Part shown: piece by piece, positions 1 through 64,000 of the stretch
How positions within the stretch are numbered: the stretch's first letter is position 1
Layout: every line of letters begins with the position of its first letter
NCBI GenBank assembly: GCA_037444405.1
Contig: JBBIML010000006.1
Span: 177,438-241,437, forward strand
DNA: 64,000 nucleotides
Source: Armatimonadota bacterium
GTDB lineage: Bacteria > Armatimonadota > Fimbriimonadia > Fimbriimonadales > GBS-DC
Direction of reading: 5' to 3'
Notes under the pieces: generated by a model
Told to the model about the DNA's origin: nothing
The model's database searches: none
Seen by the model: only the letters and a program-made list of their open reading frames with translations
Made by a program: the position numbers and the translations under genes

Positions 1-10
1 CTTAACCCTT

Positions 11-1030
11 TTGTCTACACCACCCACTGCCTCGACACAACCAAGTTCTTCAACGACATATATTTCTATCGATATTAATGATATTAATTCAAATATAATA
101 AATGAGTGGCATATCGATTTCGGTCAACGATCAGTTCTATTTAAGAAGATTAAAGATGACACGACCCAACAAACACCCAAGAGGCTTCGCCCCATTGTAA
201 AGTCAGAACCCATTAAACAAGCTGCCTATGATGGCACGCGGTGGGTTATCATACTGGACGACTATCACCATCCGCTCAAACTACCTGAATATGACTGGCG
301 GTATCAAGTGATCTTGCTTGGTAGCCTCGAAGAGGGTATAAAGGTGATTAATAGGATTGAGAGTAGCGACCTGCTCCTGCCTTTGTTCGGACTTCATCGA
401 GCCTATCTGTTTGCTGAAAATAATATAGACAGTTTAATAAAAGTTAATAAAGCTCTTAATGTTGAAGGGATACCGAATGGGTGGAGAGTAGAGACAGTTG
501 GAGTTGATCGGATAAATGGATATGAATGTTACAGAATCCGAGCTTCTAACCCCAATCTGCAATCCACAGTCTGGCTCTGGTTCTGTCCTAACTTGCAGAA
601 TCGGTGTGTGCGCGCGGAAGCTCTGGTATCTGGCAACATTAAGGTCAATGGACAGCCCGCATCATTTGCAATCGCTGCTGAGATAACAGAGTGGGCTACT
701 GAAGACTTCAAAATCCCCATGCCCAGAAAATTAAAGATTACGAGATATTTTCCATCTTCTAAATCGGAGTATATCCTGTTTGATCGTGTTGAAGCGACTG
801 TTCGCTATCTGAAGCCGATAGCCGAGCATGAGTATCATCTTTCGATTCCGACTGATTCGGCGCATGTTTCAGACAACATCAATAACCGTGTTTATACCGT
901 CGGTAAGATGGTTCCCATCGCCCCCCGCAAATCGCTGGTAGTGCCCGCACTGATTGCAGGCTCAGTCATAATGGCGCTGATAGCCATTTTCGGCTTACGC
1001 GCTTACAGGAGGTGGGCTTACCGTGGATAA
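11..1030 (+). CDS. Hypothetical envelope protein with a C-terminal TM anchor. The ORF is open to the left window edge, so it may be 5'-partial. The middle region is weakly reminiscent of LolA/RseB-fold lipoprotein-sorting-like proteins.
   Basis: Long ORF in a clearly AT-richer region. C-terminal hydrophobic stretch VVPALIAGSVIMALIAIFGL followed by basic residues. No upstream stop between position 2 and the TTG at 11. Its 3' end overlaps the next ORF by 8 nt. Confidence 0.5.
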   Translation: MSTPPTASTQPSSSTTYISIDINDINSNIINEWHIDFGQRSVLFKKIKDDTTQQTPKRLRPIVKSEPIKQAAYDGTRWVIILDDYHHPLKLPEYDWRYQVILLGSLEEGIKVINRIESSDLLLPLFGLHRAYLFAENNIDSLIKVNKALNVEGIPNGWRVETVGVDRINGYECYRIRASNPNLQSTVWLWFCPNLQNRCVRAEALVSGNIKVNGQPASFAIAAEITEWATEDFKIPMPRKLKITRYFPSSKSEYILFDRVEATVRYLKPIAEHEYHLSIPTDSAHVSDNINNRVYTVGKMVPIAPRKSLVVPALIAGSVIMALIAIFGLRAYRRWAYRG

Positions 1031-2054
1031 ACGGAAGGTGTTGATGAGCTTGCCTGCGGTCCTCCTATTGTTGCTGATTGGAGTGACCACCTATTGGTGG
1101 ATAACGCGATCATCCACAGCGTCACGATCATCAGCAGATGAGCTACCTGTGTTCGCGACATCCAGAGTATCGATTGGTAATCGGTTTGAAGAGGATCATA
1201 CCTATACAGATGTTAAATTCGTAAACAAAACAAATCTCACATGGCGAGTGAAAAGGGTACTTTATTCCTGTTGTGGAAACACGGAGCAATACTATCGCTG
1301 GCAGCCTGAAGTTGTTCCTCCTGGCGCCACTTTGCAAGTGCATGCCCGACTGGACTTTTCGGGGCATCTGGCAGGTGTTGCAGAGAGAGCTTTTGTGCAG
1401 ACCTTCTGGGTGGAGGTGGAAACGGATGGCAACCCCCGAAGAGGCTTTCTTGTCGCGGAAGTTGAGGGGGTTCAGAAGAACTGTCTTCCTGACGCTCCTC
1501 TGTATCTGCATCTGAAATCATCCAAGCCAGGCACATTATCTTACAGCCTCCATCCAGAAATCAATCTGCAAGACATCAAGGTATCTACAACCTTGCCATG
1601 TCTGCGGGCTTTTGTCGACACCCAGCAGAGACAATTGAGGATCAAATACTATCCTGTTGATAAAGACTATTCTGGAAAATTAATCATAAAAGATAAAGAA
1701 GGAAATATAGTTCGTACAATTGTTGTTGCAATTATGCCTGCGGAACGAATCCTCATAACTCCCCGCTTATTAGGATTTGGATTGGTTGATAAAAACAAAA
1801 TTTATAGAAAATATTTAAGATTAAATCTTGGAAAAATTTTGCAATATCATAACGAGATAAGGCTCCTTAATCCTGTATCGCCTGCGGGCAGGTTCCGAAT
1901 CGCTGACATCGAGCGCGAGAACCAATCGGTGCTTTTGACAATTGAGTTTGTGCCGCATACTGATGGCGTCCATCGAGGGAAGCTCAGAATTCAAGCAGGC
2001 AAAACGGCTCTCGATGTACCGTGGAGCTGCGAAACCGTGCCTGCCTCGCGCTAA
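1023..2054 (+). CDS. Membrane-anchored hypothetical protein with DUF1573-like (Ig-like) repeat features.
   Basis: N-terminal TM/signal anchor LPAVLLLLLIGVTTYWW. The segment VKFVNKTNLTWRVKRVLYSCCGNT...VPPGATLQVHARLDF resembles the DUF1573 pattern (SCGC motif followed by xPG). AT-rich codon usage like the preceding ORF. Confidence 0.5.
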   Translation: MDKRKVLMSLPAVLLLLLIGVTTYWWITRSSTASRSSADELPVFATSRVSIGNRFEEDHTYTDVKFVNKTNLTWRVKRVLYSCCGNTEQYYRWQPEVVPPGATLQVHARLDFSGHLAGVAERAFVQTFWVEVETDGNPRRGFLVAEVEGVQKNCLPDAPLYLHLKSSKPGTLSYSLHPEINLQDIKVSTTLPCLRAFVDTQQRQLRIKYYPVDKDYSGKLIIKDKEGNIVRTIVVAIMPAERILITPRLLGFGLVDKNKIYRKYLRLNLGKILQYHNEIRLLNPVSPAGRFRIADIERENQSVLLTIEFVPHTDGVHRGKLRIQAGKTALDVPWSCETVPASR

Positions 2055-2102
2055 CGGGCGTACTCAAGAAAAAAAGTTGCTTATCAGGTACAGTCTATAG
2101 TG

Positions 2103-3488
2103 ATGGCGAAGGCACGGGTGCAGTATGTGTGTGCGACCTGTGGGCATATAACGCCGCGCTGGGTGGGGCGCTGCCCCGAATGCGGCGAGTGGAACACCCT
2201 TCAGGAGGAATCGGTCGGCGTCGTACAGCGGTCGCCCAGGCGCGGTGGCGGTCAGACGGTTGTCAAGCCCCTGCTCGCCATGCCCATCACCGCCCTCCCT
2301 GAAGAGACCGAAGCCCACATCCCCACCGGACTGGAGGAGTTCGACCGCGTGCTGGGCGGCGGCATCGTGCGCGGCGCGATGGTGCTGATCGGCGGCGAGC
2401 CGGGCGTCGGCAAAAGCACGCTGATGCTGCAAATCGCCCATCGGCTGGCGCAACACGGAACCGTGCTGTATATCACAGGCGAGGAATCGGTTCGCCAGCT
2501 GCGCCTGCGTGCCCGCCGCCTGCAGACCGAGCATCCGAACCTGAAGGTCGCCACGGGCAACGAGCTGGAGAGCGTCCTGGCGCTCCTTGAGAATGAGCTG
2601 CCCTTCGCGGCGATTATCGACTCCATCCAGACGCTCTACACGCCCGCTGTGGAAGCCGTGCTCGGCACCGTCTCGCAGATTCGAACCTGCGCCAGCGCGC
2701 TGCAACAGCTCGCCAAAGCGCACGAAATCACGCTGTTCTTGATCGGGCATGTCACCAAAGAGGGCGCGATTGCCGGACCGAAGGTGCTGGAGCATCTGGT
2801 CGACACAGTTCTCTACTTTGAGGGTGAACCGCAGGGCGCGTTCCGCATTCTGCGAGCGACCAAGAATCGGTTCGGGGCGACTGACGAGATTGGCGTGTTC
2901 GATTTGCGGGCGGAGGGGCTGGTTCCCGTGCCGAACCCGTCGGAGCTGCTGCTGGCGGAGCGGGCGACCGACGCGCCCGGCTCGGTGGTGTTCCCTGCGC
3001 TGGAGGGCAGTCGCGCCCTGTTGATGGAGATTCAGGCACTGACCACGCCCTCCTTTCTGAACACGCCGCGCCGCGTTATCACAGGGTTGAGCTATGAGCG
3101 GGTGAGCCTTGTGCTGGCGGTGCTGGAGAAGCGACTGGGCTATCGGATGATCTCGCACGATGTGTTTGTGAATGTGGCGGGTGGGTTGCGCTTGCAGGAG
3201 CCGGCGGCGGATCTGGCGGTGCTGATGGCGGTCGCCTCTGCGATGCGCGATCAGCCGTTGCGCCCCGATCTGGTGGTGTTTGGCGAGGTGGGGCTGGGCG
3301 GTGAGGTGCGGGGCGTGCCGCGCATGGAGGCACGCCTGCGCGAAGCGGCTCGCATGGGCTTCCGCTACGCACTCGTGCCCCACAGCAATCTCCAGCGCCC
3401 GCACGAACGGCTCCCGCTCAGCGCGTTCCCCGTCCGCCACGCCCGCGAAGCCATCGCCCAGGCGCTGGCACACACCGAATCGGGTTAG
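2103..3488 (+). CDS. radA: DNA repair protein RadA/Sms.
   Basis: N-terminal Zn-ribbon CATCGHITPRWVGRCPECGEW, Walker A GGEPGVGKST, KNRFG motif and Lon-like C-terminal domain. ATG at 2103 preferred over the GTG at 2100. Confidence 0.9.
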   Translation: MAKARVQYVCATCGHITPRWVGRCPECGEWNTLQEESVGVVQRSPRRGGGQTVVKPLLAMPITALPEETEAHIPTGLEEFDRVLGGGIVRGAMVLIGGEPGVGKSTLMLQIAHRLAQHGTVLYITGEESVRQLRLRARRLQTEHPNLKVATGNELESVLALLENELPFAAIIDSIQTLYTPAVEAVLGTVSQIRTCASALQQLAKAHEITLFLIGHVTKEGAIAGPKVLEHLVDTVLYFEGEPQGAFRILRATKNRFGATDEIGVFDLRAEGLVPVPNPSELLLAERATDAPGSVVFPALEGSRALLMEIQALTTPSFLNTPRRVITGLSYERVSLVLAVLEKRLGYRMISHDVFVNVAGGLRLQEPAADLAVLMAVASAMRDQPLRPDLVVFGEVGLGGEVRGVPRMEARLREAARMGFRYALVPHSNLQRPHERLPLSAFPVRHAREAIAQALAHTESG

Positions 3489-3529
3489 CCCCTCTCCCCC
3501 ACTGGGGAAGAGGGTACGGGTGAGGGGGC
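3488..3529. repeat. REP-like nested palindromic element, copy a.
   Basis: gcccctctcccccactggggaagagggtacgggtgagggggc lies between the convergent radA and membrane-protein genes. It is the near reverse complement of the element at 58343-58384. Confidence 0.6.
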
Positions 3530-3535
3530 TGAACC

Positions 3536-5512
3536 TCACTGATCCCAGCCTAAATGCCCATTAATGGAGATGGTGTACACCGCCTGACCCGTCACCAGCC
3601 GATAGATGGCTAATGGCGTGTCCACCGCGAACTCCGCCAGGATCACCCCCAGCGCAATCGCCCGCAGCTTCTCATAGCCCGGCAAGCCCCAGTAGCGGTT
3701 CACAAACAGCTTGATAATCAGCACCATTAGCAGCCCGAACCAGATGTAGTCGATGCCAAAGTTCATCGAGAGCGCGTAGCCCGCGGGATGGATCGGGAAG
3801 CCAGGCACGCGATAGCGAATGAAATCGAGCAGCAGCACGAAGCAGAACGCGCCCGTGAAGAACGCCATCGCCGTTACATTCGGCGGGTAGCGGTTATCGG
3901 CTAACTGCGTGATGACACCCGCCATGCCGCCCGCCCAGTCCGGTGCGCCATCCCGATAGAACCGATTCACGCTGAACAGCTCGCCCAGAAAGATGCCCGT
4001 CAGCACCGCCGCCGCAATCACAAAAAACAGCCCGCGCTGATTGAGGCGGGCAATCTCGCCCATCTTCATCGCCTCCAGCTCGTACGGCATCGGATGCGTG
4101 CGGTGCAAACGGTTCATAAAATGGAAGGTGGTCATCAGGCGAGCGATGGTCGATTCGGAGAGATTCTGCGTGCCCGTGAAGGCAATCATCAGCTGGTGCG
4201 GTCCCATGAACGCCATCTCGTGGATGGGGGCGCCCAGCTGCGCCCGCAACCGCGCCACAATCACGCTGAACGCCATGTAGAGCGCCACATAGATGGTCAC
4301 CAGCCACCAGGGCAGCCCCACCGCCACGCCCAGCCCAATCAGCAGACCCAGACTGAGAATCAGCCCGATGAACGCCCAGCGTGCAGAAATCGCGTAGCCC
4401 GCGTCGGGGTTGAACCCTGTGCGAATCTCGTTCCAGATCTCCTTCAGATAACCGCGCGACGCCCACACCACGCTCACGAACAGCCCCAGAAACGCGCCCC
4501 ACGACTGCTCGCTGAAATAGGGCGGCTGCGGCACCAGATAGCCCCCACCAAACACGCCCTGCTCGTAGCCCAGCGCCGCCGTAATCACCTGCATCCCCTT
4601 GCGCACAAAGTAGAACAGAATGCACGAAAAGAGCAGGTCATTCGGCACGAACACGCCAATCGCCGTCATATAAGGAAACAGCCCCATCGGGATCCAGCCA
4701 ATCTGATTCCAGGGCGGGCTTTGCAGGTACTCGTTCAATCGCGCCAGAAAGCGCACCTTGATGGGCGGAATCCACGGATAGAAGAAGTTGAGCGCGTTCA
4801 GCGTGTCGATGGCAACCATCACGAGGAAGCCACCCCACAGATATTTGCTCCGCCACAGCGGCGCCTGCGGCTGACACAGCAGCATCGGCACTTGCAGGAT
4901 GGGGAACGCCAGCCGCTCTTGCTGCGTCCACAGCCGCCGCATCAGCGCGTTAATGCAGAGCATCGCCAGCGCCGCCGAGCCGAACAGCCCCATCCAGCCC
5001 AGAAAGATGGGCAACCACAGGGGCAACTTCGTCAGCACATAGGGCATCCCGTGCCCGCCCTGACCGTAATCCGGCAGCTGATCCCCGCTTTTGAAGAAGA
5101 GCCAGCCGGCAATATGGGGCAGCACGCGCGTCTTGTAGGTGTTGTTCTGGTCGGCATACAGCCCGAAGGCGTGCCAGAGCGGTGAGACGACCGCCATCCA
5201 CTCCGCCGACATCGCCGTGCCCACAAACAGAATGCTGAACAGCAGCACCAGATCGGGCGTGCGCAGAAACCAGCGACGGGTCAGCCCGTAGCCGATGGCG
5301 TTCAGCAGGGCGACCGCCATCAGCGCGGAAACGGGTGGGATAATCAGCGAGAAGATGACGCTCACCACGCTCTCCACCGCCCAGTAGGTGGTGAACGGCA
5401 ACAGGGCGAACCCGATCAGCAGCGCTCGCAACCGAATCGGGTTCGCCTGTTCCGATGGAGCCACCTCGCTCACAGCGGAGACCATTGCCTCCGATGAGGG
5501 CTTCGTTTGCAT
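3536..5512 (-). CDS. Large polytopic integral membrane protein, family not recognised.
   Basis: 658-aa ORF with more than 12 hydrophobic segments spread over its whole length. Its codon usage is typical of the window. Confidence 0.7.
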   Translation of the reverse strand: MQTKPSSEAMVSAVSEVAPSEQANPIRLRALLIGFALLPFTTYWAVESVVSVIFSLIIPPVSALMAVALLNAIGYGLTRRWFLRTPDLVLLFSILFVGTAMSAEWMAVVSPLWHAFGLYADQNNTYKTRVLPHIAGWLFFKSGDQLPDYGQGGHGMPYVLTKLPLWLPIFLGWMGLFGSAALAMLCINALMRRLWTQQERLAFPILQVPMLLCQPQAPLWRSKYLWGGFLVMVAIDTLNALNFFYPWIPPIKVRFLARLNEYLQSPPWNQIGWIPMGLFPYMTAIGVFVPNDLLFSCILFYFVRKGMQVITAALGYEQGVFGGGYLVPQPPYFSEQSWGAFLGLFVSVVWASRGYLKEIWNEIRTGFNPDAGYAISARWAFIGLILSLGLLIGLGVAVGLPWWLVTIYVALYMAFSVIVARLRAQLGAPIHEMAFMGPHQLMIAFTGTQNLSESTIARLMTTFHFMNRLHRTHPMPYELEAMKMGEIARLNQRGLFFVIAAAVLTGIFLGELFSVNRFYRDGAPDWAGGMAGVITQLADNRYPPNVTAMAFFTGAFCFVLLLDFIRYRVPGFPIHPAGYALSMNFGIDYIWFGLLMVLIIKLFVNRYWGLPGYEKLRAIALGVILAEFAVDTPLAIYRLVTGQAVYTISINGHLGWDQ

Positions 5513-5564
5513 CGATATATGTTTTGATTCGCCCTGCGCCGCCGATTGTCCTGCTCACCCGGGC

Positions 5565-6683
5565 TTATCCGAGTCGGTTCAGGCGCACGCGATAGATATG
5601 GGCGGACGCCTCGCGCGGGATGCCGCCGCGTGCCAGCGCGCGCTCGATCTGCTCCTGCGAGATTCGCGCGTCGGGGATGGGCGGCACAATCGCGCTGACG
5701 CGACCTTGCCACTCCACCAGCACGGCGTCGCGCTGGGGATCCACCTGCGCCCCCTCCCGCAACGGCTCATACGACTCCACCAGATAGACCACATAGCGCA
5801 GGGTGGGCAGCTCATACGGCTCCACGGGCGGGCGGTGCGGGTCCAGCAGGGCGGCGCGGGTCGCCTGATGGATAATCTCGTGAGCGCGGGTCGGCTTCTG
5901 GGGCTTCAGACTGCCCATCAGTCCGCGCAGTTGCTCGTCCTGATAGAGCGCGACGAACACACTGCCTGGCTCCCGCAGCGCCTTCGGCAGGCGTCGCAGG
6001 TCAGGCTCAATCAGCGCGCCCTCCTGCACGAACCGCTCCACCGCCGTCTGCGCCAGCTGCAGGCAAGCTGCTTCCAGCGACGGCTCCGTTTTGCGCCATG
6101 TGAGGCGCGGCTCCTGACCACGCAGGATGCGCTGAATGTTGGCGCGATGGCGGAACACCACAATCGCCGCCGCGACCGCCAGAATCGCGATGGCAGCGGG
6201 CGAGTGCCCGAACCAGTAGGCGGCAATTGGCACGGTAATCGCGCCCAGAATGGAGCCGAGCGAGACCCAGCGGGTCAGCCCGAAGGCAATCAGCCACACG
6301 ACAAAGGCGACGCCAGCGGTCGCGGGCGCAGCCGCTAACAGCACGCCCAGCCCTGTCGCGATGCCCTTGCCGCCCCGAAAGCGCATAAAAGGCGAGAAGG
6401 TGTGTCCCAGTATCGCCGCCGCGCCGATTAGCAAAGCGTCCACATCGCTCTGGGTCGCACGAACCACTGCAAAGGTGGGCAGCCAGCCCTTGAAGGCGTC
6501 CAGCAACAGCACCGCCACGCCCGCCTTCGCGCCCAGCACACGGAACACATTCGTCGCGCCGATGTTGCCGCTCCCATGCTGGCGGATATCGACCCCGCGC
6601 AGTCGCCCCACCCAGTAGCCGAACGGCAGCGAGCCGATACCGAACGCCACCAGCATCACTCCAAGCAGCGCGTACCACTCCAT
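5565..6683 (-). CDS. plsY: Glycerol-3-phosphate acyltransferase PlsY fused to a C-terminal AMMECR1-like domain.
   Basis: Residues 1-197 carry PlsY hallmarks (GSGNIGATNVFR, FKGGKGIATGLG). The C-terminal ~175 aa follow the AMMECR1 pattern (GSVFVALY..LRGLMGS...LLDPHRPPV...ELPTL...VYLVES). Confidence 0.75.
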   Translation of the reverse strand: MEWYALLGVMLVAFGIGSLPFGYWVGRLRGVDIRQHGSGNIGATNVFRVLGAKAGVAVLLLDAFKGWLPTFAVVRATQSDVDALLIGAAAILGHTFSPFMRFRGGKGIATGLGVLLAAAPATAGVAFVVWLIAFGLTRWVSLGSILGAITVPIAAYWFGHSPAAIAILAVAAAIVVFRHRANIQRILRGQEPRLTWRKTEPSLEAACLQLAQTAVERFVQEGALIEPDLRRLPKALREPGSVFVALYQDEQLRGLMGSLKPQKPTRAHEIIHQATRAALLDPHRPPVEPYELPTLRYVVYLVESYEPLREGAQVDPQRDAVLVEWQGRVSAIVPPIPDARISQEQIERALARGGIPREASAHIYRVRLNRLG

Positions 6684-6707
6684 CCCAGCAGATTATACCG
6701 CAGGCTT

Positions 6708-8198
6708 CTAACGATGGGCGCGTTCGATGGCTCGCAGGGCAGCCATCGCCTTGTTGAGGCACTCCTGATACTCGCGTTCAGGCTGCGAATCGGCGACGAT
6801 CCCCGCTCCCGCCTGCACATGCGCGACGCCATCCTTGAGCAGGATGGTGCGGATGGTGATGCAGGTGTCCATGTCGCCTGTGTAGCTGAAGTAGCCGACG
6901 GCGCCCGCGTAGGGTCCGCGGCGGGTCGGCTCCAGCTCCTCAATAATCTCCATCGCCCTCACTTTGGGCGCGCCTGCCACCGTGCCCGCGGGGAAGCAGG
7001 CGCGCAACACATCGAAACTGTCCACGCCCGCCTTCAGCCGCCCGCGCACCTCCGACACGATATGCATCACATGCGAGTAGCGCTCAATCACCATCAGCTC
7101 GGGCACATGCACCGTGCCATACTCGCAGACGCGCCCCAGGTCGTTGCGCCCCAGATCGACCAGCATGATATGCTCGGCGCGTTCCTTCTCGTCGGCAAGC
7201 AGTTCCTGCGCCAGTTGCTGATCTTCGGTTTCGTTCGCGCCGCGCGGGCGTGTGCCCGCAATCGGGCGCGTGGTCGCCTGACGCCCCTCCACCGTTACCA
7301 GCACCTCTGGCGACGCGCCAACCAGCGTCATATCGTCCATGCGCAGGAAAAACATATAGGGCGACGGGTTGATGGAGCGCAGGGCGCGATAGATGTTGAG
7401 CGCGGGCGCACGCACAGGCTGGCTGAACCGCTGGGACAGCACCACCTGAATGCAGTCGCCCGCATGGATATACTCCACCGCGCGCTCCACCGCCTTCAGA
7501 AACGCCTCGCGCGCCATGTTCGGCGTCGGATTGAGCTGGAAGCTGGGGTCTTCAAAGGGTGGCGGGGGTGGCAGCGGGCGATTGAGCTGGGTCAATACGC
7601 TTTCGATGCGCTCCGTCGCTCGCCGATACGCGCTCGACGGCTCGGCGCACGGCGGCGCATTCACCAGCACCTGAATGCGATGCAACACATGGTCAAAAAT
7701 CAGCAGCACTTCGGGGAAGATGAGGCAACAGTCGTCGGTTTGCAAATCGTCTGCGGTCTGGTCAGGCAGGCGTTCGAGGAAGCGCACATAGTCGTAGGCG
7801 ATATAGCCGACCGCGCCGCCGGTGAATCGGGGTAGTTGCGGGTCGCGCCGATAGCGGAACCGATAGAGCAGCGCGCGCACGGCGTCGAGCGGGTCCTGGT
7901 TCGGGGGCAGCTCCAGCGTTCGCCAGCCTGTGTCGCGCTCCCACAGGCGCATGAGGCGCCCTTTAGAGCGCACAATCGCCGTCGGCGCAAAGCCGATAAA
8001 GGAGTAGCGGGCGATGCGCTCGCCCCCGCTCACGCTCTCCAGCAAAAAGGCGTACGGCTCGTCGCCTGCCACCTTGTAGAAGGCGGAGAGGGGCGTCTCC
8101 CAGTCTGCCAGCACCGCCTGATGGACGGGCGCCATCAGCCCCGCCGCCTGCCAGCGGCAAAAGGCATCCGCATCAGGCTGAATCGCCAGCCTATACAC
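6708..8198 (-). CDS. trpE: Anthranilate synthase component I (GTG start).
   Basis: Chorismate-binding family motifs LLESVSGGERIARYSFIG, GTVAGAPKVRAMEIIEELE, RGPYAGAVGYFSYTGDMDTCITIRT and GAGIVADSQPEREYQE. Confidence 0.8.
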   Translation of the reverse strand: MYRLAIQPDADAFCRWQAAGLMAPVHQAVLADWETPLSAFYKVAGDEPYAFLLESVSGGERIARYSFIGFAPTAIVRSKGRLMRLWERDTGWRTLELPPNQDPLDAVRALLYRFRYRRDPQLPRFTGGAVGYIAYDYVRFLERLPDQTADDLQTDDCCLIFPEVLLIFDHVLHRIQVLVNAPPCAEPSSAYRRATERIESVLTQLNRPLPPPPPFEDPSFQLNPTPNMAREAFLKAVERAVEYIHAGDCIQVVLSQRFSQPVRAPALNIYRALRSINPSPYMFFLRMDDMTLVGASPEVLVTVEGRQATTRPIAGTRPRGANETEDQQLAQELLADEKERAEHIMLVDLGRNDLGRVCEYGTVHVPELMVIERYSHVMHIVSEVRGRLKAGVDSFDVLRACFPAGTVAGAPKVRAMEIIEELEPTRRGPYAGAVGYFSYTGDMDTCITIRTILLKDGVAHVQAGAGIVADSQPEREYQECLNKAMAALRAIERAHR

Positions 8199-8323
8199 CG
8201 TCGGGCGAACCCCCTCGATCCGTCCAGATTGACCCTGCCCGCCTGTATGCGCACTCCATCGGCACCGCCCCGAAGTATACCCGTCGGCAGGAAAGGGCGC
8301 TTGCCTGCTGAACTCAGGAGGGG

Positions 8324-9400
8324 ATGAAACGCACGGCTTTATATGAGGCGCATCGGCAGCTGGGCGCGCGCATGGTGGAGTTCGCGGGCTGGGAGATGCC
8401 CATCCAGTACCAGAGCATTCTGGACGAGGCGCGCGCGGTGCGCACTCGCTGGGGCATCTTCGATGTGAGCCATATGGGGCGCGCCTGCCTGCACGGCGAG
8501 AACACCATCCCGTTTTTGAACCTGTTAGTGCCCAGCGATCTGGGCAAGCTGGGCGACAACAGCGCGCTCTATACCGTGCTGACCAACGAGCGCGGCGGCG
8601 TCGTGGACGATATCATCCTCTATCGGCAATCGCCCGACCAGTGGCTGATGGTGTTCAACGCCGCCAACCACGACAAAGACCTCGCGTGGCTCCAGCGCTG
8701 GCAGGGACGCTTCAATCCGCCGCCCACCATCGACGACCAGACCGAGCGCACGGTGATGATTGCGGTTCAGGGACCCGAAGCGGTGGCGCATCTGACGGCA
8801 TTATTGGCGCCGCGCCTCACCGATGTGCCGCGGTTTGGAGCGCTCGCGTTTGAGTGGCGCGGGGTGCCCGTTTTTGCGGGACGCACAGGCTATACAGGTG
8901 AAGATGGTTTTGAGCTGATTGTGCCTGCGGAAGCGGGTGAGGCACTATGGGAGACCCTGTTGCAGGCGGGCGCGACACCCTGCGGGCTGGGCGCCCGCGA
9001 TGTGCTGCGCGTGGAAGCAGGACTCCATCTCTATGGGCACGAACTGACCGACGACACGAACCCCATTGAGGCGGGGTTGGGCTGGCTTGTGAGCGAGCGC
9101 ACCGACTACATCGGCGCGGACATCATCCAGCGGGTCAAAACCGAAGGTGCTGCGCGCCGCCTGATGGGGATCGTGCTGCAGGAGCGCGGCGTGCCCCGTG
9201 AGGGCTATCCCGTGCTGATTGAGGGGCAGGTGGTGGCGCAGCTCACCAGCGGCGTCTACTCGCCCACGCTTGAATGCGGAATCGGAATGGCGTATCTGCC
9301 CGCTGAATGGGCGAAGGCAGGCACACCCTGCGCAGTGGAGATTCGCGGACGCGCCGTGCCCGCGCTGATCACCACCCGCCGCTTCCTCAAACGAGGCTGA
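8324..9400 (+). CDS. gcvT: Glycine cleavage system aminomethyltransferase (T protein).
   Basis: MKRTALYEAHRQLGARMVEFAGWEMPIQY...FDVSHMG is typical of GcvT, and the length is right. An SD (aggagg) lies upstream. Confidence 0.9.
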   Translation: MKRTALYEAHRQLGARMVEFAGWEMPIQYQSILDEARAVRTRWGIFDVSHMGRACLHGENTIPFLNLLVPSDLGKLGDNSALYTVLTNERGGVVDDIILYRQSPDQWLMVFNAANHDKDLAWLQRWQGRFNPPPTIDDQTERTVMIAVQGPEAVAHLTALLAPRLTDVPRFGALAFEWRGVPVFAGRTGYTGEDGFELIVPAEAGEALWETLLQAGATPCGLGARDVLRVEAGLHLYGHELTDDTNPIEAGLGWLVSERTDYIGADIIQRVKTEGAARRLMGIVLQERGVPREGYPVLIEGQVVAQLTSGVYSPTLECGIGMAYLPAEWAKAGTPCAVEIRGRAVPALITTRRFLKRG

Positions 9401-10475
9401 GCTGGCACCATTGGCGCAAAACCCATTCGACGCCGTGCTGCTGCACCCAATCGCGCAACTGTACCGATTCGGCGTCGCTCGGGTCATAGTAGCGGAGCGC
9501 GGCAAGGATTGCCTCCCGGAACGGCTCGCTATCCTCACCCTGCTCGCGCAACAGGCGATACGCGCCCACCAGTCGGTCATCGGCGCGCAGTTTGCGCAGC
9601 GGCTCGCGTGCCACCCGCGCGATAGGATCGTTCAGCGCAGGGTGCTGGATGCGAGCCACGATGTCGGCGACCGTTTGATGATGCTCAGCGTGGTCAAAGG
9701 CAAATGCCTTCAGCAGCGCCCGCTCCAGTGCAGCCGCCGCGCGCTCGAACCGCTCGCGGATAGAAGCGTCGTTGAGGGCTTGCTGGATGGTGGTGTAGCC
9801 TTTCTGTGCGCCCAGATAGGCGACCAGCGCGTGCAGCCCATTATGCACATAGAGCTTGCGCAGGAAATAGTTCTCGAAGGGGCGCACGGGATGGACGCCT
9901 TCGATGGGAGGTAGCTCGCCACGAATGGCGTCGGCGTCGAGGAGCAGGCGGTCGTGGCGTTCAGCGCGCACGCCGGGCGGGTCGCCGGGCAGTTCCGCCA
10001 CCACCTGCCGCTCAACCACACACCGCACCAGCACCACCGCCTCATCCAGAGCCATATCGGGCAGCGCGGTTCGAAGCGCGTCGCGCACAATCTGGTCGGC
10101 ATGCAGTTCGTTCTCGCCCAGCAGCAGGTGGAGCGGCGGGCGCCGATGGGCGACGCGCAGGCGCAGTCCCTCCGTTAGCAGAGGGGCAATCGCGGGCAGG
10201 GCGCCGGCTCCCACTGTTGTCGCGCCGATCCTCGCGTTCAGGCACGCCTGTGCAATCGCCTCGCGCTCCGTTGTGTGCAACGCCTGCACGGGCGCAATCG
10301 TTTCCCGCTCGCCGTCCAGCCACTCAATCCAGCAGGCGCGATGGCGCTGCAGGCTCTGCACCAGCTCCGGGCGCGCCTCCACGAACACCACCTCCAGCCC
10401 TGCGCGGGTGAACAGCTGGGCGAACAGCCCGCGCCCAATCCTGCCCGCGCCGAACTGAAGGGCAACCGAAGGCAT
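9387..10475 (-). CDS. Mannitol dehydrogenase family protein (mannitol-1-phosphate 5-dehydrogenase-like).
   Basis: N-terminal Rossmann motif LQFGAGRIGRG. Central KLYVHNGLHALVAYLG resembles the MtlD family signature. Confidence 0.65.
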   Translation of the reverse strand: MPSVALQFGAGRIGRGLFAQLFTRAGLEVVFVEARPELVQSLQRHRACWIEWLDGERETIAPVQALHTTEREAIAQACLNARIGATTVGAGALPAIAPLLTEGLRLRVAHRRPPLHLLLGENELHADQIVRDALRTALPDMALDEAVVLVRCVVERQVVAELPGDPPGVRAERHDRLLLDADAIRGELPPIEGVHPVRPFENYFLRKLYVHNGLHALVAYLGAQKGYTTIQQALNDASIRERFERAAAALERALLKAFAFDHAEHHQTVADIVARIQHPALNDPIARVAREPLRKLRADDRLVGAYRLLREQGEDSEPFREAILAALRYYDPSDAESVQLRDWVQQHGVEWVLRQWCQLSLV

Positions 10476-10478
10476 GCG

Positions 10479-11819
10479 CTAATTATCACCCACCGCGCCG
10501 AAGTTAAACAGCACGGTCAGCAGGTCGGCATCGTCCACCACGCCGTCGCCGTTCAGGTCCTCCAATAAGCCAGAACCCGTCTGCCCGAAGGCGAACAGCA
10601 CCACCAGCAGGTCGGCATCGTCAATCACATTATCGCCGTTAATATCGCCGTTGATGAGGTTGAACACCAGCCCGGAAACATCGGAGTCCAACGATACATT
10701 GCGGATGACCCGCCACAGGCTGGTGGGCGCACGGCAGGCAAGATTGTAAGTGCCCGACATCAGCGAGGTGTAGGTGGTGAAGTTGCCGTTCGAGTCGGTG
10801 TTGAGGGTGCGCTGCTGACGCACCTGATTGCTGCCCGGCTCCCGAATCTCCAGTGTGAAGGGTACCGTTTGCAGCGCCTGCCGATCAAAGATGATGCGTC
10901 CCGAAATAAATCGCCGCACAGGTGTGTAGTCGGTGAGCATGATGTCGTACCAGCCCCCTGCCCGTCCACCCGCGTAGCTGAACCCCTCGACCAAGATATA
11001 GTAGATACCTGCGGGCAGATTCTGGAGCGCGATCCGCGAGGTGAAGGGATTGAAGGGGTCATGGGGGTCGTCATCGTTGGTGGCGAGCGGATTGAACGCC
11101 GAGTCGTAGACGGTTACGACGGTATCGGTCGCGCCGAAGGTGCGCACAGTGAGGTTGCCGGCGCCGATTTCGATGCGGTAGTAGTCGAAATCGGTCTGGC
11201 GATAGGTCAGGAAGGCATTCGAGATCAGCGTGAAATCGTCGGCAAGGTTGCCCGCATCGGTGGCGGTAGCAAAGGTGTCATTTGTTCCGTTAACCTCGTA
11301 AGGGTCATAGTCGGGCGCGGTGCTACCGTCGAACAGGCGCAGGGTGTAGCGGAGGCGTGCCAGCTCACCAGAGGCGGCTATCGAGCGTACCTGCACATAG
11401 TAGGTGCCCGCGGAAAGGCTGATGGTGATGCCCGAATCGGCGTTCGTGAAGGATGTATCGCGGTTGCCGCGCGTGTTATCGCCCGGCACATCATCGTCGT
11501 TTTCCGCTATCAAGCCGCCGCTGCTGTTATAAAGCGCCAGCACCGAGTCGAAGGTGGTGTCCACACGGAAGGTGTAGGTGCCCGATTGCAACACCTGGAA
11601 GCGGAAGTAGTCCAGGTCGCCATCGGGGTTGATCAAGCCCCGAACGACCTTCATCACGCGCTGGTTGGTGGAGTCGCGCCCCACGACACCCACATTGTGG
11701 GCATTCGCGATGGTATCGTTCAGCTCCTGTTCGGTCAGAAACTCGATGCGCGGCATTTGCGCAGCCGCGAGCATCAGTGTCAGCCCCAGCATCCCAATCA
11801 GTATCGTTTCCCTTCTCAT
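10479..11819 (-). CDS. Secreted protein with repeated pre-peptidase-C-terminal-like beta domains and a C-terminal tandem dockerin-like module.
   Basis: Signal peptide MRRETILIGMLGLTLMLAAAQ. Repeated D.DYFRF/DFDYYRI...GTYY.V motifs. C-terminus DINGDNVIDDADLLVVLFAFG...[21 protein letters not shown]. Confidence 0.75.
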   Translation of the reverse strand: MRRETILIGMLGLTLMLAAAQMPRIEFLTEQELNDTIANAHNVGVVGRDSTNQRVMKVVRGLINPDGDLDYFRFQVLQSGTYTFRVDTTFDSVLALYNSSGGLIAENDDDVPGDNTRGNRDTSFTNADSGITISLSAGTYYVQVRSIAASGELARLRYTLRLFDGSTAPDYDPYEVNGTNDTFATATDAGNLADDFTLISNAFLTYRQTDFDYYRIEIGAGNLTVRTFGATDTVVTVYDSAFNPLATNDDDPHDPFNPFTSRIALQNLPAGIYYILVEGFSYAGGRAGGWYDIMLTDYTPVRRFISGRIIFDRQALQTVPFTLEIREPGSNQVRQQRTLNTDSNGNFTTYTSLMSGTYNLACRAPTSLWRVIRNVSLDSDVSGLVFNLINGDINGDNVIDDADLLVVLFAFGQTGSGLLEDLNGDGVVDDADLLTVLFNFGAVGDN

Positions 11820-11859
11820 AGCTCCTTTCCCGTACCTCTATTATAGCACAGGTGTGCCT

Positions 11860-12552
11860 TTAAAGCAGCCCCTGCTCACGGAAACTGGTATATCTGCCGT
11901 CGCCGATGATGATGTGATCGAGCAGTTCGATGCCGAGCAGGTTGCCCGCCTCGCGCAGGCGGCGGGTGATGGCGATGTCTTCGGGGCTGGGAGTGGGGTC
12001 GCCGCTGGGATGGTTGTGGGCGGCAATCCAGCAGGCGGCACCTTCGCGAATAGCAGCGCGATACACCTCACGCGGATGCACCAGACTGCTATCCAGCGTG
12101 CCGATGGAGATGGTCTCGGCGCGAAGCACCCGATTTTTGATGTCCAGTAGCACGGCAATAAAATGTTCGCGTTTCTCAAACAGCAGGTCCGCATAAAGCA
12201 GGTTATAGACATCTTCAGGCGAGCGGATTTGCGGGCGTTCCTGGAAGGTGCTAATGGCGACGCGGCGTCCCAGCTCCATCGCGGCGGCAATCTGGGTCGC
12301 TTTCGCCAGCCCCATGCCTTTGACGGCGGCTAACTCGCGCACGGTGGCGTTCAGCACACCGCGCAAGCCGTTGAACCGCTGGAGCAGTTCCTGTGCCAGC
12401 TGGAGCGCGGAGCGCTGGCGTGTACCCGTGCGCAACAAGATGGCGAGCAGTTCATGGTCGCGCAGGCTTGCCGCGCCCCATGTCGCCAGCTTTTCGCGCG
12501 GACGCTCCGAAGCGGGCAGCTCCCGAATGGTCGTATAGGTTGTCGGCTCCAT
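11860..12552 (-). CDS. radC: RadC-family JAB/MPN domain protein (UPF0758).
   Basis: IRELPASERPREKL N-terminus, HhH region and JAMM-like HNHPSGDPTPSPEDI motif. Confidence 0.85.
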   Translation of the reverse strand: MEPTTYTTIRELPASERPREKLATWGAASLRDHELLAILLRTGTRQRSALQLAQELLQRFNGLRGVLNATVRELAAVKGMGLAKATQIAAAMELGRRVAISTFQERPQIRSPEDVYNLLYADLLFEKREHFIAVLLDIKNRVLRAETISIGTLDSSLVHPREVYRAAIREGAACWIAAHNHPSGDPTPSPEDIAITRRLREAGNLLGIELLDHIIIGDGRYTSFREQGLL

Positions 12553-12559
12553 CGTTCAC

Positions 12560-13069
12560 CTATAGTGCTTTTTTGAGGCGGGTATGCACCGCGTCCAGCA
12601 GGGAGTGAACTGCGCCGCCTGCGATCAGCCCGATCAGCAGCGCCAGCACCTCCTGCCGATAGGTGAGCATCCAGTCGGTGGCGTGCAGCAGCCAGCTCTG
12701 GGTGTCCACCTGCAACGCCAGCCCGATGCGTGTCAGCAGCCAGCTGATGACGCTCACGAACAGCACGAGCATCGCAATCAGGTAGGCGACGCGCAATAGC
12801 GGACCAATACCCAGCCCGTGCGAAATCCAGCTCCGATGCGGCACCAGCTTCTGATAGGGATACCACAGCACGCGCAGGGGTCCCCAGCGGTAGTACGCGC
12901 TGGAGCGCGTGTCCAGATCGCTGGAGAGCCAGATGCCCGAAAAGGTGTAGCTGGCGATGGCGAGCCAGGCGAGCGGGCGCGTCTCCGGCGGCAGGCATAT
13001 TGTCGAGAGCGGGATCGCTCCCGCCGCCGTCGCGATGGTCACCCAGTCATGCACCTTGCCCGATGGCAT
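12560..13069 (-). CDS. Small membrane protein, DUF2227-like putative metal-binding protein.
   Basis: MPSGKVHDW N-terminus, several TM segments and a conserved-looking SHG motif. The family call is from memory only. Confidence 0.5.
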   Translation of the reverse strand: MPSGKVHDWVTIATAAGAIPLSTICLPPETRPLAWLAIASYTFSGIWLSSDLDTRSSAYYRWGPLRVLWYPYQKLVPHRSWISHGLGIGPLLRVAYLIAMLVLFVSVISWLLTRIGLALQVDTQSWLLHATDWMLTYRQEVLALLIGLIAGGAVHSLLDAVHTRLKKAL

Positions 13070-13081
13070 CGCTGTGGTTGC

Positions 13082-14137
13082 TTATAAGCCAGCCGCTTTG
13101 CGCATCTTCTCGATGGCGCGGGCTTCCAGCTGGCGCACACGCTCGCGACTGAGGTTCAGCGCGCGCCCGATTTCCGAGATAGTGAGCGGTTGCGCCCCTC
13201 CCAGCCCGTAGCGCAGCTCGATCACGGTGCGTTCCTTCTCGTTCAGCACGCCGAGCAGCGGCTCCAAATTGAACCCTTCTTCGATGGGCGGCGGCTCTTC
13301 GGCAATCAGGTCGAGCAGGGTCGCCTCCTCGCCACCGCCACCGACTGGCGTTTCAAGGGAGATGGGTCGCGCGACAGCGTTCAGCAGATTGCTGACCTGT
13401 TCGACGCTCATGCCAGCGTGCCGGGCAATCTCGTGCAGGGTCGGCTGGCGTCCGAGCTGTTGCTGGAGCAGGGCGGTGGTCTGGCGCACGCGGCGCAATG
13501 CCTTCATGAGATGCTCTGGCAGGCGCACTGTTGCAGCCTGCACCTGCAGCGCCCGCCCAATCTGATGGCGGATCCACCAGGCAGCAAAGGTGGCGAAGGG
13601 TGTGCCCTTTTCCGGGCGGAACAGGTTCACCGCTCGCATCAGCCCCAGCGTGCCCTCCTGAATCAGGTCAGCGAGCGGCAGTCCGCGTCCCGTGTAGTGG
13701 CGAGCGATGGAGAGAACCAGTCGCAGGTTCGATTCGATCAGCCGTTCGCGTGCGGTCTCGTCGCCTTCACGCGCCTGACGGGCGAGTTCCTGCTCCTCAT
13801 CGGGCGTCAGGCGCGGGGCGCGCGTCGCCTGCCGAACCCACCACTGCACCGGGTCATCAAGCGTCTCGCTCTCCATCTGCTCGATGGCGCGGTCGGCTTC
13901 TTCCGCCAGCAGGCGCAGCTCCCGCTCGGCTGCCTCGCTACCGAGCAGCACAGGAATGCCCTCCTGCTCAAAAATCGCAAGTGCCTCCTCGATAGCTTCG
14001 GGTTCCAATAGCTCCGGCAGGCTCCCTGTCAGCTCCTCCACCGTGATGTAGCCCTGCTGACGCCCCTTTTCGATGAGCGCGAGCATCCTGTCCGAGTCAT
14101 AGCCCGACGGTATCTCGTTCATTGCCATCCTCCGCAA
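13082..14137 (-). CDS. rpoD: Primary-type RNA polymerase sigma-70 factor.
   Basis: Regions 1.1 to 4.2 are recognisable (YITVEEL; DLIQEGTLGLMRAVNLF; TVRLPEHL; TLHEIA; LSRERVRQLEARAIEKMR). It lies directly downstream of dnaG. Confidence 0.9.
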   Translation of the reverse strand: MRRMAMNEIPSGYDSDRMLALIEKGRQQGYITVEELTGSLPELLEPEAIEEALAIFEQEGIPVLLGSEAAERELRLLAEEADRAIEQMESETLDDPVQWWVRQATRAPRLTPDEEQELARQAREGDETARERLIESNLRLVLSIARHYTGRGLPLADLIQEGTLGLMRAVNLFRPEKGTPFATFAAWWIRHQIGRALQVQAATVRLPEHLMKALRRVRQTTALLQQQLGRQPTLHEIARHAGMSVEQVSNLLNAVARPISLETPVGGGGEEATLLDLIAEEPPPIEEGFNLEPLLGVLNEKERTVIELRYGLGGAQPLTISEIGRALNLSRERVRQLEARAIEKMRKAAGL

Positions 14138-14152
14138 CTGCCTTTCACGATT

Positions 14153-15937
14153 TTAAGATTCGACGCGCAGGCGCCAGTATTCCTGCCACTTATCGGGGTC
14201 AGGGGGCGTATTGCTGTGGGTGAGTTCGTGGAGGAGCTGCATGCGGCGGGCGCGCTCCTGACGCCGACGGAGGTAAGCGATGCAGTCAGCGATGATGGTG
14301 GGCGTCAGCGGCGGCTCGGTCTGCATCAGCAGGCTGGTCAACAGCGCCTGCAACGGCTCCTGATTGAGGGTCTCAAGCAGCTCGCGCGGGGTGTACCGGT
14401 AGGGCGGTTGAGGGAGTTGCTGGAGCGCTTGGGCGAGCGCGGCATGGTCGGGCAGGCTCCACTCGATCTGGGGCAGCTGTTCCCATGCAGAGGCGGCGGT
14501 TTCGGGCAATAGCACCGCTCGCAGAAGCGTACGCTCGGCGTCGATCACGGCGCGTGGCAGCTCGACGGAGAGCGCGGGCACCTCTGGGGCGGGCGCCTGC
14601 GTTTCGGTGGCGCGGGCGGGACGGCGTTGCGCACGCTGCAGGCGTCGCACATCGCGCCAGAGTGCCTCCATCGCCGCCTGCGGACTGGTCACATAAGCGG
14701 GGCTGAGCGGCGCCAGCTGCTGCAGGCAGGCGGTCTGATCGGTGTGGCTGGTCAATCGCGCCACGAACGCCAGCGCCTCCCGCAGCAGGCGCGTGCGAGC
14801 CGCGAGATCGAGCTGCTCCGCGCGTTCCACACCTGCCTGACGGAGATGCTCCTGCAGAATCTGCTCCAGCCCGAACAGCGCCGCGGGGCGTGCCCGCTCG
14901 ATGGCTTGCTGCAACGCTTCGGCGCCCTGCGCCCGCAACAGGCTATCGGGGTCTTCGCCAGCCGGCAGCTCCACAATCAACGCCGTGATGCCCGCCCCCT
15001 CCAGAATCTCGGCTGCCCGCAGCGCGGCGCGAACCCCGGCGCTGTCCGAATCGTAGAGCAGATAGACGCGCCCGGCGATGCGCCGCAGCCGCGCCGCATG
15101 CTGCTCGGTGAACGCCGTGCCCAGCGTTGCGACCGCATGGTCGAACCCGAACTGATGCAACATCACCAGGTCCATATAGCCCTCGACCACAATCGCGCTG
15201 CGCTGCCTTACGATGGCGCTCCGCGCCAGATGCCAGCCGTAGAGGGTGTCGCGCTTCTGGAAGAGTGGGGTTTCAGGCGTGTTGAGATATTTCGGCTCCT
15301 CATCGCCCAGCACGCGCCCGCCAAACGCTATCACGCGCCCCGACGGGTCGTGAATCGGGAACACGATGCGATGGCGCAGGTAGTCATAGAACCCCTGCTC
15401 GCCCTGACGGATCAGTCCGGCGGCAAGCGCATCTTCGCGGCTGACCTGGTGCCGCTGCAGAAATCGGAGTAGGTGGTCCCAGCCGTCGGGCGCATAGCCC
15501 AGCTGGAACCGTTCGATGGTGGCAGGGGTCAAGCCTCGCTGGTGCAGGTAGCGCTGGGCGCGGGCGGAACGCTGCAGGCACTGGCGATAGTAGAAGTGGG
15601 CGGCGAACAGCGCCCGATGGAGGCGGTCGCGTTCGTCGGGGGCTTCTGATGGTTCCTGACGCAGTTCGATGCCCGCCTGCGCCGCCAGCCGGCGCAACGC
15701 CTCGCGGAAGGAGATGCCCTCGATGCGCATCAGAAAGGCGAAGGCGTCGCCCGACGCCCCGCACCCGAAGCAGTGGAACCGGTTCAGGCTCGGACTAACA
15801 TAGAACGAGGGCGTGCGCTCGGTGTGGAAGGGACATAGCCCTTTGAAGTTGCTGCCCGCTCGCTCCAGCGCCACATAGCCTGAGACCAGTTCCACCAGAT
15901 CGATGCGCTCACGGATCTCCTCACGCAGGTCGCGCAT
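14153..15937 (-). CDS. dnaG: DNA primase.
   Basis: Zn-ribbon CPFHTERTPSFYVS...FHCFGCGASGD and a TOPRIM region (VVEGYMDLV...DSDSAG). Confidence 0.9.
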   Translation of the reverse strand: MRDLREEIRERIDLVELVSGYVALERAGSNFKGLCPFHTERTPSFYVSPSLNRFHCFGCGASGDAFAFLMRIEGISFREALRRLAAQAGIELRQEPSEAPDERDRLHRALFAAHFYYRQCLQRSARAQRYLHQRGLTPATIERFQLGYAPDGWDHLLRFLQRHQVSREDALAAGLIRQGEQGFYDYLRHRIVFPIHDPSGRVIAFGGRVLGDEEPKYLNTPETPLFQKRDTLYGWHLARSAIVRQRSAIVVEGYMDLVMLHQFGFDHAVATLGTAFTEQHAARLRRIAGRVYLLYDSDSAGVRAALRAAEILEGAGITALIVELPAGEDPDSLLRAQGAEALQQAIERARPAALFGLEQILQEHLRQAGVERAEQLDLAARTRLLREALAFVARLTSHTDQTACLQQLAPLSPAYVTSPQAAMEALWRDVRRLQRAQRRPARATETQAPAPEVPALSVELPRAVIDAERTLLRAVLLPETAASAWEQLPQIEWSLPDHAALAQALQQLPQPPYRYTPRELLETLNQEPLQALLTSLLMQTEPPLTPTIIADCIAYLRRRQERARRMQLLHELTHSNTPPDPDKWQEYWRLRVES

Positions 15938-15963
15938 GCAACAGGGTCGCCTCGCTTCGATGA

Positions 15964-16731
15964 TCAGATGGCAGGTCCGCCCATCCCTTTGGGACCGCCA
16001 CCTCCACCGCCCGTAGCTGGGGGTGGCGGAGCGCCCATCCCACCAGGTGAAGGACCACCGCCTGCCATCCCTGCCTGTTGACCTCCGCCCACACCGATGA
16101 AGCCCGGACCGCTGAGCGGAATGCCCGCCGCGACGGCAATCGCCATCACCTTGTTGGTTCTGGTATCGAGCAGAAATGCAACCCCCAGCTTGTTGTATCG
16201 TGCCAGGATTACATCGCCCTGATACTGATGCTCCTGTGGATAGCCATAGGCACGCACCACTTTGCTGTAGGGGTCGCCCAGCGTGATACCGCGTGCCGTG
16301 CGAACATTCGGGTCAGGCTTATAGCCGTGCGCACTGATCTGCACCACGCGCCCATCTTTGTTCACGACAAACGCATAGGTGCTACCACCTTTGCCCTTGT
16401 AGATGTAGGTGGTCTCCATCTCGACGCGCTGCTCGCCCGGCGTCCCACCTGTGCCAGGCGGCTGACCGAAGCCGGGCGGCCCGCCAGGACCGGGCATCTC
16501 GCCACCTGGGCCCGTTTGTTGTTGCTGCTGTTGATCAAACCGTTGCACAGTTATCGGGACATAGGTAATCTGGCGCGGATTGCCAAACTTCTGCAGCACA
16601 CGCACCGCAGGGCTAAACAGCCGAATGCCTAACAGCTCCACCTCCGTGCGCTGTTTGCTCTGGGCGGTCAGACCCAGCAGCAAAGCGATGGCGCCAGTCG
16701 CCACAACCGCATATTTCCAGACGCTCTTCAT
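15964..16731 (-). CDS. Secreted hypothetical protein with Q-run and Gly/Pro-rich low-complexity segments.
   Basis: Signal peptide MKSVWKYAVVATGAIALLLGL. SD ggagg upstream. There is an internal QQQQQQTGPGG... tract and a G/P-rich C-terminus. Confidence 0.6.
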   Translation of the reverse strand: MKSVWKYAVVATGAIALLLGLTAQSKQRTEVELLGIRLFSPAVRVLQKFGNPRQITYVPITVQRFDQQQQQQTGPGGEMPGPGGPPGFGQPPGTGGTPGEQRVEMETTYIYKGKGGSTYAFVVNKDGRVVQISAHGYKPDPNVRTARGITLGDPYSKVVRAYGYPQEHQYQGDVILARYNKLGVAFLLDTRTNKVMAIAVAAGIPLSGPGFIGVGGGQQAGMAGGGPSPGGMGAPPPPATGGGGGGPKGMGGPAI

Positions 16732-16852
16732 CCCTATCGCCTCCGTCTATACTATACCCTATCTTCTTCGGTCAAAACCGTGCTGTTCCCGATAGGGTTG
16801 TGCATAGTCGTTTCGACGCGCCTGCCGCCCCTCCTGTTCCGACCGTGAGAGG

Positions 16853-17083
16853 TCATTTTAAGCCCTTCTGGGCTACAATCTTAGCATGATGGAACGGCAC
16901 CGTTCACTCGTGGAACAGATGGAGACTTGCTTGCGCCAACTTTTGGACACCGAAGCCGACACCCTCGCCCAGCAAATCGGGTTTGTCCAGCGCCAGCGCA
17001 AACTCACCGGTGTGTCGGCGTCGGAGGCGTCCTGCGACCTTTCAGTTGCTGCTTGGGGAGGGAGGCTTAAATTGATGCCAATG
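16853..17083 (+). mobile_element. MITE-like miniature derivative of an IS4-family element, copy 1.
   Basis: 231 bp that re-occur in inverted orientation at 21578-21808. It carries a truncated ORF (MMERHRSLVEQMET...IGFVQRQRKLTG) resembling the N-terminus of IS4-type DDE transposases. The right terminus is ggcttaaattga; the left terminus is degraded. Confidence 0.6.
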
Positions 17084-17160
17084 CTACGCTGGCAATCCTG
17101 TGGTATGATTCAGACCAGCCGCTGCGAGAAGCGGCGCTTGCCGATGGACAGGAGGGCATC

Positions 17161-17588
17161 ATGCGAGCAGCTATTGCGAAAGGGTTAAGTTGCCTGCTGA
17201 TGGCGGGCGTCAGCATGGCAGTGTTGCTGGCGCAGGTGGAAGACCCGCGCCTTGTATGGAAGCTGGAAGGGCGATCCACACCCGCTGGAGCGCTCGCGAT
17301 CTCGCCTGATGGACAGTGGCTCGCCACAGGTGAAGGACGCTCCTGGTACGAGCCACCCTACACCCTGTTCAAAGTCTGGAACCTGCGGACGAACCAGACC
17401 GTTCTGCCTCTTCACTCATGGCGGGTCGGTCAAGCAGGTTTCTATCAGACCAAGTGGACGATGCCGACCTGCTGATCGTACTGTTCAACTTCGGGCAGTA
17501 CCACACGGACGGCGACCTGAACGATGACGGGCGCGTGGACGACGCCGACCTGCTGATCGTGCTGTTCAACCACAGCGCGGGCTGCTGA
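17161..17588 (+). pseudogene. Decayed secreted-protein gene: signal peptide plus one WD40-like repeat, then an out-of-frame dockerin-like tail.
   Basis: The frame-1 ORF (signal peptide, LAISPDGQWLATGEG) stops at 17475. The dockerin pair VDDADLLIVLFNFG...VDDADLLIVLFNHSAGC* continues in frame 3 to 17588. A 56-codon dockerin-only ORF (17418-17588) is possible. Confidence 0.55.
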
Positions 17589-17612
17589 ACCTTGACGCCT
17601 CCTCTCACAGCG

Positions 17613-17648
17613 CCCTCTCTCCCACCTCAGGGAGGGAGGGTGTTTTTT
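17613..17648 (+). terminator. Rho-independent terminator.
   Basis: ccctctctccc-acctca-gggagggaggg hairpin (one G-T wobble) followed by tgtttttt. Confidence 0.6.
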
Positions 17649-17685
17649 ATCGGGCAGGCGGCGGGTCAGGTAAACTTTTAACGGC

Positions 17686-19731
17686 ATGAGTGCGTTCGTT
17701 CCGCTGACAGGGGTGCAACTACCGCACACCTGCCGCCGTCGCAAGACGCGCGAGGTCCGGGTGGGCGATATCGGGATTGGGGGGAACAATCCCGTCCGTG
17801 TGCAGACAATGATCACCGCCGAGACGATGAACACGCTCGCCGCCGTCGAGCAGATTATCCAGCTCTACGAGGCGGGCGCGGAAATCGTGCGCGTCACCGC
17901 GCCTAACCTGCGCGAGGCACAAAACCTCGGCGAAATCAAAGCCGAACTGCGACGGCGCGGCTACGGACATATCCCGCTCGTCGCCGATGTGCATCACCAG
18001 GGCATGGAAATCGCCCTCGAATGCACCAGACATGTGGAAAAGATTCGCATCAATCCGGGGCTGTTCGTGTTCCGCAAGCCTGACCCCAGCCGCGTGGAAT
18101 ACAGCCAGAGCGAGATTCAGCAGGAGCTAGAAGCCATCGAGCAGGCGCTCCTGCCTGTGATCCGCGCCTGCAAGGAGCGCGGCGTCGCCATGCGCATCGG
18201 CGTCAATCACGGCAGCCTCTCGGAGCGCATCAAGGTGATGTACGGCGACTCGCCCGTCGGAATGGTCGAATCGGCATTAGAGTATATTCGCATCTGCGAG
18301 GCGCACGGCTTCAAAGATATCGTCATCTCGCTCAAGGCAAGTCGCGTGCCCGTGATGCTCTCGGCAAACCGCCTGATGGTGGAGCGCATGAACCAGCTGG
18401 GCATGGACTATCCCCTGCATCTGGGCGTGACAGAGGCGGGCGACGGGATGTATGCCCGTATCAAGAGCGCAATCGGCATCGGCACCCTGCTGGCGGAAGG
18501 CATCGGCGACACCATTCGCGTCTCGCTCGCCGAAGACCCGCTGAACGAGATCGAGGTGTGCTACGACATCCTGCAGGCGCTGGGACTGCGCAAGACCAAA
18601 GTGGAATATATCGCCTGCCCCTCCTGCGGACGCACCAAGTTTGACCTGCCAACCGTGCTGAACCAGGTGCGCGAAGCCACCAAACATCTGGTGGGACTGG
18701 ACATCGCCGTGATGGGCTGCCTGCCATCCGACCAGCCCGTGATGACCGAGTCGGGGCTGAAACCCATTCATCGGATTCAGGTGGGCGAGCGCGTGCTAAC
18801 CGAGCAGGGCACGCTGGAGCCTGTATCCGCCATCGAGAGCCATTCATTCGAGGGCGAGCTGATAGAGATTGTGCCGCGCGGCGCACCGCCCCTGCGCCTG
18901 ACGCCCAATCACCCCGTGCTGGCGCTCACCCGCTCCTGCACAATTAAAGGCGACCGACCACGCTGGCAAAACATGGCAGACCTCATCAATCGCTGGCAGG
19001 AAGCACGCTGGTACCCGGCGCAGGAGATTACCCGCAATCATGTATTGCTCTACCCTGTGCTGAAAGAGAACCAGATATCGGAGCGCGTTCCTGACGAACC
19101 AAAGCAGATTATCGAATACCTGCAGAAGCTCTGGCGGTGTGATGGCTATTGTGGGGTGGTCCGAGGCTATCCGTGTGCCAGCTATGTGACGGTTTCGCCA
19201 GCGCTCGCCTTTGTCGTTCACCAGTTGCTTCTGCGGCTGGGGATACCAGCGTCGCTGACGGTCAGGCAACCTGCAAACCGCCAGCGTACATACATCATCA
19301 GTGTCACCAGCGGCGATGGGCTGCGGCGATTCGCCGACCGCCTTGGCTTCAAGGTGGAAGTGCCTGAAAGCCGTCAGCGTACGGGGCAGCTCGCGCTCGA
19401 TTCACGCTACCTCTATCTGCCCGTTGCAGCAGTGAGGCGCCTTCCCTATCGGGGCACGGTTCACAATCTGGAGGTGGCGCACGCGCACACCTATGTCGGC
19501 TCACTCTGCGTGGTGCATAACTGCATCGTGAACGGACCAGGCGAGATGGCGGATGCAGATTATGGCTATGTGGGGCGCGGGTCGGGTAAAATCGCGCTCT
19601 ATCGCAAAGGGCAGCTCGTTAAAAACGATATTCCTGCCGAACGCGGCGTGGAAGAGCTGATCGCGCTGCTCAAAGCCGATGGCGTGTGGCGCGATCCGCC
19701 AGCAACCAATCACAACGATGGAGGTCAATAA
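17686..19731 (+). CDS. ispG: 4-hydroxy-3-methylbut-2-enyl diphosphate synthase (IspG/GcpE) interrupted by an in-frame intein.
   Basis: The exteins carry IspG motifs: [27 protein letters not shown], and VMG followed (after the intein) by CIVNGPGE. Extein length without the insert is 413 aa. Confidence 0.9.
18718..19521 (+). other. Intein (268 aa) within ispG, with a probably degenerate LAGLIDADG-type endonuclease core.
   Basis: It starts with Cys in a block-A-like [13 protein letters not shown]. Block B is TPNHP, and blocks F/G are [21 protein letters not shown], followed by a +1 Cys. It interrupts the otherwise contiguous [11 protein letters not shown] motif. Confidence 0.8.
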
Positions 19732-19733
19732 CG

Positions 19734-20186
19734 ATGGGTCTGTTAGGGTTTCAATCGAAGCGGTTGCCGCGCACCAATCTGCGCGATCTGCGGGCGCGAC
19801 TGACAAAACAGAAGGGCAAGGTCGTCCTGCTGAACTTCTGGGCGACATGGTGCCAGCCCTGCGTGGAGGAGTTCCCCGCGCTGGTCAGGCTCTACAACAA
19901 CTATCGCAAGCGGGGTGTGGTGGTGATCGCCGTCTCGGTGGATGACCCCGAAACCGCCGATGAGGTCGTTCAGCCGTTTCTGAAGCGAATGCGCGCGACC
20001 TTCCCCGTGCTGGTGCTGGATCAGGATTCCGACCAGTTCATTCGCGGCTTCGATAACGAATGGGGCGGTGAGGTGCCGCGCACCTACCTCTATAGCAAGT
20101 CGGGCAAGCGCCTGAAGGCGTGGTCGGGTTCGCGCACCTACGCCGAGTTCGAGAAAGAGATCAAGGAGGCGCTGAAACAGCGGTGA
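19734..20186 (+). CDS. Thioredoxin-fold thiol-disulfide oxidoreductase (TlpA/ResA-like).
   Basis: VVLLNFWATWCQPCVEEFPAL carries a WCxxC active site. The ATG at 19734, just after the ispG stop, is preferred to the track start at 19686. Confidence 0.8.
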   Translation: MGLLGFQSKRLPRTNLRDLRARLTKQKGKVVLLNFWATWCQPCVEEFPALVRLYNNYRKRGVVVIAVSVDDPETADEVVQPFLKRMRATFPVLVLDQDSDQFIRGFDNEWGGEVPRTYLYSKSGKRLKAWSGSRTYAEFEKEIKEALKQR

Positions 20187-20194
20187 GCGAACGG

Positions 20195-21040
20195 ATGCGC
20201 CGACTGCGCTTCTGGAAAGTGGAGGCGGTCGGCAACGACTTTGTGCTGGTGGATGCCGATTCTGTTCAGGGCGAGAACCTGCCTGCGCTGGCTCAGCGGC
20301 TGTGCCATCGTCCGCTGGGCATCGGCGGCGACGGCTTGCTGATTATCGGCAGGGGCGAGCGCGAAGCGCTTGCCATGCGGATGTTCAACCCCGACGGCAC
20401 AGAAGACTTCTGCGGCAACGGACTGCGCTGTGTCGCCCGATTCGCCTATGAGCATGGCTATGTGGACACGCCCCGGTTCGCCATCGAGACCATCAGCGGC
20501 GTCGTGCCCGTGCGCCTGAACCTGCGCGACGGTGTGGTGGAGTCGATCACGACCGAGCTGCCGCCGCCGCGCTTTCACCCGCGCGACATCCCGATACGGG
20601 TTGAGGGCGAGCAGGTGCTGGACTACCCGTTAACCGTGAGCGGGCGCGAGGTTCGATTGTGGGCGGTCAACACGGGCACCACGCACAGCGTCATCTTCAC
20701 CGACCGCCTGCCCGACGACGAGCTGTTTGAGCAGATCAGTCCGCGCATCGAGACCCATCCACTGTTTCCGGAGCGTACCAGTGTGCTATGGGCATTGATG
20801 GAGTCACCGAACCGATTCGCTGTGCGCATCTGGGAGCGCGGGGTGGGCGAAACCCAGGGCTGCGGTAGCGGCGCGGCGGCGGTCGCCGTGCTGGCGCACT
20901 TGGCTAACTGGGCAAAAAACCCGGTGGAGGTGCGCTCGCGCGGCGGCGTGCTGACCGTCGAGTGGGAGCCTGGCACTCCCATCCGGCTGACGGGTCCCGC
21001 AACCCTGCGCTTTGAAGGTCTCTACAATCTCTCTGCCTGA
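20195..21040 (+). CDS. dapF: Diaminopimelate epimerase.
   Basis: FWKVEAVGNDFVLVD, NPDGTEDFCGNGLRC and GETQGCGSGAAA contain the two catalytic Cys motifs. An internal ATG is preferred to the track start at 20120. Confidence 0.85.
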   Translation: MRRLRFWKVEAVGNDFVLVDADSVQGENLPALAQRLCHRPLGIGGDGLLIIGRGEREALAMRMFNPDGTEDFCGNGLRCVARFAYEHGYVDTPRFAIETISGVVPVRLNLRDGVVESITTELPPPRFHPRDIPIRVEGEQVLDYPLTVSGREVRLWAVNTGTTHSVIFTDRLPDDELFEQISPRIETHPLFPERTSVLWALMESPNRFAVRIWERGVGETQGCGSGAAAVAVLAHLANWAKNPVEVRSRGGVLTVEWEPGTPIRLTGPATLRFEGLYNLSA

Positions 21041-21577
21041 TCCCGAGCAGGGAGAAATACCCTTGCCTCATCGCGCTCGTCGGGATGGAGACGCGGTAAG
21101 CGATTGACGAACCGCATTGCTGGGTAATCTGCTGAACCGCCTGACGCACCGCAGGCAGCTGGGGGTCGTTGCTGCGGCAGGGGATGGTCACGGCATATGC
21201 GGCTCGTAACCCGGCATCCCGGGCGGGGCACTGGTTGTCCAGAACGGCTTGCAGTGGTCGAACATCAATTTGAGCTGGCGCTGAACCAGCTCTGCCACCG
21301 TCTCAAATGTTCAGCTCGTCGGGTCGGGTGCGATGCTCCTTACCGCTGGGGTCGGTCCAGATGACGATGGCTTGCAATGTTGGATCGTCGGCGTAGACCG
21401 CGCGGCTCCTGACCTCACGCGAAGGCAGAGCCATCGCCAGGCTCAAGAATCTGAACCGATTGCGCCATTGCGCTGTGCAGGGCGCCAGCGAACACCCCTG
21501 CTAACCATAGTCGGACATACCCGCGCACGCAATCCCCTCCTATTTGCAGGGGATTATACCAGTCAGCGGCGCGGGTC

Positions 21578-21808
21578 CATTGGCATCAATTTAAGCCTCC
21601 TTTTCCAAGCGGCAACTGAAAGGTCGCAGGACGCCTCCGACGCCGACACACCGGTGGGTTTGCGTTGGCGTTGGACGAATCCAATTTGTTGGGTGAGGGC
21701 GTCGGCTACAGCGCCGAGGCGTTGGCGCATGCGAGTTTCCATCTGTTCCACGAGGGAGTGGTGTCGTTCCATCATGCTAAGATTATAGCCCAGAAGGGCT
21801 TAAATTGA
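21578..21808 (-). mobile_element. MITE-like IS4-derived element, copy 2 (inverted relative to copy 1).
   Basis: It matches 16853-17083 in reverse complement. The first ~45 nt and last ~85 nt are nearly identical and the centre has diverged. Termini tcaatttaagcc / ggcttaaattga form a perfect 12-bp TIR, extendable to ~20 bp imperfect. Confidence 0.6.
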
Positions 21809-21949
21809 TCAATGACCCCAGTTTAGCCCCTATCAAGGGGTTCGGCGGGCGTCTGGTTGTCAGGTGTGATTGGCGCCTCCCGCATAAGCAGAACAAAGCG
21901 TCGAGCGGCAGGAACCTCATCACCAACGCTGTATTCTGACAGAGTTATC

Positions 21950-23944
21950 ATGCACGCTGATGACCTGATGAGGCTGTTGCGGGAGCGGTTCGGGTTTGAG
22001 TCGTTCCGCGAAGGACAGCAAGAGGCGATTCAGGCGGCGCTGGAGGGCAAGCGGGGGCTGCTGATTCAGCCGACAGGCTGGGGCAAGAGCCTGGTGTATC
22101 AGATGATTGCCGCCCTGCGCGGGCTGACGCTGGTGTTCTCGCCCCTGCGGGCGCTGATGCGCGATCAGGTGCGTCAGGCGTGCGAGCGCTATGCCCTGCG
22201 CGCCGATACCGTCAACTCCGATATGAGCCTCGAGGATCAGCAGGCGGTGCTGGAACGCGCCGCAGCGGGCGAGCTCGACCTGCTCTATATCGCGCCTGAA
22301 CGACTGGGCAACCCACTCTGGCAGGACCATCAGCAACAGCTGCCGATCCGCGCGGTGGTCATCGACGAGGCGCACTGCGTCTCCATCTGGGGACACGATT
22401 TCCGTCCCGAATATCGGCGGATTGTGAACCTGGTGCGTCTGTTACCGCCCGAGGTGCCCGTGGTCGCGGTGACGGCGACCGCCACACCCCGCGTCGAGCA
22501 GGATGTGCGCGAGCAGATTGGCGAGCCGTTCCACATTCTGCGGGGCTCGCTGATGCGCCCTAACCTCTGCCTCTATGTTCAGCCCGTGCAATCGGACGCC
22601 GAAAAGCTTGCCTGGGTGGATCATCTGCTCGGTCTTCTGCCTGGCAGCGGGCTTGTCTACACCGCGACGCGCGCCAGCTGCGAATGGCTCGCCCAGTATC
22701 TTCAGCAGCGCGGGCACGTCGTGGCGCACTACCATGCCGGGCTGGGTGCGGAGCGCGCCGCCCTCGAACAGCGCCTGATTCAGAACGACCTCAAAGCGCT
22801 GGTCTGCACGAACGCGCTCGGCATGGGGCTGGACAAACCCGACCTGCGCTTCGTGATTCATGCCGAGACGCCCGCCTCGCCCCTGCACTACTATCAGGAA
22901 ATCGGGCGGTCAGGTCGCGACGGCGAACGCTCCTACTGCATCCTGCTCGCCCATCCCGACGATAAGACCCTGCAAACCAGCATGATTCGCACCAGTCGCC
23001 CGCCTCCCGACGCTTATCAGCAGGTGTATCAGCTGCTTCAGCAACAGCCGATGCGCGAGCGGGAGCTGGCGCTCCACACCGGGCTGACCCAGAACAGCCT
23101 GCGCACGATCCTGTATGACCTGATGGATCAGGGGCTGCTGGTGCGCGACAGCGAGCGGTACTACCGCGCCACAGGGCATGGTGCCATCGATCACAGCCAT
23201 TATCAGGTGGTGCTGGACGCGAAGCTCAACGATCTGGAGGCGATGATTGCCTACTGGCATCTGCGCGAGTGTCGAATGCGCTATCTGTGCCGCTTTCTGG
23301 GCGATGCGACCGCAGCGGCGTGCAGTCGGTGCGACCGCTGCCGACGGCGACGGCTCGCGCCGCCCGACCCAGCCCTGATAGTGCAGGCGGAACGGTTCGC
23401 CTATCACCCACCACTGATTCTGACGGCGGTTTATCAGAAGGAGCAGATCTACGCGATGGGCTTCGCGCTGAGCTACTATGGGGGCACACCTGTCGGGGAA
23501 GCTATTCACCAGTGCAAATATGCGGACGGCGGCGCACTGCCCGATTGGGCTATCCAGCAGGCGGCGGTGTTCCTGCGCGAGCGGTTCCCGCTACAGGCGA
23601 TTCACGCGCTGGTGCCCATCCCGCCCAGCATCAGCGGCGGCTTCGTTGAGGAGTTCACGGCGCGATTAGCGGCGCAGCTCAACCTGCGCTTTCTGCCGAT
23701 TCTGCGCAAGACGCGCCCCACACGCCCGCAAAAAGACTGGACGAACAGCGTTCAGAAAGCGGAGAACCTGCGCGACGCCATCGAATGTGTCCAGCCCCTG
23801 CAGGGCGAGTGCCTGCTGATAGTGGACGATGTGTGCGATTCGGGCGTGACGCTGGAGGTGGCAGGTAAAATTTTGAAGCGAGCGGGCGCAGGCACGCTCT
23901 ACGCCTTCTGTTTAGCCCGCACCCGCCATCGGGGTGATTTGTGA
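21950..23944 (+). CDS. RecQ-family DEAH helicase fused to a C-terminal ComFC-like phosphoribosyltransferase domain.
   Basis: Helicase motifs QPTGWGKSLVYQ, VIDEAHC, VTATAT and QEIGRSGRDG, plus the RecQ Zn cluster CRMRYLC...CSRCDRC. The C-terminus shows a ComF/PRT pattern (ALVPIPPS, RKTRPTRPQK, ENLRDA, LLIVDDVCDSGVTL, LART). Confidence 0.8.
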   Translation: MHADDLMRLLRERFGFESFREGQQEAIQAALEGKRGLLIQPTGWGKSLVYQMIAALRGLTLVFSPLRALMRDQVRQACERYALRADTVNSDMSLEDQQAVLERAAAGELDLLYIAPERLGNPLWQDHQQQLPIRAVVIDEAHCVSIWGHDFRPEYRRIVNLVRLLPPEVPVVAVTATATPRVEQDVREQIGEPFHILRGSLMRPNLCLYVQPVQSDAEKLAWVDHLLGLLPGSGLVYTATRASCEWLAQYLQQRGHVVAHYHAGLGAERAALEQRLIQNDLKALVCTNALGMGLDKPDLRFVIHAETPASPLHYYQEIGRSGRDGERSYCILLAHPDDKTLQTSMIRTSRPPPDAYQQVYQLLQQQPMRERELALHTGLTQNSLRTILYDLMDQGLLVRDSERYYRATGHGAIDHSHYQVVLDAKLNDLEAMIAYWHLRECRMRYLCRFLGDATAAACSRCDRCRRRRLAPPDPALIVQAERFAYHPPLILTAVYQKEQIYAMGFALSYYGGTPVGEAIHQCKYADGGALPDWAIQQAAVFLRERFPLQAIHALVPIPPSISGGFVEEFTARLAAQLNLRFLPILRKTRPTRPQKDWTNSVQKAENLRDAIECVQPLQGECLLIVDDVCDSGVTLEVAGKILKRAGAGTLYAFCLARTRHRGDL

Positions 23945-24822
23945 AGATGGAAGAGCGCGAGTGGGTCTACTGGATGCTGATGGCTCATTCCGACAGTCGT
24001 GCCCTACGCCAGCGGTTCCGCGACCAGCAGCCGCAGGATGTGGGCGCGTTTCTGCGTGACCAGCCCGAATGGGCGCAGATGGAGGCGCAGCTGGCGCAGG
24101 AGGCGCTGACCCTCCACGAGTTCTTGCAGCAGGGCGGGCTGTTCCTGACCCTCTACCATCCGGGCTATCCTGAACGGCTGCGCCTGACAGCCTCGATACC
24201 CCCGCCGCCAGTGCTGTACGCGCTGGGCAGTCTATCCCTGCTCGACGCCCAGCCGCTGGTCGCCATCGCTGGCTCGCGCAACGCCTCCCGCCAGGCGCAG
24301 GAGGCAACCCCCGCCGTCGTTCAGCAACTGGTCGCGCAGGGCTACGGGATTATCACAGGCTTCGCGAAGGGCGTCGATCAGATGGCTGCCCGCACCGCGC
24401 TGGATGCAAATGGCATCACCATCGGCGTGCTGCCGCAGGGACTGCTGTCCCGACTCACCCAGCAGCTCGCGCGCGAATGGATGGAGCCACTGAACGACGA
24501 CCGCCTGCTGTTCCTCTCGGAGCTGCATCCCCGCGCCGAGTGGTCACCGCGCTTCGCCATGATGCGCAACCGCCTGATTGCCGCCCTCGCCGAGTTCGTG
24601 GTGATTATCGAATCGGGCGCCCGCGAATCGCAAAAGAACGGCAAAACGGTGTTGAGCGGCACCTATCAGTGCGCCGAGATTGCACACCGGACGGGTCGCC
24701 CCGTGTATGTGCTGGACCTGCCCGCGCCAGGCAATCAGCAGCTCCTGCAGGAGGGCATCGCCCGCCCCTGGCAAGGACACCATGCAGCGGCGCCGTCGGA
24801 GCAACCGAACCTTTTCGAGTAG
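23941..24822 (+). CDS. Divergent DprA/Smf-family (SLOG-fold) DNA-processing protein. Its start overlaps the upstream stop (GTGA).
   Basis: LVAIAGSRNASRQA...GYGIITGFAKGVDQMAARTALDANGITIGVLPQGL...FAMMRNRLIAALAEFVVIIES follows the DprA Rossmann-domain pattern. The usual SGSLITA segment is replaced by a longer insert. Confidence 0.7.
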   Translation: MKMEEREWVYWMLMAHSDSRALRQRFRDQQPQDVGAFLRDQPEWAQMEAQLAQEALTLHEFLQQGGLFLTLYHPGYPERLRLTASIPPPPVLYALGSLSLLDAQPLVAIAGSRNASRQAQEATPAVVQQLVAQGYGIITGFAKGVDQMAARTALDANGITIGVLPQGLLSRLTQQLAREWMEPLNDDRLLFLSELHPRAEWSPRFAMMRNRLIAALAEFVVIIESGARESQKNGKTVLSGTYQCAEIAHRTGRPVYVLDLPAPGNQQLLQEGIARPWQGHHAAAPSEQPNLFE

Positions 24823-24922
24823 GGGCGCACCGCCGTGCGCCCTTTTCGAGCGCACCACTTGCGCTCCTGCAACTTCAACTCTTCAGCGAGGCTGTTCGAA
24901 AAATCCATCCAGAGGCAAGGAT

Positions 24923-25012
24923 GCCCCTCACCCCTACTCTCTCCCCAGCAGGGAGAGGGAGTTTATCAGCCCCTCTCCCCCGCCTGTGAGGGAGAGGGTG
25001 CGGGTGAGGGGG
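24923..25012. repeat. REP-like nested palindromic element, composite copy b.
   Basis: An outer inverted repeat (gcccctcaccc...gggtgagggggc) encloses two inner hairpins (ctctcccc-agca-gggagagg and ccctctccc...gggagaggg). It lies between convergent genes. Confidence 0.6.
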
Positions 25013-25061
25013 CTTCACTCAGGTCGATATTCTGCCCCGAATTTTCGAACAGCCTCACTCT

Positions 25062-26141
25062 TCAGCCGACGCGGCGCCAGCGCAGGTAGAGGGCGCTGCC
25101 GCCCATCATCACTATCAGGATAGTAACGGTGCCCGGTTCAGGCACGCCGTCGCCGCCCCAGTTGCTGCCTGCACCCCACCGGTCGATCCGAACCCGCAAA
25201 AACACAGGCGCATGATCGGAGGCGCTCGGGCTGTCGTTAATATCAAACCCATCTGGCAGCATGCCCTCTGGAAAACGGCGCGTGTTAAATAAAATCGCCT
25301 CCAGGATAGTAATCCGATCGCGTCCCAGCTCCACCTCCGAAGTGAGCAGGTAATCGAACCGATTGCGCAGGTCAGAGTTGCGCGTCGTCACTTTATAGGT
25401 GCGCTTGCCGTCCAGCGCGTCGACGGGTATATGGTCGCGCAGGCGAGCCGACTTAACGGTGCTGATGGGCGCGTAGGTGCGTCCGTCGGGCAGCGTGCCA
25501 CCGATATCGAACAGCGAGTTCAGGTCGGGGTCTTCGTTCTCGTTCAGGTCGCCGCCCAGCACATAGGCGGAGCGTCGGTGCTGGAGTCGCCATCGGCGCA
25601 CCTCGTCGCGCGTGCGCTCGGCATTCGTCTGGCGTTTGACCGCATCGTTGGTGTAGCCGCCCGCCTTGAAATGCGCCCCAAAGATGCCCAGTCCGTTCGT
25701 GCCTGGCACATCCACCCAGCCGATGGTCAGTCCCCGATTGGGCGAGCCAATGTTCACATCGCCAATCTCCAGAAACCGATAACGGCTGATAACGGCGGAG
25801 CTGATCCAGCCGTCGCTGTTGCGGTTCACATAAACATAAAAGTCGACGCCGGGCTGCGGATTGGCGCCATAGTAGGTGAGATGGGTCTGCACGAAGCTGA
25901 TAAGCGCAGCTTCCTGTGCAGCGGGGTCCCAACCCGATCTGTTGCCACCCACCTCGTGCAGAAGCCAGATGTCGGGGCGGAGATAGTTGGCAATTCTGGC
26001 GACATAGGGTTGCGCCGCGCTGTTGGGTTCGTTCGCGCCGATTGCCCGCCCGATGTTCCAGCTCATAATGCGCAACTCTGTCGCCCACGCGCCCGTTAGA
26101 AGCCAGCCGAGCGCCAGCACCACGCCGTATCTCGCTTTCAT
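25062..26141 (-). CDS. Secreted endonuclease/exonuclease/phosphatase (EEP) family protein with a PEP-CTERM-like tail.
   Basis: Signal peptide, then EEP motifs (IMSWNI, LHEVG, GGDLNE, SDHAPV). The C-terminus is VPEPGTVTILIVMMGGSALYLRWRR. Confidence 0.75.
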   Translation of the reverse strand: MKARYGVVLALGWLLTGAWATELRIMSWNIGRAIGANEPNSAAQPYVARIANYLRPDIWLLHEVGGNRSGWDPAAQEAALISFVQTHLTYYGANPQPGVDFYVYVNRNSDGWISSAVISRYRFLEIGDVNIGSPNRGLTIGWVDVPGTNGLGIFGAHFKAGGYTNDAVKRQTNAERTRDEVRRWRLQHRRSAYVLGGDLNENEDPDLNSLFDIGGTLPDGRTYAPISTVKSARLRDHIPVDALDGKRTYKVTTRNSDLRNRFDYLLTSEVELGRDRITILEAILFNTRRFPEGMLPDGFDINDSPSASDHAPVFLRVRIDRWGAGSNWGGDGVPEPGTVTILIVMMGGSALYLRWRRVG

Positions 26142-26202
26142 ACCGCCCTATTATAGCCCATACACGCCCGGAAAGGTATCCTGAAAGGGAGAATTTGCAC
26201 CG

Positions 26203-28890
26203 ATGAAGACGACACTGCAGGAGCTGGCAACGCCTGATCCCTGGCACGCGCTCTCCGCCGAGCAGGTAGCCTATCGGCTGGAAACGGGCGCAGGTGGGCT
26301 AACCGAATCCGAAGCGCGCCGGCGCCTCCAGCGGTACGGACCCAACCGCCTGGAGGAGGCGAAGCCTGTCAATCCGCTGCTTGTCCTGCTCCATCAGTTT
26401 CAAAGCCCGCTGATTTACATTCTCGTGTTGGCGGCGGTCGTCACCTTCTGGTTAGGCGACACCATCGACTCGATAGTGATTGCTGCGGTGCTTTTGGTGA
26501 ACGCCCTGATTGGCTTTATTCAGGAGTACCGTGCCGAGCATGCAATTCGTGCCCTGACGCGCCTTGCGGTGCCGAAGGCGCGCGTGGTTCGGGATGGACA
26601 TGAGCGCGAAATCGAAAGCGGGCGATTGGTGCCAGGTGATCTTGTGCTGCTGGAGACAGGCATGCGCGTGCCTGCCGATATTCGGCTGGTCGCGGCGACC
26701 GCCCTGCAGGTGGACGAATCGCTTCTGACGGGCGAATCGGTGCCCGTGTTGAAACAGGTTGCGCCTGTGCCAGCGGCAACACCGTTAGCGGATCGGGTCA
26801 ATATGGTCTATTCGGGCACGGTCATCACCGCTGGACGCGGGCGCGGCTATGTGGTCGCGACAGGCGCCTCCTCCGAGCTGGGCAAGATTGCGCACACCGT
26901 CCACCAGCAAGCGCCTCCTGAAACCCCGCTCCAGATGCGCATGCGCCAATTTGCCGGCATTATCGCCATCGTGACGGGAATCAGCTGTGGCGTGATTCTC
27001 GCGCTGGGCATCGTGCTGGGCAATACGCCTCTGCACATGTTCAAGGTGGTGGTGGGCGTCGCGGTGGCGGCGATCCCGGAGGGGCTGCCGATTGTGATGA
27101 CCATCGCGCTGGCGCTCAGCGTCCATCGGATGGCGCGCCGCAACGCGCTGGTGCGTCAGTTCGCCGCCGTCGAAACGCTCGGCAGTACGACCACCATCGG
27201 TTCCGACAAAACGGGCACCCTCACCGAAAATCGGATGACCGTTCAGGAATACTGGGTTGCCGAAGAGGTGTTCCGCATCGAGGAGCTGGAAAAGCAGGGA
27301 CTGCCCGAATCGGACGAGCATCCCTTTATCCTGGCTCTGCTGACAGGCATTCTGACCAACGAGGCGGAGGTGGAAGAAAGCGAGGCGGGCTACGAGATTC
27401 ATGGCGACCCGACGGAAGCAGCGTTGCTGATTGCCGCTCTGCGAATCGGCGTCGCCCATCGGGTGGTGCGTGAGCGACATCCCGTGGTGGGCGAAATCCC
27501 GTTCGAGCCAGAGCTGCAGTATTCGGCAAGCGTGCGCGAGCACGGCGGTGAACAGTGGGTTTTTGTTAAAGGCGCCCCGGAGCGGCTCTTCCGGATGGCG
27601 ACCCACTGGCTAACACGCGACGGCGAGCGCGCTCTGGACGAAACGGCTCGCCAGCGGATTCAGGAGCAGGCACGCCAGATGGCAGGGCGCGGACTGCGCG
27701 TGCTGGGGCTTGCTTACCGACGCCTGCCAGAGCCGTTAGAACCGACTGAGCGCGTGTCCGAACCCACCGCACTGGTCTTCATCGGGCTGGTCGGCATGAT
27801 GGATCCGCCCCGGCCGGGCGTCAAAGAGGCGATCGACGACTGCCATCGGGCAGGTATTCGCGTGCTGATGATCACGGGCGACCACGCGGAGACAGCGCGC
27901 GCTATCGGACGCGAGCTCGACCTCACGGCTGATGACGCACCCGTGCTGACTGGCGCCGACCTCGATCAGATGGACGAGACGACCCTGCGTGAACAGGTGA
28001 AGCGAGTCGCCATCTTTGCGCGGGTTAGCCCCGAGCACAAGCTGCGCATCGTGCATGCTCTGCGGGCGAACGGCGAGGTGGTCGCGATGACGGGCGACGG
28101 CGTGAACGACGCCCCTGCCCTCAAAGCCGCCGATGTGGGCATCGCGATGGGCAAAAGCGGCACTGATGTCGCCCGTGAAGCCGCCGACATCGTGCTGACC
28201 GATGATAACTTCATATCGATTCGGAACGCTGTTGAGGAGGGGCGCATCGCGTTCAGCAACCTGCGCAACGCGACCTTCTTCCTGCTGTCGACGGGCGCGG
28301 CTTCCGTGCTGATCTTTTTCCTGACCCTGCTGACAGGACTGCCGATCCCCCTTCTGCCAGCTCAACTGCTATGGCTCAACCTTGTGACGAACGGGCTTCA
28401 GGATGTGGCGCTCGCTTTTGAGTCGGGGGAGCGAGGCGTGATGACGCGCCCGCCACGCCCTCGAAACGAGGGTATCATCTCGCCCCTACTATGGGAGCGC
28501 ACCGTGATTGTCGGCATCCTGATTGCGGGAGCCACCTATGCCCTGTTCCGATGGGAACTGGAAAATGGCGGCTCACTCAGCCAGGCGCAGACCGTTGCCC
28601 TCACGACGCTGGTGCTGTTCCAGAACTTCCATGTGGGCAACTGCCGCTCCGAATATCGCTCCGCACTTTTCCTGAGTCCCCTGCGCAATCCGTTCCTGTT
28701 GCTGGCGGCGCTCAGCGCACTGAGTGCGCATACCGCGGCGCTCTATCTGCCGTGGACGCAGTTCATTCTGCGGGTGGAGCCAATCGGGCTGGAAGAGTGG
28801 ACGCGAATGGTGCTGGTCGCGCTCAGCGTGGTGGTCGTGGTCGAACTTCACAAATGGCTCCGCCATCCCCTGCGAGCAAGAACAGGATAG
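26203..28890 (+). CDS. P-type cation-transporting ATPase (type II, Ca2+/Mg2+-like).
   Basis: TGES, DKTGTLT, MITGD and GDGVNDAPALK motifs, with about 10 TM segments. Confidence 0.9.
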   Translation: MKTTLQELATPDPWHALSAEQVAYRLETGAGGLTESEARRRLQRYGPNRLEEAKPVNPLLVLLHQFQSPLIYILVLAAVVTFWLGDTIDSIVIAAVLLVNALIGFIQEYRAEHAIRALTRLAVPKARVVRDGHEREIESGRLVPGDLVLLETGMRVPADIRLVAATALQVDESLLTGESVPVLKQVAPVPAATPLADRVNMVYSGTVITAGRGRGYVVATGASSELGKIAHTVHQQAPPETPLQMRMRQFAGIIAIVTGISCGVILALGIVLGNTPLHMFKVVVGVAVAAIPEGLPIVMTIALALSVHRMARRNALVRQFAAVETLGSTTTIGSDKTGTLTENRMTVQEYWVAEEVFRIEELEKQGLPESDEHPFILALLTGILTNEAEVEESEAGYEIHGDPTEAALLIAALRIGVAHRVVRERHPVVGEIPFEPELQYSASVREHGGEQWVFVKGAPERLFRMATHWLTRDGERALDETARQRIQEQARQMAGRGLRVLGLAYRRLPEPLEPTERVSEPTALVFIGLVGMMDPPRPGVKEAIDDCHRAGIRVLMITGDHAETARAIGRELDLTADDAPVLTGADLDQMDETTLREQVKRVAIFARVSPEHKLRIVHALRANGEVVAMTGDGVNDAPALKAADVGIAMGKSGTDVAREAADIVLTDDNFISIRNAVEEGRIAFSNLRNATFFLLSTGAASVLIFFLTLLTGLPIPLLPAQLLWLNLVTNGLQDVALAFESGERGVMTRPPRPRNEGIISPLLWERTVIVGILIAGATYALFRWELENGGSLSQAQTVALTTLVLFQNFHVGNCRSEYRSALFLSPLRNPFLLLAALSALSAHTAALYLPWTQFILRVEPIGLEEWTRMVLVALSVVVVVELHKWLRHPLRARTG

Positions 28891-28929
28891 CCTATCCACG
28901 CGCGACTTTGTGAAAAAAGGCACAACCCC

Positions 28930-28959
28930 TTGACGCGCCCGTCATGGGATGGGTATAAT
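28930..28959 (+). promoter_or_regulatory. Sigma-70-type promoter of the atp operon.
   Basis: TTGACG (28930-28935), an 18-nt spacer, then TATAAT (28954-28959) followed by AGGG. It shares CCTTGAC / TATAATAGRG with two other promoters in the window. Confidence 0.5.
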
Positions 28960-28990
28960 AGGGGGCGCGAAGGAGGCGAATAGGCAGACA

Positions 28991-29707
28991 GTGCAGGAAC
29001 ATCATATTGCGCCTGTGGTTTTCACGGTGTTCGCCGGCATCGCGGCAGCGGTGCTGGTCGTTTTTGCGCTTCTATCCACCCGCAATATGCAGAAGCGACC
29101 GGGCAAACTGCAGAATCTGGCGGAACTCATCTACGAAGGTTTTGAAGGGCTGGTGGTCAGCACGGCGGGCGAGCACGGGCGCAAATATGTGCCGCTGGTC
29201 GGCACGCTCTTCCTGTATATTCTCATTTGCAATCTGTTCGGGCTGTTGCCGGCGCCGTTCGTTGCGCCCACCGCCAGCCTGAACACCACGATTGCGCTGG
29301 CGCTGCTGGTGTTCCTGTATGTGCAGTTTGAAGGCATTCGCACGAACGGCATCGGGGGCTATCTGGGGCATTTTGCAGGGATTGGCAAGGTGCCCCTTTT
29401 TATCGCGCCGCTGCTGTTCGTGGTGGAGCTGATGGGCGAGCTGGCGAAGCCCTTCTCGCTCGCCATCCGATTATATGGCAACATGTTCGGCAAGGAGCAG
29501 GTGGTGCTGGCACTGATTGGCTTCTTCGCCATCCCGCTGTTCAAATCGTACTACATTCCGCTACCCGTGCAGTTCCCGATTTTGCTGTTAGGTCTGCTGG
29601 TGGCGTTTGTGCAGGCGTTCGTGTTTGCGCTGCTGACCACCATCTATCTGGGTCTGATGACCGAGCATGTGAGCGAGCATGCTCATGCGGAGGCGGTGGC
29701 GCACTGA
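28991..29707 (+). CDS. atpB: F0F1 ATP synthase subunit a.
   Basis: Polytopic protein with a conserved LAIRLYGNMFG(K) region. The GTG at 28991 with SD gaaggagg is preferred, because the track start at 28949 lies inside the -10 element. Confidence 0.85.
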   Translation: MQEHHIAPVVFTVFAGIAAAVLVVFALLSTRNMQKRPGKLQNLAELIYEGFEGLVVSTAGEHGRKYVPLVGTLFLYILICNLFGLLPAPFVAPTASLNTTIALALLVFLYVQFEGIRTNGIGGYLGHFAGIGKVPLFIAPLLFVVELMGELAKPFSLAIRLYGNMFGKEQVVLALIGFFAIPLFKSYYIPLPVQFPILLLGLLVAFVQAFVFALLTTIYLGLMTEHVSEHAHAEAVAH

Positions 29708-29778
29708 GATTTCTCCATGCCTCGCGTGGAGAGTGAACGCAGCGGATGCGAACCTAAAAAACAAGGAGGAGATGAACG

Positions 29779-30063
29779 ATGGAAACAGGTGTCGGTCTTT
29801 ATCTGATGGGGCTGGCTCTGGCGGCTGGGCTGGGGCTGCCCATCGGCGTGATTGGCGCCGGTATCGGTCAGGGCATCGCGGCATCGGGCGCGTTGCGTGG
29901 CATGGCGCGTCAACCCGAGCTGGCGGGGCGAATCCAGACAGGCATGATTATCGCCCTCGCCTTCATCGAGTCACTGGTGCTGTACGCCCTGCTGATGTTC
30001 TTCCTGCTGCAGGGCAAGCTACCCGCCGTCGATGTGCTGGTGGACACCCTGCGCAAACCCTGA
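29779..30063 (+). CDS. atpE: F0F1 ATP synthase subunit c.
   Basis: Two-helix hairpin with GxGxGxG, the RQPE loop and a carboxylate in AFIESLVLY. Confidence 0.9.
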   Translation: METGVGLYLMGLALAAGLGLPIGVIGAGIGQGIAASGALRGMARQPELAGRIQTGMIIALAFIESLVLYALLMFFLLQGKLPAVDVLVDTLRKP

Positions 30064-30119
30064 TGCAATCCATGCCGGGGTGAGGCGCTTCCCCGCCTCG
30101 CCCCTCACGAGGAACAGCT

Positions 30120-30668
30120 ATGTGGACGACGCTCACGAACCTGATGGCTGCCGAGACACACGGCGGTGGCGGCATCCTGGAGCAGCTCGGAATCGATTTC
30201 AATCTCATCATTATTCAGGCGGTCGGGTTCCTGCTGCTGCTGTGGCTGCTGACGCGCTTCTTCTGGAAGCCAATTGAGCAGATGCTGGAGGCGCGTCGGC
30301 AGGACATCAACGCCACCTACGACAAGATCGAAGCTGACCGCCGCGCGATGGAGCAGCTGCGGGCGGAATATGAGCAGCGACTGGCGCAGATCGAAGCCGA
30401 AGCCCGCGAACGAATCCAGCAGGCGGTTGGTGAAGCCCAGCAGCTGCGCGACCAGATTCTGCAGGACGCCCGCCGTCAGGCGCAGGAGATTATCGCCCGT
30501 GCGCAGGAGCAAGCGAGCCTCGAACGCGAGAAACTGCTCACCGAGCTGCAGACCCATGTCGCCGACCTGACGCTCGCCGTCGCGGAGCGCATTCTGGGCG
30601 AAAGCCTCGACGACGAGCGCCATCGCCGACTGATCAACGAGTTCATCCAGACGGTGGAGGTGCGCTGA
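30120..30668 (+). CDS. atpF: F0F1 ATP synthase subunit b.
   Basis: Single N-terminal TM followed by a long charged helix, located between atpE and atpH. Confidence 0.85.
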   Translation: MWTTLTNLMAAETHGGGGILEQLGIDFNLIIIQAVGFLLLLWLLTRFFWKPIEQMLEARRQDINATYDKIEADRRAMEQLRAEYEQRLAQIEAEARERIQQAVGEAQQLRDQILQDARRQAQEIIARAQEQASLEREKLLTELQTHVADLTLAVAERILGESLDDERHRRLINEFIQTVEVR

Positions 30669-31238
30669 ATGCGAGCCGACTGGCGTGTGGCACGACGCTA
30701 CGCGGGCGCGCTGTTCAAAGCCGCGCTGAACGCGAACACGCTTCAGCGCGTGGGCGAGGACCTGGAGCGCCTGCGCACCCTCCTGCAGGCGAGCGAGGCG
30801 CTGCAGGCGTTCCTCTATAGCCCGCAAATCCCCCGTGACCGCAAAAAGCAGCGCCTGAACGAACTGCTGTCCCGCGACCTGCAACCGCTGACCATGAACC
30901 TGCTCGCGCTGGTCATCGAAAAGCGGCGCGAGAAGCAACTGAACGCCATCATAGAGGAGTTCCAGCGGCTGCGCGAGGCGCACGAGGGCATCGCCCGCGC
31001 CACCATCACCTCCGCCATCCCCCTCAGCCACAGCCAGCAACAGGCGCTCCTGCAACGACTGGAGAACAGCACGGGCAAGCGAATCATCCCCACTTTTGAA
31101 GTTGACCCCAGCCAGATTGGCGGGGTTCGAGTGCAGATTGGCGATTATCAGATTGACGGCACGATTCGGGGCGCGCTCGAACGGCTGCACGACCATGTGC
31201 GCCTCGAAATCGCTCGCCGCAGCCGAATCACCGGATGA
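30669..31238 (+). CDS. atpH: F0F1 ATP synthase subunit delta (OSCP).
   Basis: VARRYAGALF start, OSCP-like length, and position upstream of atpA. Confidence 0.85.
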   Translation: MRADWRVARRYAGALFKAALNANTLQRVGEDLERLRTLLQASEALQAFLYSPQIPRDRKKQRLNELLSRDLQPLTMNLLALVIEKRREKQLNAIIEEFQRLREAHEGIARATITSAIPLSHSQQQALLQRLENSTGKRIIPTFEVDPSQIGGVRVQIGDYQIDGTIRGALERLHDHVRLEIARRSRITG

Positions 31239-31247
31239 GGTGCAACC

Positions 31248-32786
31248 ATGGCAATCCGACCTGAAGAAATAACGAGCATTCTGGCAAAAGAGATCGAATC
31301 GCTGGATCAGAAGCCTGTCGCGGAGAGCGTCGGCACGGTGCTGCAGGTGGGCGACGGCATCGCCCGCGTGTACGGGCTGCCCGACGCCCAGATGGGCGAG
31401 CTGCTGGAGTTCCCGCACGAGGTGATGGGGCTGGTGCTGAACCTTGAAGAGGACAGCATCGGCTGCATCATTCTCGGCTCGGACGAGGAACTCAAAGAGG
31501 GCGACCCGGTGCGCCGCACAGGGCGCATCGCGGAGGTGCCCGTCGGCAAAGCGCTGCTGGGGCGCGTGGTCGACGCGCTCGGACGACCGCTCGACGGCAA
31601 GGGACCCATCGTCGCCGAAGAGTATCGCCGCGTGGAAGTGATTGCGCCCGGCGTGGTCAAGCGCCAGCCCGTCAAGGAGCCGCTGCAAACGGGCATCAAA
31701 GCCATCGACTCCATGATTCCCATCGGGCGCGGTCAGCGCGAGCTGATTATCGGCGACCGCTCCACCGGCAAAACTGCCATCGTGCTGGACACCATCATCA
31801 ATCAGAAATATACGCACGAGACCGATTCGCCCGTCTACTGCATCTATGTGGCGATTGGTCAGAAGATGGCGGCGATTGCCCGCTTCATCGACACGCTGGA
31901 GCGGTACGGCGCGATGGAGTACACCACGGTCGTGGTAGCGTCCGCCAGCGACCCGAACAGTCTGCAGTACCTGGCGCCCTACGCGGGCTGCGCGATGGGC
32001 GAATACTTCCGCGATAACGGCATGCACGCGCTGGTGGTGTACGACGACCTGTCCAAGCATGCGCAGGCGTATCGCGCGGTTTCGCTGCTGCTGCGCCGTC
32101 CGCCAGGGCGCGAGGCATATCCGGGCGATGTGTTCTATCTGCACTCGCGCCTGCTGGAGCGCGCGGCGAAGCTCTCGGACGAGCTCGGCGGCGGCTCGCT
32201 GACCGCACTGCCCATCATCGAGACGCAGGCGGGCGATGTGTCCGCCTATATCCCGACCAATGTCATCTCCATCACCGATGGGCAGATCTATCTGGAGCCG
32301 AGCCTGTTCTACGCGGGTATTCGCCCCGCGATCAATGTGGGCATCTCGGTCAGCCGTGTGGGGGGCGACGCCCAGATTCGCGCGATGAAGCAGGTGGCGG
32401 GACGCCTGCGACTGGACATGGCGCAGTTCCGCGAGGTGCAGGCGTTCGCCCAGTTCGCCTCCGACCTCGACCGCGCCACCCAGATGCAGCTCGCGCGCGG
32501 ATTGCGCCTGCAGGAGATTCTCAAACAGCCCCAGTTCCAGCCGATGCCCGTCGAGGAGCAGGTGATGATTATCTTCGCGGGCACGCAGGGCTACCTCGAC
32601 GACATCCCGGTGGAGCTGGTGCGCGCGTTTGAGGACGGCTTCCATCCCTTCATGCGCGAAAAGTATCCCGACATCGGCGAAAAGATTCGGCGCGAGAAGC
32701 AGTTAGACGCCGATACGGAAGCCGACCTGCGCCGCGCGATTGAGGAATATAAGGCGCTCTTCAAGCAGGAGCAGGGGCTGACATGA
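31248..32786 (+). CDS. atpA: F0F1 ATP synthase subunit alpha.
   Basis: GDRSTGKT Walker A, and high overall similarity to AtpA ([18 protein letters not shown]). Confidence 0.95.
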
Positions 32787-33646
32787 GAACGCTGCGAGCG
32801 ATGCGGTCGCGCATTCGCGCCGCGAAGAACATTCAGCAGATCACGCGGGCGATGAAGCTGGTCTCCGCGGCTCGCCTGCGTCGGGCGCAGGATCGCGTGC
32901 TGGCAGCCCGACCCTACGCCCAGCGCATGCACGAGATTATGCAGGAGCTGGGTCGCGCGGGCGACCTGCCTGAACACCCGCTGCTGCAGCGCCGACCTGT
33001 CCAGCATGTCGGCTTCGTGCTGATCACCTCCGACAGGGGTCTGTGCGGCGCGTACAATATGAACCTGATTCGTGCCCTGCAGAACGCCATTCGCGATCAG
33101 GGGCTTCAGCAGGAGCAGGTGCGCCTGATCTGCGTCGGGCGACGCGGCTACCAGTTCTTTGCTAAGCGCGGATTCACCGTCGAACTCTATCGCTCGATGC
33201 CAACAGGCGGTGCCGGGCTGGAAGACGCGCGCGCCGTCACCAGCGCCATCACCGAGCTGTTTGTTGGCGGGCGCGTCGACAGGGTCTATCTGGTCTACGC
33301 ACGGTTCATCAACCCCGTGACTCAGCGTCCGGTGGTTCAGCCAGTTCTGCCGATTGAGCCGCCCGCTGGCGAGGAGAGCAGCCCGCGCGAGTTCATCTTC
33401 GAGCCGCCTGCTGACGAGCTGCTGGAACGGCTGCTGCCCCGCTACCTGCTGACGCAGGTGCTGCAGGCGTTGCTGGAAGCCAGCGCGAGCGAGCATGGCG
33501 CCCGCATGACCGCCATGTCGATGGCGAGCGATAACGCGGGCAAGATGATTCAGGAGCTGACGCTGGTGATGAACCGCCTGCGCCAGGCGGCGATTACCAA
33601 AGAGATTGCTGAGGTGGTGAGCGGCGCAGAGGCGCTCAAGGGCTGA
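32783..33646 (+). CDS. atpG: F0F1 ATP synthase subunit gamma.
   Basis: [27 protein letters not shown]-terminus and [20 protein letters not shown]-terminus. It overlaps the atpA stop (ATGA). Confidence 0.9.
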
Positions 33647-34464
33647 TGAGCGAGCTGACAGGACGGGTGGCGATTATCACGGGCGCCAGTCGGGGCATCG
33701 GGCGGGCAATCGCGCTCCGACTGGCGCGGGAAGGTGTGCGCGTGGTCATCGCCGCCAAAACCGCTGAACCTGACCCGCGCCTGCCCGGCACTATCTACAC
33801 CGTCGCCGATGAGGTGCAGGCGCTCGGCGGCGAGGCGTTCCCCATCCGCGTCGATGTGCGCGACGAGAACGCCATCCAGCAGATGGTCGACGCCACCCTC
33901 CAGCGCTGGGGGCGTATCGACATTCTGGTGAACAACGCGGGCGCGCTCTGGTGGAAGCCTCTGCTGGAGACGCCAGCGAAGCGGTTTGACCTGGTGATGG
34001 GTGTGAATGTGCGCGCCGCGTTCCTCTGCTCTCAAGCCGTTCTGCCCGCAATGATGAACCAGCGGTGGGGTCATATTGTCAACATGTCGCCGCCGATAGA
34101 GCCGTCAGTGGTGGCGGGGCGTATCGCCTACATGCTTTCCAAGTTCGGCATGACCCTGCTCACTTACGGGCTGGCGGAGGAGGTGCGCGAATACAATATT
34201 GCCGTCAACTCGCTCTGGCCCCGCACGCTGATTGAGAGCCAGGCAACCATCGCCTTTCAGCTGGGCGAGCCGCGCTACTGGCGCAAAGCCGACATCATGG
34301 CGGACGCGCTCTGCGAGCTGGTTCGGCGCGAGCCGTCCACCTGCACGGGACAGGTGTGGTTCGACGAGGACATCCTGCGCGAGGCAGGCGTCACCGACTT
34401 CTCCATCTACAACTGCATACCCGACGGCGAACCACTGCCCATCAATTGGGGCTTACTGGGCTGA
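33646..34464 (+). CDS. Short-chain dehydrogenase/reductase (SDR) family oxidoreductase.
   Basis: TGASRGIG cofactor motif, NNAG, and a Y-x3-K region (YMLSKFG). Its start overlaps the atpG stop by 1 nt (TGATG). Confidence 0.85.
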   Translation: MSELTGRVAIITGASRGIGRAIALRLAREGVRVVIAAKTAEPDPRLPGTIYTVADEVQALGGEAFPIRVDVRDENAIQQMVDATLQRWGRIDILVNNAGALWWKPLLETPAKRFDLVMGVNVRAAFLCSQAVLPAMMNQRWGHIVNMSPPIEPSVVAGRIAYMLSKFGMTLLTYGLAEEVREYNIAVNSLWPRTLIESQATIAFQLGEPRYWRKADIMADALCELVRREPSTCTGQVWFDEDILREAGVTDFSIYNCIPDGEPLPINWGLLG

Positions 34465-34596
34465 AACTTCCCCTTTAGGGGCATGGGAGAGGAGGCATTT
34501 TCGATTTTTCAGTTCCTCTTCTTGAATGCCTTCGGGCTGTTCAACCAGTTCGATGCGCCCATTGCGATAGTAGCCGCGCACAGTGGTTAGCGCCAT
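34453..34596 (-). CDS. Possible 47-aa antitoxin-like small ORF (DUF104-like N-terminus). It is not in the ORF track.
   Basis: Hand translation gives MALTTVRGYYRNGRIELVEQPEGIQEEEL..., which resembles short AbrB/DUF104-type antitoxins. No partner toxin is present and the C-terminal part looks unnatural. Confidence 0.25.
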   Translation of the reverse strand: MALTTVRGYYRNGRIELVEQPEGIQEEELKNRKCLLSHAPKGEVSAQ

Positions 34597-34643
34597 TTTC
34601 TCTCACCCAACGAGAGTATACCCTCTGATGGGTATACTTCATC

Positions 34644-37600
34644 TTGATGGTGGCGGAGGCGGTGGCGCACTATCTGGAGCGTCTGCAGGCGATTCAGGGG
34701 CAGGCGCAGGCGACGGGTGAGCTGTCCTATCATCACGCCCTGCATGAACTGCTCATCACACTCGCCCAGCCGCAGGGCGCCACCCTCCTGCATGAGCCAC
34801 GCAAAACAGTCGTGGGCAGACCCGACTTCATTCTGCTCCGCAACGGGATGCCCATCGGCTATCTGGAGGCGGAGGCGTTCGGCGCCGACCTGGACGCCCT
34901 GCAGGGGCACGCGCACCAGCAAACCCGCGCGTTTATCCAGAATTTAGACAACTTTGTGCTGACCAACTTTCTGGAGTTTCGGCTCTATCGGGACGGCGAG
35001 CTGCAGGCGCGAGCAATGCTTCCCGCCCCGCCCGCGCGCGAGACGGTGCGCCTGTTCCCCGACGCGGTGCAGGCTCTGAAAAGCCTGCTGGAGGCTTTTC
35101 TGCAGGGCGAGCCACCCGCGATTGCCGACCCCCAGACGCTGGCGCACTATCTGGCGCGGCGCACCCGCCAGCTCACCGCCGCGCTCGAAACCCTGCTCGC
35201 GCAGAAAGCGGAGACCGACCTGCATAGCCTCTACCGCGCCTTTGAGCGCACGCTCTTGCCCGACCTGAAGCCCGAAGAGTTCGCCGACCTCTACGCACAG
35301 ACGGTTGCCTACGGGCTGTTCGCGGCGCGATGCGCTCAGGCGGATGGCAACGCCTTCAGCCGTCAGTCCGCTGCCATGCTCATCCCGCCCACCAACCCCT
35401 TCCTGCGCCGACTGTTCCAGCTGCTTGCCGCGCATGACCTGCCGCCCACCATCGCCTGGATTGCCGACGAGATTGCCACCCTGCTCGCCCGCGCCGATAT
35501 GCTCGCGATTCTGGAAAACTTCGGGCAACGCACGGGCAAAGAAGACCCCATCGTGCATTTCTATGAGGACTTCCTTGCTATCTATGACCCCGAACAGCGC
35601 GAGATTCGGGGCGTCTACTACACGCCCGAACCTGTCGTGCAGTTCATCGTGCGAGCTGTCGACGATGCGCTGCGCCTGTTCTTCGGCAAATCGCATGGGC
35701 TGGCTGATGACGAAACGCTGATTTTAGACCCCGCCTGCGGCACGGGCAGCTTCCTGTATGAGGTGGTTCAGCAGGTGCATCGGCGCGTGGTGGGGCGATT
35801 CGGTGGAGGCATCTGGCGCGATTACGCCCGCGAGAGGTTAATCCACCGCCTGTTCGGCTTCGAGCTGCTGATGGCGCCCTACGCGATTGCCCACCTGAAG
35901 CTGGGACTACAACTGCAACAGCTCGGTGTGCCGCTCAACAGCCAGCGGCTGGGCATTTATCTCACCAACACGCTGGAGCAGGCGGTCAAGCAGAGCGAGC
36001 TGCTGTTCGGCGAGTTCATCACCCGCGAAGCCAACGCCGCAGTCGCCATCAAGCGCGAGAAGCCCATCCTGGTGGTGCTGGGCAACCCGCCCTACAGCGG
36101 GCACTCCGCCAATCGGAGCTACCATGAATATGAGGAGCGCGACGAGCAGGGACGAATCCGCAAGCGACGCGAACCCACATGGATTGGCAAACTGATAGAA
36201 GACTACAAGCAGATCAACGGTCAGTTGCTGGGGGAGCGGAACCCCAAATGGCTGCAGGATGACTATGTGAAGTTTATTCGCTTCGCCGAGTGGCGCATTC
36301 AGCAGACGGGCGAGGGCATCGTCGCGCTAATTACCAACCACGCCTATCTGGACAACCCCACCTTCCGCGCGATGCGCCATCATCTCCTGCAGAGCTTCCA
36401 GCGGCTCTATATCGTGAACCTGCACGGGAACGCGCGGCGCAAGGAGCGCGCGCCCGACGGCTCGCCCGACGAAAATGTGTTCGACATCCAGCAGGGCGTC
36501 GCGATTCTGATAGCGATTCGGCGGGCGGATGCGGAGCCGGGCGTTTTTTATGTGGATGTGTGGGGGCGGCGCGCGGAGAAGTACGCCTTTTTGCAGGAGC
36601 AGACGCTGGAGCGCGCCGCGTGGACGCGCCTGGAGCCGTCCGAGCCACTCTATCTGTTCGTGCCGCAGGACACCGCGCTCAAAGCCGAATATCAGCAGGG
36701 CTGGCGCATCCCTGATATTTTCCCCGTGCATAGCGTGGGGATTGTAACGGCGCGCGATAAGCTCACCATCCACCGCACGCGCGAAGCCGTGTGGCAAACG
36801 GTGTGCGAGTTCGTGAAGTACGAGGCGGAGCAGGCGCGGTATCTCTTCAAGCTGGGCAAAGATGCGCGCGACTGGTCAGTGGCGCGCGCTCAACAGGACC
36901 TGCGCGATGCAGGGGTTCCCAACGAAAGCGCGAAGGCGCATATCATCCCCATCCTCTATCGCCCCTTCGATGTGCGGTACACCTTCTATACGGGACGGGA
37001 TTGCGGCTTTCACTGCAGACCCCGCTACAAAGTCATGAAAGAACTGCTTGCAGGTGATAATCTGGTGTTGATCACTGTGCGCCAGCAGTCGCGAATGCAG
37101 GACCCCTGGGCGAACGCATTCGTTGCTCAAACGCTTGTGGAGAGCTGTGCGCTTTCAAACTACACGCGCGAAATTGGCTATGTATTTCCCCTCTATATCA
37201 CCCACACGAATAATCACAGGAACAACAATCATAAAAACAACAGGGATCAGAACGCGCTGGATGGGCTGGAGGGGCGCGAGCCGAACCTGAATCGGGAGTT
37301 CTGGAACGCGCTGGCGCAGCGCATCGGCGAGAAGCCCACGCCTGAGGCAATTCTGGGCTATATCTATGCGGTTCTCAACAGCCCCACCTATCGCGCCCGC
37401 TACGCTGAGTTCCTGCGCCGCGACTTCCCGCGCGTGTCCCTGCCCCGCGATAAAGAGCAGTTCGAACAGCTTGCCCATCTGGGACAGCAGCTGATTGACC
37501 TCCACACCCTGCGCCGTCCAGGACATCACGAAGTGAGCTGCCGATACCCTGTGGAAGGCGATAATCGCGTTCAGAAAGTGCGCTATGATGAGGTGAATCA

Positions 37601-37814
37601 GCGACTCTACATCAACGCGGAGCAGTTTTTCGCGCCTGTGCCGCCTGAGGTGTGGGCGTTCCGCGTGGGTGGTTATGCCGTGTGTGAGAAGTGGCTGACC
37701 GAACGGCGCGGGCAGAAGCTCTCGCTGGACGAACGCCTCGACTTCCTGCGCATCATCACGGCGATTGCAGAAACCCTGCGCCTGCAGGCGGAGATCGACT
37801 CGTGGCTGGAGTAG
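34644..37814 (+). CDS. Large stand-alone N6-adenine DNA methyltransferase with a type-ISP/IIG-like C-terminal specificity region.
   Basis: SAM motif LILDPACGTGSF and catalytic motif LGNPPYSG. The C-terminal GGY.V.EKWL..R.G..L pattern is typical of type ISP/IIG target-recognition ends. No helicase or recognisable nuclease partner lies nearby. Confidence 0.8.
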   Translation: MMVAEAVAHYLERLQAIQGQAQATGELSYHHALHELLITLAQPQGATLLHEPRKTVVGRPDFILLRNGMPIGYLEAEAFGADLDALQGHAHQQTRAFIQNLDNFVLTNFLEFRLYRDGELQARAMLPAPPARETVRLFPDAVQALKSLLEAFLQGEPPAIADPQTLAHYLARRTRQLTAALETLLAQKAETDLHSLYRAFERTLLPDLKPEEFADLYAQTVAYGLFAARCAQADGNAFSRQSAAMLIPPTNPFLRRLFQLLAAHDLPPTIAWIADEIATLLARADMLAILENFGQRTGKEDPIVHFYEDFLAIYDPEQREIRGVYYTPEPVVQFIVRAVDDALRLFFGKSHGLADDETLILDPACGTGSFLYEVVQQVHRRVVGRFGGGIWRDYARERLIHRLFGFELLMAPYAIAHLKLGLQLQQLGVPLNSQRLGIYLTNTLEQAVKQSELLFGEFITREANAAVAIKREKPILVVLGNPPYSGHSANRSYHEYEERDEQGRIRKRREPTWIGKLIEDYKQINGQLLGERNPKWLQDDYVKFIRFAEWRIQQTGEGIVALITNHAYLDNPTFRAMRHHLLQSFQRLYIVNLHGNARRKERAPDGSPDENVFDIQQGVAILIAIRRADAEPGVFYVDVWGRRAEKYAFLQEQTLERAAWTRLEPSEPLYLFVPQDTALKAEYQQGWRIPDIFPVHSVGIVTARDKLTIHRTREAVWQTVCEFVKYEAEQARYLFKLGKDARDWSVARAQQDLRDAGVPNESAKAHIIPILYRPFDVRYTFYTGRDCGFHCRPRYKVMKELLAGDNLVLITVRQQSRMQDPWANAFVAQTLVESCALSNYTREIGYVFPLYITHTNNHRNNNHKNNRDQNALDGLEGREPNLNREFWNALAQRIGEKPTPEAILGYIYAVLNSPTYRARYAEFLRRDFPRVSLPRDKEQFEQLAHLGQQLIDLHTLRRPGHHEVSCRYPVEGDNRVQKVRYDEVNQRLYINAEQFFAPVPPEVWAFRVGGYAVCEKWLTERRGQKLSLDERLDFLRIITAIAETLRLQAEIDSWLE

Positions 37815-37833
37815 GTCAGCCCTTCGGGACGCG

Positions 37834-37860
37834 AACTTTCCTTCCTGGAAGGAAAGTTTT
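37834..37860. terminator. Bidirectional hairpin terminator between the methyltransferase and Zn-ADH genes.
   Basis: Near-perfect palindrome aactttccttcc-t-ggaaggaaagtt followed by tttt. Confidence 0.55.
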
Positions 37861-37935
37861 GGGGTAAACTTTCTTTCTGAGAGGGAAAGATGCTGCAGGA
37901 GATACTCAGACAGAAAAATAGCACATATCTCCCCA

Positions 37936-38973
37936 TTAGCTGGAAGGCGCGGTGATGATGACCTTCAGCGCTTCGGCGCGGCGGAGCAGCTCATAGCCTT
38001 CCGGAGCCTGCGTCAGCGGCAGACGGTGTGTGATGAGCGACTGCACGGGCAGCCCCGATTCTAAGAGTCGGAGCGCGTGGCGCATTTCGGTCGGACCCGC
38101 CGAGTAGCTGGGAATGAGCCGAATCTCGCTGAAGTAGAGCGTGTGCCAGTCGAGCGGGTAGCGCACTTCGGGCGGGGCGGGTGTGAACAGCACCAGTGCG
38201 CCGTCGGGCGCCACGAGCTGGAAGCCCAGCGCCAGCGCATCGGGCGTGCCCGGACCCACCACCACAATCTCCGCGCCGATGCCCTCCGTGAGGGCGCGCA
38301 CCTGCTGGATGGCGTCTTCATCGCGCGGCACAGGCACGGGCATCGCGCCCAGTGAGCGGGCAACCTCCAGCCGATGCGCCAGCCGATCCAGCGCCAGCAC
38401 CTGCCGCGCACCCCATCGCTGTGCCAGCAGCAGATGCAGAAGCCCCATGACGCCCATGCCGATAATCGCGACGCTCATGCCGTGCCGCAACCCCGCCCGC
38501 CGCAACGCCTTCACCACGCACGCCAGCGGCTCCACAAAAACCGCCACCTCGTCGGGCAGCTCCGACTCAGCAGGTAGCGGGATGAAATCGCGCTGCACGA
38601 TGGGGGCGGGCACGATGAACCGCTCGCTCAGTCCGCCTGGAAAGAGTCGGGTCGTGCGCCATGTGGGGCAATGCACGAACGCGCTGCGCTGACAGTGGGG
38701 GCAGGCGCCGCACGGCGCATGATGATGGACTACCACGCGCGTGCCCGGCTCGAAGCCCTGCACGCCCGCGCCAACCGCCTCGATCTCGCCCACCAGCTCA
38801 TGTCCGGGCACGACGGGCGCCTTGCGGCGCATGTACCAGTCCATGATCTCGCCGCTGCACAGCCCGCACGCCCGCAGGCGCACCTGTGCCTCGCCCGCCT
38901 GAAGTTCAGGGAGTTCGAAACGGCGCCACTGCCATGAGCCGTCTGGCTCCAGCTGCCACGCGCGTGTCTGCAC
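37936..38973 (-). CDS. Zinc-dependent alcohol dehydrogenase family protein (threonine/sorbitol dehydrogenase-like).
   Basis: GHELVGEIEAVG and a structural Zn Cys cluster (CGACPHCQRSAFVHC). A GTG at 38973 is proposed as the start, because the track's 415-aa version runs into the 3' end of infB. Confidence 0.7.
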   Translation of the reverse strand: MQTRAWQLEPDGSWQWRRFELPELQAGEAQVRLRACGLCSGEIMDWYMRRKAPVVPGHELVGEIEAVGAGVQGFEPGTRVVVHHHAPCGACPHCQRSAFVHCPTWRTTRLFPGGLSERFIVPAPIVQRDFIPLPAESELPDEVAVFVEPLACVVKALRRAGLRHGMSVAIIGMGVMGLLHLLLAQRWGARQVLALDRLAHRLEVARSLGAMPVPVPRDEDAIQQVRALTEGIGAEIVVVGPGTPDALALGFQLVAPDGALVLFTPAPPEVRYPLDWHTLYFSEIRLIPSYSAGPTEMRHALRLLESGLPVQSLITHRLPLTQAPEGYELLRRAEALKVIITAPSS

Positions 38974-39070
38974 AGCGGGAAGTATACCCAGCCCCCTCGC
39001 TCCCTTTCCCCCCGCATAGGGGCATGGGCGAGACGCCCATGCCACGCAGTAGGGTGAGGGTGCAATCAGC

Positions 39071-40993
<1,923 letters not shown>

Positions 40994-41047
40994 CGGCTCT
41001 CAACCCCTTCCATGCCAGTATACCCGACGGGGTACAATAGGCGTGAG

Positions 41048-41335
41048 ATGGCGGCACGAGTGGGACTGCTGACCGTCGAACTATACATCGGCGGCTGCCA
41101 ATCGCTCAAGGAGAAGCGGCAGGTGTTGCAGAGCCTGATGGTGCGCCTGCGCAACGAGTTCAATCTCGCGATTGCCGAGGTGGATCATCATGACAAGCAC
41201 CAGCGTGCCTGCCTCGCGATTGCCTGTGTGGGCAACCGCACCGAGCATGTGAATCGGACGCTGGATATCGTGCTGGAACGCCTCGCCGTCGAAAGCCGTA
41301 TCTCTCTTATAGAGAGCCAGATCGAACTGCTGTGA
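41048..41335 (+). CDS. DUF503 (YlxP-like) protein.
   Basis: VGLLTVELYIGGCQSLKEKRQVLQSL...EVDHHDKHQRA matches the DUF503 pattern. It is the C-terminal part of the chimeric track ORF 40190..41335. TACAAT lies 9 nt upstream of the ATG. Confidence 0.8.
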   Translation: MAARVGLLTVELYIGGCQSLKEKRQVLQSLMVRLRNEFNLAIAEVDHHDKHQRACLAIACVGNRTEHVNRTLDIVLERLAVESRISLIESQIELL

Positions 41336-41351
41336 GAACAGGAGGACGCCG

Positions 41352-41684
41352 ATGGGCGGACGATTGGAACGACTGGAATCGCTGTTGACGGAGGAGATCA
41401 GTCAGGTTCTTTTGCGCGACCTGCAGGACGAGCATCGCGGGCTGGCGACCATCACGGGCGTCAAAATCGCGCGGGACCTCTCCCACGCGACGGTTTATGT
41501 GAGCATTCTGGGCGATGAAGCGCATCGGCAGAATGTGATTGAGAGCCTGCAACGCGCCTCTGGCTATATCAAGGGGCTATTAGGCAAGCGGTTGCACCTG
41601 AAGCGCATTCCGCGCCTGCAGTTTGTGGATGACCCGTCGCTGCGCCAGGCGGATCGTATCACGCGCCTGCTCAAAGATGGCTAA
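41352..41684 (+). CDS. rbfA: Ribosome-binding factor A.
   Basis: RLERLESLLTEEISQVL...DLSHATVYVS...IPRLQFVDD is typical of RbfA. Confidence 0.9.
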   Translation: MGGRLERLESLLTEEISQVLLRDLQDEHRGLATITGVKIARDLSHATVYVSILGDEAHRQNVIESLQRASGYIKGLLGKRLHLKRIPRLQFVDDPSLRQADRITRLLKDG

Positions 41685-42507
41685 GCCCCGCATCGCCTGG
41701 CTGCCAGTGCGACACATCCACGCAATTATCGAGGGGCGGCTCGCGCTCGCCGACTGGCTGGCGAGCGTGCCTGCCTTTGGCATCGACGCCGTCGAACTCT
41801 ATCACGGCTTTTTGAGCGAGCAGAACCTGCCCGCCGTTCGCCAGCAGCTCCAGACGCTGGGATTGAAGGTGAGCCAGATCACCTGCGCGCCCGATTTCAC
41901 CAACCCCGACCCTTCGGTGCGTCGGCGCGAGCTGGAGGCGATGCGCCAGCGGGTGGAGTGGGCAGCCGAGCTCGGCGCGGACGCCGTGCGCGTCACGGCG
42001 GGCATGGTGCATGATAACCTCCGCGAGGCGGACGGCATCGCCTATGCGGTGGAGTGCATGGTGCAACTTGCTGCGTACGCCGTGCCGATGGGCGTCTACC
42101 CCTGCTATGAGAACCATTACCGAGACCGCCGCTGGACGCGCGAGGACTTCTCGTTCCTGCCCGAACGGTTCCTGCGCATTTTCGAGCAGATTGAGCCGAC
42201 TCCTGTGCGCATCAACTTCGATTTTGCGAACCCGCTGATGGTGGGCGCGGACCCGATCGCGCTCCTTCGGCGCGTGGTGCATAAGGTTCACCATGTGCAT
42301 GCGGGCGATCGCCTGCCTGGCGAGTATCAGCATTGCGTGTTGGGCGAGGGCAGGGTTCCTTTTGAACCGTTATTGCGCATTTTGCGCGACCACGGCTATG
42401 CGGGCTATATCAGCATCGAGGACGGTCAATCGGAGGGTGATGCGGGCTTCCGCCGCTCGCTGGCGTTCCTGCAAGGTGCGATTAATGCGGTGTATGGAGG
42501 GCTGTAG
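41677..42507 (+). CDS. Sugar phosphate isomerase/epimerase (xylose-isomerase-like TIM barrel).
   Basis: Length and motifs (GIDAVEL, YENH, HVHAGD, ISIE) fit the AP-endonuclease-2/TIM-barrel family. The internal ATG at 41677 is preferred. Confidence 0.7.
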   Translation: MAKPRIAWLPVRHIHAIIEGRLALADWLASVPAFGIDAVELYHGFLSEQNLPAVRQQLQTLGLKVSQITCAPDFTNPDPSVRRRELEAMRQRVEWAAELGADAVRVTAGMVHDNLREADGIAYAVECMVQLAAYAVPMGVYPCYENHYRDRRWTREDFSFLPERFLRIFEQIEPTPVRINFDFANPLMVGADPIALLRRVVHKVHHVHAGDRLPGEYQHCVLGEGRVPFEPLLRILRDHGYAGYISIEDGQSEGDAGFRRSLAFLQGAINAVYGGL

Positions 42508-43774
42508 CCTCTGGCTCGGCAGTTGCCCCTCCATTTGGGGGCAGGTTCCGAAAGAGGCGGTCGTAGGCGTGCAACAGCACGCATTCGCTGCGCTCCCAGC
42601 TCAGGCAGTCCAGAAATCGCTTCCGCCCGAACTCGCTCATCTGGCGGCGCCGCTCCTCATCGTTGAGCAGCGCCAGAATCGTGTCGCCGAACGCTTCGGG
42701 GCTGTCGTTGGGCGGTTCGATCAGTGCGTCCTGCGCCGACCACTTGTTCTCGATGCTGCGCGTCGCTACAATCGGCAGCCCCACTGACATAAATTCGATA
42801 ATCTTGTTCATCGTGGAGCGGGCGGTGTAGCTGTTGTCGGGGTCGCTGGCGACACCCACATCGGCGGTACTGAGATAGCGCACCAGCAGTTCCCGATCGC
42901 GAATGAAGCCCGTGAAGGTGATGTAGTCCTGCAGATGGAGTTGCTGGCTGAGCGCTTTGACCTCCTCCAGGCAGTCGCCAGAGCCAATCGCGACGAAATG
43001 CACATCGGTGAAGCCGCGCTTATGCACGATATGGTGCGCCGCCTTCACAAAGATGTCGGTGCCGTCCTGCGGTCCCATCACACCGAGGTAGCACACCAGG
43101 TAGCGTTTACCATGCTTGAGTGCGGGGTCCGGCTCCACGGGGTAGAACTCGGAGGCGCGCGGACCGCTGCGCACAATCACAATCTTGTCGGGGCGCGCCC
43201 GCCCACGCTGGAGCGCGTTCTGACGATACGACTCGTTCATCTCGATAATCATATCGGCGAATCGGTAGGAGAGCTGTTCGAACCACACCTGTAGGTGATA
43301 GAACAGCCTGCGCTTCTTGAACCGCACTTCGTACAGCTCAGGGCACAGGTCGCGATGCTCATAGACGAACTTCTTACCGCGCAGCTTGTAATACAGCCCG
43401 ATCAGCCAGAAGATGTCGAGCGGGTTGCCTGCGTGGAACACCTCGAAGCCCTGCTCTTTCAGCACGCGGCGACTGAGTCGGAAGGTGTGCCAGAGGCAGT
43501 AGAGCGCTTCACGCACGAAGTTGCCCACGCTGTGGGTGGGGGGCAACCTCGGGTAGCGGTAGAGGTGAATCCCTTCCAGCTCGCAATATTCGGGTTCGTC
43601 AGGCGGGCGGGGCGAGATGACCGACACATGGTAGCCGGCGCGGCGCAGCGAAGTGGCAACCTGCCACATGCGCCGATCGTGAGGCACTGGCAGGTTCTCC
43701 AGCACCAGCAACACGCGCCGCGTTGCGTTCATCCCTTGCTGACCCATCTCAGCATTGTTCGGATTGTTCAGCAT
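42482..43774 (-). CDS. Glycosyltransferase family 4 (WcaI-like).
   Basis: GT-B fold pattern. The N-terminus VLLVLENLPVPHDRRMWQ...VSVISPRPPDEPEY is paralogous to the ORF at 44997..46253. Confidence 0.8.
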   Translation of the reverse strand: MLNNPNNAEMGQQGMNATRRVLLVLENLPVPHDRRMWQVATSLRRAGYHVSVISPRPPDEPEYCELEGIHLYRYPRLPPTHSVGNFVREALYCLWHTFRLSRRVLKEQGFEVFHAGNPLDIFWLIGLYYKLRGKKFVYEHRDLCPELYEVRFKKRRLFYHLQVWFEQLSYRFADMIIEMNESYRQNALQRGRARPDKIVIVRSGPRASEFYPVEPDPALKHGKRYLVCYLGVMGPQDGTDIFVKAAHHIVHKRGFTDVHFVAIGSGDCLEEVKALSQQLHLQDYITFTGFIRDRELLVRYLSTADVGVASDPDNSYTARSTMNKIIEFMSVGLPIVATRSIENKWSAQDALIEPPNDSPEAFGDTILALLNDEERRRQMSEFGRKRFLDCLSWERSECVLLHAYDRLFRNLPPNGGATAEPEATALHTPH

Positions 43775-45000
43775 ACTAATTCACTCTTTGATGGTTCCTG
43801 GACTTCCGATAAATTGGCTCTGTCGGGTGGCATCACAAGGCTCAGTCCCATGCGGTTGCACACCTGCTGTACATGCGCCTCAATAGAGAACTGCTGAGCG
43901 GTGGCTCTGGCTCCCTCGCCAAGCCGTTTGCGGTGTTGATAGGCGCGTTCGATGAGCCTCGCCAGTTGCCCGGGGTCGCGCTCGGTCAGCACATAGCCGT
44001 TGTAGTCGTCCTTCACCACGCTGGGCAGTCCGCCCACCGCCGTTACGACCGCGGGCAGCCCGCACGCCATCGCCTCCAGCAGCGCCATCGGCAACCCTTC
44101 CCACAGCGAGGTCAGCACGAACACATCCGCCGATTGATAATACGGTAAAATCGCCTCGCGTGGCAGCAAGCCTGTCATCTCCACCGCCTCCTGAACGCCA
44201 TGCTGGGCAATCCACACCCGCACCTGCCCCTCCACCGGGTTATAGTCCTGCGAGCCGCCCACCAGGATCAGGCGGGCGTTCGGATGAGTCTTTCGAAACT
44301 GCGCGAAGCCGGCGATGAGCAGGTCGAGCCCTTTGGAGGCGTCCAGCCGCCCCACGAACAGAATGCGCGGCGCGCTCTCGTCGCGTTCGCGCTCTGGCGA
44401 TGGGCAGTAGCGCTCGGTCTCCACGCCCAGCGGGATGGAATGGAACTTCTCGCGCAGGGCAGGGAACCGATTCGTGTAGAACTCGTAATCGGCGGGGCTG
44501 ATCACAATCACTCCCTGCGCTCGCCGAATGACCCGCGCCTCCATCCGATAGAACCACGCGCGGAACCAGCGCCAGCGGAACAGCGGATGGCTCGTCCAGC
44601 GCTCCACGAACACCGATTGACCGTGCGTGTTGAAATAGAGGGGCACATCGTCGTGCAGGAAGGGTAGCCCATGCTCCGCCCGCTGAATGTAAAGGGGCGC
44701 ATTCAGAGCCAGAATCTCGCGGCGGAAGCGGCGCAACGCCCGCACGAAGCGAGCATTAAGCGGGATGCGCGAACGGCGCTGACGCGCCTCATCCACAAAC
44801 AGAATCGGCAGAAACGGGCGCTCGATGGCGCCCAGCAGAATACGGCTCCATTCGCCAATCGGCTGAGAGGCGTCAAGGGTCAAGCCGACGATAAAGACCT
44901 CCACAGGCGCGTAACGGGCGAAGTTCTTGGCGTACTCCAGCACACCCCCCATCGGATAGCCCCGAAAATCGCCACTGTAAATCAGCACCAGTCGGCTCAT
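43768..45000 (-). CDS. Glycosyltransferase family 4.
   Basis: E-x7-E region SLWEGLPMALLEAMACGLPAVV. It overlaps both neighbouring GT genes by a few nt. Confidence 0.8.
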   Translation of the reverse strand: MSRLVLIYSGDFRGYPMGGVLEYAKNFARYAPVEVFIVGLTLDASQPIGEWSRILLGAIERPFLPILFVDEARQRRSRIPLNARFVRALRRFRREILALNAPLYIQRAEHGLPFLHDDVPLYFNTHGQSVFVERWTSHPLFRWRWFRAWFYRMEARVIRRAQGVIVISPADYEFYTNRFPALREKFHSIPLGVETERYCPSPERERDESAPRILFVGRLDASKGLDLLIAGFAQFRKTHPNARLILVGGSQDYNPVEGQVRVWIAQHGVQEAVEMTGLLPREAILPYYQSADVFVLTSLWEGLPMALLEAMACGLPAVVTAVGGLPSVVKDDYNGYVLTERDPGQLARLIERAYQHRKRLGEGARATAQQFSIEAHVQQVCNRMGLSLVMPPDRANLSEVQEPSKSELVC

Positions 45001-46253
45001 CGGCTCACCCCCTGATCCGACACGCCTGCCGACACAGGTGTTGCAGATGGCCCGTTCGGCAGCAGATGGTCATAGAACTCTATGAGCTTCTTCTTGCTAT
45101 GCTCCCAGCTGAGGCATTCTAAAAAGCGTTTGCGTCCGAACTCGCCCATGTGGGCGCGGCGTTCAGGGTCGTTGAGCAGTTCGATAATCGCCTGTGCGAA
45201 GGCACGCTCGTCATTATTGGGCACATAGACCGCTGCGTCCTGCGCCGAATAGCGCGACTCCTTGAGATCGAACGACACAATCGGCAGCCCGATCGCCATG
45301 TATTCGATTACCTTGTTCATCGTGGAGACATCGTTCAGCGGGTTGAGCGGGTCGGGCGCGAGGGCGACATCGGCGGTGGAGAAGTAGCGCAACACCTCTT
45401 CATCGGGGATGCGCCCGGTGAACTCCACGAATTCGTTCAGGCGCAGGTCGTGGCACATCTGCACCAGGTCAGGAAACATATCGCCGCCGCCAATCAGCGC
45501 GAAGTGGAGCTCGGTATGATTGAAAGTGTAGACCACATGGTGGATGGCGCGCAGGAGGTAATCCACGCCATCCTGTGCGCCCATCACGCCCAGATACACG
45601 CCCAGATAGCGTCGCCCGCGTTTGAGGCTGGGGTCCGGTTCCACGCGCTTGAACTGGCTTGCCATCGGTCCGCTGCGCACAATGGTGATGCGTTCTGGCG
45701 GGATGCCGCCCCGTTCCATCGCCACGCGCCGATACGATTCGTTGGGCATGATCACGCCGTCTGCCGTGCGATAGGTCTGCTTCTCCAGCCACAGAAGCCC
45801 CTTATAGAGCAGTCCGCGCTTACCAAAGCGTGATTCATACAGCTCCGGGCAAAGATCGTGCTGGTCATACACGAACTTGACGCCCCTGCGCTTGTACCAG
45901 CGGGCAATCGCCCAGAAGGTATCGGGCGGGTTGCAGGTGTGGATGACATCGATGCCCTGCTCGCGCGCGACTCGCCGTGTGAGCCGCCATGTGTGCAGCC
46001 AGCAGTAGATGAACTCGTAAAAGAAGCTGAAGATACTGCGCGTAGGGGGCGGCATCGGATAGCGGTAGAGATACACGCCCTGCAGCTCCATATACTCCGG
46101 TTCATCGGGCGGGCGGGGCGAGATGACTGACACCTTATACCCTGCCTCGGTGAGCGCCAGCGATTCCTGCCACACGCGCCTGTCCATCGGCACGGGCAGG
46201 TTCTCCACAAGTATCAAGATGCTCCCCTTGCAGTTACCAGTACAGTCCGACAT
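44997..46253 (-). CDS. Glycosyltransferase family 4 (WcaI-like). The start is at 46253 or 46286.
   Basis: ILILVENLPVPMDRRVWQ...VSVISPRPPDEPEY marks it as a paralogue of 42482..43774. It has a GT-B C-terminal half. Confidence 0.8.
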   Translation of the reverse strand: MSDCTGNCKGSILILVENLPVPMDRRVWQESLALTEAGYKVSVISPRPPDEPEYMELQGVYLYRYPMPPPTRSIFSFFYEFIYCWLHTWRLTRRVAREQGIDVIHTCNPPDTFWAIARWYKRRGVKFVYDQHDLCPELYESRFGKRGLLYKGLLWLEKQTYRTADGVIMPNESYRRVAMERGGIPPERITIVRSGPMASQFKRVEPDPSLKRGRRYLGVYLGVMGAQDGVDYLLRAIHHVVYTFNHTELHFALIGGGDMFPDLVQMCHDLRLNEFVEFTGRIPDEEVLRYFSTADVALAPDPLNPLNDVSTMNKVIEYMAIGLPIVSFDLKESRYSAQDAAVYVPNNDERAFAQAIIELLNDPERRAHMGEFGRKRFLECLSWEHSKKKLIEFYDHLLPNGPSATPVSAGVSDQGVSR

Positions 46254-47550
46254 AATCACCTCGCACTTTAGAGGGGTCGAGGGCACGCGCCAGGTCGATC
46301 ACCACCTGGTCGGCGCGTATCTGCTGCTGAACCGCCTCGCGCAGCGAGCGCTCTAAGTGCCCCACGATGACCACCTCCGCATGGGAGAGCAGTTGCCCGA
46401 CATCCTCGCAAAGAATCTCACGAGTATGCGGGATCTCCCGCTCGATATACGCCTTGTTCGAGCCGTGCAGCGCGGCATACGACACATTCGGATCATAGAT
46501 AAGCAGATTATACCCTTTGCCGATGAGTCGTTCCGCCAGCTCCACAAGCGGGCTTTCGCGCAGGTCGTCGGTACCGGGCTTGAACGACAGCCCGAACAGC
46601 CCGACCTGCCGTCGCCGAAGTTGCTGAACCTGTTTGATCACGCGCTCAATCTGCATGCGATTGCTGGGCAGCACATGTTCGAGCATGGGCAGTTGCAGGT
46701 CGTGCAGGCGGGCGCGATAGGTGAGCGCGCGCAAATCTTTGGGCAAACAGGAGCCGCCAAAAGCGAAGCCCGGCGTCAAATAGCGTGGCGAGATGTTGAG
46801 CTTGGTGTCAGTGCAGAAGATCCGCATCACCTCATGGCTATCGATTCCCTCCGCCTTACAGAGCATGCCCAGCTCGTTCGCAAAGGTGATTTTGACGGCG
46901 TGGAAGGCGTTGCAGGCATATTTGATCATCTCGGCGGCGCGAATGGAGGTGATGAACAGCTGGGCTTCAACGCCCGCATAGAGATGGGCGACAACTTCGG
47001 CATCTTCGCGCTTGAGCGAGCCGATTATCGTGAAGGGCGGGTCATAAAAATCGCGGATGGCAACCCCCTCTCGCAGGAATTCAGGGTTCACGCACAGCCC
47101 GAAGCCCTCGTTCACGCGCTTGCCAGAACGCTGCTCCAGAATGGGCAGCACCACCTCTTCAGCGGTGCCGGGCAGAATGGTGCTGCGGATGACCACGATA
47201 TGATAGCTCTCTTTTGTGCGCAGGGCGTCGCCGATTTCGGTTGCCACCTGTTCCAGAAAATCGGTGCGCAGGTCGCCGTTCTCTTTGCTGGGCGTGCCAA
47301 CGCAAATCAGCGAAAGGTCGGTCTGGTGGACAGCTTCCTCTGCGCAATCGGTCACGGTCAATCGCCCTGTCCGTATGGCTTCCTGCAGGAGCGGCTCGAG
47401 GTTCTCTTCCACGATGGGCGCGCGCCCCTGCCGTATCAGCCCTAACTTGTAGGGGTCCACATCAACGCCGATTACGCTATGCCCCTCTCTGGCGAAGCAC
47501 GCCGCCGACACCGCGCCCACATAGCCCAGTCCGAAAATGCTCACTCTCAT
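46234..47550 (-). CDS. Nucleotide-sugar 6-dehydrogenase, closest in pattern to GDP-mannose 6-dehydrogenase (AlgD-like).
   Basis: MRVSIFGLGYVGAVSAACFAREGHSVIGVDVD...ICVGTPSKENGDL...GGSCLPKD aligns closely, from memory, with the Pseudomonas AlgD N-terminus. Confidence 0.8.
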   Translation of the reverse strand: MRVSIFGLGYVGAVSAACFAREGHSVIGVDVDPYKLGLIRQGRAPIVEENLEPLLQEAIRTGRLTVTDCAEEAVHQTDLSLICVGTPSKENGDLRTDFLEQVATEIGDALRTKESYHIVVIRSTILPGTAEEVVLPILEQRSGKRVNEGFGLCVNPEFLREGVAIRDFYDPPFTIIGSLKREDAEVVAHLYAGVEAQLFITSIRAAEMIKYACNAFHAVKITFANELGMLCKAEGIDSHEVMRIFCTDTKLNISPRYLTPGFAFGGSCLPKDLRALTYRARLHDLQLPMLEHVLPSNRMQIERVIKQVQQLRRRQVGLFGLSFKPGTDDLRESPLVELAERLIGKGYNLLIYDPNVSYAALHGSNKAYIEREIPHTREILCEDVGQLLSHAEVVIVGHLERSLREAVQQQIRADQVVIDLARALDPSKVRGDYVGLYW

Positions 47551-47611
47551 CAGCGTTCGTCCCTTTCAGGTATTCCATATCGCGCTGGGAATTTTACCCC
47601 CGTTTCCCGAC

Positions 47612-48181
47612 TTATGGAGGCTCCTCCATCAGCTGCTGCAGATTAATCTCGAAGCCGGGCATGGCAGCGGGGCGGAACACCTCGCCGGCATCGGCAACGG
47701 TGCTGATCTGATAGCCATCAGGGGTGAGCTTGAGTTCCTGCGCCACGAGCGTTTCGCTGTCTATCAGCCAGTACCATGGCACACCTGCAGCCTGATAGGC
47801 GCGCAGTTTGCGCACGGTATCCCGCGTGCGCGTGCTGGGCGAAACCACTTCCACTATCAGGTCGGGCACGCCTCTGATTTTGCCGTTAGGCGTGTAGAGT
47901 TCGCTTTCGCGCTCGCGCCGAATAAACATCAGGTCAGGAATGAAGCCTACCCCCGTCGGCAAAGCGACATCCAGCTCCATCTCAATCGATCCGCTCCCGG
48001 TCTGGTTTGCCCAGCGCTCCATCTGAGTGAACAGCCTGCCCACAATCCGCTGATGCTGGCGTGTTGGTGATGCCATCGGCACAAGCCTCCCCTCTTCGAA
48101 CTCGAAGCGTGGCTCCAGCTCGGCTTTGAGCCACTCCTCCAGCGTCCATTCCCGCTTCTCAATCGCCTCGCTCAGCGCCAT
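47612..48181 (-). CDS. Uma2-family (DUF820) putative endonuclease.
   Basis: The pattern EFEEGRLVPMASPTRQHQRIV...PDLMFI...VPDLIVEVVSPS is typical of Uma2 PD-(D/E)xK proteins. Confidence 0.8.
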   Translation of the reverse strand: MALSEAIEKREWTLEEWLKAELEPRFEFEEGRLVPMASPTRQHQRIVGRLFTQMERWANQTGSGSIEMELDVALPTGVGFIPDLMFIRRERESELYTPNGKIRGVPDLIVEVVSPSTRTRDTVRKLRAYQAAGVPWYWLIDSETLVAQELKLTPDGYQISTVADAGEVFRPAAMPGFEINLQQLMEEPP

Positions 48182-48248
48182 AAGGGTTCACCCACCTCTA
48201 TTATAGCCGATTTTTGACCCCCGGCGTTCTGGTACAATACGATGTGCC

Positions 48249-49526
48249 ATGATTGACTATCGTCTGATTCGGAGCGAACCAGAGCGGGTGCGCGAGGCTC
48301 TGCGTCAGCGCGGCTACGAGCCATCGATGGTGGATGAATGGCTTGCCGTCGATACACGCTGGCGCGAGCTGACCACGCAGGTGGAGACGCTCACTGCCGA
48401 GCAGAACCGCGTATCGCGCGAGATTCCCCAGCTCAAAAAGGCGGGGCAGGATGTGAGCGGGTTGATTGCCCAGATGCGCGAGCTGGGCGAGCAGATCAAA
48501 CATCTGGAGCAGCAGCGGCGCGAGTTGGAGGACCAGCGCGAGCAGATGCTGCTGATGTTCCCCAACATTCCGCACGAGACCACGCCCATCGGCGCGGATG
48601 CAAGCCACAATGTGGAGGTGCGACGCGGCGGGGCGCCGCACCCGATGGAGTTCGAACCGTGCCCGCACTGGGAAATCGCCGAGCGACTGGGGCTAATCGA
48701 CTTCGAGCGCGGCGCCAGAATCAGCGGCAGCGGCTTTCATGTCTACACGGGGCTGGGCGCCCGCCTCGAACGCGCCCTTATCAACTTCATGCTTGACCTG
48801 CACACGCGCGAGCATGGCTACACGGAGGTTTTCCCACCCTTTCTGGTGCGCCCCGAAGTGATGCAGGGCACGGGGCAACTGCCCAAGTTCGCCGAGGAGA
48901 TGTATCGCTGTGCCGATGACCCGCTCTATCTGATCCCGACCGCCGAAGTGCCCGTGACGAACCTCTATCGCGACGAGATTCTGAGCGCGGAGCAGCTGCC
49001 CATCAATCTGGTTGCCTATTCACCCTGCTTTCGGCGCGAGGCAGGCGCGGCGGGACGCCTCACGCGCGGACTGCTGCGCGTGCATCAGTTCAATAAGGTG
49101 GAGCTGGTTAAATTCACCACGCCTGAAACCTCTTATGTCGAGCATGAGCGCCTGCTGCGCGATGCCGAGACGGTGCTGCAACGGCTGGAGCTACCCTATC
49201 GCATTATGCTCCTCTGCACGGGCGATCTGGGCTTCGCCGCCGCCAAATGCTACGATTTAGAGGTCTGGTCGCCTGGTGTCCAGCAGTGGCTGGAGGTGTC
49301 GTCGTGCAGCAACTTTGAGGATTTTCAGGCGCGGCGGGCGAACATTCGGTTCCGTCGGGAGCCGACCGCGAAGCCCGAATATGTGCATACGCTGAACGCT
49401 TCGGGCGTGGCGACCGCCCGCCTGATGGCGGCGCTGTTAGAGAACTACCAGCAGGCAGACGGCAGCGTGCTAATCCCCCTTGCCCTCCGCCCCTACATGG
49501 ACGGGCTGGAGCGAATAACCCCATAA
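48249..49526 (+). CDS. serS: Seryl-tRNA synthetase.
   Basis: [12 protein letters not shown] start, coiled-coil arm, and class II motifs ([22 protein letters not shown]). Confidence 0.95.
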
Positions 49527-49662
49527 TCGCGTGGTTTTTGCCCAAAATCCCGTATTTTTGCGGGGCGCCCCTGTCCGCTTTTGGACGGCTTTCGAGTCAA
49601 TAATAGATGGGACGCCCTGCAGGGCGATTCCCCCACTCTAACGACGAGGAGGTTCGACCGAT

Positions 49663-50823
49663 ATGAAGGGAGCCTGTATGATGAGCAATCGCATGGCAAT
49701 CGCGTTGCTGCTGGTGGGAGCGTTTGCCATCGCCAGCGCGCAGCAACTGGTGCATCATCGCAGCTTCAATCTTGTGCCGCTTTTCCCCAGCGGTCAAGCG
49801 GCGGGTGATGTGGTGTTCGATGGCACAAGTGTCTATGTCAGCACCTGGCATAGCAGTAGCGGCACGCAGACCGTCTCGCTGGTGCGGCTGGGAAGCTTGA
49901 GCAGCCTGCTGGGCACACCCAGTGGTGACTGGACAACTTTTGACTGGCGCGTCGATTTAACGCAGGCGGGCGGCTCCCGCGATACACGGATTGTGTATCA
50001 CAACGGCTGGCTCTACTGGGGCGCAGGGCTGGGCGATTCAAACGCGGCCAACACGGGTATCCGCCGGTACGACCTCAGCGGCAATCTGGACACCAGCTGG
50101 TCCGGCGATGGCAACCTTTCCCTGACTGACGCAGGTGTTTCCCGCTACGACACCATCGATATCGATCCTGGCGCTGGTGGAGGTGCAACACTGGCAGTGG
50201 GTGTGTTCGGCTCCACCATCGTGCGCCGCTTCAGCCTGATCGACGGCTCCAACGCGGGCAACTCCAGCCCTGTTGGCGGTCAGACATCCACCCGCGATTA
50301 CGCTTTCGCCCCGAACGGCGACCTCTACATCCGCACGCAGGGTCGGGTCTCAAAGGCGACCCGTGTGAACGATACCACTTTCAACGCCCCTGTTGATCTC
50401 GCCACCTGGAGCGAGGGCTCGCTGGCACAGGCGTTTGTCGCCTATATCCCCATCTCCACCGAGTTCTACAGCGGCTTTCCCGATTATGTGCTGTATAACC
50501 AGCGCGTGTCGGGGCAGAACAAGGTGTTCATTATTCAGCCTGATGGAACCGTTGTTGGTGAGCTGACCGGACTGGAGGACACCACCGATGACGAGGACTT
50601 CGGTACAGACTTCACCGAGGTCGCCTTCGATAACACCCTGCTGAACGCCAGCTGGGGTAAGACCGCGGATGGACGGATGTTCATCTTTGTGGTGAAGGGC
50701 GGCACAGGGGCGGCTGCTTTTGGTGACCGTCTCGACATCTACGAGGTGGTGCCGGAGCCGGCGAGCCTGCTGGCGCTGGGCGTCGGGCTGGTCGGGCTGA
50801 TGCGCCTGCGCCGTCGCACATAA
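49663..50823 (+). CDS. Secreted PEP-CTERM protein (beta-propeller-like body).
   Basis: Signal peptide and SD gaggagg. The C-terminus VVPEPASLLALGVGLVGLMRLRRRT is a classic PEP-CTERM sorting tag. Confidence 0.75.
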   Translation: MKGACMMSNRMAIALLLVGAFAIASAQQLVHHRSFNLVPLFPSGQAAGDVVFDGTSVYVSTWHSSSGTQTVSLVRLGSLSSLLGTPSGDWTTFDWRVDLTQAGGSRDTRIVYHNGWLYWGAGLGDSNAANTGIRRYDLSGNLDTSWSGDGNLSLTDAGVSRYDTIDIDPGAGGGATLAVGVFGSTIVRRFSLIDGSNAGNSSPVGGQTSTRDYAFAPNGDLYIRTQGRVSKATRVNDTTFNAPVDLATWSEGSLAQAFVAYIPISTEFYSGFPDYVLYNQRVSGQNKVFIIQPDGTVVGELTGLEDTTDDEDFGTDFTEVAFDNTLLNASWGKTADGRMFIFVVKGGTGAAAFGDRLDIYEVVPEPASLLALGVGLVGLMRLRRRT

Positions 50824-50874
50824 TCGCACCCTGCCCTCCTCTCTCCAGCCGAGCTCGAGTCAGCGGAAAAAAAA

Positions 50875-50899
50875 ACCCTCTCCCCCACTGGGGGAGAGG
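50875..50899. repeat. REP-like element, minimal core copy c.
   Basis: ccctctcccc-cact-ggggagaggg is a perfect 10-bp stem preceded by an A-run, downstream of the PEP-CTERM gene. Confidence 0.5.
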
Positions 50900-51163
50900 G
50901 ATGCATCGCTCTAAAGTAAGGCGGGGATGAGATAGGAGCCTTTCGCCTGTGGGTCGTGGATGGCGAGGAAGATGTAGAACATTTCGTCGTAGGTGCGTTC
51001 GCCGTAGCGCACCTCGCGTGGCGGGTTGCTCGGATTGTTCGGGTTGTCTGACGAGTTGTCGTACCAGCAAGGGTCTTTCCTCTTGCATTCGCGGTCAGCA
51101 GGTGGGTAAAATAAAGTGGAGTGGCAAGCCTGTGCCGGCGGGCTTGCTGCGCAGGCACGCAGG

Positions 51164-52258
51164 ATGGAACAGATTGGTGTCGGGATTATCGGGGCGGGCG
51201 GTATAGCCAGCGCCCATGCCAAAGCCTATGCGCAACTGGCGCCCGAGGTGCAGATAGTGGGCGTTGCCGATATTGACGAGGATCGGGCGCGGGCGCTGGC
51301 GATGCGCTATCAGGTGCCGCTCTGGACGACCGAAGCGGAGGACCTGCTGCGCAACGACGAGATTCAGATTGTGAGTATTTGCACACCGCACCACCTGCAC
51401 GCGCCGATAGCAATTGCCGCGATGGAGGCGGGCAAGCATGTGCTGGTGGAGAAGCCGATGGCGGTCAGCCTCGATGAAGCCGACACAATGATTGCCACTG
51501 CGCGGCGCACCCGACGCCTGCTCAGCGCCATCTTCCAGCTGCGTTATGAGGCGGACACGCGCCGCGCCAGGCTGGTGCTGGAACGCGGGCTGATTGGCAA
51601 TCCGTTCTATGCGGAGGTCAGCTGCCTCTGGTGGCGGCGACCCGTCTACTACGAAGTGAGCTGGCGCGGACGCTGGTCAACCGAAGGGGGCGGCGCCGTC
51701 ATCAATCAAGCCTCGCACCATGTCGATATGCTGGTGCATCTGCTGGGGCTGCCCAACAGCGTGCAGGCGACCATCGACACCGTCGCCCACGACATCGAAG
51801 TGGAAGACTGGTGCATGGCAAGCCTGTACTGGGAGCGCCCTGCCCGCTATGCCAGCTTCTGCGCCTCCACCGCCGCCGAGCTGGAGATGGATGTGAGTCG
51901 CATCCTGATTCTGGGCACGCAGGGCAGTATCCAGATGTTTCCGTTCCGTCCCCATTCACGGGACGAAGCGCAATTGACCGCCATAGCGGAAGCGTGCCGC
52001 GAAATCGAAGAACCCGCCTACCCGGGGCACGCGGCACAGATTCATGACTTCGTGCGATGCGTGCGAGAGGGCACCCAGCCACCCGTGAGCGGCGAGGAGG
52101 GACGCCTCTCGCTGGAGCTGATCAGCGCCATCTACCAGTCGGCGTTCACGGGCGAACCTGTCAAACTACCTCTCACCCCCGCCGACCCGTGCTACACCAC
52201 CGCCGGTAAACTGGAGATGGCACGCGCCTACATCGCACGCCGAGCGGAGCGAACCTGA
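51164..52258 (+). CDS. Gfo/Idh/MocA family oxidoreductase.
   Basis: MEQIGVGIIGAGGIASAHAKAY Rossmann N-terminus and an EKP motif (VLVEKPMA). Confidence 0.85.
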   Translation: MEQIGVGIIGAGGIASAHAKAYAQLAPEVQIVGVADIDEDRARALAMRYQVPLWTTEAEDLLRNDEIQIVSICTPHHLHAPIAIAAMEAGKHVLVEKPMAVSLDEADTMIATARRTRRLLSAIFQLRYEADTRRARLVLERGLIGNPFYAEVSCLWWRRPVYYEVSWRGRWSTEGGGAVINQASHHVDMLVHLLGLPNSVQATIDTVAHDIEVEDWCMASLYWERPARYASFCASTAAELEMDVSRILILGTQGSIQMFPFRPHSRDEAQLTAIAEACREIEEPAYPGHAAQIHDFVRCVREGTQPPVSGEEGRLSLELISAIYQSAFTGEPVKLPLTPADPCYTTAGKLEMARAYIARRAERT

Positions 52259-52274
52259 AGCAGGAGGGAGAACG

Positions 52275-52865
52275 ATGGAACCATATAAATCCCCTGTCCG
52301 AGTGTTAATCGCAGAGGATGAAGAGCTGACACGGTTGATGGTCAAGACCCAGCTGGAGCAGCTGGGCTATGAAGTGGTGGGCGAAGCCGAAACGGGTGAG
52401 GATGCCGTACGGGTCGCCCAGCAAACCCTGCCCGATGTGGTGGTGATGGATATCCGCATGCCGATTATGGACGGCATCGAGGCAGCGCGCCAGATCGTGC
52501 AGCAGCATCCGTGCGCGATTGTGTTCCTGACCGCCTATGCGGAAGAGGAACTGGTCAACCAGGCGACTGCTGCCGGCGCCTATGCCTATCTGCTCAAACC
52601 GTTCCGCAAGCAGGAGCTGGCGCCCGCCATCAATGTCACGCTCACCCGATTCCGCGAGATGCAGAGCAAAGATAAGGAGGTGCAGGAACTCAAAGAGGCG
52701 CTCGAAACGCGCAAGTTGATCGAGCGCGCCAAAGGCATCCTGATGGATCGGCTGGGATTGAGCGAATCGGAGGCGTTCCGACGCATCCACTTTATGGCAC
52801 GCAATCAGAATAAGACGATGAAGGAGATTGCGCAGAGCATCATCACGGCAGCGGAAATCCTGTAG
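52275..52865 (+). CDS. Response regulator with an ANTAR RNA-binding output domain.
   Basis: REC domain (VLIAEDE...DVVVMDIRMP...KP) followed by ANTAR (LETRKLIERAKGILMDRLGLSESEAFRRIHFMARNQNKTMKEIA). No kinase gene is adjacent. Confidence 0.85.
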   Translation: MEPYKSPVRVLIAEDEELTRLMVKTQLEQLGYEVVGEAETGEDAVRVAQQTLPDVVVMDIRMPIMDGIEAARQIVQQHPCAIVFLTAYAEEELVNQATAAGAYAYLLKPFRKQELAPAINVTLTRFREMQSKDKEVQELKEALETRKLIERAKGILMDRLGLSESEAFRRIHFMARNQNKTMKEIAQSIITAAEIL

Positions 52866-52873
52866 GGGTCGCC

Positions 52874-53470
52874 GTGCAGTGGGTGCTGGCTTCTGAGTCG
52901 CCGCGGCGGCAGGCTCTGTTGCGCTTGCTGGGGCAGCCGTTCGAAATCCATCCTGCCCGCATTGAGGAGCGGCTGCCCTCTATTACAACGCGCCCCGCGC
53001 GATTGGCGAAGCGGCTGGCTCGCGCCAAAGCCGAAGCGGTCGCCCCTGCCTACACCGACGCGCTCATCATCGCCGCCGACACGCTGGTGGTGCTGGACCA
53101 GCAGGTGCTGGGTAAGCCGCAAACCGCCGACGAAGCGCGCCAGATGCTGCGCCTGCTCTCCGGACGCACCCACACCGTCATCACCGCGCTCTGCCTGCTC
53201 CTGCGTCAGCAGGGGCGTACCACACGCCTCACCCTCGACGCCCCGCGCACGCGCGTCACCTTCCGAACCCTCACCGCTGAATGGATCGAATGGTACATCG
53301 GCACGGGCGAGCCGTTCGATAAAGCGGGCGCATACGGCATTCAGGAGTACGGCGCGCTGCTGGTGGAGCGTGTGCAGGGTGACTACTTCAATGTGGTCGG
53401 CTTACCTCTGCCCACCCTCATCCAGCGCCTCGAAACGCTCATCGGCTGGCAACCCATCAAAAACCCGTAA
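52874..53470 (+). CDS. maf: Maf-family nucleoside triphosphate pyrophosphatase.
   Basis: LASESPRRQALL, IIAADTLVVLD...LGKP and KAGAYGIQ motifs. Confidence 0.85.
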   Translation: MQWVLASESPRRQALLRLLGQPFEIHPARIEERLPSITTRPARLAKRLARAKAEAVAPAYTDALIIAADTLVVLDQQVLGKPQTADEARQMLRLLSGRTHTVITALCLLLRQQGRTTRLTLDAPRTRVTFRTLTAEWIEWYIGTGEPFDKAGAYGIQEYGALLVERVQGDYFNVVGLPLPTLIQRLETLIGWQPIKNP

Positions 53471-53569
53471 AATCACAAGCCTCATCTCCCCCACCAAATC
53501 GGCTATAATAGAGCTGAAACCTGCTGGAGCGACCGTCGGTCGAATCGACACGAAACGGAGGCGAACCGT

Positions 53570-54427
53570 ATGCGAACAAAGGCACTCTGGAGTCTGGCAT
53601 TGACCGTGAGCCTCGCCTGCCTGCAGGCGCAGGTGCTGTATCAGACGGGCTTTGAGAACCCGCCCTTCGTGCCCGGCGATATTTTGAGTCAGGACGGCTG
53701 GGATGAGTACCATATCGGCGTGCCGAATCTTGGGCAAATCAGCACCGAACGCGCCTTCTCCGGTCTGCAGTCGCTCAAGATTACCCCTGTGAGCGGCGGC
53801 GCCAACAGCTGGTGGTGGAAACCGATCAACTACAACACCAGTACCAACCCCAATAAGATTATCGTCGTTCGCTGGGACATGTATCTCACTGCCAGCAGCC
53901 GACAGGGGCAGTATGGCATCGATGTCTATTCGGGGATTGTTGAGCGTGTGTGCGCCCTCTTCGTGGATCCCAACAGTGAAGTGGTGCTGATCCGCTATGC
54001 CAACGGCGTTGCGGAGGAACTGTATCGGACGGGGGTTTTTGTGCCGCGCGATCGCTGGAACCGATACCGCCTTGTGATCAACTACAACACGGGCAACTTC
54101 CAGGCGTTCGTGAACGGTCAGCTGGTGGGTAGTGGGCGTATTCACAACGCTGCGGGCGCCGTTTTTGGCGACGCCGATGTGTGGCACTTCAACTTCGGCA
54201 GCGACTCGAACGACTCGGCGTTCTATGACAATCTCTCCATCGCGGCGGTCGCCCGATCCGATCAGGAGGGTGATGTCGATGGCAACGGCTGCGTGGACGA
54301 TAGTGACCTGCTCGCGGTGCTGTTCGCGTTTGGCAGCAGCGACCCTACTGCCGACCTCAACGACGACGGCATCGTGGACGACGCCGATTTGCTGACCGTG
54401 TTATTCAACTTTGGAGGCGGCTGTTAG
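53570..54427 (+). CDS. Secreted protein (LamG/lectin-like body) with a C-terminal Cys-terminated dockerin-like module.
   Basis: Signal peptide [22 protein letters not shown]-terminus [21 protein letters not shown]...[24 protein letters not shown]. Confidence 0.75.
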
Positions 54428-54448
54428 CCCTTCACTCCCCCGAACCCC

Positions 54449-54476
54449 TTGACTTTTGCCGAAAGTGGGGTATAAT
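54449..54476 (+). promoter_or_regulatory. Sigma-70-type promoter driving the leader upstream of the HNH gene.
   Basis: CCTTGACT (-35 at 54449-54454), a 16-nt spacer, then TATAAT (54471-54476) followed by AGGG. Confidence 0.5.
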
Positions 54477-54482
54477 AGGGTG

Positions 54483-54632
54483 TGATGCGGGAAGCCTATA
54501 CGGTTCGTTTTGGTTCGACACGCTGGAGCACAGGCTCCTGGTTTGGCATGCGCAGCCGGTACCGCAAGCGGCTGCTGCCGCCATACCGGGGGAGCCTGCG
54601 CCTGTGCTGGCGTGCGGCTCCCCGTTTTTATT
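54483..54632 (+). ncRNA. Candidate structured 5' leader or small RNA ending in an intrinsic terminator. It alternatively encodes a 49-codon Arg/Trp-rich ORF at 54485-54634.
   Basis: Hairpins ggagc-acag-gctcc and gcagccg...cggctgc. Terminator ggggagcc...ggctcccc plus ttttt at 54588-54630. The HNH SD (aggagg, 54636) follows immediately. Confidence 0.3.
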
Positions 54633-54651
54633 AGCAGGAGGTCGCCAGCAG

Positions 54652-55191
54652 ATGGGTGAGGTACTGGTGCTGAATCAGAACTTTGAGCCGTTGAACCTTT
54701 GCTCGATGCGCCGCGCGGTGAATATGGTGCTGGCGGGCAAGGCGGAGGTGGTGCGCACAAACGGGCACCTCATCCGCACGGTCAACGGCGGTTTCGAGGC
54801 GCCGTCGGTGGTGCGCCTGCGCTACCTGATTAAGCGTCCGCTGCCGCAGGTGCGCATCAGCCGCCGCGCCATCCTGGCGCGCGACCGCTACACCTGTCAG
54901 TATTGCGGTCATGTCTCGCGCGATTTGACGGTGGACCATGTGATCCCGCGCCGTCTGGGGGGCGGCGATACATGGGAGAACCTGGTCGCCTGCTGCCGCC
55001 GGTGCAACCATCTCAAGGGCGACCGCACGCCGCATCAGGCGGGCATGAAACTGATTCGCAAGCCGCGCCGCCCGAACTTCGTGCCCTACCTGAGCCTCAC
55101 CCAGTATGTGAAGGCAATCTCGCGGGAAGCGTGGCGCGAGTTCCTGCCCCTCTACGAGGACTTCGCCACAACGGAAGCCGAAGCCGATTGA
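54652..55191 (+). CDS. HNH endonuclease family protein (about 180 aa, stand-alone).
   Basis: [11 protein letters not shown]...[33 protein letters not shown] is an HNH/McrA-type motif. The ATG at 54652 has a good SD. Confidence 0.8.
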
Positions 55192-55296
55192 TCCCCGACA
55201 CTTGTAGAGGATTCTGTTAAGCGCCAGCGGGAGAGGGGGGCATCTTTCAGCCCCCCATCCCCTTGCTGACGGGTGGTTGGGCAGGAGGCAGAAGTT

Positions 55297-55641
55297 TTAC
55301 TTGCCACGCGGCATCACTTGAATATCTTCGGGCTTCAAGCCGGTGATGCCACCATCACCTGCTACCCAGCCGCCTTTGCACTCGTGGCAGACTGGCTTGC
55401 CCTGCTCGGCATTATCGCCACAGGGGCAGGCACCCATCGCAATCATGCACTGATCGCACGGATGCTTCAGGCAGCAGTTGTAAGTTCCCTTCTGGATCGC
55501 TCGCTTCTTTTCGGCGGCGACGGTTGACACCGCTCGTTTGACCGCTGGCGAGCGCATATCCTTCATCTGGGCAACCACAATCGCCAGAATGCCTGCCAGC
55601 ACAATCGCCATAGCTCCGATAATCAGCCTTGTGTAGCGCAT
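55297..55641 (-). CDS. Small membrane-anchored Cys-rich protein (hypothetical).
   Basis: N-terminal TM IIGAMAIVLAGILAIVVA. The soluble part holds 9 Cys in CC..HPCDQC....GACPCG.......CHEC spacing. Confidence 0.6.
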   Translation of the reverse strand: MRYTRLIIGAMAIVLAGILAIVVAQMKDMRSPAVKRAVSTVAAEKKRAIQKGTYNCCLKHPCDQCMIAMGACPCGDNAEQGKPVCHECKGGWVAGDGGITGLKPEDIQVMPRGK

Positions 55642-55690
55642 CGTTTCCTCCTGTGCGGGAGAGAACGAACGAGCAGGGTTGCGGGTTCCA

Positions 55691-56557
55691 TTAGGTGGCT
55701 TTCAGCGTGCGCGCGGTCTCTTCGGCGAGGCGCATCCAGTCCTGCAGGCGGAGTTCTTCGGCGCGGGCAGAGACGGGAATGCCCGCCCGACGCAGAAGCG
55801 CGGCAGCACGGTCGGCGTCATCGAACAGGGTGGCGAGCGCGTTGCGCAGGGTCTTGCGCCGTTTGCCGAACCCTGCTCGCACCAGCCTGAAAAACCAGCG
55901 CTGCTCAACGGGCGGCAGGCGGTCGGGCACAGGAGTGAGGCGCACAATCGCGGAGTCCACCTCCGGCTGCGGATAGAACGCGCTCGCGGGCACGCGACCC
56001 AGATACTCCACCTCCGCATGGTACTGTGCGAACAGCGACAGCGCGCCATACGCCGAGCCACCGGGCTGGGCGACCAGCCGCTCCGCCACCTCCTTCTGCA
56101 CCGTCAGCACCAGCAGCGGCAGATAAGCTTTGGCGGAGAGCAGATGCTCCAGCAGCGGCGAGGTGATGGCGTAGGGGATGTTTGCCACCACTTTCGCCGT
56201 CTCCTCGCCCCGCAACAGCTCCGGCACGGGCAGGCTCAACACATTCGCCTGAATCAGGGTGATGTTGGTCAGACCCTGCTGGTTGATGAGGTTGTCCAGG
56301 ATTGCCACGAGTCGGGCGTCCACCTCGACGGCAATCACGCGGCGGGCGCGCTCCGCCAGCATGAAGGTGAGTGCGCCCAGCCCCGCGCCCACCTCCAGCA
56401 CGGCGTCGGTCGGCTCCAGCCGCGCCGCCTCCACCACACGCGCCGCCACACGCCGATCGGTCAGAAAGTTCTGACCCCACCCTTTAGAAGGGCGGACGCC
56501 GTACTCTGTCAGCCAGGCGCGGATCTGGCGCACCGAAAAGGGATTAATCGCCGCCAT
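55691..56557 (-). CDS. rsmA: 16S rRNA (adenine1518/1519-N6)-dimethyltransferase.
   Basis: GQNFLTD, LEVGAGLGALT and ANIPYAITSPLL motifs. The internal ATG at 56557 is preferred to the track start at 56620. Confidence 0.9.
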   Translation of the reverse strand: MAAINPFSVRQIRAWLTEYGVRPSKGWGQNFLTDRRVAARVVEAARLEPTDAVLEVGAGLGALTFMLAERARRVIAVEVDARLVAILDNLINQQGLTNITLIQANVLSLPVPELLRGEETAKVVANIPYAITSPLLEHLLSAKAYLPLLVLTVQKEVAERLVAQPGGSAYGALSLFAQYHAEVEYLGRVPASAFYPQPEVDSAIVRLTPVPDRLPPVEQRWFFRLVRAGFGKRRKTLRNALATLFDDADRAAALLRRAGIPVSARAEELRLQDWMRLAEETARTLKAT

Positions 56558-56576
56558 CGGGTACACTCTTGCCCGT

Positions 56577-57440
56577 ATGAGCATACCTGAAAGCGCACGG
56601 TGGCAGGCAGAGACCCTCATTCAGGCACTGCCTTACATTCAGAAGTGGCGCGGCGCCATCTTCGTCATTAAGTACGGCGGCGCGGCGATGGTGGACGACC
56701 AGCTCGCCCAGTCGGTGATGCAGGATGTGGTGCTGATGCACTGCGTGGGCATCCAGCCCGTGGTGGTGCATGGGGGCGGTCCCGAAGTCTCCGAGGCGAT
56801 GAAGCGGCTGGGCAAGCAGCCGACCTTTGTGCAGGGACTGCGCGTGACCGACGCCGAGACGATGGAGATTGTGGAGATGGTGCTGACGGGCAAGACCAAT
56901 CGGCGACTGGTGGCGGCGATCCATCAGCAGGGCGGGCAGGCAGTGGGCGTCTCCGGCAAGGATGGCAACCTGCTGATGGCGCACAAGCTGGAAGGCGAGC
57001 CGGATCTGGGCTTCGTGGGCGAGGTGGAGCAGGTGAACCCCGCTGTGCTGCACGCGCTGCTGCAAGCGGGCTACATCCCGGTGGTCAGCCCGATAGGGGT
57101 CGGGCGCGACGGCGCGAGCTACAACCTGAACGCCGACCATGTGGCGGGCGTGCTGGCAGCCGCGCTCGGCGCCACGAAGCTGCTGCTGCTCACCGATGTG
57201 CCCGGCGTCTTAAGCGACCCCGAGAACCCCGATTCGCTGATCTCGGAGCTGAGCCGCGAGCAGGTACAGCGCATGCTGGAAGCGGGACGCATCAGCGGTG
57301 GGATGATCCCCAAACTGCAGGCGTGCCTCGTCGCGCTGGAGGGCGGCGTGCCCCGCGCTCACATCCTGGACGGACGAATACCCCACGCCCTGCTTATCGA
57401 AGTGTTCACCGACGCGGGAATCGGCACGATGGTGCGCTGA
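56577..57440 (+). CDS. argB: Acetylglutamate kinase.
   Basis: LIQALPYIQKWRGAIFVIKYGGAAM, VVVHGGGP and NLNADHVAG motifs. Confidence 0.9.
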   Translation: MSIPESARWQAETLIQALPYIQKWRGAIFVIKYGGAAMVDDQLAQSVMQDVVLMHCVGIQPVVVHGGGPEVSEAMKRLGKQPTFVQGLRVTDAETMEIVEMVLTGKTNRRLVAAIHQQGGQAVGVSGKDGNLLMAHKLEGEPDLGFVGEVEQVNPAVLHALLQAGYIPVVSPIGVGRDGASYNLNADHVAGVLAAALGATKLLLLTDVPGVLSDPENPDSLISELSREQVQRMLEAGRISGGMIPKLQACLVALEGGVPRAHILDGRIPHALLIEVFTDAGIGTMVR

Positions 57441-57455
57441 AACCCCCCTGACTCC

Positions 57456-57483
57456 TTGACAATCGCGCGAAATGTGCTATAAT
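57456..57483 (+). promoter_or_regulatory. Sigma-70-type promoter with an extended -10.
   Basis: CCTTGACA (-35 at 57456-57461), a 16-nt spacer, then TGcTATAAT (-10 at 57478-57483) followed by AGAG. It lies 30 nt upstream of the ATG at 57514. Confidence 0.55.
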
Positions 57484-57513
57484 AGAGTATCTTTCCGACG
57501 GAGGTAGACAAGC

Positions 57514-58341
57514 ATGGCACGAAAGGCGAAGTGGCTTGGGATCATCAGCGTCGCAACGGCGCTGCTTGGCGTTGCTATTGCGCAAACGCCTGTGGACAAA
57601 CTGGAGCTAACGGGCAAAATGTCCTTCCGGCTCAACGACTCGCCCTATTACATCCGGCTCGGCGTGGCATGCGACATCCCGGCGTTTGAAGGCGGTATCG
57701 GGGATCAGCAACCGCTCTGCATCACCTTTGCCGACCTGAATAACGACGGCATCGCCCTGGACTTTCAGCTCACCATTAACCAGATGGTGAACTCGATCCA
57801 ATCCACTGAGACGGTCACCTGGATTGCGCAGGTGCTGTCGTCCAATCAGGTTCGCTGGACAACGCAGCGCACTTTTAGCCCCCCACACTGCACCGTCATC
57901 ACTATTTCGGGCACAGACTATATTTTCCAGATGGACGAGATTTATGGTCAGTTCCAGCTGGAGATAACCGAGGGCAGCTGCGCTCCTGACCCCTATAACT
58001 GCTTCGGTTGTGGGGTGGATCTGTCGCTGGCGCCGTTTGGCGGCGCGGATGCGAACTACATGGGCTTCAACGGGCGTGCGATGCTGGGCGGAACCTGTGA
58101 TTCTGGACCTGTGCCCGCCTGCGCGCGCGCCTATGACCTGCAGATCAACGCCTACAGCGGTGGATTGTCCAGCCAGGGTGATGTGAACGGCGACTGCGTG
58201 GTGGACGATGCCGACCTGCTGGCTGTGCTGTTCGCCTTTGGGCAGAGCGGCTCCGGGCTTGCGGAGGACATCAACCGCGACGGCACGGTGGACGACGCCG
58301 ACCTGCTGATTGTGCTGTTTAACTTCGGCAACAGCTGCTGA
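57514..58341 (+). CDS. Secreted protein with a C-terminal Cys-terminated dockerin-like module.
   Basis: Signal peptide. C-terminus [21 protein letters not shown]...DINRDGTVDDADLLIVLFNFGNSC*. Confidence 0.75.
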   Translation: MARKAKWLGIISVATALLGVAIAQTPVDKLELTGKMSFRLNDSPYYIRLGVACDIPAFEGGIGDQQPLCITFADLNNDGIALDFQLTINQMVNSIQSTETVTWIAQVLSSNQVRWTTQRTFSPPHCTVITISGTDYIFQMDEIYGQFQLEITEGSCAPDPYNCFGCGVDLSLAPFGGADANYMGFNGRAMLGGTCDSGPVPACARAYDLQINAYSGGLSSQGDVNGDCVVDDADLLAVLFAFGQSGSGLAEDINRDGTVDDADLLIVLFNFGNSC

Positions 58342-58342
58342 A

Positions 58343-58384
58343 GCCCCCTCACCCGTACCCTCTCCCCCACTGGGGGAGAGGGGC
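58343..58384. repeat. REP-like nested palindromic element, copy d, with a partial extra unit to about 58413.
   Basis: gccccctcacccgtaccctctcccccactgggggagaggggc is the reverse orientation of copy a. Confidence 0.6.
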
Positions 58385-58500
58385 TAAACTCTCTCCCTCT
58401 CCGTGGGGAGAATGTCAGGATGATGGGCAAACTGGGAATCCAAACCGGCAGGAATCTCGACCAATGGGTAGAATCTTGTAAGCGAGGAGGTCGCAGAGCA

Positions 58501-59346
58501 ATGAAGCGTCATGGGTTCACTTTGATCGAGTTGCTGGTCGTTATCGCGATCATCGCCATTCTGGCGGCGATCCTGTTCCCGGTGTTCGCACAAGCGCGCG
58601 AGAAAGCGCGCCAGACCCACTGCGTCAACAACATGAAGCAGTTCGCTCTGGCGGTCTACCAGTACATTCAGGATTACGACGAGACCTTCCCCATGAGCGT
58701 CTATCGCTCGCGGGTGGGCAATCAGGAGTGCGCCTTCACCATGATAGCCGCAATTCAGCCCTATGTCAAGAACGACGCCCTCTATGAGTGCCCATCGGCG
58801 CGCAGAGCGATGGACCTCGATGGCTTCTGGATGCGGCTGCTTAACATCCCCGATTGCTCCCGGTTCCGCTACTTCAGCTATGTCGCCAATTTCGCCCTGT
58901 TCGAGGATGGTCCGAACAACGACATTACTGGCGCCCGCAATCAACACCCCATCAAAATGGCGGAACTGGAGTTCCCTGTCGAGACCGCCGCTTTCCAGGA
59001 TGGTCACCTGACCGTTCAGGGTGGCAGCGGACAGTGCGACCTGTTTAACTCGCCCATCGAAGGGCGTCATAACGAGACGGTCACGGTGGGGTACGCTGAT
59101 GGGCACGCGAAGTCGCTGAAGGTGAAGAAAGCCGATGTCCAGTGCATTAATATCGACAATAAGACCTTTACTCTGTGGTGTGTGCAGTCGCCGCCCTACA
59201 ACCGCAGCTGGGATAACTCGGCAGGCAGATGCAACGCTCAGGTGAAGACCTGTCAATCTTCACCCTATATTGCAGGCTCGCGCGACCTGTGGGGTATCCC
59301 GGTGCAGGATCAGCAGGGCACAAAGTGCGTGAGGGCACTGCGATAG
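58501..59346 (+). CDS. Prepilin-type N-terminal cleavage/methylation domain protein of the DUF1559 (H-x9-DG) type.
   Basis: [25 protein letters not shown], a C-terminal [13 protein letters not shown] motif, and SD aggagg at 58486. Confidence 0.85.
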
Positions 59347-59392
59347 TCGGCTTTCTTCAGCACCGCTGGCGGGGGAGGTTCCTCCTGCAGGT

Positions 59393-59417
59393 AAGGGGGG
59401 ACCTCCCCTTTACTTTT
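59393..59417. terminator. Hairpin plus T-run between the convergent DUF1559 and purF genes.
   Basis: aagggg-ggacct-cccctt followed by tacttttat. Confidence 0.4.
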
Positions 59418-60894
59418 ATGGGACGGCGGCGGTCTGTTCGAACAGGTACTTATCCAGTTCCACATCGTCGGGGATGGGGATGGGGTAATCGCCGTTGAAG
59501 CAGGCGAGGCAGAACCGCTCGCGCGGCTGACCGCTGGCACGCAATAGTCCCTCGATGCTCAGGTACCCCAGGGTGGTTGCGCCCACCTGCTGGCGCACAT
59601 CCTCCACCGTGTGGTGGGCGGCGACCAGCTCGCGCTGGGTCGCCATATCGATGCCGTAATGGCAGGGAAAGCGAATGGGCGGCGCGGTGATGCGCAGGTG
59701 CACCTCGCGCGCGCCCGCCTCAAACAGCAGTCGCACAATCTGGCGCGTGGTCGTGCCTCGCACAATCGAGTCGTCCACCACCACCAGCCGCTTGCCCGCA
59801 ATCACCTCGCGCAGGGGGGTGAGCTTTAGGCGCACGCTGATCTCCCGTGTGCGCTGGTCGGGCTGAATGAAGGTGCGCGGCGCATAACGGTTCTTGATCA
59901 GCCCCTCGCCGTACGGGATGCCCGACTGCTGGGCGTAGCCCACCGCCGCCGGCACGCCCGAATCGGGCACAGGAATCACCAGCTCGGCGTCGGCGGGATG
60001 CTCCCGTGCCAGCTCGATACCCATGCGCCGACGCACTTCATAGAGCAGCTGGTCATACAGGTGGCTATCGGGTCGCGCGAAGTAGATGAGTTCGAACATG
60101 CAGAGCGCCTCGCGCTGGCAGGGCAACCCTCTGAAGGAGCGGACACCCTGCTCATCGATCAGCACAATCTCGCCTGGTTGCACCTCGCGCAGGAACTGGG
60201 CGCCAATCGGGTGCAGGGCGCAGGTCTCCGACGCCAGCACCCATGCCTCACCCAGCCGTCCCAGACAGAGCGGGCGCACGCCGAACGGGTCGCGCACCCC
60301 AATCAGCTGCGTGGGGGTCAGAATCGCCAGCGAGTAGGCGCCGCGCACCTGACGCATCGCATCCCGTATCGCCGCCACAATATCGCCCCGATAGGCGCGG
60401 GCAATCAGGCGCAGAATCACCTCTGAGTCGTTGGTGGTCTCAAATATCTCGCCCTCGCGCTCCAGCGCGGCTCGTAAATGATGCGCGTTCACCAGATTGC
60501 CGTTGTGCGCAATCGCGATGTTGCCGTCGGAGGTGGGGCACGCTAGCGGCTGCACATTGCGAATGGTGGATGAGCCGGTGGTGGAGTAGCGGGTGTGCCC
60601 GACGGCAATATGCCCGCGCAGGCTGTCCAGAATCGGCTCACTGAACACGCGCGCGACCAGCCCTAAATCTTTATACATGCGCACGGTTCTGCCGTCGGAG
60701 ACGGCGATGCCCGCGCTCTCCTGCCCGCGATGCTGGAGCGCGAACAGCCCGAAGTAGGTCAGCCGTGCCGCGTCCCTGCCCGGAGCGTAGATGCCGAACA
60801 GCCCGCACTCCTCCCGCGCCTCGCCCACAGCAACTCTATTGTACCCTCTCTCTGAAGGTATAATCGATGGGCTTACTATGGGCAGGATGCCCAT
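59416..60894 (-). CDS. purF: Amidophosphoribosyltransferase. The start is uncertain; a GTG at 60828 would give a short propeptide before the catalytic Cys.
   Basis: EECGLFGIY Ntn-Cys motif, a PRT motif (LVVVDDSIVRGTT) and Fe-S Cys residues near the C-terminus. The upstream 22 codons overlap a divergent promoter. Confidence 0.9.
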   Translation of the reverse strand: MGILPIVSPSIIPSERGYNRVAVGEAREECGLFGIYAPGRDAARLTYFGLFALQHRGQESAGIAVSDGRTVRMYKDLGLVARVFSEPILDSLRGHIAVGHTRYSTTGSSTIRNVQPLACPTSDGNIAIAHNGNLVNAHHLRAALEREGEIFETTNDSEVILRLIARAYRGDIVAAIRDAMRQVRGAYSLAILTPTQLIGVRDPFGVRPLCLGRLGEAWVLASETCALHPIGAQFLREVQPGEIVLIDEQGVRSFRGLPCQREALCMFELIYFARPDSHLYDQLLYEVRRRMGIELAREHPADAELVIPVPDSGVPAAVGYAQQSGIPYGEGLIKNRYAPRTFIQPDQRTREISVRLKLTPLREVIAGKRLVVVDDSIVRGTTTRQIVRLLFEAGAREVHLRITAPPIRFPCHYGIDMATQRELVAAHHTVEDVRQQVGATTLGYLSIEGLLRASGQPRERFCLACFNGDYPIPIPDDVELDKYLFEQTAAVP

Positions 60895-60900
60895 GCTACG

Positions 60901-61791
60901 GTGATGAGCTGGCGCGTCTCTTTACATGGCGGGCACAGCGGGGAGTTCTGCAAGCATGCAGAAGGCTCCCTGCGTTCGATTCTGGAGGCGGCGGAGCGCG
61001 CGGGCTATGCCGTCTTCGGCGTGAGCGAGCATATGCCGCGCGTTGAGCCGCGCTACCTCTACACCACCGAGCGCGAAAAGGGCTGGACGGTGCAGACGCT
61101 CGAAACGCTCTTCGAGCGCTATGCGGTCGCCATACGCGAACTCGCGCACGAGTTTGAGGGGCGACTCGTGGTGCTGTGCGGCTTCGAGATCGAAGTGGTG
61201 CCGCCCGATCGCTGGATGCAGCTGGTGGAGCGCTATCGCCGCGACTATGCGTTCGATTACATCGTCGGCTCGGTGCATTTCATTCGTGACGGCGGCATCG
61301 ACAGCGACCCCGACGAACCCGACACACGCCGCGCGATTATCGAGTGTGGCGGCGTGGAGAACCTGGCGGTGGAGTATTACCGCGCGATGGCGGAGATGGT
61401 TCAGGCGGTGCGCCCGGAGGTGGTGGCGCACTTCGATCTGGTGCGCTTGTTGGCGCATCGGGTGGGCGAGGCGCAGGCGGCGGAGACGCCCCGCGTGCGC
61501 AACGCTGCCCTCAACGCGCTGGAAGCCGTCCAGGCCGCTGGCTCGCTGCTGGAGGTGAACACGGCGGGCATCCGCAAGGGGCTGGGCGCTCCCTATCCCG
61601 CCGACTGGATTGTGCAGACCGCCGCCGCGATGGGCATCCCGTTCTGCTTCAGCGACGACAGCCACCGCCCGGAACAGGTCGGCTTTGGGCTGGAGGCTGC
61701 CCGCGAGCATCTGTTGCGCAACGGCGTCCGCGAAGTGCAGTTCCTCACGCGCCAGAACGGCGCTATCGTGCGAGCGACTGCAATGCTGTGA
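60901..61791 (+). CDS. PHP-family histidinol-phosphatase (HisJ/HisK type).
   Basis: SLHGGHSGEFCKHA...GVSEHMPR...GSVHF...HFDL... shows the PHP metal-binding His pattern. Confidence 0.8.
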   Translation: MMSWRVSLHGGHSGEFCKHAEGSLRSILEAAERAGYAVFGVSEHMPRVEPRYLYTTEREKGWTVQTLETLFERYAVAIRELAHEFEGRLVVLCGFEIEVVPPDRWMQLVERYRRDYAFDYIVGSVHFIRDGGIDSDPDEPDTRRAIIECGGVENLAVEYYRAMAEMVQAVRPEVVAHFDLVRLLAHRVGEAQAAETPRVRNAALNALEAVQAAGSLLEVNTAGIRKGLGAPYPADWIVQTAAAMGIPFCFSDDSHRPEQVGFGLEAAREHLLRNGVREVQFLTRQNGAIVRATAML

Positions 61792-62527
61792 GCAGATCGG
61801 CGTACCGCTGGAAGTAGTCATGCGCGCTCTGCCCGCCTGCCACCGGGAGCGGCTGTTCGAGTGTGTCGGCGAGGATCAGCGGCACACCGAGCTGACGGGC
61901 GACCGCTTCCGCAAGGGGGGCTGGACTCGCGCTCAACACGCCGGCTAACGGCACGCGCCGCGCTCGCTCCATCAGCTGGCGCAGGCGCAGCAGGCTGGGC
62001 GGATGCTCCTCGTCGGGCTGCAGACTGCCCAGCGAACGCAGCCCCAGCGAGCGGGTCAGCGGGCGATAGGCGTCGTGCAGCGCCAGATAATATTTGCCCT
62101 GCAGGCGGCTCCGCAGCTGGTCGCGCTGATGCTCCAGCTGGCGGAAGAGCAGTTGCACCCGCCGCCACGCTTGACGCACCGCGCGGTTTGTCAGTCCATC
62201 CTGCTCCGCCCAGTGCATGAGCCATGCACAGCATTCCCGCGCGGAGCGCAGATCGAGCCAGATGTGTAGGTCATCAGGCGGCGGCTGCAGATGCTTTATC
62301 AGGCGCATCACGGGCGGGCAGCGCGCGCCCAGCGCCCGCTGGAGCGTCGGTAGATAGCTCTCGATGGCGCCAATCGCCACGATTCGGCGCGACCGCGCCG
62401 CCGCGCGAACCATCCGCACGGTCAGCATCACCTCGTGTGCATCCACCCCGCGCGGCTGAAGCAACACCACTGGCAGCTTTAGTGCCCGCAACCAGTCCTC
62501 AATCACAATCAGCGTGGCAGCGTACAT
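61763..62527 (-). CDS. ZnuA/TroA-like solute-binding-fold protein lacking a signal peptide.
   Basis: DLHIWLDLRSA...LALHDAYRPL...PPSLLRLRQLMERARR follows the cluster-9 metal SBP pattern. The N-terminus is short and not hydrophobic. Confidence 0.45.
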   Translation of the reverse strand: MYAATLIVIEDWLRALKLPVVLLQPRGVDAHEVMLTVRMVRAAARSRRIVAIGAIESYLPTLQRALGARCPPVMRLIKHLQPPPDDLHIWLDLRSARECCAWLMHWAEQDGLTNRAVRQAWRRVQLLFRQLEHQRDQLRSRLQGKYYLALHDAYRPLTRSLGLRSLGSLQPDEEHPPSLLRLRQLMERARRVPLAGVLSASPAPLAEAVARQLGVPLILADTLEQPLPVAGGQSAHDYFQRYADLLTALQSLAR

Positions 62528-62529
62528 CG

Positions 62530-64000
62530 CTACTCCCCACCCTGCAACTGCGCATATTCGGCACGCAGTGGCTCCGCCTGTTTCGATTCGCCCTGCTCAA
62601 TTAGCAGGCGAATCAACCCCTCCAGCGTGCGCAGGTGCGCCAGCCGAATCTGCTGTTCGCGCTCCGGGTTGTACAGTCCCAGCTCGCGTCCCATGCGGTT
62701 GAAGGGTAAGGTCAGCTCGCGATAGGCACGGAACACCCCGAGCGCGGCTTCATACTCGGCGCGGGCGCGTGCGGGCGCACCCTGCGCTTCGTAATGTTGT
62801 GCCAGCGCGAGGTGCGCGAAGCCGTACGCCGTCTCCACCATTTCAGGCACGGCGCGCACGCGCCCATAGGGACTGCGCTCCAGCGCCACGATGCGCTGAT
62901 AGTATTCCAGCGCGCCGGGTGATAGAATCGGCTGGCTGGGATTGGGCGTCTCGTACTGCGCCAGTTTGAGCAGGGCGGGCAGATTGTTTGGGTCGATCTG
63001 CAGCACCTGCTCGAAAGCGTTGCGGGCGCGGGTGCGATTGCCCTCACGCTCATAGTACAATCCCAGTTTGTACCAGAATCGGGGCGCGGGCTTGAGCTGA
63101 ACGGCGCGCTCCATCAGCGTGAAGGCGGTCTCGCGTCGCCCCAGCATGTAGTAAAGTTCGCCCGCATCCATGAGGTAGTCGGGGTTGTTCGAATCGAGCG
63201 AGCGGGCGACGCTCAGCAGTTCGGCAGCCTGTGGCGCGTGCCCGATGAGCGCGTGGTAGCGTGCCTGGTTCGCATACAGTTCGCCCAGCCCCATGCTGGC
63301 GAGGCTCATTCCGAGCGCGGCGCTTAGCACCAGCGCGGTGCCCCGCCGCTCAATCACGCCTAACGGCACGGTGTACACGCCATCGATGGCTAACGCCAAC
63401 CCCAGCGCGAGCAGCCCCATCAGCGTCAGCAGATTCGCGAAGCAGGTGATGTCCGAATCGACACCGTTGTGCAGGGCGCCCGCGATCACGCCCGCCACCA
63501 CGCCCAGCCGGATCGGGCGCCAGTCCGTTATTGATGCCCGCTGCATATGGAGTGCGGAAGCTCCGCTTCCGCGGTCCAAAGAACCTCTGGAGTGCGGCAG
63601 CCCCGATTCGGCTGGTAGTTCAGGCTGGAGCGCGCGGGTTAGCCAGCCAATCCCCATCGCGACCAGCAACAGCAACGCGGGCAGCCCTGCCTCCGCCATC
63701 AAATCGAGATAGCTGTTGTGCGCCAGTCGGGTGAAGCCGACACTGGCGTAGCGCGGATAGCGCCACTCGAACGCGCCCGGTCCAACGCCCAGAATCGGGT
63801 TCGCCAGCGCCATCCGCAGCGTGCCCTTCCATGTTTCGAGGCGGAACGAACCGGAATGGACATCCTGCGCCGCTGCCTGCGGGGTCAATCGCTGCACCGC
63901 GGGCTGGCTCAACCACAGCACGGCTGACAGCAGCAGCACCACCAGCCCCAGTCGCAGCAGGAAGTCGCGCGTGAGCAGTCGCCAGGCGAGCGCCAGCCCC
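62530..64000 (-). CDS. O-antigen-ligase-like (Wzy_C) membrane domain fused to C-terminal TPR repeats. It is 5'-partial, with the ORF open to the window edge.
   Basis: ILGVGPGAFEWRY...AHNSYLDLMAEAGLPALLL is followed by TM segments and several TPR-like repeats (A..Y..AL..DP.N). There is no stop codon between 63943 and 64000 in frame. Confidence 0.6.
   Translation of the reverse strand, partial: GLALAWRLLTRDFLLRLGLVVLLLSAVLWLSQPAVQRLTPQAAAQDVHSGSFRLETWKGTLRMALANPILGVGPGAFEWRYPRYASVGFTRLAHNSYLDLMAEAGLPALLLLVAMGIGWLTRALQPELPAESGLPHSRGSLDRGSGASALHMQRASITDWRPIRLGVVAGVIAGALHNGVDSDITCFANLLTLMGLLALGLALAIDGVYTVPLGVIERRGTALVLSAALGMSLASMGLGELYANQARYHALIGHAPQAAELLSVARSLDSNNPDYLMDAGELYYMLGRRETAFTLMERAVQLKPAPRFWYKLGLYYEREGNRTRARNAFEQVLQIDPNNLPALLKLAQYETPNPSQPILSPGALEYYQRIVALERSPYGRVRAVPEMVETAYGFAHLALAQHYEAQGAPARARAEYEAALGVFRAYRELTLPFNRMGRELGLYNPEREQQIRLAHLRTLEGLIRLLIEQGESKQAEPLRAEYAQLQGGE

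Follow-up and report, generated by a model that had tools for sequence, protein, structure and literature searches.

What is the 268-amino-acid stretch that splits the ispG gene of an Armatimonadota bacterium, and could a gene so interrupted still give rise to IspG, an essential enzyme of the MEP pathway? The gene lies within the 64,000-nucleotide stretch of contig JBBIML010000006.1 that we analysed (the window), where it forms an open reading frame of 681 amino acids (17686..19731; this and all features below are on the forward strand). A first-pass annotation had placed an in-frame insert at positions 18718-19521, and translation of these positions gives exactly the residues it described. 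It had taken the insert for an intein, an identification now supported by invariant motifs, family-profile matches, the predicted fold and orthologues with precise empty sites.

The host protein is readily recognized by the sequences flanking the insert, which match the Pfam GcpE model (3e-119) in two stretches, one on either side of it. It belongs to the short bacterial type of IspG/GcpE, scoring 446 bits with TIGR00612 (cutoff 280) and 400 with NF001540 (cutoff 345). Removal of the 268 residues leaves an IspG of 413 amino acids, which aligns end to end with IspG of A. aeolicus (3NOY; 1.6e-70), where the counterpart of the spliced junction reads ...AVMGCVVNAIGE. The N-extein (17686..18717, amino acids 1-344), delimited by Pfam GcpE, TIGR00612 and the 3NOY alignment, covers the A domain, a TIM barrel, together with the first part of the B (Fe-S) domain; its last residues are ...LDIAVMG. 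The C-extein (19522..19731, 69 amino acids and the stop codon) was defined by translation of the reading frame and by the same alignment.

[quoted passage not shown] Both belong to CIVNGPGE (19522..19545), and the first two ligand cysteines (amino acids 311 and 314) are those of CPSCGR (18616..18633), which aligns to ACPTCGR of 3NOY. The ligand motifs CxxC...GCxVNGPGE are present and four of four ligand positions align to 3NOY, with ligand identities as given in PMC11218510, where the equivalent residues of E. coli IspG are C270/C273/C305/E312. One residue, Cys+1, is both the third ligand of the cluster and the predicted nucleophile for splicing. Since the insert, in addition, interrupts the loop that binds the cluster, IspG is expected to become competent only after splicing, and the precursor would presumably be unable to hold the cluster.

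The insert (18718..19521, 268 amino acids, 30.4 kDa) runs from Cys1 to Asn268, boundaries that rest on its motifs, the family profile, the predicted fold and the absence of precisely these 804 nucleotides from a co-occurring allele. Block A with the Cys1 nucleophile (18718..18756) carries C1, T10 and G13, all invariant in 45 homologues, as are T62 and H65 of block B (TPNH, of the TxxH form; 18901..18912), which is part of TPNHP at intein residues 62-66. Blocks F and G (19459..19521) have V248, N250 and N268 in common across all homologues, and H267 across at least 90% of them; they end with the penultimate His and Asn268, so that the C-terminal VVHN is followed directly by CIVNGPGE. Taken together, C1, T62, H65, N268 and C+1 are invariant in 45 aligned homologues that carry the same insert at the same site, which makes a chance insert untenable; the invariant Cys1 and Cys+1 are the nucleophiles of a class 1 intein. 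Position F:4 is Asn250 instead of the usual Asp and aligns to the Asp of VYDLSV in PI-PkoII. This Asn is common to all 45 members, full-length ones included; it is therefore a trait of the family and not a sign of decay, and gives no ground for excluding intein status.

When the insert was used as a single sequence, a search of the PDB gave no match. The profile of the 45-homologue family, in contrast, matched PI-PkoII (6.5e-11) and V-ATPase inteins (7.5e-9), as well as the KlbA, RadA and TFIIB inteins. The Pfam scores of the window intein alone are likewise below the gathering thresholds (Hint_2, 24.4 against 28.4; Intein_splicing, 22.5 against 35.8), and it scores under the cutoffs of TIGR01445 and TIGR01443, the models of intein N- and C-termini; Intein_splicing scores are higher for relatives in other host proteins (e.g. 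48 bits for P0153). An AlphaFold model, built with an alignment of the proteins from the homology search, had a pLDDT of 89.1 and a pTM of 0.88. Foldseek ranked TliVMA, PI-SceI and PI-PfuI at the top (E-values from 5e-11 to 3e-8). Mini-inteins and Hedgehog Hint domains came below these, and all 31 matches at E<=1e-3 were inteins or Hedgehog Hint domains; BIL domains appeared among the weaker matches.

As in PI-PkoII (2CW7), TliVMA (7QSU/7QSS), PI-SceI (1VDE/1LWS) and PI-PfuI (1DQ3), a Hint domain is interrupted here by LAGLIDADG endonuclease sequence, and the solved inteins share with the IspG intein the block A Cys, the block B TxxH and the block G HN followed by Cys. They differ from it in having two LAGLIDADG motifs where the window intein has one half-domain, in the F:4 residue (Asp, not Asn) and in their hosts, which are a polymerase or an ATPase and not a metabolic Fe-S enzyme; identity to them is 9-16%. 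Positions 18718..19521 thus encode an intein that, though not described before in the literature searched, is in other respects typical of a familiar class of mobile elements and, to judge from its sequence, would be capable of splicing.

Comparison with intein-free orthologues, which the first-pass annotation had proposed as a check, revealed precise empty sites. P0019 encodes a 407-amino-acid IspG, 94% identical and without the insert, and the IspG proteins P0019-P0028 (87-94% identical) are all intein-free; natural alleles of this kind read VMG/CIVNGPGE. In metagenome run X2 a contig of 10,270 nucleotides joins window position 18716 to 19521, skipping exactly 804 nucleotides, and in that sample the intein-free relatives co-occur at equal or higher depth. 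The exteins of L002, which carries the intein, and of P0026, which lacks it, are 98.5% identical, and L005 and P0027 form a similar pair. The site is occupied in 46 species-level genomes of Armatimonadota, Rokubacteria/Methylomirabilota and one Chloroflexota MAG, with 46 of 46 complete copies inserted at MG/C, and is empty in at least about 40 species of Rokubacteria. A 264-amino-acid intein length in L040 proved to be an artefact of a masked N-run. An apparent second-site intein in L053 was set aside, because its contig has both intein-bearing and intein-free junctions and is most likely an assembly chimera. Relatives of the IspG intein lie at Fe-S ligand cysteines in NifU/IscU, in beta subunits of 2-oxoacid:ferredoxin oxidoreductases and in ferredoxin domains. 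Within the window, no further intein was found in the ten open reading frames scanned (the neighbours of ispG and the largest frames), and tRNA and Rfam scans found nothing.

The central part of the insert had been described as a degenerate LAGLIDADG endonuclease, and this description can now be made precise. Most copies in the family are about 370 amino acids long and have two LAGLIDADG motifs. Relative to homologues of 368-376 amino acids, the window intein lacks about 101 residues, i.e. the first LAGLIDADG helix (FLT.AACY.AEGS in the homologues) with its half-domain, so that exactly one of two half-domains is gone; the deletion junction, ...ERVPDEPK/QIIEY..., was placed at 19078..19104 from this alignment and the intein lengths. 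The surviving half-domain (19102..19347) matches Pfam LAGLIDADG_3 above the cutoff (1e-10) and is predicted, with pLDDT above 90, to fold as alpha-beta-beta-alpha-beta-beta-alpha (helices 128-142, 161-173 and 199-209; strands 143-148, 151-158, 179-183 and 191-196). It retains D142, the acidic residue at the end of the motif, which at least 90% of the family share. Monomeric LAGLIDADG endonucleases have two motifs, and here the second one (LWRCDGYCG) alone remains. Given the in-frame loss of a half-domain, the homing endonuclease is most likely dead. A basic loop within the Hint domain (18931..19005), of low confidence in the model (pLDDT 58-60 for residues 71-90), may be a DNA-recognition extension; it is shorter in L051, a Rokubacteria genome with a mini-intein of 142 amino acids.

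The same 268-amino-acid form is found in only three genomes, namely that of the window, L001 and L002. Pairwise Nei-Gojobori comparison of the window with L002 gave dN/dS of 0.083 for the intein, 0.092 for the N-extein, 0.053 for the C-extein and 0.05-0.06 for the LAGLIDADG half-domain, values that are rough since dS is about 0.75-1.3 and is saturated above 1. Purifying selection acts on the truncated intein (dN/dS of about 0.08, subject to the same roughness). Natural mini-inteins and inteins with degenerate endonucleases are intermediates of the Goddard-Burt homing cycle. The IspG intein resembles such intermediates in that a single family spans the empty site, the full-length element, the half-deleted one (the window, L001 and L002) and the 142-amino-acid mini-intein of L051. 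It shows no scattered decay: exactly one half-domain has been lost cleanly, and the remainder is conserved (dN/dS roughly 0.05).

Taken as a whole, these observations are very probably best explained by a canonical class 1 intein that would splice and whose endonuclease would be inactive. An IspG precursor of 75.6 kDa would be translated, a thioester would form between Cys1 and Gly-1 and be attacked by Cys+1, and cyclisation of Asn268 followed by an S-to-N acyl shift would release the free 30.4-kDa intein and a 45.3-kDa IspG with the native junction. We infer splicing from the conservation of the motifs and from the low, if rough, dN/dS of both exteins (0.05-0.09). As to the history of the element, it belongs to a mobile family that targets a single site of ispG in Armatimonadota and Rokubacteria/Methylomirabilota, and in the lineage of the window an in-frame deletion has removed one of two LAGLIDADG half-domains. 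The truncated intein would now be inherited vertically, and the need of an essential enzyme to be spliced cleanly would be what preserves it.

The first-pass annotation had also raised the possibility of redox control. The intein might be a domesticated conditional-splicing switch that gates maturation of IspG and is retained for that reason: a Cys1-Cys+1 disulfide, or binding of a metal or cluster by Cys+1, would keep the oxygen-labile enzyme inactive when conditions are oxidising or iron is scarce, until reduction set it free. Cys1 and Cys+1 are indeed invariant; however, the host enzyme itself imposes Cys+1, and no nucleophile is commoner in inteins than a Cys at position 1, so that finding the pair is no evidence of a switch. 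Precedents have been published. As reviewed in PMC10663303, the MoaA intein of P. abyssi forms a disulfide trap in an oxygen-labile enzyme and serves as a model for redox-conditional splicing; the IspG intein is similar in having an oxygen-labile host and a Cys1 close to a functionally important extein Cys. The MoaA disulfide, however, links an N-extein Cys to Cys1, whereas the part of the IspG N-extein next to the junction (...IAVMG) is free of Cys, which leaves Cys1-Cys+1 as the only possible disulfide there. An intramolecular disulfide of this very residue pair in an intein precursor was described by Chen et al. (2012, JACS), as cited in PMC4031507, for another intein and host, and that it can form there says nothing on its formation here. 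Oxidative and nitrosative stress reportedly affect splicing of the M. tuberculosis SufB intein (Topilina et al. 2015, PNAS, as cited in PMC4760082); both hosts take part in the Fe-S cluster economy, SufB as an assembly scaffold and IspG as an end-user enzyme in which the +1 residue is a ligand. PMC11192765 discusses IspG together with the MEP pathway as a system sensing oxidative stress.

An intein with a presumably dead endonuclease that is under strong purifying selection across species would fit such a switch, although purifying selection is expected of any intein in an essential gene. A gene for a redoxin of the thioredoxin fold lies directly downstream of ispG in the window, L001, L005, L006 and L008, but is missing from L002; this synteny is only local and is absent around the intein-free relatives L055 and L056 too, and we provisionally treat it as coincidence. 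The intein, moreover, is sporadic and not fixed: it is absent from alleles whose exteins are 98.5% identical, from the co-occurring relatives that reach equal or higher depth in one sample and from the 40 or more Rokubacteria species mentioned above. We consider it unlikely that the intein is more than a parasite and serves to switch IspG maturation in response to redox state or Fe-S. If it did, Cys+1 would have two competing roles, as attacker of the splice thioester and as ligand of the cluster, flux through the MEP pathway would be tied to redox state, and domestication would account for the persistence of an endonuclease-dead copy over a long time under purifying selection. A wider version of this unlikely reading would take in the relatives at Fe-S ligand cysteines of other proteins, as members of one broad class of inteins gated by cluster-ligand cysteines.

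Somewhat less probable still is that the truncated intein remains mobile, with two copies of its half-domain pairing into an active homodimeric endonuclease of the I-CreI kind. The half-domain is complete, is modelled with confidence and keeps the motif Asp, and its dN/dS (0.05-0.06, on rough estimates) matches the low values of the exteins. A low value is, however, explained equally well by selection for a foldable insert compatible with splicing. The extein tree places the window nearer to L009, which has a different, full-length intein, and to the intein-free P0019 than to L002, which has the same truncated intein, but the extein identities involved differ by about 2 points, which recombination or tree noise could produce. 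The target site has palindromic symmetry at 5 of 11 positions, a level reached by 76-89% of shuffles and thus expected by chance. At residue 153 the window has a Cys where at least 90% of homologues have an Arg (R153C), and the form is limited to three genomes, both of which argue against continued mobility.

It is very improbable that the insertion is dead for splicing and this ispG copy a pseudogene or the source of a non-functional precursor. Replacement of the block F Asp by Asn and the sub-threshold scores of the Hint models for the single sequence might point that way. Yet the Asn is a feature of the whole family, as noted above, all catalytic residues are retained, three diverged genomes keep the frame of 681 codons intact, and the C-extein, which lies past the insert, has a dN/dS of roughly 0.05. 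That the insert is instead a non-splicing accessory domain, like A* of the long plant/chlamydial IspG, or a BIL domain, can practically be dismissed: the long-type models NF002534 and NF001912 give low E-values, but their scores (487 and 411) fall far short of the cutoffs (886 and 1045, respectively), and it is the exteins alone that they match; the insert lies within the cluster-binding loop and not at the A/B domain boundary; a non-splicing insert of the A* type is contradicted by the empty-site alleles, 94-98.5% identical; and, despite the BIL domains among the weaker fold matches, the top ones are true inteins, and BIL domains have variable, non-conserved hosts and need neither a +1 nucleophile nor a ligated product, whereas this insert, with its invariant HN/C+1 signature, lies in an essential enzyme, within its most conserved motif.

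We thus retain the reading of a class 1 intein with a half-deleted endonuclease. The remark that IspG is not among the classic intein hosts is consistent with our literature search on inteins in IspG/GcpE, the MEP pathway or the host phyla, which, outside the tables of the survey by Novikova et al. (2016), found nothing relevant; the sole paper to mention both an intein and IspG, on the M. capsulatus genome, was unrelated. The IspG intein is previously undescribed in the literature searched, and the class of intein to which it belongs is well known. The element is common in MAGs, and the JGI pipeline already labels some copies 'intein/homing endonuclease'. NCBI-derived records say IspG only or leave the protein unnamed, so annotators should expect ispG genes of 680-780 amino acids in Armatimonadota and Rokubacteria.

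Known intein hosts are mostly replication, repair and ATPase proteins. IspG adds to them an essential, oxygen-sensitive Fe-S enzyme of the MEP pathway. Because the +1 nucleophile doubles as a cluster ligand, the locus offers a natural test system for the interplay of splicing with cofactor insertion and for redox control of maturation. The deletion series at this one site, from the empty allele through inteins of about 370 and 268 amino acids to one of 142, should be useful for study of the homing cycle and for the engineering of thermostable mini-inteins.

The ispG ORF (17686..19731, + strand) translates into 681 amino acids, on which the domain search found Pfam GcpE (3e-119), TIGR00612 (446 bits, cutoff 280) and NF001540 (400 bits, cutoff 345), all covering it in two stretches, the first ending at residue 346 and the second beginning after residue 612. 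Translation shows exactly the insert described in the first-pass annotation, 268 codons at 18718-19521 (+) that read ...TPNHP...VVHN and are followed by CIVNGPGE. As had also been claimed, its removal restores the contiguous IspG motif: in silico excision yields a 413-aa protein whose entire length can be aligned to the Aquifex aeolicus IspG structure 3NOY (1.6e-70), with the spliced junction ...IAVMG/CIVNGPGE opposite ...VAVMGCVVNAIGE of 3NOY. The third-position GC of the insert (0.71) is below that of the N-extein (0.80) at similar overall GC (0.61 versus 0.62), a weak signal, given the even lower value (0.59) of the short C-extein.

Tested alone, the insert scored above cutoff with LAGLIDADG_3 (E 1e-10), was weak against the curated Hint models (Hint_2, 24.4 against a cutoff of 28.4; Intein_splicing, 22.5 against 35.8), and gave no match in a single-sequence search of the PDB. 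A homology search returned 16 relatives, every one in C-terminal fragments of IspG, and scanning GTDB at one genome per species yielded 54 loci; the complete element could be delimited in 46 of these, and in all 46 it is inserted at MG/C. In an alignment of 45 sequences, Cys1, Thr62 and His65 (TxxH), Asn268 and Cys+1 are invariant and His267 is at least 90% conserved; block F position 4 (intein residue 250, 19465-19467) is likewise invariant, as Asn rather than the usual Asp. The C-terminal His-Asn is replaced by Lys-Asn in the intein of locus L031 and by Arg-Asn in protein P0014. A profile of the 45 sequences matched solved inteins in the PDB, namely PI-PkoII (6.5e-11), two V-ATPase inteins (7.5e-9 and 4.8e-8) and the KlbA, RadA and TFIIB inteins. 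The AlphaFold model of the window intein (pLDDT 89.1, pTM 0.88) is structurally closest to TliVMA, PI-SceI and PI-PfuI, followed by mini-inteins and Hedgehog Hint domains; its matches included no non-Hint fold, BIL domains being the only other members. The invariant motifs, profile matches and Hint fold, together with the empty sites described below, support the original reading, and we conclude that the insert is an intein.

The window's closest extein relatives are intein-free proteins of 404-417 aa, among them P0019, which is 94% identical to the window extein and uninterrupted at the insertion site. Source-type metagenomes were taken as runs labelled 'subsurface metagenome'. In one of them, run X2, compared with window 18300-19900, a 10,270-nt contig (depth 22) runs from window position 18716 straight on to 19521, leaving out exactly 804 nt (18717-19520); its flanks differ from the window at ~8% of positions. 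It represents a related organism with an unoccupied ispG site in the same community; alignment with intein-free orthologues thus bore out the proposal. In a second intein-free X2 contig (depth 15), 18686 is joined to 19521 and 30 letters are substituted; the intein-bearing pieces have a lower depth (4-13) than either contig. On the extein tree, intein-bearing and intein-free alleles are interleaved: L002, with a 268-aa intein, is 98.5% identical to intein-free P0026, as is L005, with a 369-aa intein, to intein-free P0027 (on a 2.99-Mb contig). In Rokubacteria/Methylomirabilota, ~30 species carry the intein and at least ~40 lack it. These empty sites show that the insert is mobile. Between the window and locus L009, exteins are 94% and inteins 55% identical; the inteins being far more diverged than the exteins, several intein lineages must circulate. 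The only complete IspG intein outside Armatimonadota and Rokubacteria, L013 (Chloroflexota MAG KLAP209), clusters in both extein and intein with Armatimonas-type sequences, which points to horizontal transfer or a binning error. On a Rokubacteria contig (L053:5602-7312), an intein-bearing junction whose intein goes out of frame part-way precedes another copy of the N-extein end, this one fused directly to CEVNGPGE; the contig appears to be chimeric, assembled from intein-bearing and intein-free alleles of one population.

Full-length IspG inteins are 368-376 aa long (396 aa in L031) and carry two LAGLIDADG motifs, FLT.AACY.AEGS and LW.CDGY.G. The 268-aa form is found in the window, in L001 (Armatimonadota MAG PFS170222_bin_173; 98% identical) and in L002 ('Armatimonadetes bacterium DC'; 84% identical). 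Missing from each of them is one and the same stretch of ~101 residues, which begins shortly before the first motif and stops shortly before the second, so the suspected degenerate endonuclease is indeed one of which half has been deleted. In the AlphaFold model the remnant forms one complete alpha-beta-beta-alpha-beta-beta-alpha half-domain (H128-142 to H199-209, pLDDT >90). At the same site, L051 (Rokubacteria MAG AR7; L051:6022-6450) has a 142-aa mini-intein that has lost the whole endonuclease and part of the basic loop after block B. With ~370-aa, 268-aa, 142-aa and empty states, every stage of the homing cycle is thus seen at a single site. Protein P0041 (507 aa, extein 89% identical) has a full-length-type intein whose frame is broken just before the first LAGLIDADG motif (...LPEYPECACRRGVPDD...), either by sequencing error or in a decaying copy.

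Pairwise Nei-Gojobori dN/dS between the window and L002 was 0.092 for the N-extein, 0.083 for the whole intein, 0.053 for the linker and endonuclease remnant (intein residues 111-225) and 0.053 for the C-extein, ratios that are rough because synonymous sites are near saturation (dS 0.75-1.7 across regions), although all are clearly well under 1. It follows that the truncated intein is not in decay and that the C-extein beyond it has kept its function; such purifying selection on both argues for splicing. The low ratio of the remnant possibly reflects selection for a foldable insert harmless to splicing or, less likely, a residual function. That the remnant works as a homodimeric endonuclease is among the less likely readings, since the insertion target has no symmetry beyond chance and intein residue 153 (19174-19176), within the remnant, is Cys in the window (GYPCASY) and Arg (GYPRA.Y) in L001, L002 and at least 90% of the family.

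Cys+1 aligns to chain residue 309 of 3NOY, and the Glu seven residues on to residue 316; with a nine-residue offset, we take these to be Cys300 and Glu307. The [4Fe-4S] cluster of IspG is held by three Cys and one Glu (C270/C273/C305/E312 in E. coli; Glu350 in T. thermophilus) (PMC11218510), and the spacing C-x2-C...C-x6-E is common to these enzymes and the window IspG, where CPSCGR (18616-18633, +) in the N-extein supplies the first two ligands. Judged by this alignment, the +1 splice nucleophile is itself the third cluster ligand, in agreement with the first-pass annotation. The intein's anatomy fits canonical class 1 splicing (calculated masses: precursor, 75.6 kDa; spliced IspG, 45.3 kDa; intein, 30.4 kDa). 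It is reasonable to infer that the precursor would be cluster-free and inactive, because the ligand Cys carries the intein and lies on a loop that must close over the partner subunit's barrel. A redox trap may be envisaged by analogy with published precedents: one is described for the MoaA intein (PMC10663303), and PMC4031507 cites the precursor of another intein in which the catalytic cysteines form a disulfide. The sporadic distribution of the intein argues against an indispensable host function.

An AhpC/TSA-redoxin (thioredoxin-fold) ORF with the motif WCQPC and no obvious signal peptide (19686-20186, +) starts inside the last ispG codons and is followed by dapF (20120-21040, +). The intein-bearing loci L001, L005, L006 and L008 share this order, which is absent in L002 and around intein-free L055/L056. 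Elsewhere in the window, a 1056-aa ORF (34644-37814, +) combines an N6 DNA methylase domain with a C-terminal specificity domain of Type ISP, its first ~300 aa matching no known domain; an 845-aa ORF (30105-32645, -) and a 254-aa ORF (15964-16731, -) had no Pfam match.

Against 1.84 billion representative proteins, the family profile gave 10,965 matches at E<=1e-3, in many host proteins, and 296 at E<=1e-30. Among the best 63, which were inspected, four are IspG and ~13 more have the +1 Cys in other Fe-S contexts: before CGDVM of NifU/IscU (HN/CGDVM), before the second Cys of the CxxC of the 2-oxoacid:ferredoxin oxidoreductase beta subunit (HN/CGDFGIL) and within 4Fe-4S ferredoxin motifs (HN/C..CP), with one example per host type confirmed by Pfam. 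P0153, P0159, P0150, P0232 and similar proteins are such LAGLIDADG inteins at other Fe-S ligand cysteines. Outside IspG, the first protein search turned up a single homologue (E 1.6e-4), P0017 (L057:1501-2556), a mini-intein whose host protein JGI annotates as pyruvate formate-lyase activating enzyme; the C-junction of this mini-intein is VAN/CQNFD, where the +1 Cys may correspond to the third Cys of a radical-SAM CX3CX2C motif, the N-extein upstream being unreadable in frame. Three giant proteins, P0140 (3308 aa), P0144 (4920 aa) and P0148 (3003 aa), each have 7-8 separate intein-profile stretches and may host several inteins.

Some copies of the IspG intein are labelled 'intein/homing endonuclease' by the JGI pipeline, and the sole copy named at NCBI is called IspG. 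In the literature searched (the supplementary tables of the main survey of prokaryotic inteins excepted), we found no mention of an intein in IspG/GcpE; this is consistent with the suggestion that IspG is not a classic intein host. The element is of a well-understood kind, for which IspG provides a new insertion site and a new host protein; the intein family forms an evolutionary series of unusual tidiness, and its +1 residue is attractive from a mechanistic point of view.

Follow-up and report, generated by a model that had tools for sequence, protein, structure and literature searches.

An RqlH-RqlI (PsyrTA) pair, very probably a toxin-antitoxin-type module, in a Fimbriimonadales genome of the Armatimonadota

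The window, by which we mean the whole 64-kb stretch of DNA that was analysed from a member of the Fimbriimonadales (Armatimonadota), carries two consecutive genes on its plus strand, the first encoding a RecQ-like helicase that continues into a phosphoribosyltransferase (PRTase) domain and the second a DprA-like protein. These genes are referred to here as rqlH and rqlI (psyrT and psyrA), and the features of the locus are as follows.

21578-21808, minus strand: copy of a 231-bp repeat, 87% inverted copy of 16853-17083 (blastn and alignment); context only
21950-23944, plus strand: rqlH/psyrT, putative toxin component (ORF, PADLOC PsyrT, Pfam, TIGR00614, AF2 model)
21950-22990, plus strand: SF2 ATPase/helicase core, residues 1-347 (motifs 0, I, II, III and VI; Pfam)
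22991-23194, plus strand: RqlH-specific linker, residues 348-415, predicted winged helix (AF2 secondary structure, weak Pfam matches)
23195-23347, plus strand: RecQ-type zinc-binding module, residues 416-466 (Pfam RecQ_Zn_bind 423-465; C441, C458, C461, C464)
23369-23929, plus strand: ComF-like/type I PRTase domain, residues 474-660 (Pfam, NCBIfam, PADLOC ShosT, PDB matches)
23931-23949, plus strand: rqlH-rqlI junction (SD-like GGGGTGA 23931-23937, GTG 23941, TGA 23942-23944, ATG 23947)
23947-24822, plus strand: rqlI/psyrA, putative antitoxin component, 291 aa (PADLOC PsyrA, Pfam DNA_processg_A, AF2, Foldseek)
24924-25011, no strand assigned: palindromic REP/MITE-like element downstream of rqlI, 29-nt arms, 79% complementary; context only

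The rqlH gene runs from the ATG at 21950 to the TGA at 23944 and encodes 664 aa; a longer version starting at TTG 21857 was rejected because relatives begin at the same Met as the shorter one. Its ATPase core is recognised by Pfam as DEAD (residues 21-183, E=5e-25) and Helicase_C (225-325, E=3e-19), scores above the cut-off of the recQ_fam model TIGR00614 (310.7 against 219.8 bits), and places RecQ catalytic cores on top in a Foldseek search with the AF2 model (4tmu, rmsd 2.4 A over 466 columns). Motifs 0 (Q23), I (TGWGKS42-47), II (DEAH139-142), III (TATA175-178) and VI (QEIGRSGRDG) are all present and invariant in 37 homologues, the last in the form QEIGRxGRD316-324. In the linker that follows, AF2 predicts three helices and a beta-hairpin (353-407) and Pfam returns weak HTH/WH matches (348-421); beyond it lie the zinc ligands, C441, C458 and C461 being likewise invariant and C464 being present here, where relatives such as a Bacteroidales protein have Asp. 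Pfam finds neither an HRDC nor an RQC domain in the protein.

That the C-terminal part adopts a PRT fold, as the preliminary description had proposed, is confirmed by a Pfam match to Pribosyltran over residues 569-660 (29.8 bits, cut-off 26.3), accompanied by partial NCBIfam matches to GntX (1.5e-10) and comF (5e-5) and by matches to APRT chains in the PDB (E ~0.003). The PRPP-binding loop, VDDVCDSGVT (625-634), is intact, with D626, D627, D630 and G632 invariant in the same homologues, and upon alignment to the E. coli protein, whose loop reads VDDIVDSG, D627-V-C-D630 takes the place of the DIVD motif. RqlH is, in sum, an intact core of the RecQ-like 3'-5' helicases joined to a predicted winged-helix linker, a zinc module and a PRTase with an intact PRPP loop, and the earlier claim of a RecQ helicase and a ComF-type PRT domain within one polypeptide is borne out by the ORF, the Pfam matches, the intact motifs and the zinc cysteines. 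An assembly or frameshift error joining separate helicase and comF-like genes, which that description had envisaged as a possible pitfall, is refuted and has in our estimation practically no chance of being right, given that the protein recurs unchanged in an independent assembly (Logan SRR11582170, L001), that the architecture is common to thousands of full-length database homologues across phyla, and that a single confident AF2 model spans the whole chain (pLDDT 89.3, pTM 0.84).

The product of rqlI is 291 aa long when read from ATG 23947 and 293 aa long when read from GTG 23941. The GTGA overlap between the two genes that had been reported exists if the latter codon is the start; however, gene callers and the homologues, which open with MEEREW or MDEREW, use ATG 23947, 2 nt past the rqlH stop. 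In relatives the two genes overlap by 4 nt or stand 2 nt apart, and, to judge from the junction sequence, rqlH and rqlI are tightly coupled with either start. In RqlI, five helices make up the N-terminal domain (3-61), a Rossmann/SLOG domain occupies residues 64-268, and the chain closes with a disordered tail whose last residues are PNLFE and whose C-terminal L-F element (Q-x-x-L-F) is conserved. Pfam assigns it to DNA_processg_A (E=4.5e-40) and SLOG cluster 4, and its AF2 model (pLDDT 93.3) is closest in Foldseek to ShosA (8zva, E=3.6e-16) and then to DprA (3uqz, 3maj); what is encoded directly downstream of rqlH is a protein of the DprA/ShosA fold. As to its alleged atypical character, the lack of a C-terminal winged helix stands, in that Pfam matches neither DprA_WH (PF17782) nor a C-terminal HTH and the modelled chain stops ~20 residues past the Rossmann domain. 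The SGSL region, on the other hand, has not been replaced as had been stated, but is preceded by an insertion of ~10 residues (RESQKNGKTVL, predicted beta-hairpin 227-236), with SGT retained.

We consider it very probable that the two genes are RqlH-RqlI (PsyrT-PsyrA), a two-gene, co-translated module of toxin-antitoxin type, belonging to a group that catalogues list as anti-phage defence. Helicases of the RqlH clade were described from M. smegmatis in 2012 (PMC3378886), a study of E. coli in 2015 characterised RqlHI as an operon that resembles toxin-antitoxin systems (PMC4670107), and PsyrTA was listed as an anti-phage system in 2022 (bioRxiv 10.1101/2022.05.11.491447). The combination of a helicase-PRTase with a DprA-like protein is already known, which the preliminary description had missed, and the pair in the window is its instance in the Armatimonadota (Fimbriimonadales). 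The fused arrangement is thus both common and already characterised, an outcome that the preliminary description had foreseen, though as toxin-antitoxin or defence genes and not as competence genes. Its suggestion of a nucleotide-centred defence system, here of toxin-antitoxin type, is supported by PADLOC models that call PsyrTA directly, PsyrT (PDLC03928) matching RqlH over residues 5-661 and model positions 7-687 of 689 (E=7.1e-218), and PsyrA (PDLC03927) matching RqlI with E=1.6e-50 over model positions 31-296 of 398 only. The features of the RqlH clade are present throughout, namely RecQ-like ATPase motifs, a ~90-aa linker, a tetracysteine zinc domain and a C-terminal PRTase without HRDC. 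As for PsyrTA, we find the full-length PsyrT match, a PsyrA-type DprA-like partner, the order rqlH then rqlI and the intact PRPP loop, while the C-terminal HTH region of RqlI is absent. This HTH is not a core defining feature of PsyrTA/RqlHI, because the corresponding region of E. coli RqlI (residues 320-400) is dispensable for antitoxin function (PMC4670107) and short forms without it are common among relatives. The published rule for the family, that rqlH is always upstream of rqlI with the genes often overlapping, is followed in the window. Across 71 sampled genomes, a DprA-like gene lies directly downstream in 33, nearly always at a spacing of -8 to +13 nt, and those without it are almost all Actinomycetota, matching the published distribution.

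The nearest characterised counterpart is RqlH-RqlI of the ExPEC strain F11 (PMC4670107; PsyrTA, Sberro 2013, Millman 2022), which shares with the window both proteins, their order and their coupling, the helicase-linker-zinc-PRTase series with its intact PRPP loop, and the N-terminal helical and Rossmann domains of RqlI. Aligned end to end, the window and E. coli proteins are 33% identical for RqlH (E=9e-109) and 32% for RqlI (E=2e-28). They differ in that RqlI has 291 aa in the window but 400 aa in F11 (462 and ~441 aa in two E. coli pairs that we retrieved), lacks the C-terminal HTH and carries the hairpin before SGT, and in that the Armatimonadota pair has housekeeping flanks whereas the E. 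coli pairs lie in a restriction-modification (RM) operon or an integrase island. M. smegmatis RqlH (Ordonez, Unciuleac & Shuman 2012, PMC3378886) likewise has an ATPase (1-346), a ~90-aa RqlH-specific spacer of which the window linker is the counterpart, a tetracysteine module, a ComF/PRTase domain and no HRDC; in M. smegmatis and in nearly all other Actinomycetota, RqlH occurs with no RqlI beside it, whereas the window holds the paired form.

Several other assignments were weighed and rejected. ShosTA (PMC11961720, PMC12961424; PDB 8zva, 9vzo), which is the DprA-PRTase system mentioned in the preliminary description and a sister system of PsyrTA, resembles the pair in that ShosA combines a SAM-like N-domain and a Rossmann domain in a DprA fold and is the best structural match to RqlI, and in that its toxin has a PRTase domain, depends on PRPP binding and is associated with DNA damage and filamentation. 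ShosT, however, has a pyrophosphatase domain and no helicase, ShosT and ShosA are reported not to bind one another whereas E. coli RqlH and RqlI do, and the PADLOC scores disfavour this identity, the ShosT match being partial and weak (the PRT part only, residues 544-661, 6.5e-9) and the ShosA match (9e-35) falling below that of PsyrA. Canonical RecQ, DprA and ComFC share with the pair the helicase core, the zinc module, the DprA Rossmann fold and the PRT fold. RecQ itself was rejected on TIGR01389 (cut-off 640.2 bits), which gives 362.3 bits over residues 8-361 only, and on the missing HRDC, DprA on TIGR00732 (113.8 against 191.15) and PRK10736 (74 against 495 bits) together with the lack of a winged helix, ComFC/ComF on TIGR00201 (23.3 bits against 233.55, the match being confined to the last ~85 residues), and GntX on a score of 41 bits against a cut-off of 304. 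DpdF, the helicase of the Dpd 7-deazaguanine DNA-modification system, gives partial PADLOC matches to the RqlH core of up to E=1.9e-110; the 201.5 bits obtained with NF041063 are far below its cut-off of 550, only the RecQ-like core is covered, and no dpd genes occur among the neighbours.

The same scores bear upon the compact DNA-uptake module that had been offered as the other option, in which the fusion would stand in for ComFA and ComFC and RqlI, as DprA, would pass incoming ssDNA to RecA. We regard this as very improbable: the closest named sequence relatives of the PRT domain are indeed ComF/GntX proteins (PMC3378886) and RqlI does have the DprA fold, but comF, GntX and dprA remain far under their cut-offs, the DprA winged-helix domain is missing, the helicase is of RecQ type and not of the ComFA DEAD-box type, and the neighbouring genes include neither comEA nor comEC nor any pilus gene. 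Moreover, the characterised homologues act as toxin and antitoxin and not as competence factors.

If the pair is indeed RqlHI/PsyrTA, its mode of action may be sketched from these homologues. M. smegmatis lacks RecQ, and its RqlH, the one member of the clade for which biochemistry exists, is a genuine 3'-5' helicase (PMC3378886). By analogy with the E. coli and M. smegmatis proteins, the helicase would move 3'-5' on ssDNA, and the PRTase domain, when unrestrained, would be genotoxic in a manner requiring PRPP binding and leading to SOS induction and filamentation, probably through disturbed nucleotide or DNA metabolism. RqlI would bind RqlH and hold it in check. In E. coli, the toxicity of RqlH, its rescue by RqlI and the physical interaction of the two have been documented, and mutation of the DIVD motif (the loop equivalent to E. 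coli D663) removes the toxicity (PMC4670107). Toxicity, neutralisation or phage protection is otherwise known for homologues that were tested from P. syringae and other sources. On the model of ShosTA, phage infection might free the toxin, either through ssDNA or replication intermediates or because host expression is shut off and the antitoxin becomes depleted, and the freed toxin could then arrest DNA replication of both infected cell and phage. In a native E. coli host, PsyrTA gave no detectable protection against the phages tested, and RqlH is also found alone in many Gram-positives, where it is presumed to be a repair helicase (PMC3378886).

The genomic surroundings complicate the picture of a mobile defence gene. 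The GC3 of rqlH and rqlI (0.77 and 0.81) lies within the 0.72-0.84 of nearly all neighbouring long ORFs and is thus native, the neighbours are housekeeping genes (dnaG, rpoD, ispG, dapF, a P-type ATPase, atpB), and the surroundings are no defence island, a type IIG RM enzyme at a distance of 10 kb being the sole other defence gene. An arm of the palindrome downstream of rqlI recurs at 3505-3526 and 58346-58367, and the 231-bp repeat upstream of rqlH holds the first ~55 codons of a small ORF that matched nothing in family searches; the 909-nt gap in which this repeat lies (21041-21949) contains no ORF matching any family. The pair is found in all six Fimbriimonadales genomes examined (65-80% identity for RqlH, 49-72% for RqlI), with different flanks in each of the related genomes and, in one of them (L087), an adjoining IS630 transposase. 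The accessory origin proposed in the preliminary description is therefore weakly supported, the flanking repeats and varying flanks speaking for it and the native GC3, housekeeping neighbours and presence in every Fimbriimonadales genome examined against it; from composition and occurrence in all six genomes, the pair looks more like a long-resident one than a mobile defence cassette.

These observations also lend some appeal to the view that the pair is a domesticated housekeeping module for repair and recombination, in which RqlH would be the cell's RecQ-type helicase and RqlI an ssDNA-binding, RecA-loading partner and regulator, toxin-antitoxin behaviour being a by-product of mis-expression. 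To its presence in all six genomes and its native setting may be added that the window holds no further recQ or dprA, that full-length relatives hardly ever occur on plasmids and never in phages, that a role of this kind has been proposed for those mycobacteria in which classical RecQ is missing (PMC3378886), and that ShosA binds RecA and ssDNA and aids damage repair (PMC11961720, PMC12961424). We nevertheless judge it unlikely. The flanks differ in every genome, and therefore rqlH-rqlI relocates as a unit, with a transposase beside it in one relative and repeats around it in the window; the strictly conserved PRPP loop argues that a toxic activity is under selection; and the family is accessory in E. 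coli, because its members there occur in only 1678 of 5426 genomes and the RecQ-family/DprA pair is located either in a type I RM operon or in a tRNA-Thr integrase island. A more specific version, which we hold to be quite unlikely, would confine domestication to a Fimbriimonadales subtype with short RqlI, lacking the HTH and bearing the hairpin ahead of SGT, serving as the RecQ/DprA-type repair and recombination module of this lineage, with the PRTase as a built-in checkpoint and the Q-x-x-L-F tail perhaps docking on the winged-helix linker as the SSB tail does on RecQ.

Under the preferred reading as RqlHI/PsyrTA, the correct label for the pair is RqlH/RqlI (PsyrT/PsyrA) and not RecQ plus DprA, as in most source records, and it should count neither as evidence of natural competence nor as the RecQ or DprA of this genome. 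The documented range of PsyrTA is extended to the Armatimonadota, and beyond correct annotation the significance is small. A 291-aa RqlI without HTH, for which confident models of both partners are available, could serve as a minimal pair with which to approach the target of the PRTase and its restraint by a DprA-like protein. Should the module prove to be domesticated, a toxin-antitoxin or defence pair would have been fixed throughout an order as part of core genome maintenance, rather than persisting as a mobile abortive-infection cassette.

The interval is filled by two co-directional open reading frames, the first encoding a RecQ-like helicase that bears a C-terminal ComF/PRTase-like domain and the second a DprA-like protein:

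21950-23944, + strand: ORF A (rqlH/psyrT), ATG 21950 to TGA 23942-23944, 664 aa
23947-24822, + strand: ORF B (rqlI/psyrA), from ATG 23947 (or GTG 23941), 291 aa from the ATG

The pair belongs to RqlHI/PsyrTA, a known system that already has a name and can be detected by profiles. In PADLOC, the PsyrT profile covers ORF A from one end to the other (E=7.1e-218), and the best profile for ORF B is PsyrA (E=1.6e-50), with ShosA, of the sister system ShosTA, second (9e-35). DpdF, also suggested by PADLOC for ORF A, was rejected because of a score under the NCBIfam cut-off and the wrong context. In the E. coli F11 operon rqlH lies directly upstream of rqlI; RqlH on its own brings about SOS, filamentation and growth arrest, a toxicity that depends on the PRTase domain and its PRPP pocket (D663A, DIVD to EVME), and RqlI, a DprA-like protein whose C-terminal HTH is dispensable, binds and neutralises it (PMC4670107). 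Under the name PsyrTA (Sberro 2013), this pair was listed by Millman et al. among anti-phage toxin-antitoxin systems beside ShosTA (bioRxiv 10.1101/2022.05.11.491447), for which there are now structures and a mechanism that depends on PRPP and damages DNA (PMC11961720, PMC12961424). Both proteins of the window can be aligned from end to end with their E. coli counterparts (RqlH, 33% identity, E=9e-109; RqlI, 32% identity, E=2e-28), and D627-V-C-D630 of ORF A falls on the position of the E. coli D-I-V-D motif. The preliminary description had left the choice between a compact DNA-uptake module and a nucleotide-centred defence system: the PADLOC matches and the published RqlHI record favour the latter, whereas the competence option fails, the ComF and DprA equivalog cut-offs both being missed (113.8 versus 191.15 for dprA on ORF B) and the pair lying outside any com context.

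The fusion of helicase and PRTase next to a DprA-like partner, as first described, is confirmed by Pfam, NCBIfam, PADLOC and AlphaFold2 (AF2), and a frameshift or fusion artefact in ORF A was rejected, as an independent assembly (Logan SRR11582170) encodes an identical protein and the architecture is common to thousands of proteins. Pfam recognises DEAD, Helicase_C, RecQ_Zn_bind (residues 423-465) and, over the gathering score, Pribosyltran (569-660). ORF A exceeds the NCBIfam cut-off for the RecQ family TIGR00614 (310.7 bits versus 219.8) and stays under that of the RecQ equivalog (362 versus 640), with weak ComF/GntX matches confined to its last ~85 residues. The AF2 model (pLDDT 89.3, pTM 0.84) divides the chain as follows:

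Residues 1-347: helicase core
Residues 353-407: winged helix, three helices and a hairpin
Residues 416-465: Zn module
Residues 474-660: alternating strand-helix C-terminal domain, consistent with a PRT fold

Alignments of 12 and of 37 homologues show as invariant the helicase residues Q23, TGWGKS42-47, DEAH139-142, TATA175-178 and QEIGRxGRD316-324, the Zn-module cysteines C441, C458 and C461, and D626, D627, D630 and G632 of the PRPP loop; C464 is present in the window protein. The first ~466 residues align by Foldseek to RecQ catalytic cores (4tmu, rmsd 2.4 A), which fill the list for the whole chain, where no PRT-domain match is listed, so that the PRT fold rests on the sequence profile matches and the modelled strand-helix pattern; the isolated C-terminal domain matches adenine PRTases in the PDB and, weakly, ShosT. 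In the clade defined by M. smegmatis RqlH, the RecQ-like ATPase (1-346) is followed by a clade-specific linker of ~90 aa, then by a tetracysteine domain (435-499) and a ComF/PRTase-like C-domain, HRDC being absent, and the 3'-5' helicase activity of the M. smegmatis protein is independent of the C-domain (PMC3378886); ORF A is the same in ATPase, linker, Zn domain, lack of HRDC and C-domain. One 926-aa homologue (P0076) carries RQC and HRDC domains plus the PRTase domain, so that the C-terminal domains of classical RecQ and the PRT module of RqlH stand in one protein.

ORF B matches DNA_processg_A (E=4.5e-40) and SLOG cluster 4 in Pfam. In its AF2 model (pLDDT 93.3), five helices form the N-terminal domain (3-61), residues 64-268 fold as a Rossmann domain and the tail is disordered; the top structural matches are ShosA (8zva) and DprA (3uqz, 3maj). 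Its portrayal as an atypical DprA was right as to the missing C-terminal winged helix, absent from the model, but not as to a replaced SGSL region: this position reads SGT, behind a ~10-residue insertion (RESQKNGKTVL) predicted to form a beta-hairpin at 227-236, and ORF B retains the canonical motifs GSR, (S/T)G-A-x-G-(I/V)-D and RNR. E. coli RqlI, in contrast, possesses the C-terminal HTH. RqlI-like proteins, short forms and long HTH-bearing ones alike, end behind a disordered stretch in a conserved Q-x(2,3)-L-F(-E/D) tail, which may serve for docking on the helicase:

24757-24819, residues ~271-291 of ORF B: RqlI tail, from the alignment of RqlI-like proteins, modelled as disordered

As to the junction, a TTG at 21857, to which the open frame of ORF A extends, was rejected as its start because all close homologues begin at ATG 21950. 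The GTGA stop/start overlap proposed earlier is available through GTG 23941, a possible start of ORF B, and the tight coupling is real; however, ATG 23947, 2 nt past the ORF A stop, is probably the better start, since gene callers, homologue N-termini (MEEREW/MDEREW) and the spacing to an SD-like GGGGTGA at 23931-23937 fit it better. In related genomes the two genes are joined by a 4-nt overlap or a 2-nt spacing, and tight coupling is therefore a conserved feature. A sigma-70 promoter scan of the + strand upstream of rqlH gave no match, a result that carries no information in this phylum.

The closest relatives are Armatimonadota/Fimbriimonadales MAGs, with 65-80% identity in RqlH and 49-72% in RqlI (closest homologues and related loci examined). 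The pair is found in each of the six related genomes examined, with flanks that differ in each and include nos genes, flagellar genes, motAB, glyQ and an IS630 transposase. In the window, the pair is preceded by dnaG, rpoD, ispG, a thioredoxin-like gene and dapF, and followed by an EEP-family protein, a P-type ATPase and atpB. Further features of the window are:

11-1030 and 1023-2054, + strand: two low-GC ORFs (GC ~0.45, GC3 0.44)
16853-17083 (+) and 21578-21808 (-): 231-bp inverted repeat pair bracketing the ispG/thioredoxin-like/dapF segment
17686-19731, + strand: IspG/GcpE gene with intein, GcpE matched in two stretches
24924-25011, between rqlI and the convergent EEP gene: palindromic G+C-rich REP/MITE-like element, 29-nt arms, 79% complementary
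25062-26141, - strand: EEP-family (endonuclease/exonuclease/phosphatase) protein, convergent with rqlI
34644-37814, + strand: type IIG restriction-modification enzyme, 1056 aa (PADLOC REase_MTase_IIG, E=1e-273; Pfam N6_Mtase and Type_ISP_C)

The pair does lie between a MITE-like element and a gap: an arm of the palindrome recurs at 3505-3526 (-) and 58346-58367 (+), and in the 909-nt gap upstream of rqlH, described earlier as a decayed region, 231 bp repeat 16853-17083 in inverted orientation with 87% identity. The accessory origin proposed on this basis has the differing flanks and nearby repeats in its favour but the native GC3 (0.77 for rqlH and 0.81 for rqlI, typical for the window) and the order-wide presence (six genomes) against it; together these therefore argue weakly for it, and the pair moves as a unit over evolutionary time, yet looks long-resident in this lineage. 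Each 231-bp copy has a TAnAAT box just 5' of an ATG, and both encode the same ~55-residue N-terminal peptide (MMERH.SLVEQMET...QQIGFVQRQRK.TGV...), after which the frames diverge; this small ORF has no match in Pfam, NCBIfam or plasmids (tblastn). It may resemble an IS4-family transposase N-terminus, and the repeat pair may be what is left of an insertion-sequence end.

A defence island was rejected as context, the type IIG enzyme ~10 kb downstream being the sole other defence gene found in the window by PADLOC, which gave no match on nearby ORFs of unknown function. The 64-kb window holds no second recQ-like or dprA-like ORF. The ORFs of 1-2054 have no Pfam or PADLOC match and, against a GC of roughly 0.62 and GC3 of roughly 0.78 in the rest of the window, look like a foreign low-GC islet at its edge. 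The N-terminus of the EEP-family protein is signal-like, and its C-terminus resembles a PEP-CTERM sorting tail (…VPEPGTVTILIVMMGG…RWRR). The IspG intein (boundaries C-LPSD ... VVHN-C) carries a LAGLIDADG homing endonuclease (LAGLIDADG_3 at 474-554, weak Hint and Intein_splicing matches); in a related genome (L087), MutS contains an intein.

Scanning one genome per species gave 80 loci, of which 71, with full-length RqlH and room downstream, were counted. A DprA-like gene lies directly downstream of rqlH in 33/71, nearly always at -8 to +13 nt, and the 38/71 without one are almost all Actinomycetota, a split that reproduces the Gram-negative versus Gram-positive pattern reported in 2015 (PMC4670107). 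These downstream genes encode 308 to 485 aa, short forms (<=330 aa) as in the window occurring in several phyla. A single locus, in a Chloroflexota MAG (L017, 5268-5870), has the DprA-like gene directly upstream of rqlH and is therefore an exception to the published rule that rqlH is always upstream (PMC4670107). Near full-length RqlH-family matches occur in four records of the plasmid collection, on megaplasmid- or chromosome-sized replicons; phage records yielded no full-length match. E. coli copies, retrieved through a Providencia homologue, are present in 1678/5426 complete genomes. Many are inserted into a type I RM operon, between its hsdS and hsdR genes (hsdM-hsdS-rqlH-rqlI-hsdR; for example L088, E. 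coli ST131, NZ_CP051609.1 3119517-3123034), others in a tRNA-Thr integrase island beside SLATT and RelA/SpoT-like genes.

Small differences leave membership of the window pair in RqlHI/PsyrTA unbroken: its RqlI lacks the HTH, has a hairpin insertion and ends in the conserved C-terminal L-F tail, and the pair occurs order-wide. That the pair is instead a domesticated repair module in this lineage appears to us unlikely. The sequences and models of the pair show one chain joining an intact helicase motor, a Zn module and a PRPP-binding loop, co-translated with a partner of DprA/ShosA fold. Judging from homologues, RqlH would translocate 3'-5' on ssDNA, its unrestrained PRTase domain would be genotoxic, and RqlI would bind the PRTase-bearing RqlH and keep it in check. 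On the model of ShosTA, the toxin would be freed by intermediates of phage replication or by host shut-off, and would then stop the DNA replication of both cell and phage.
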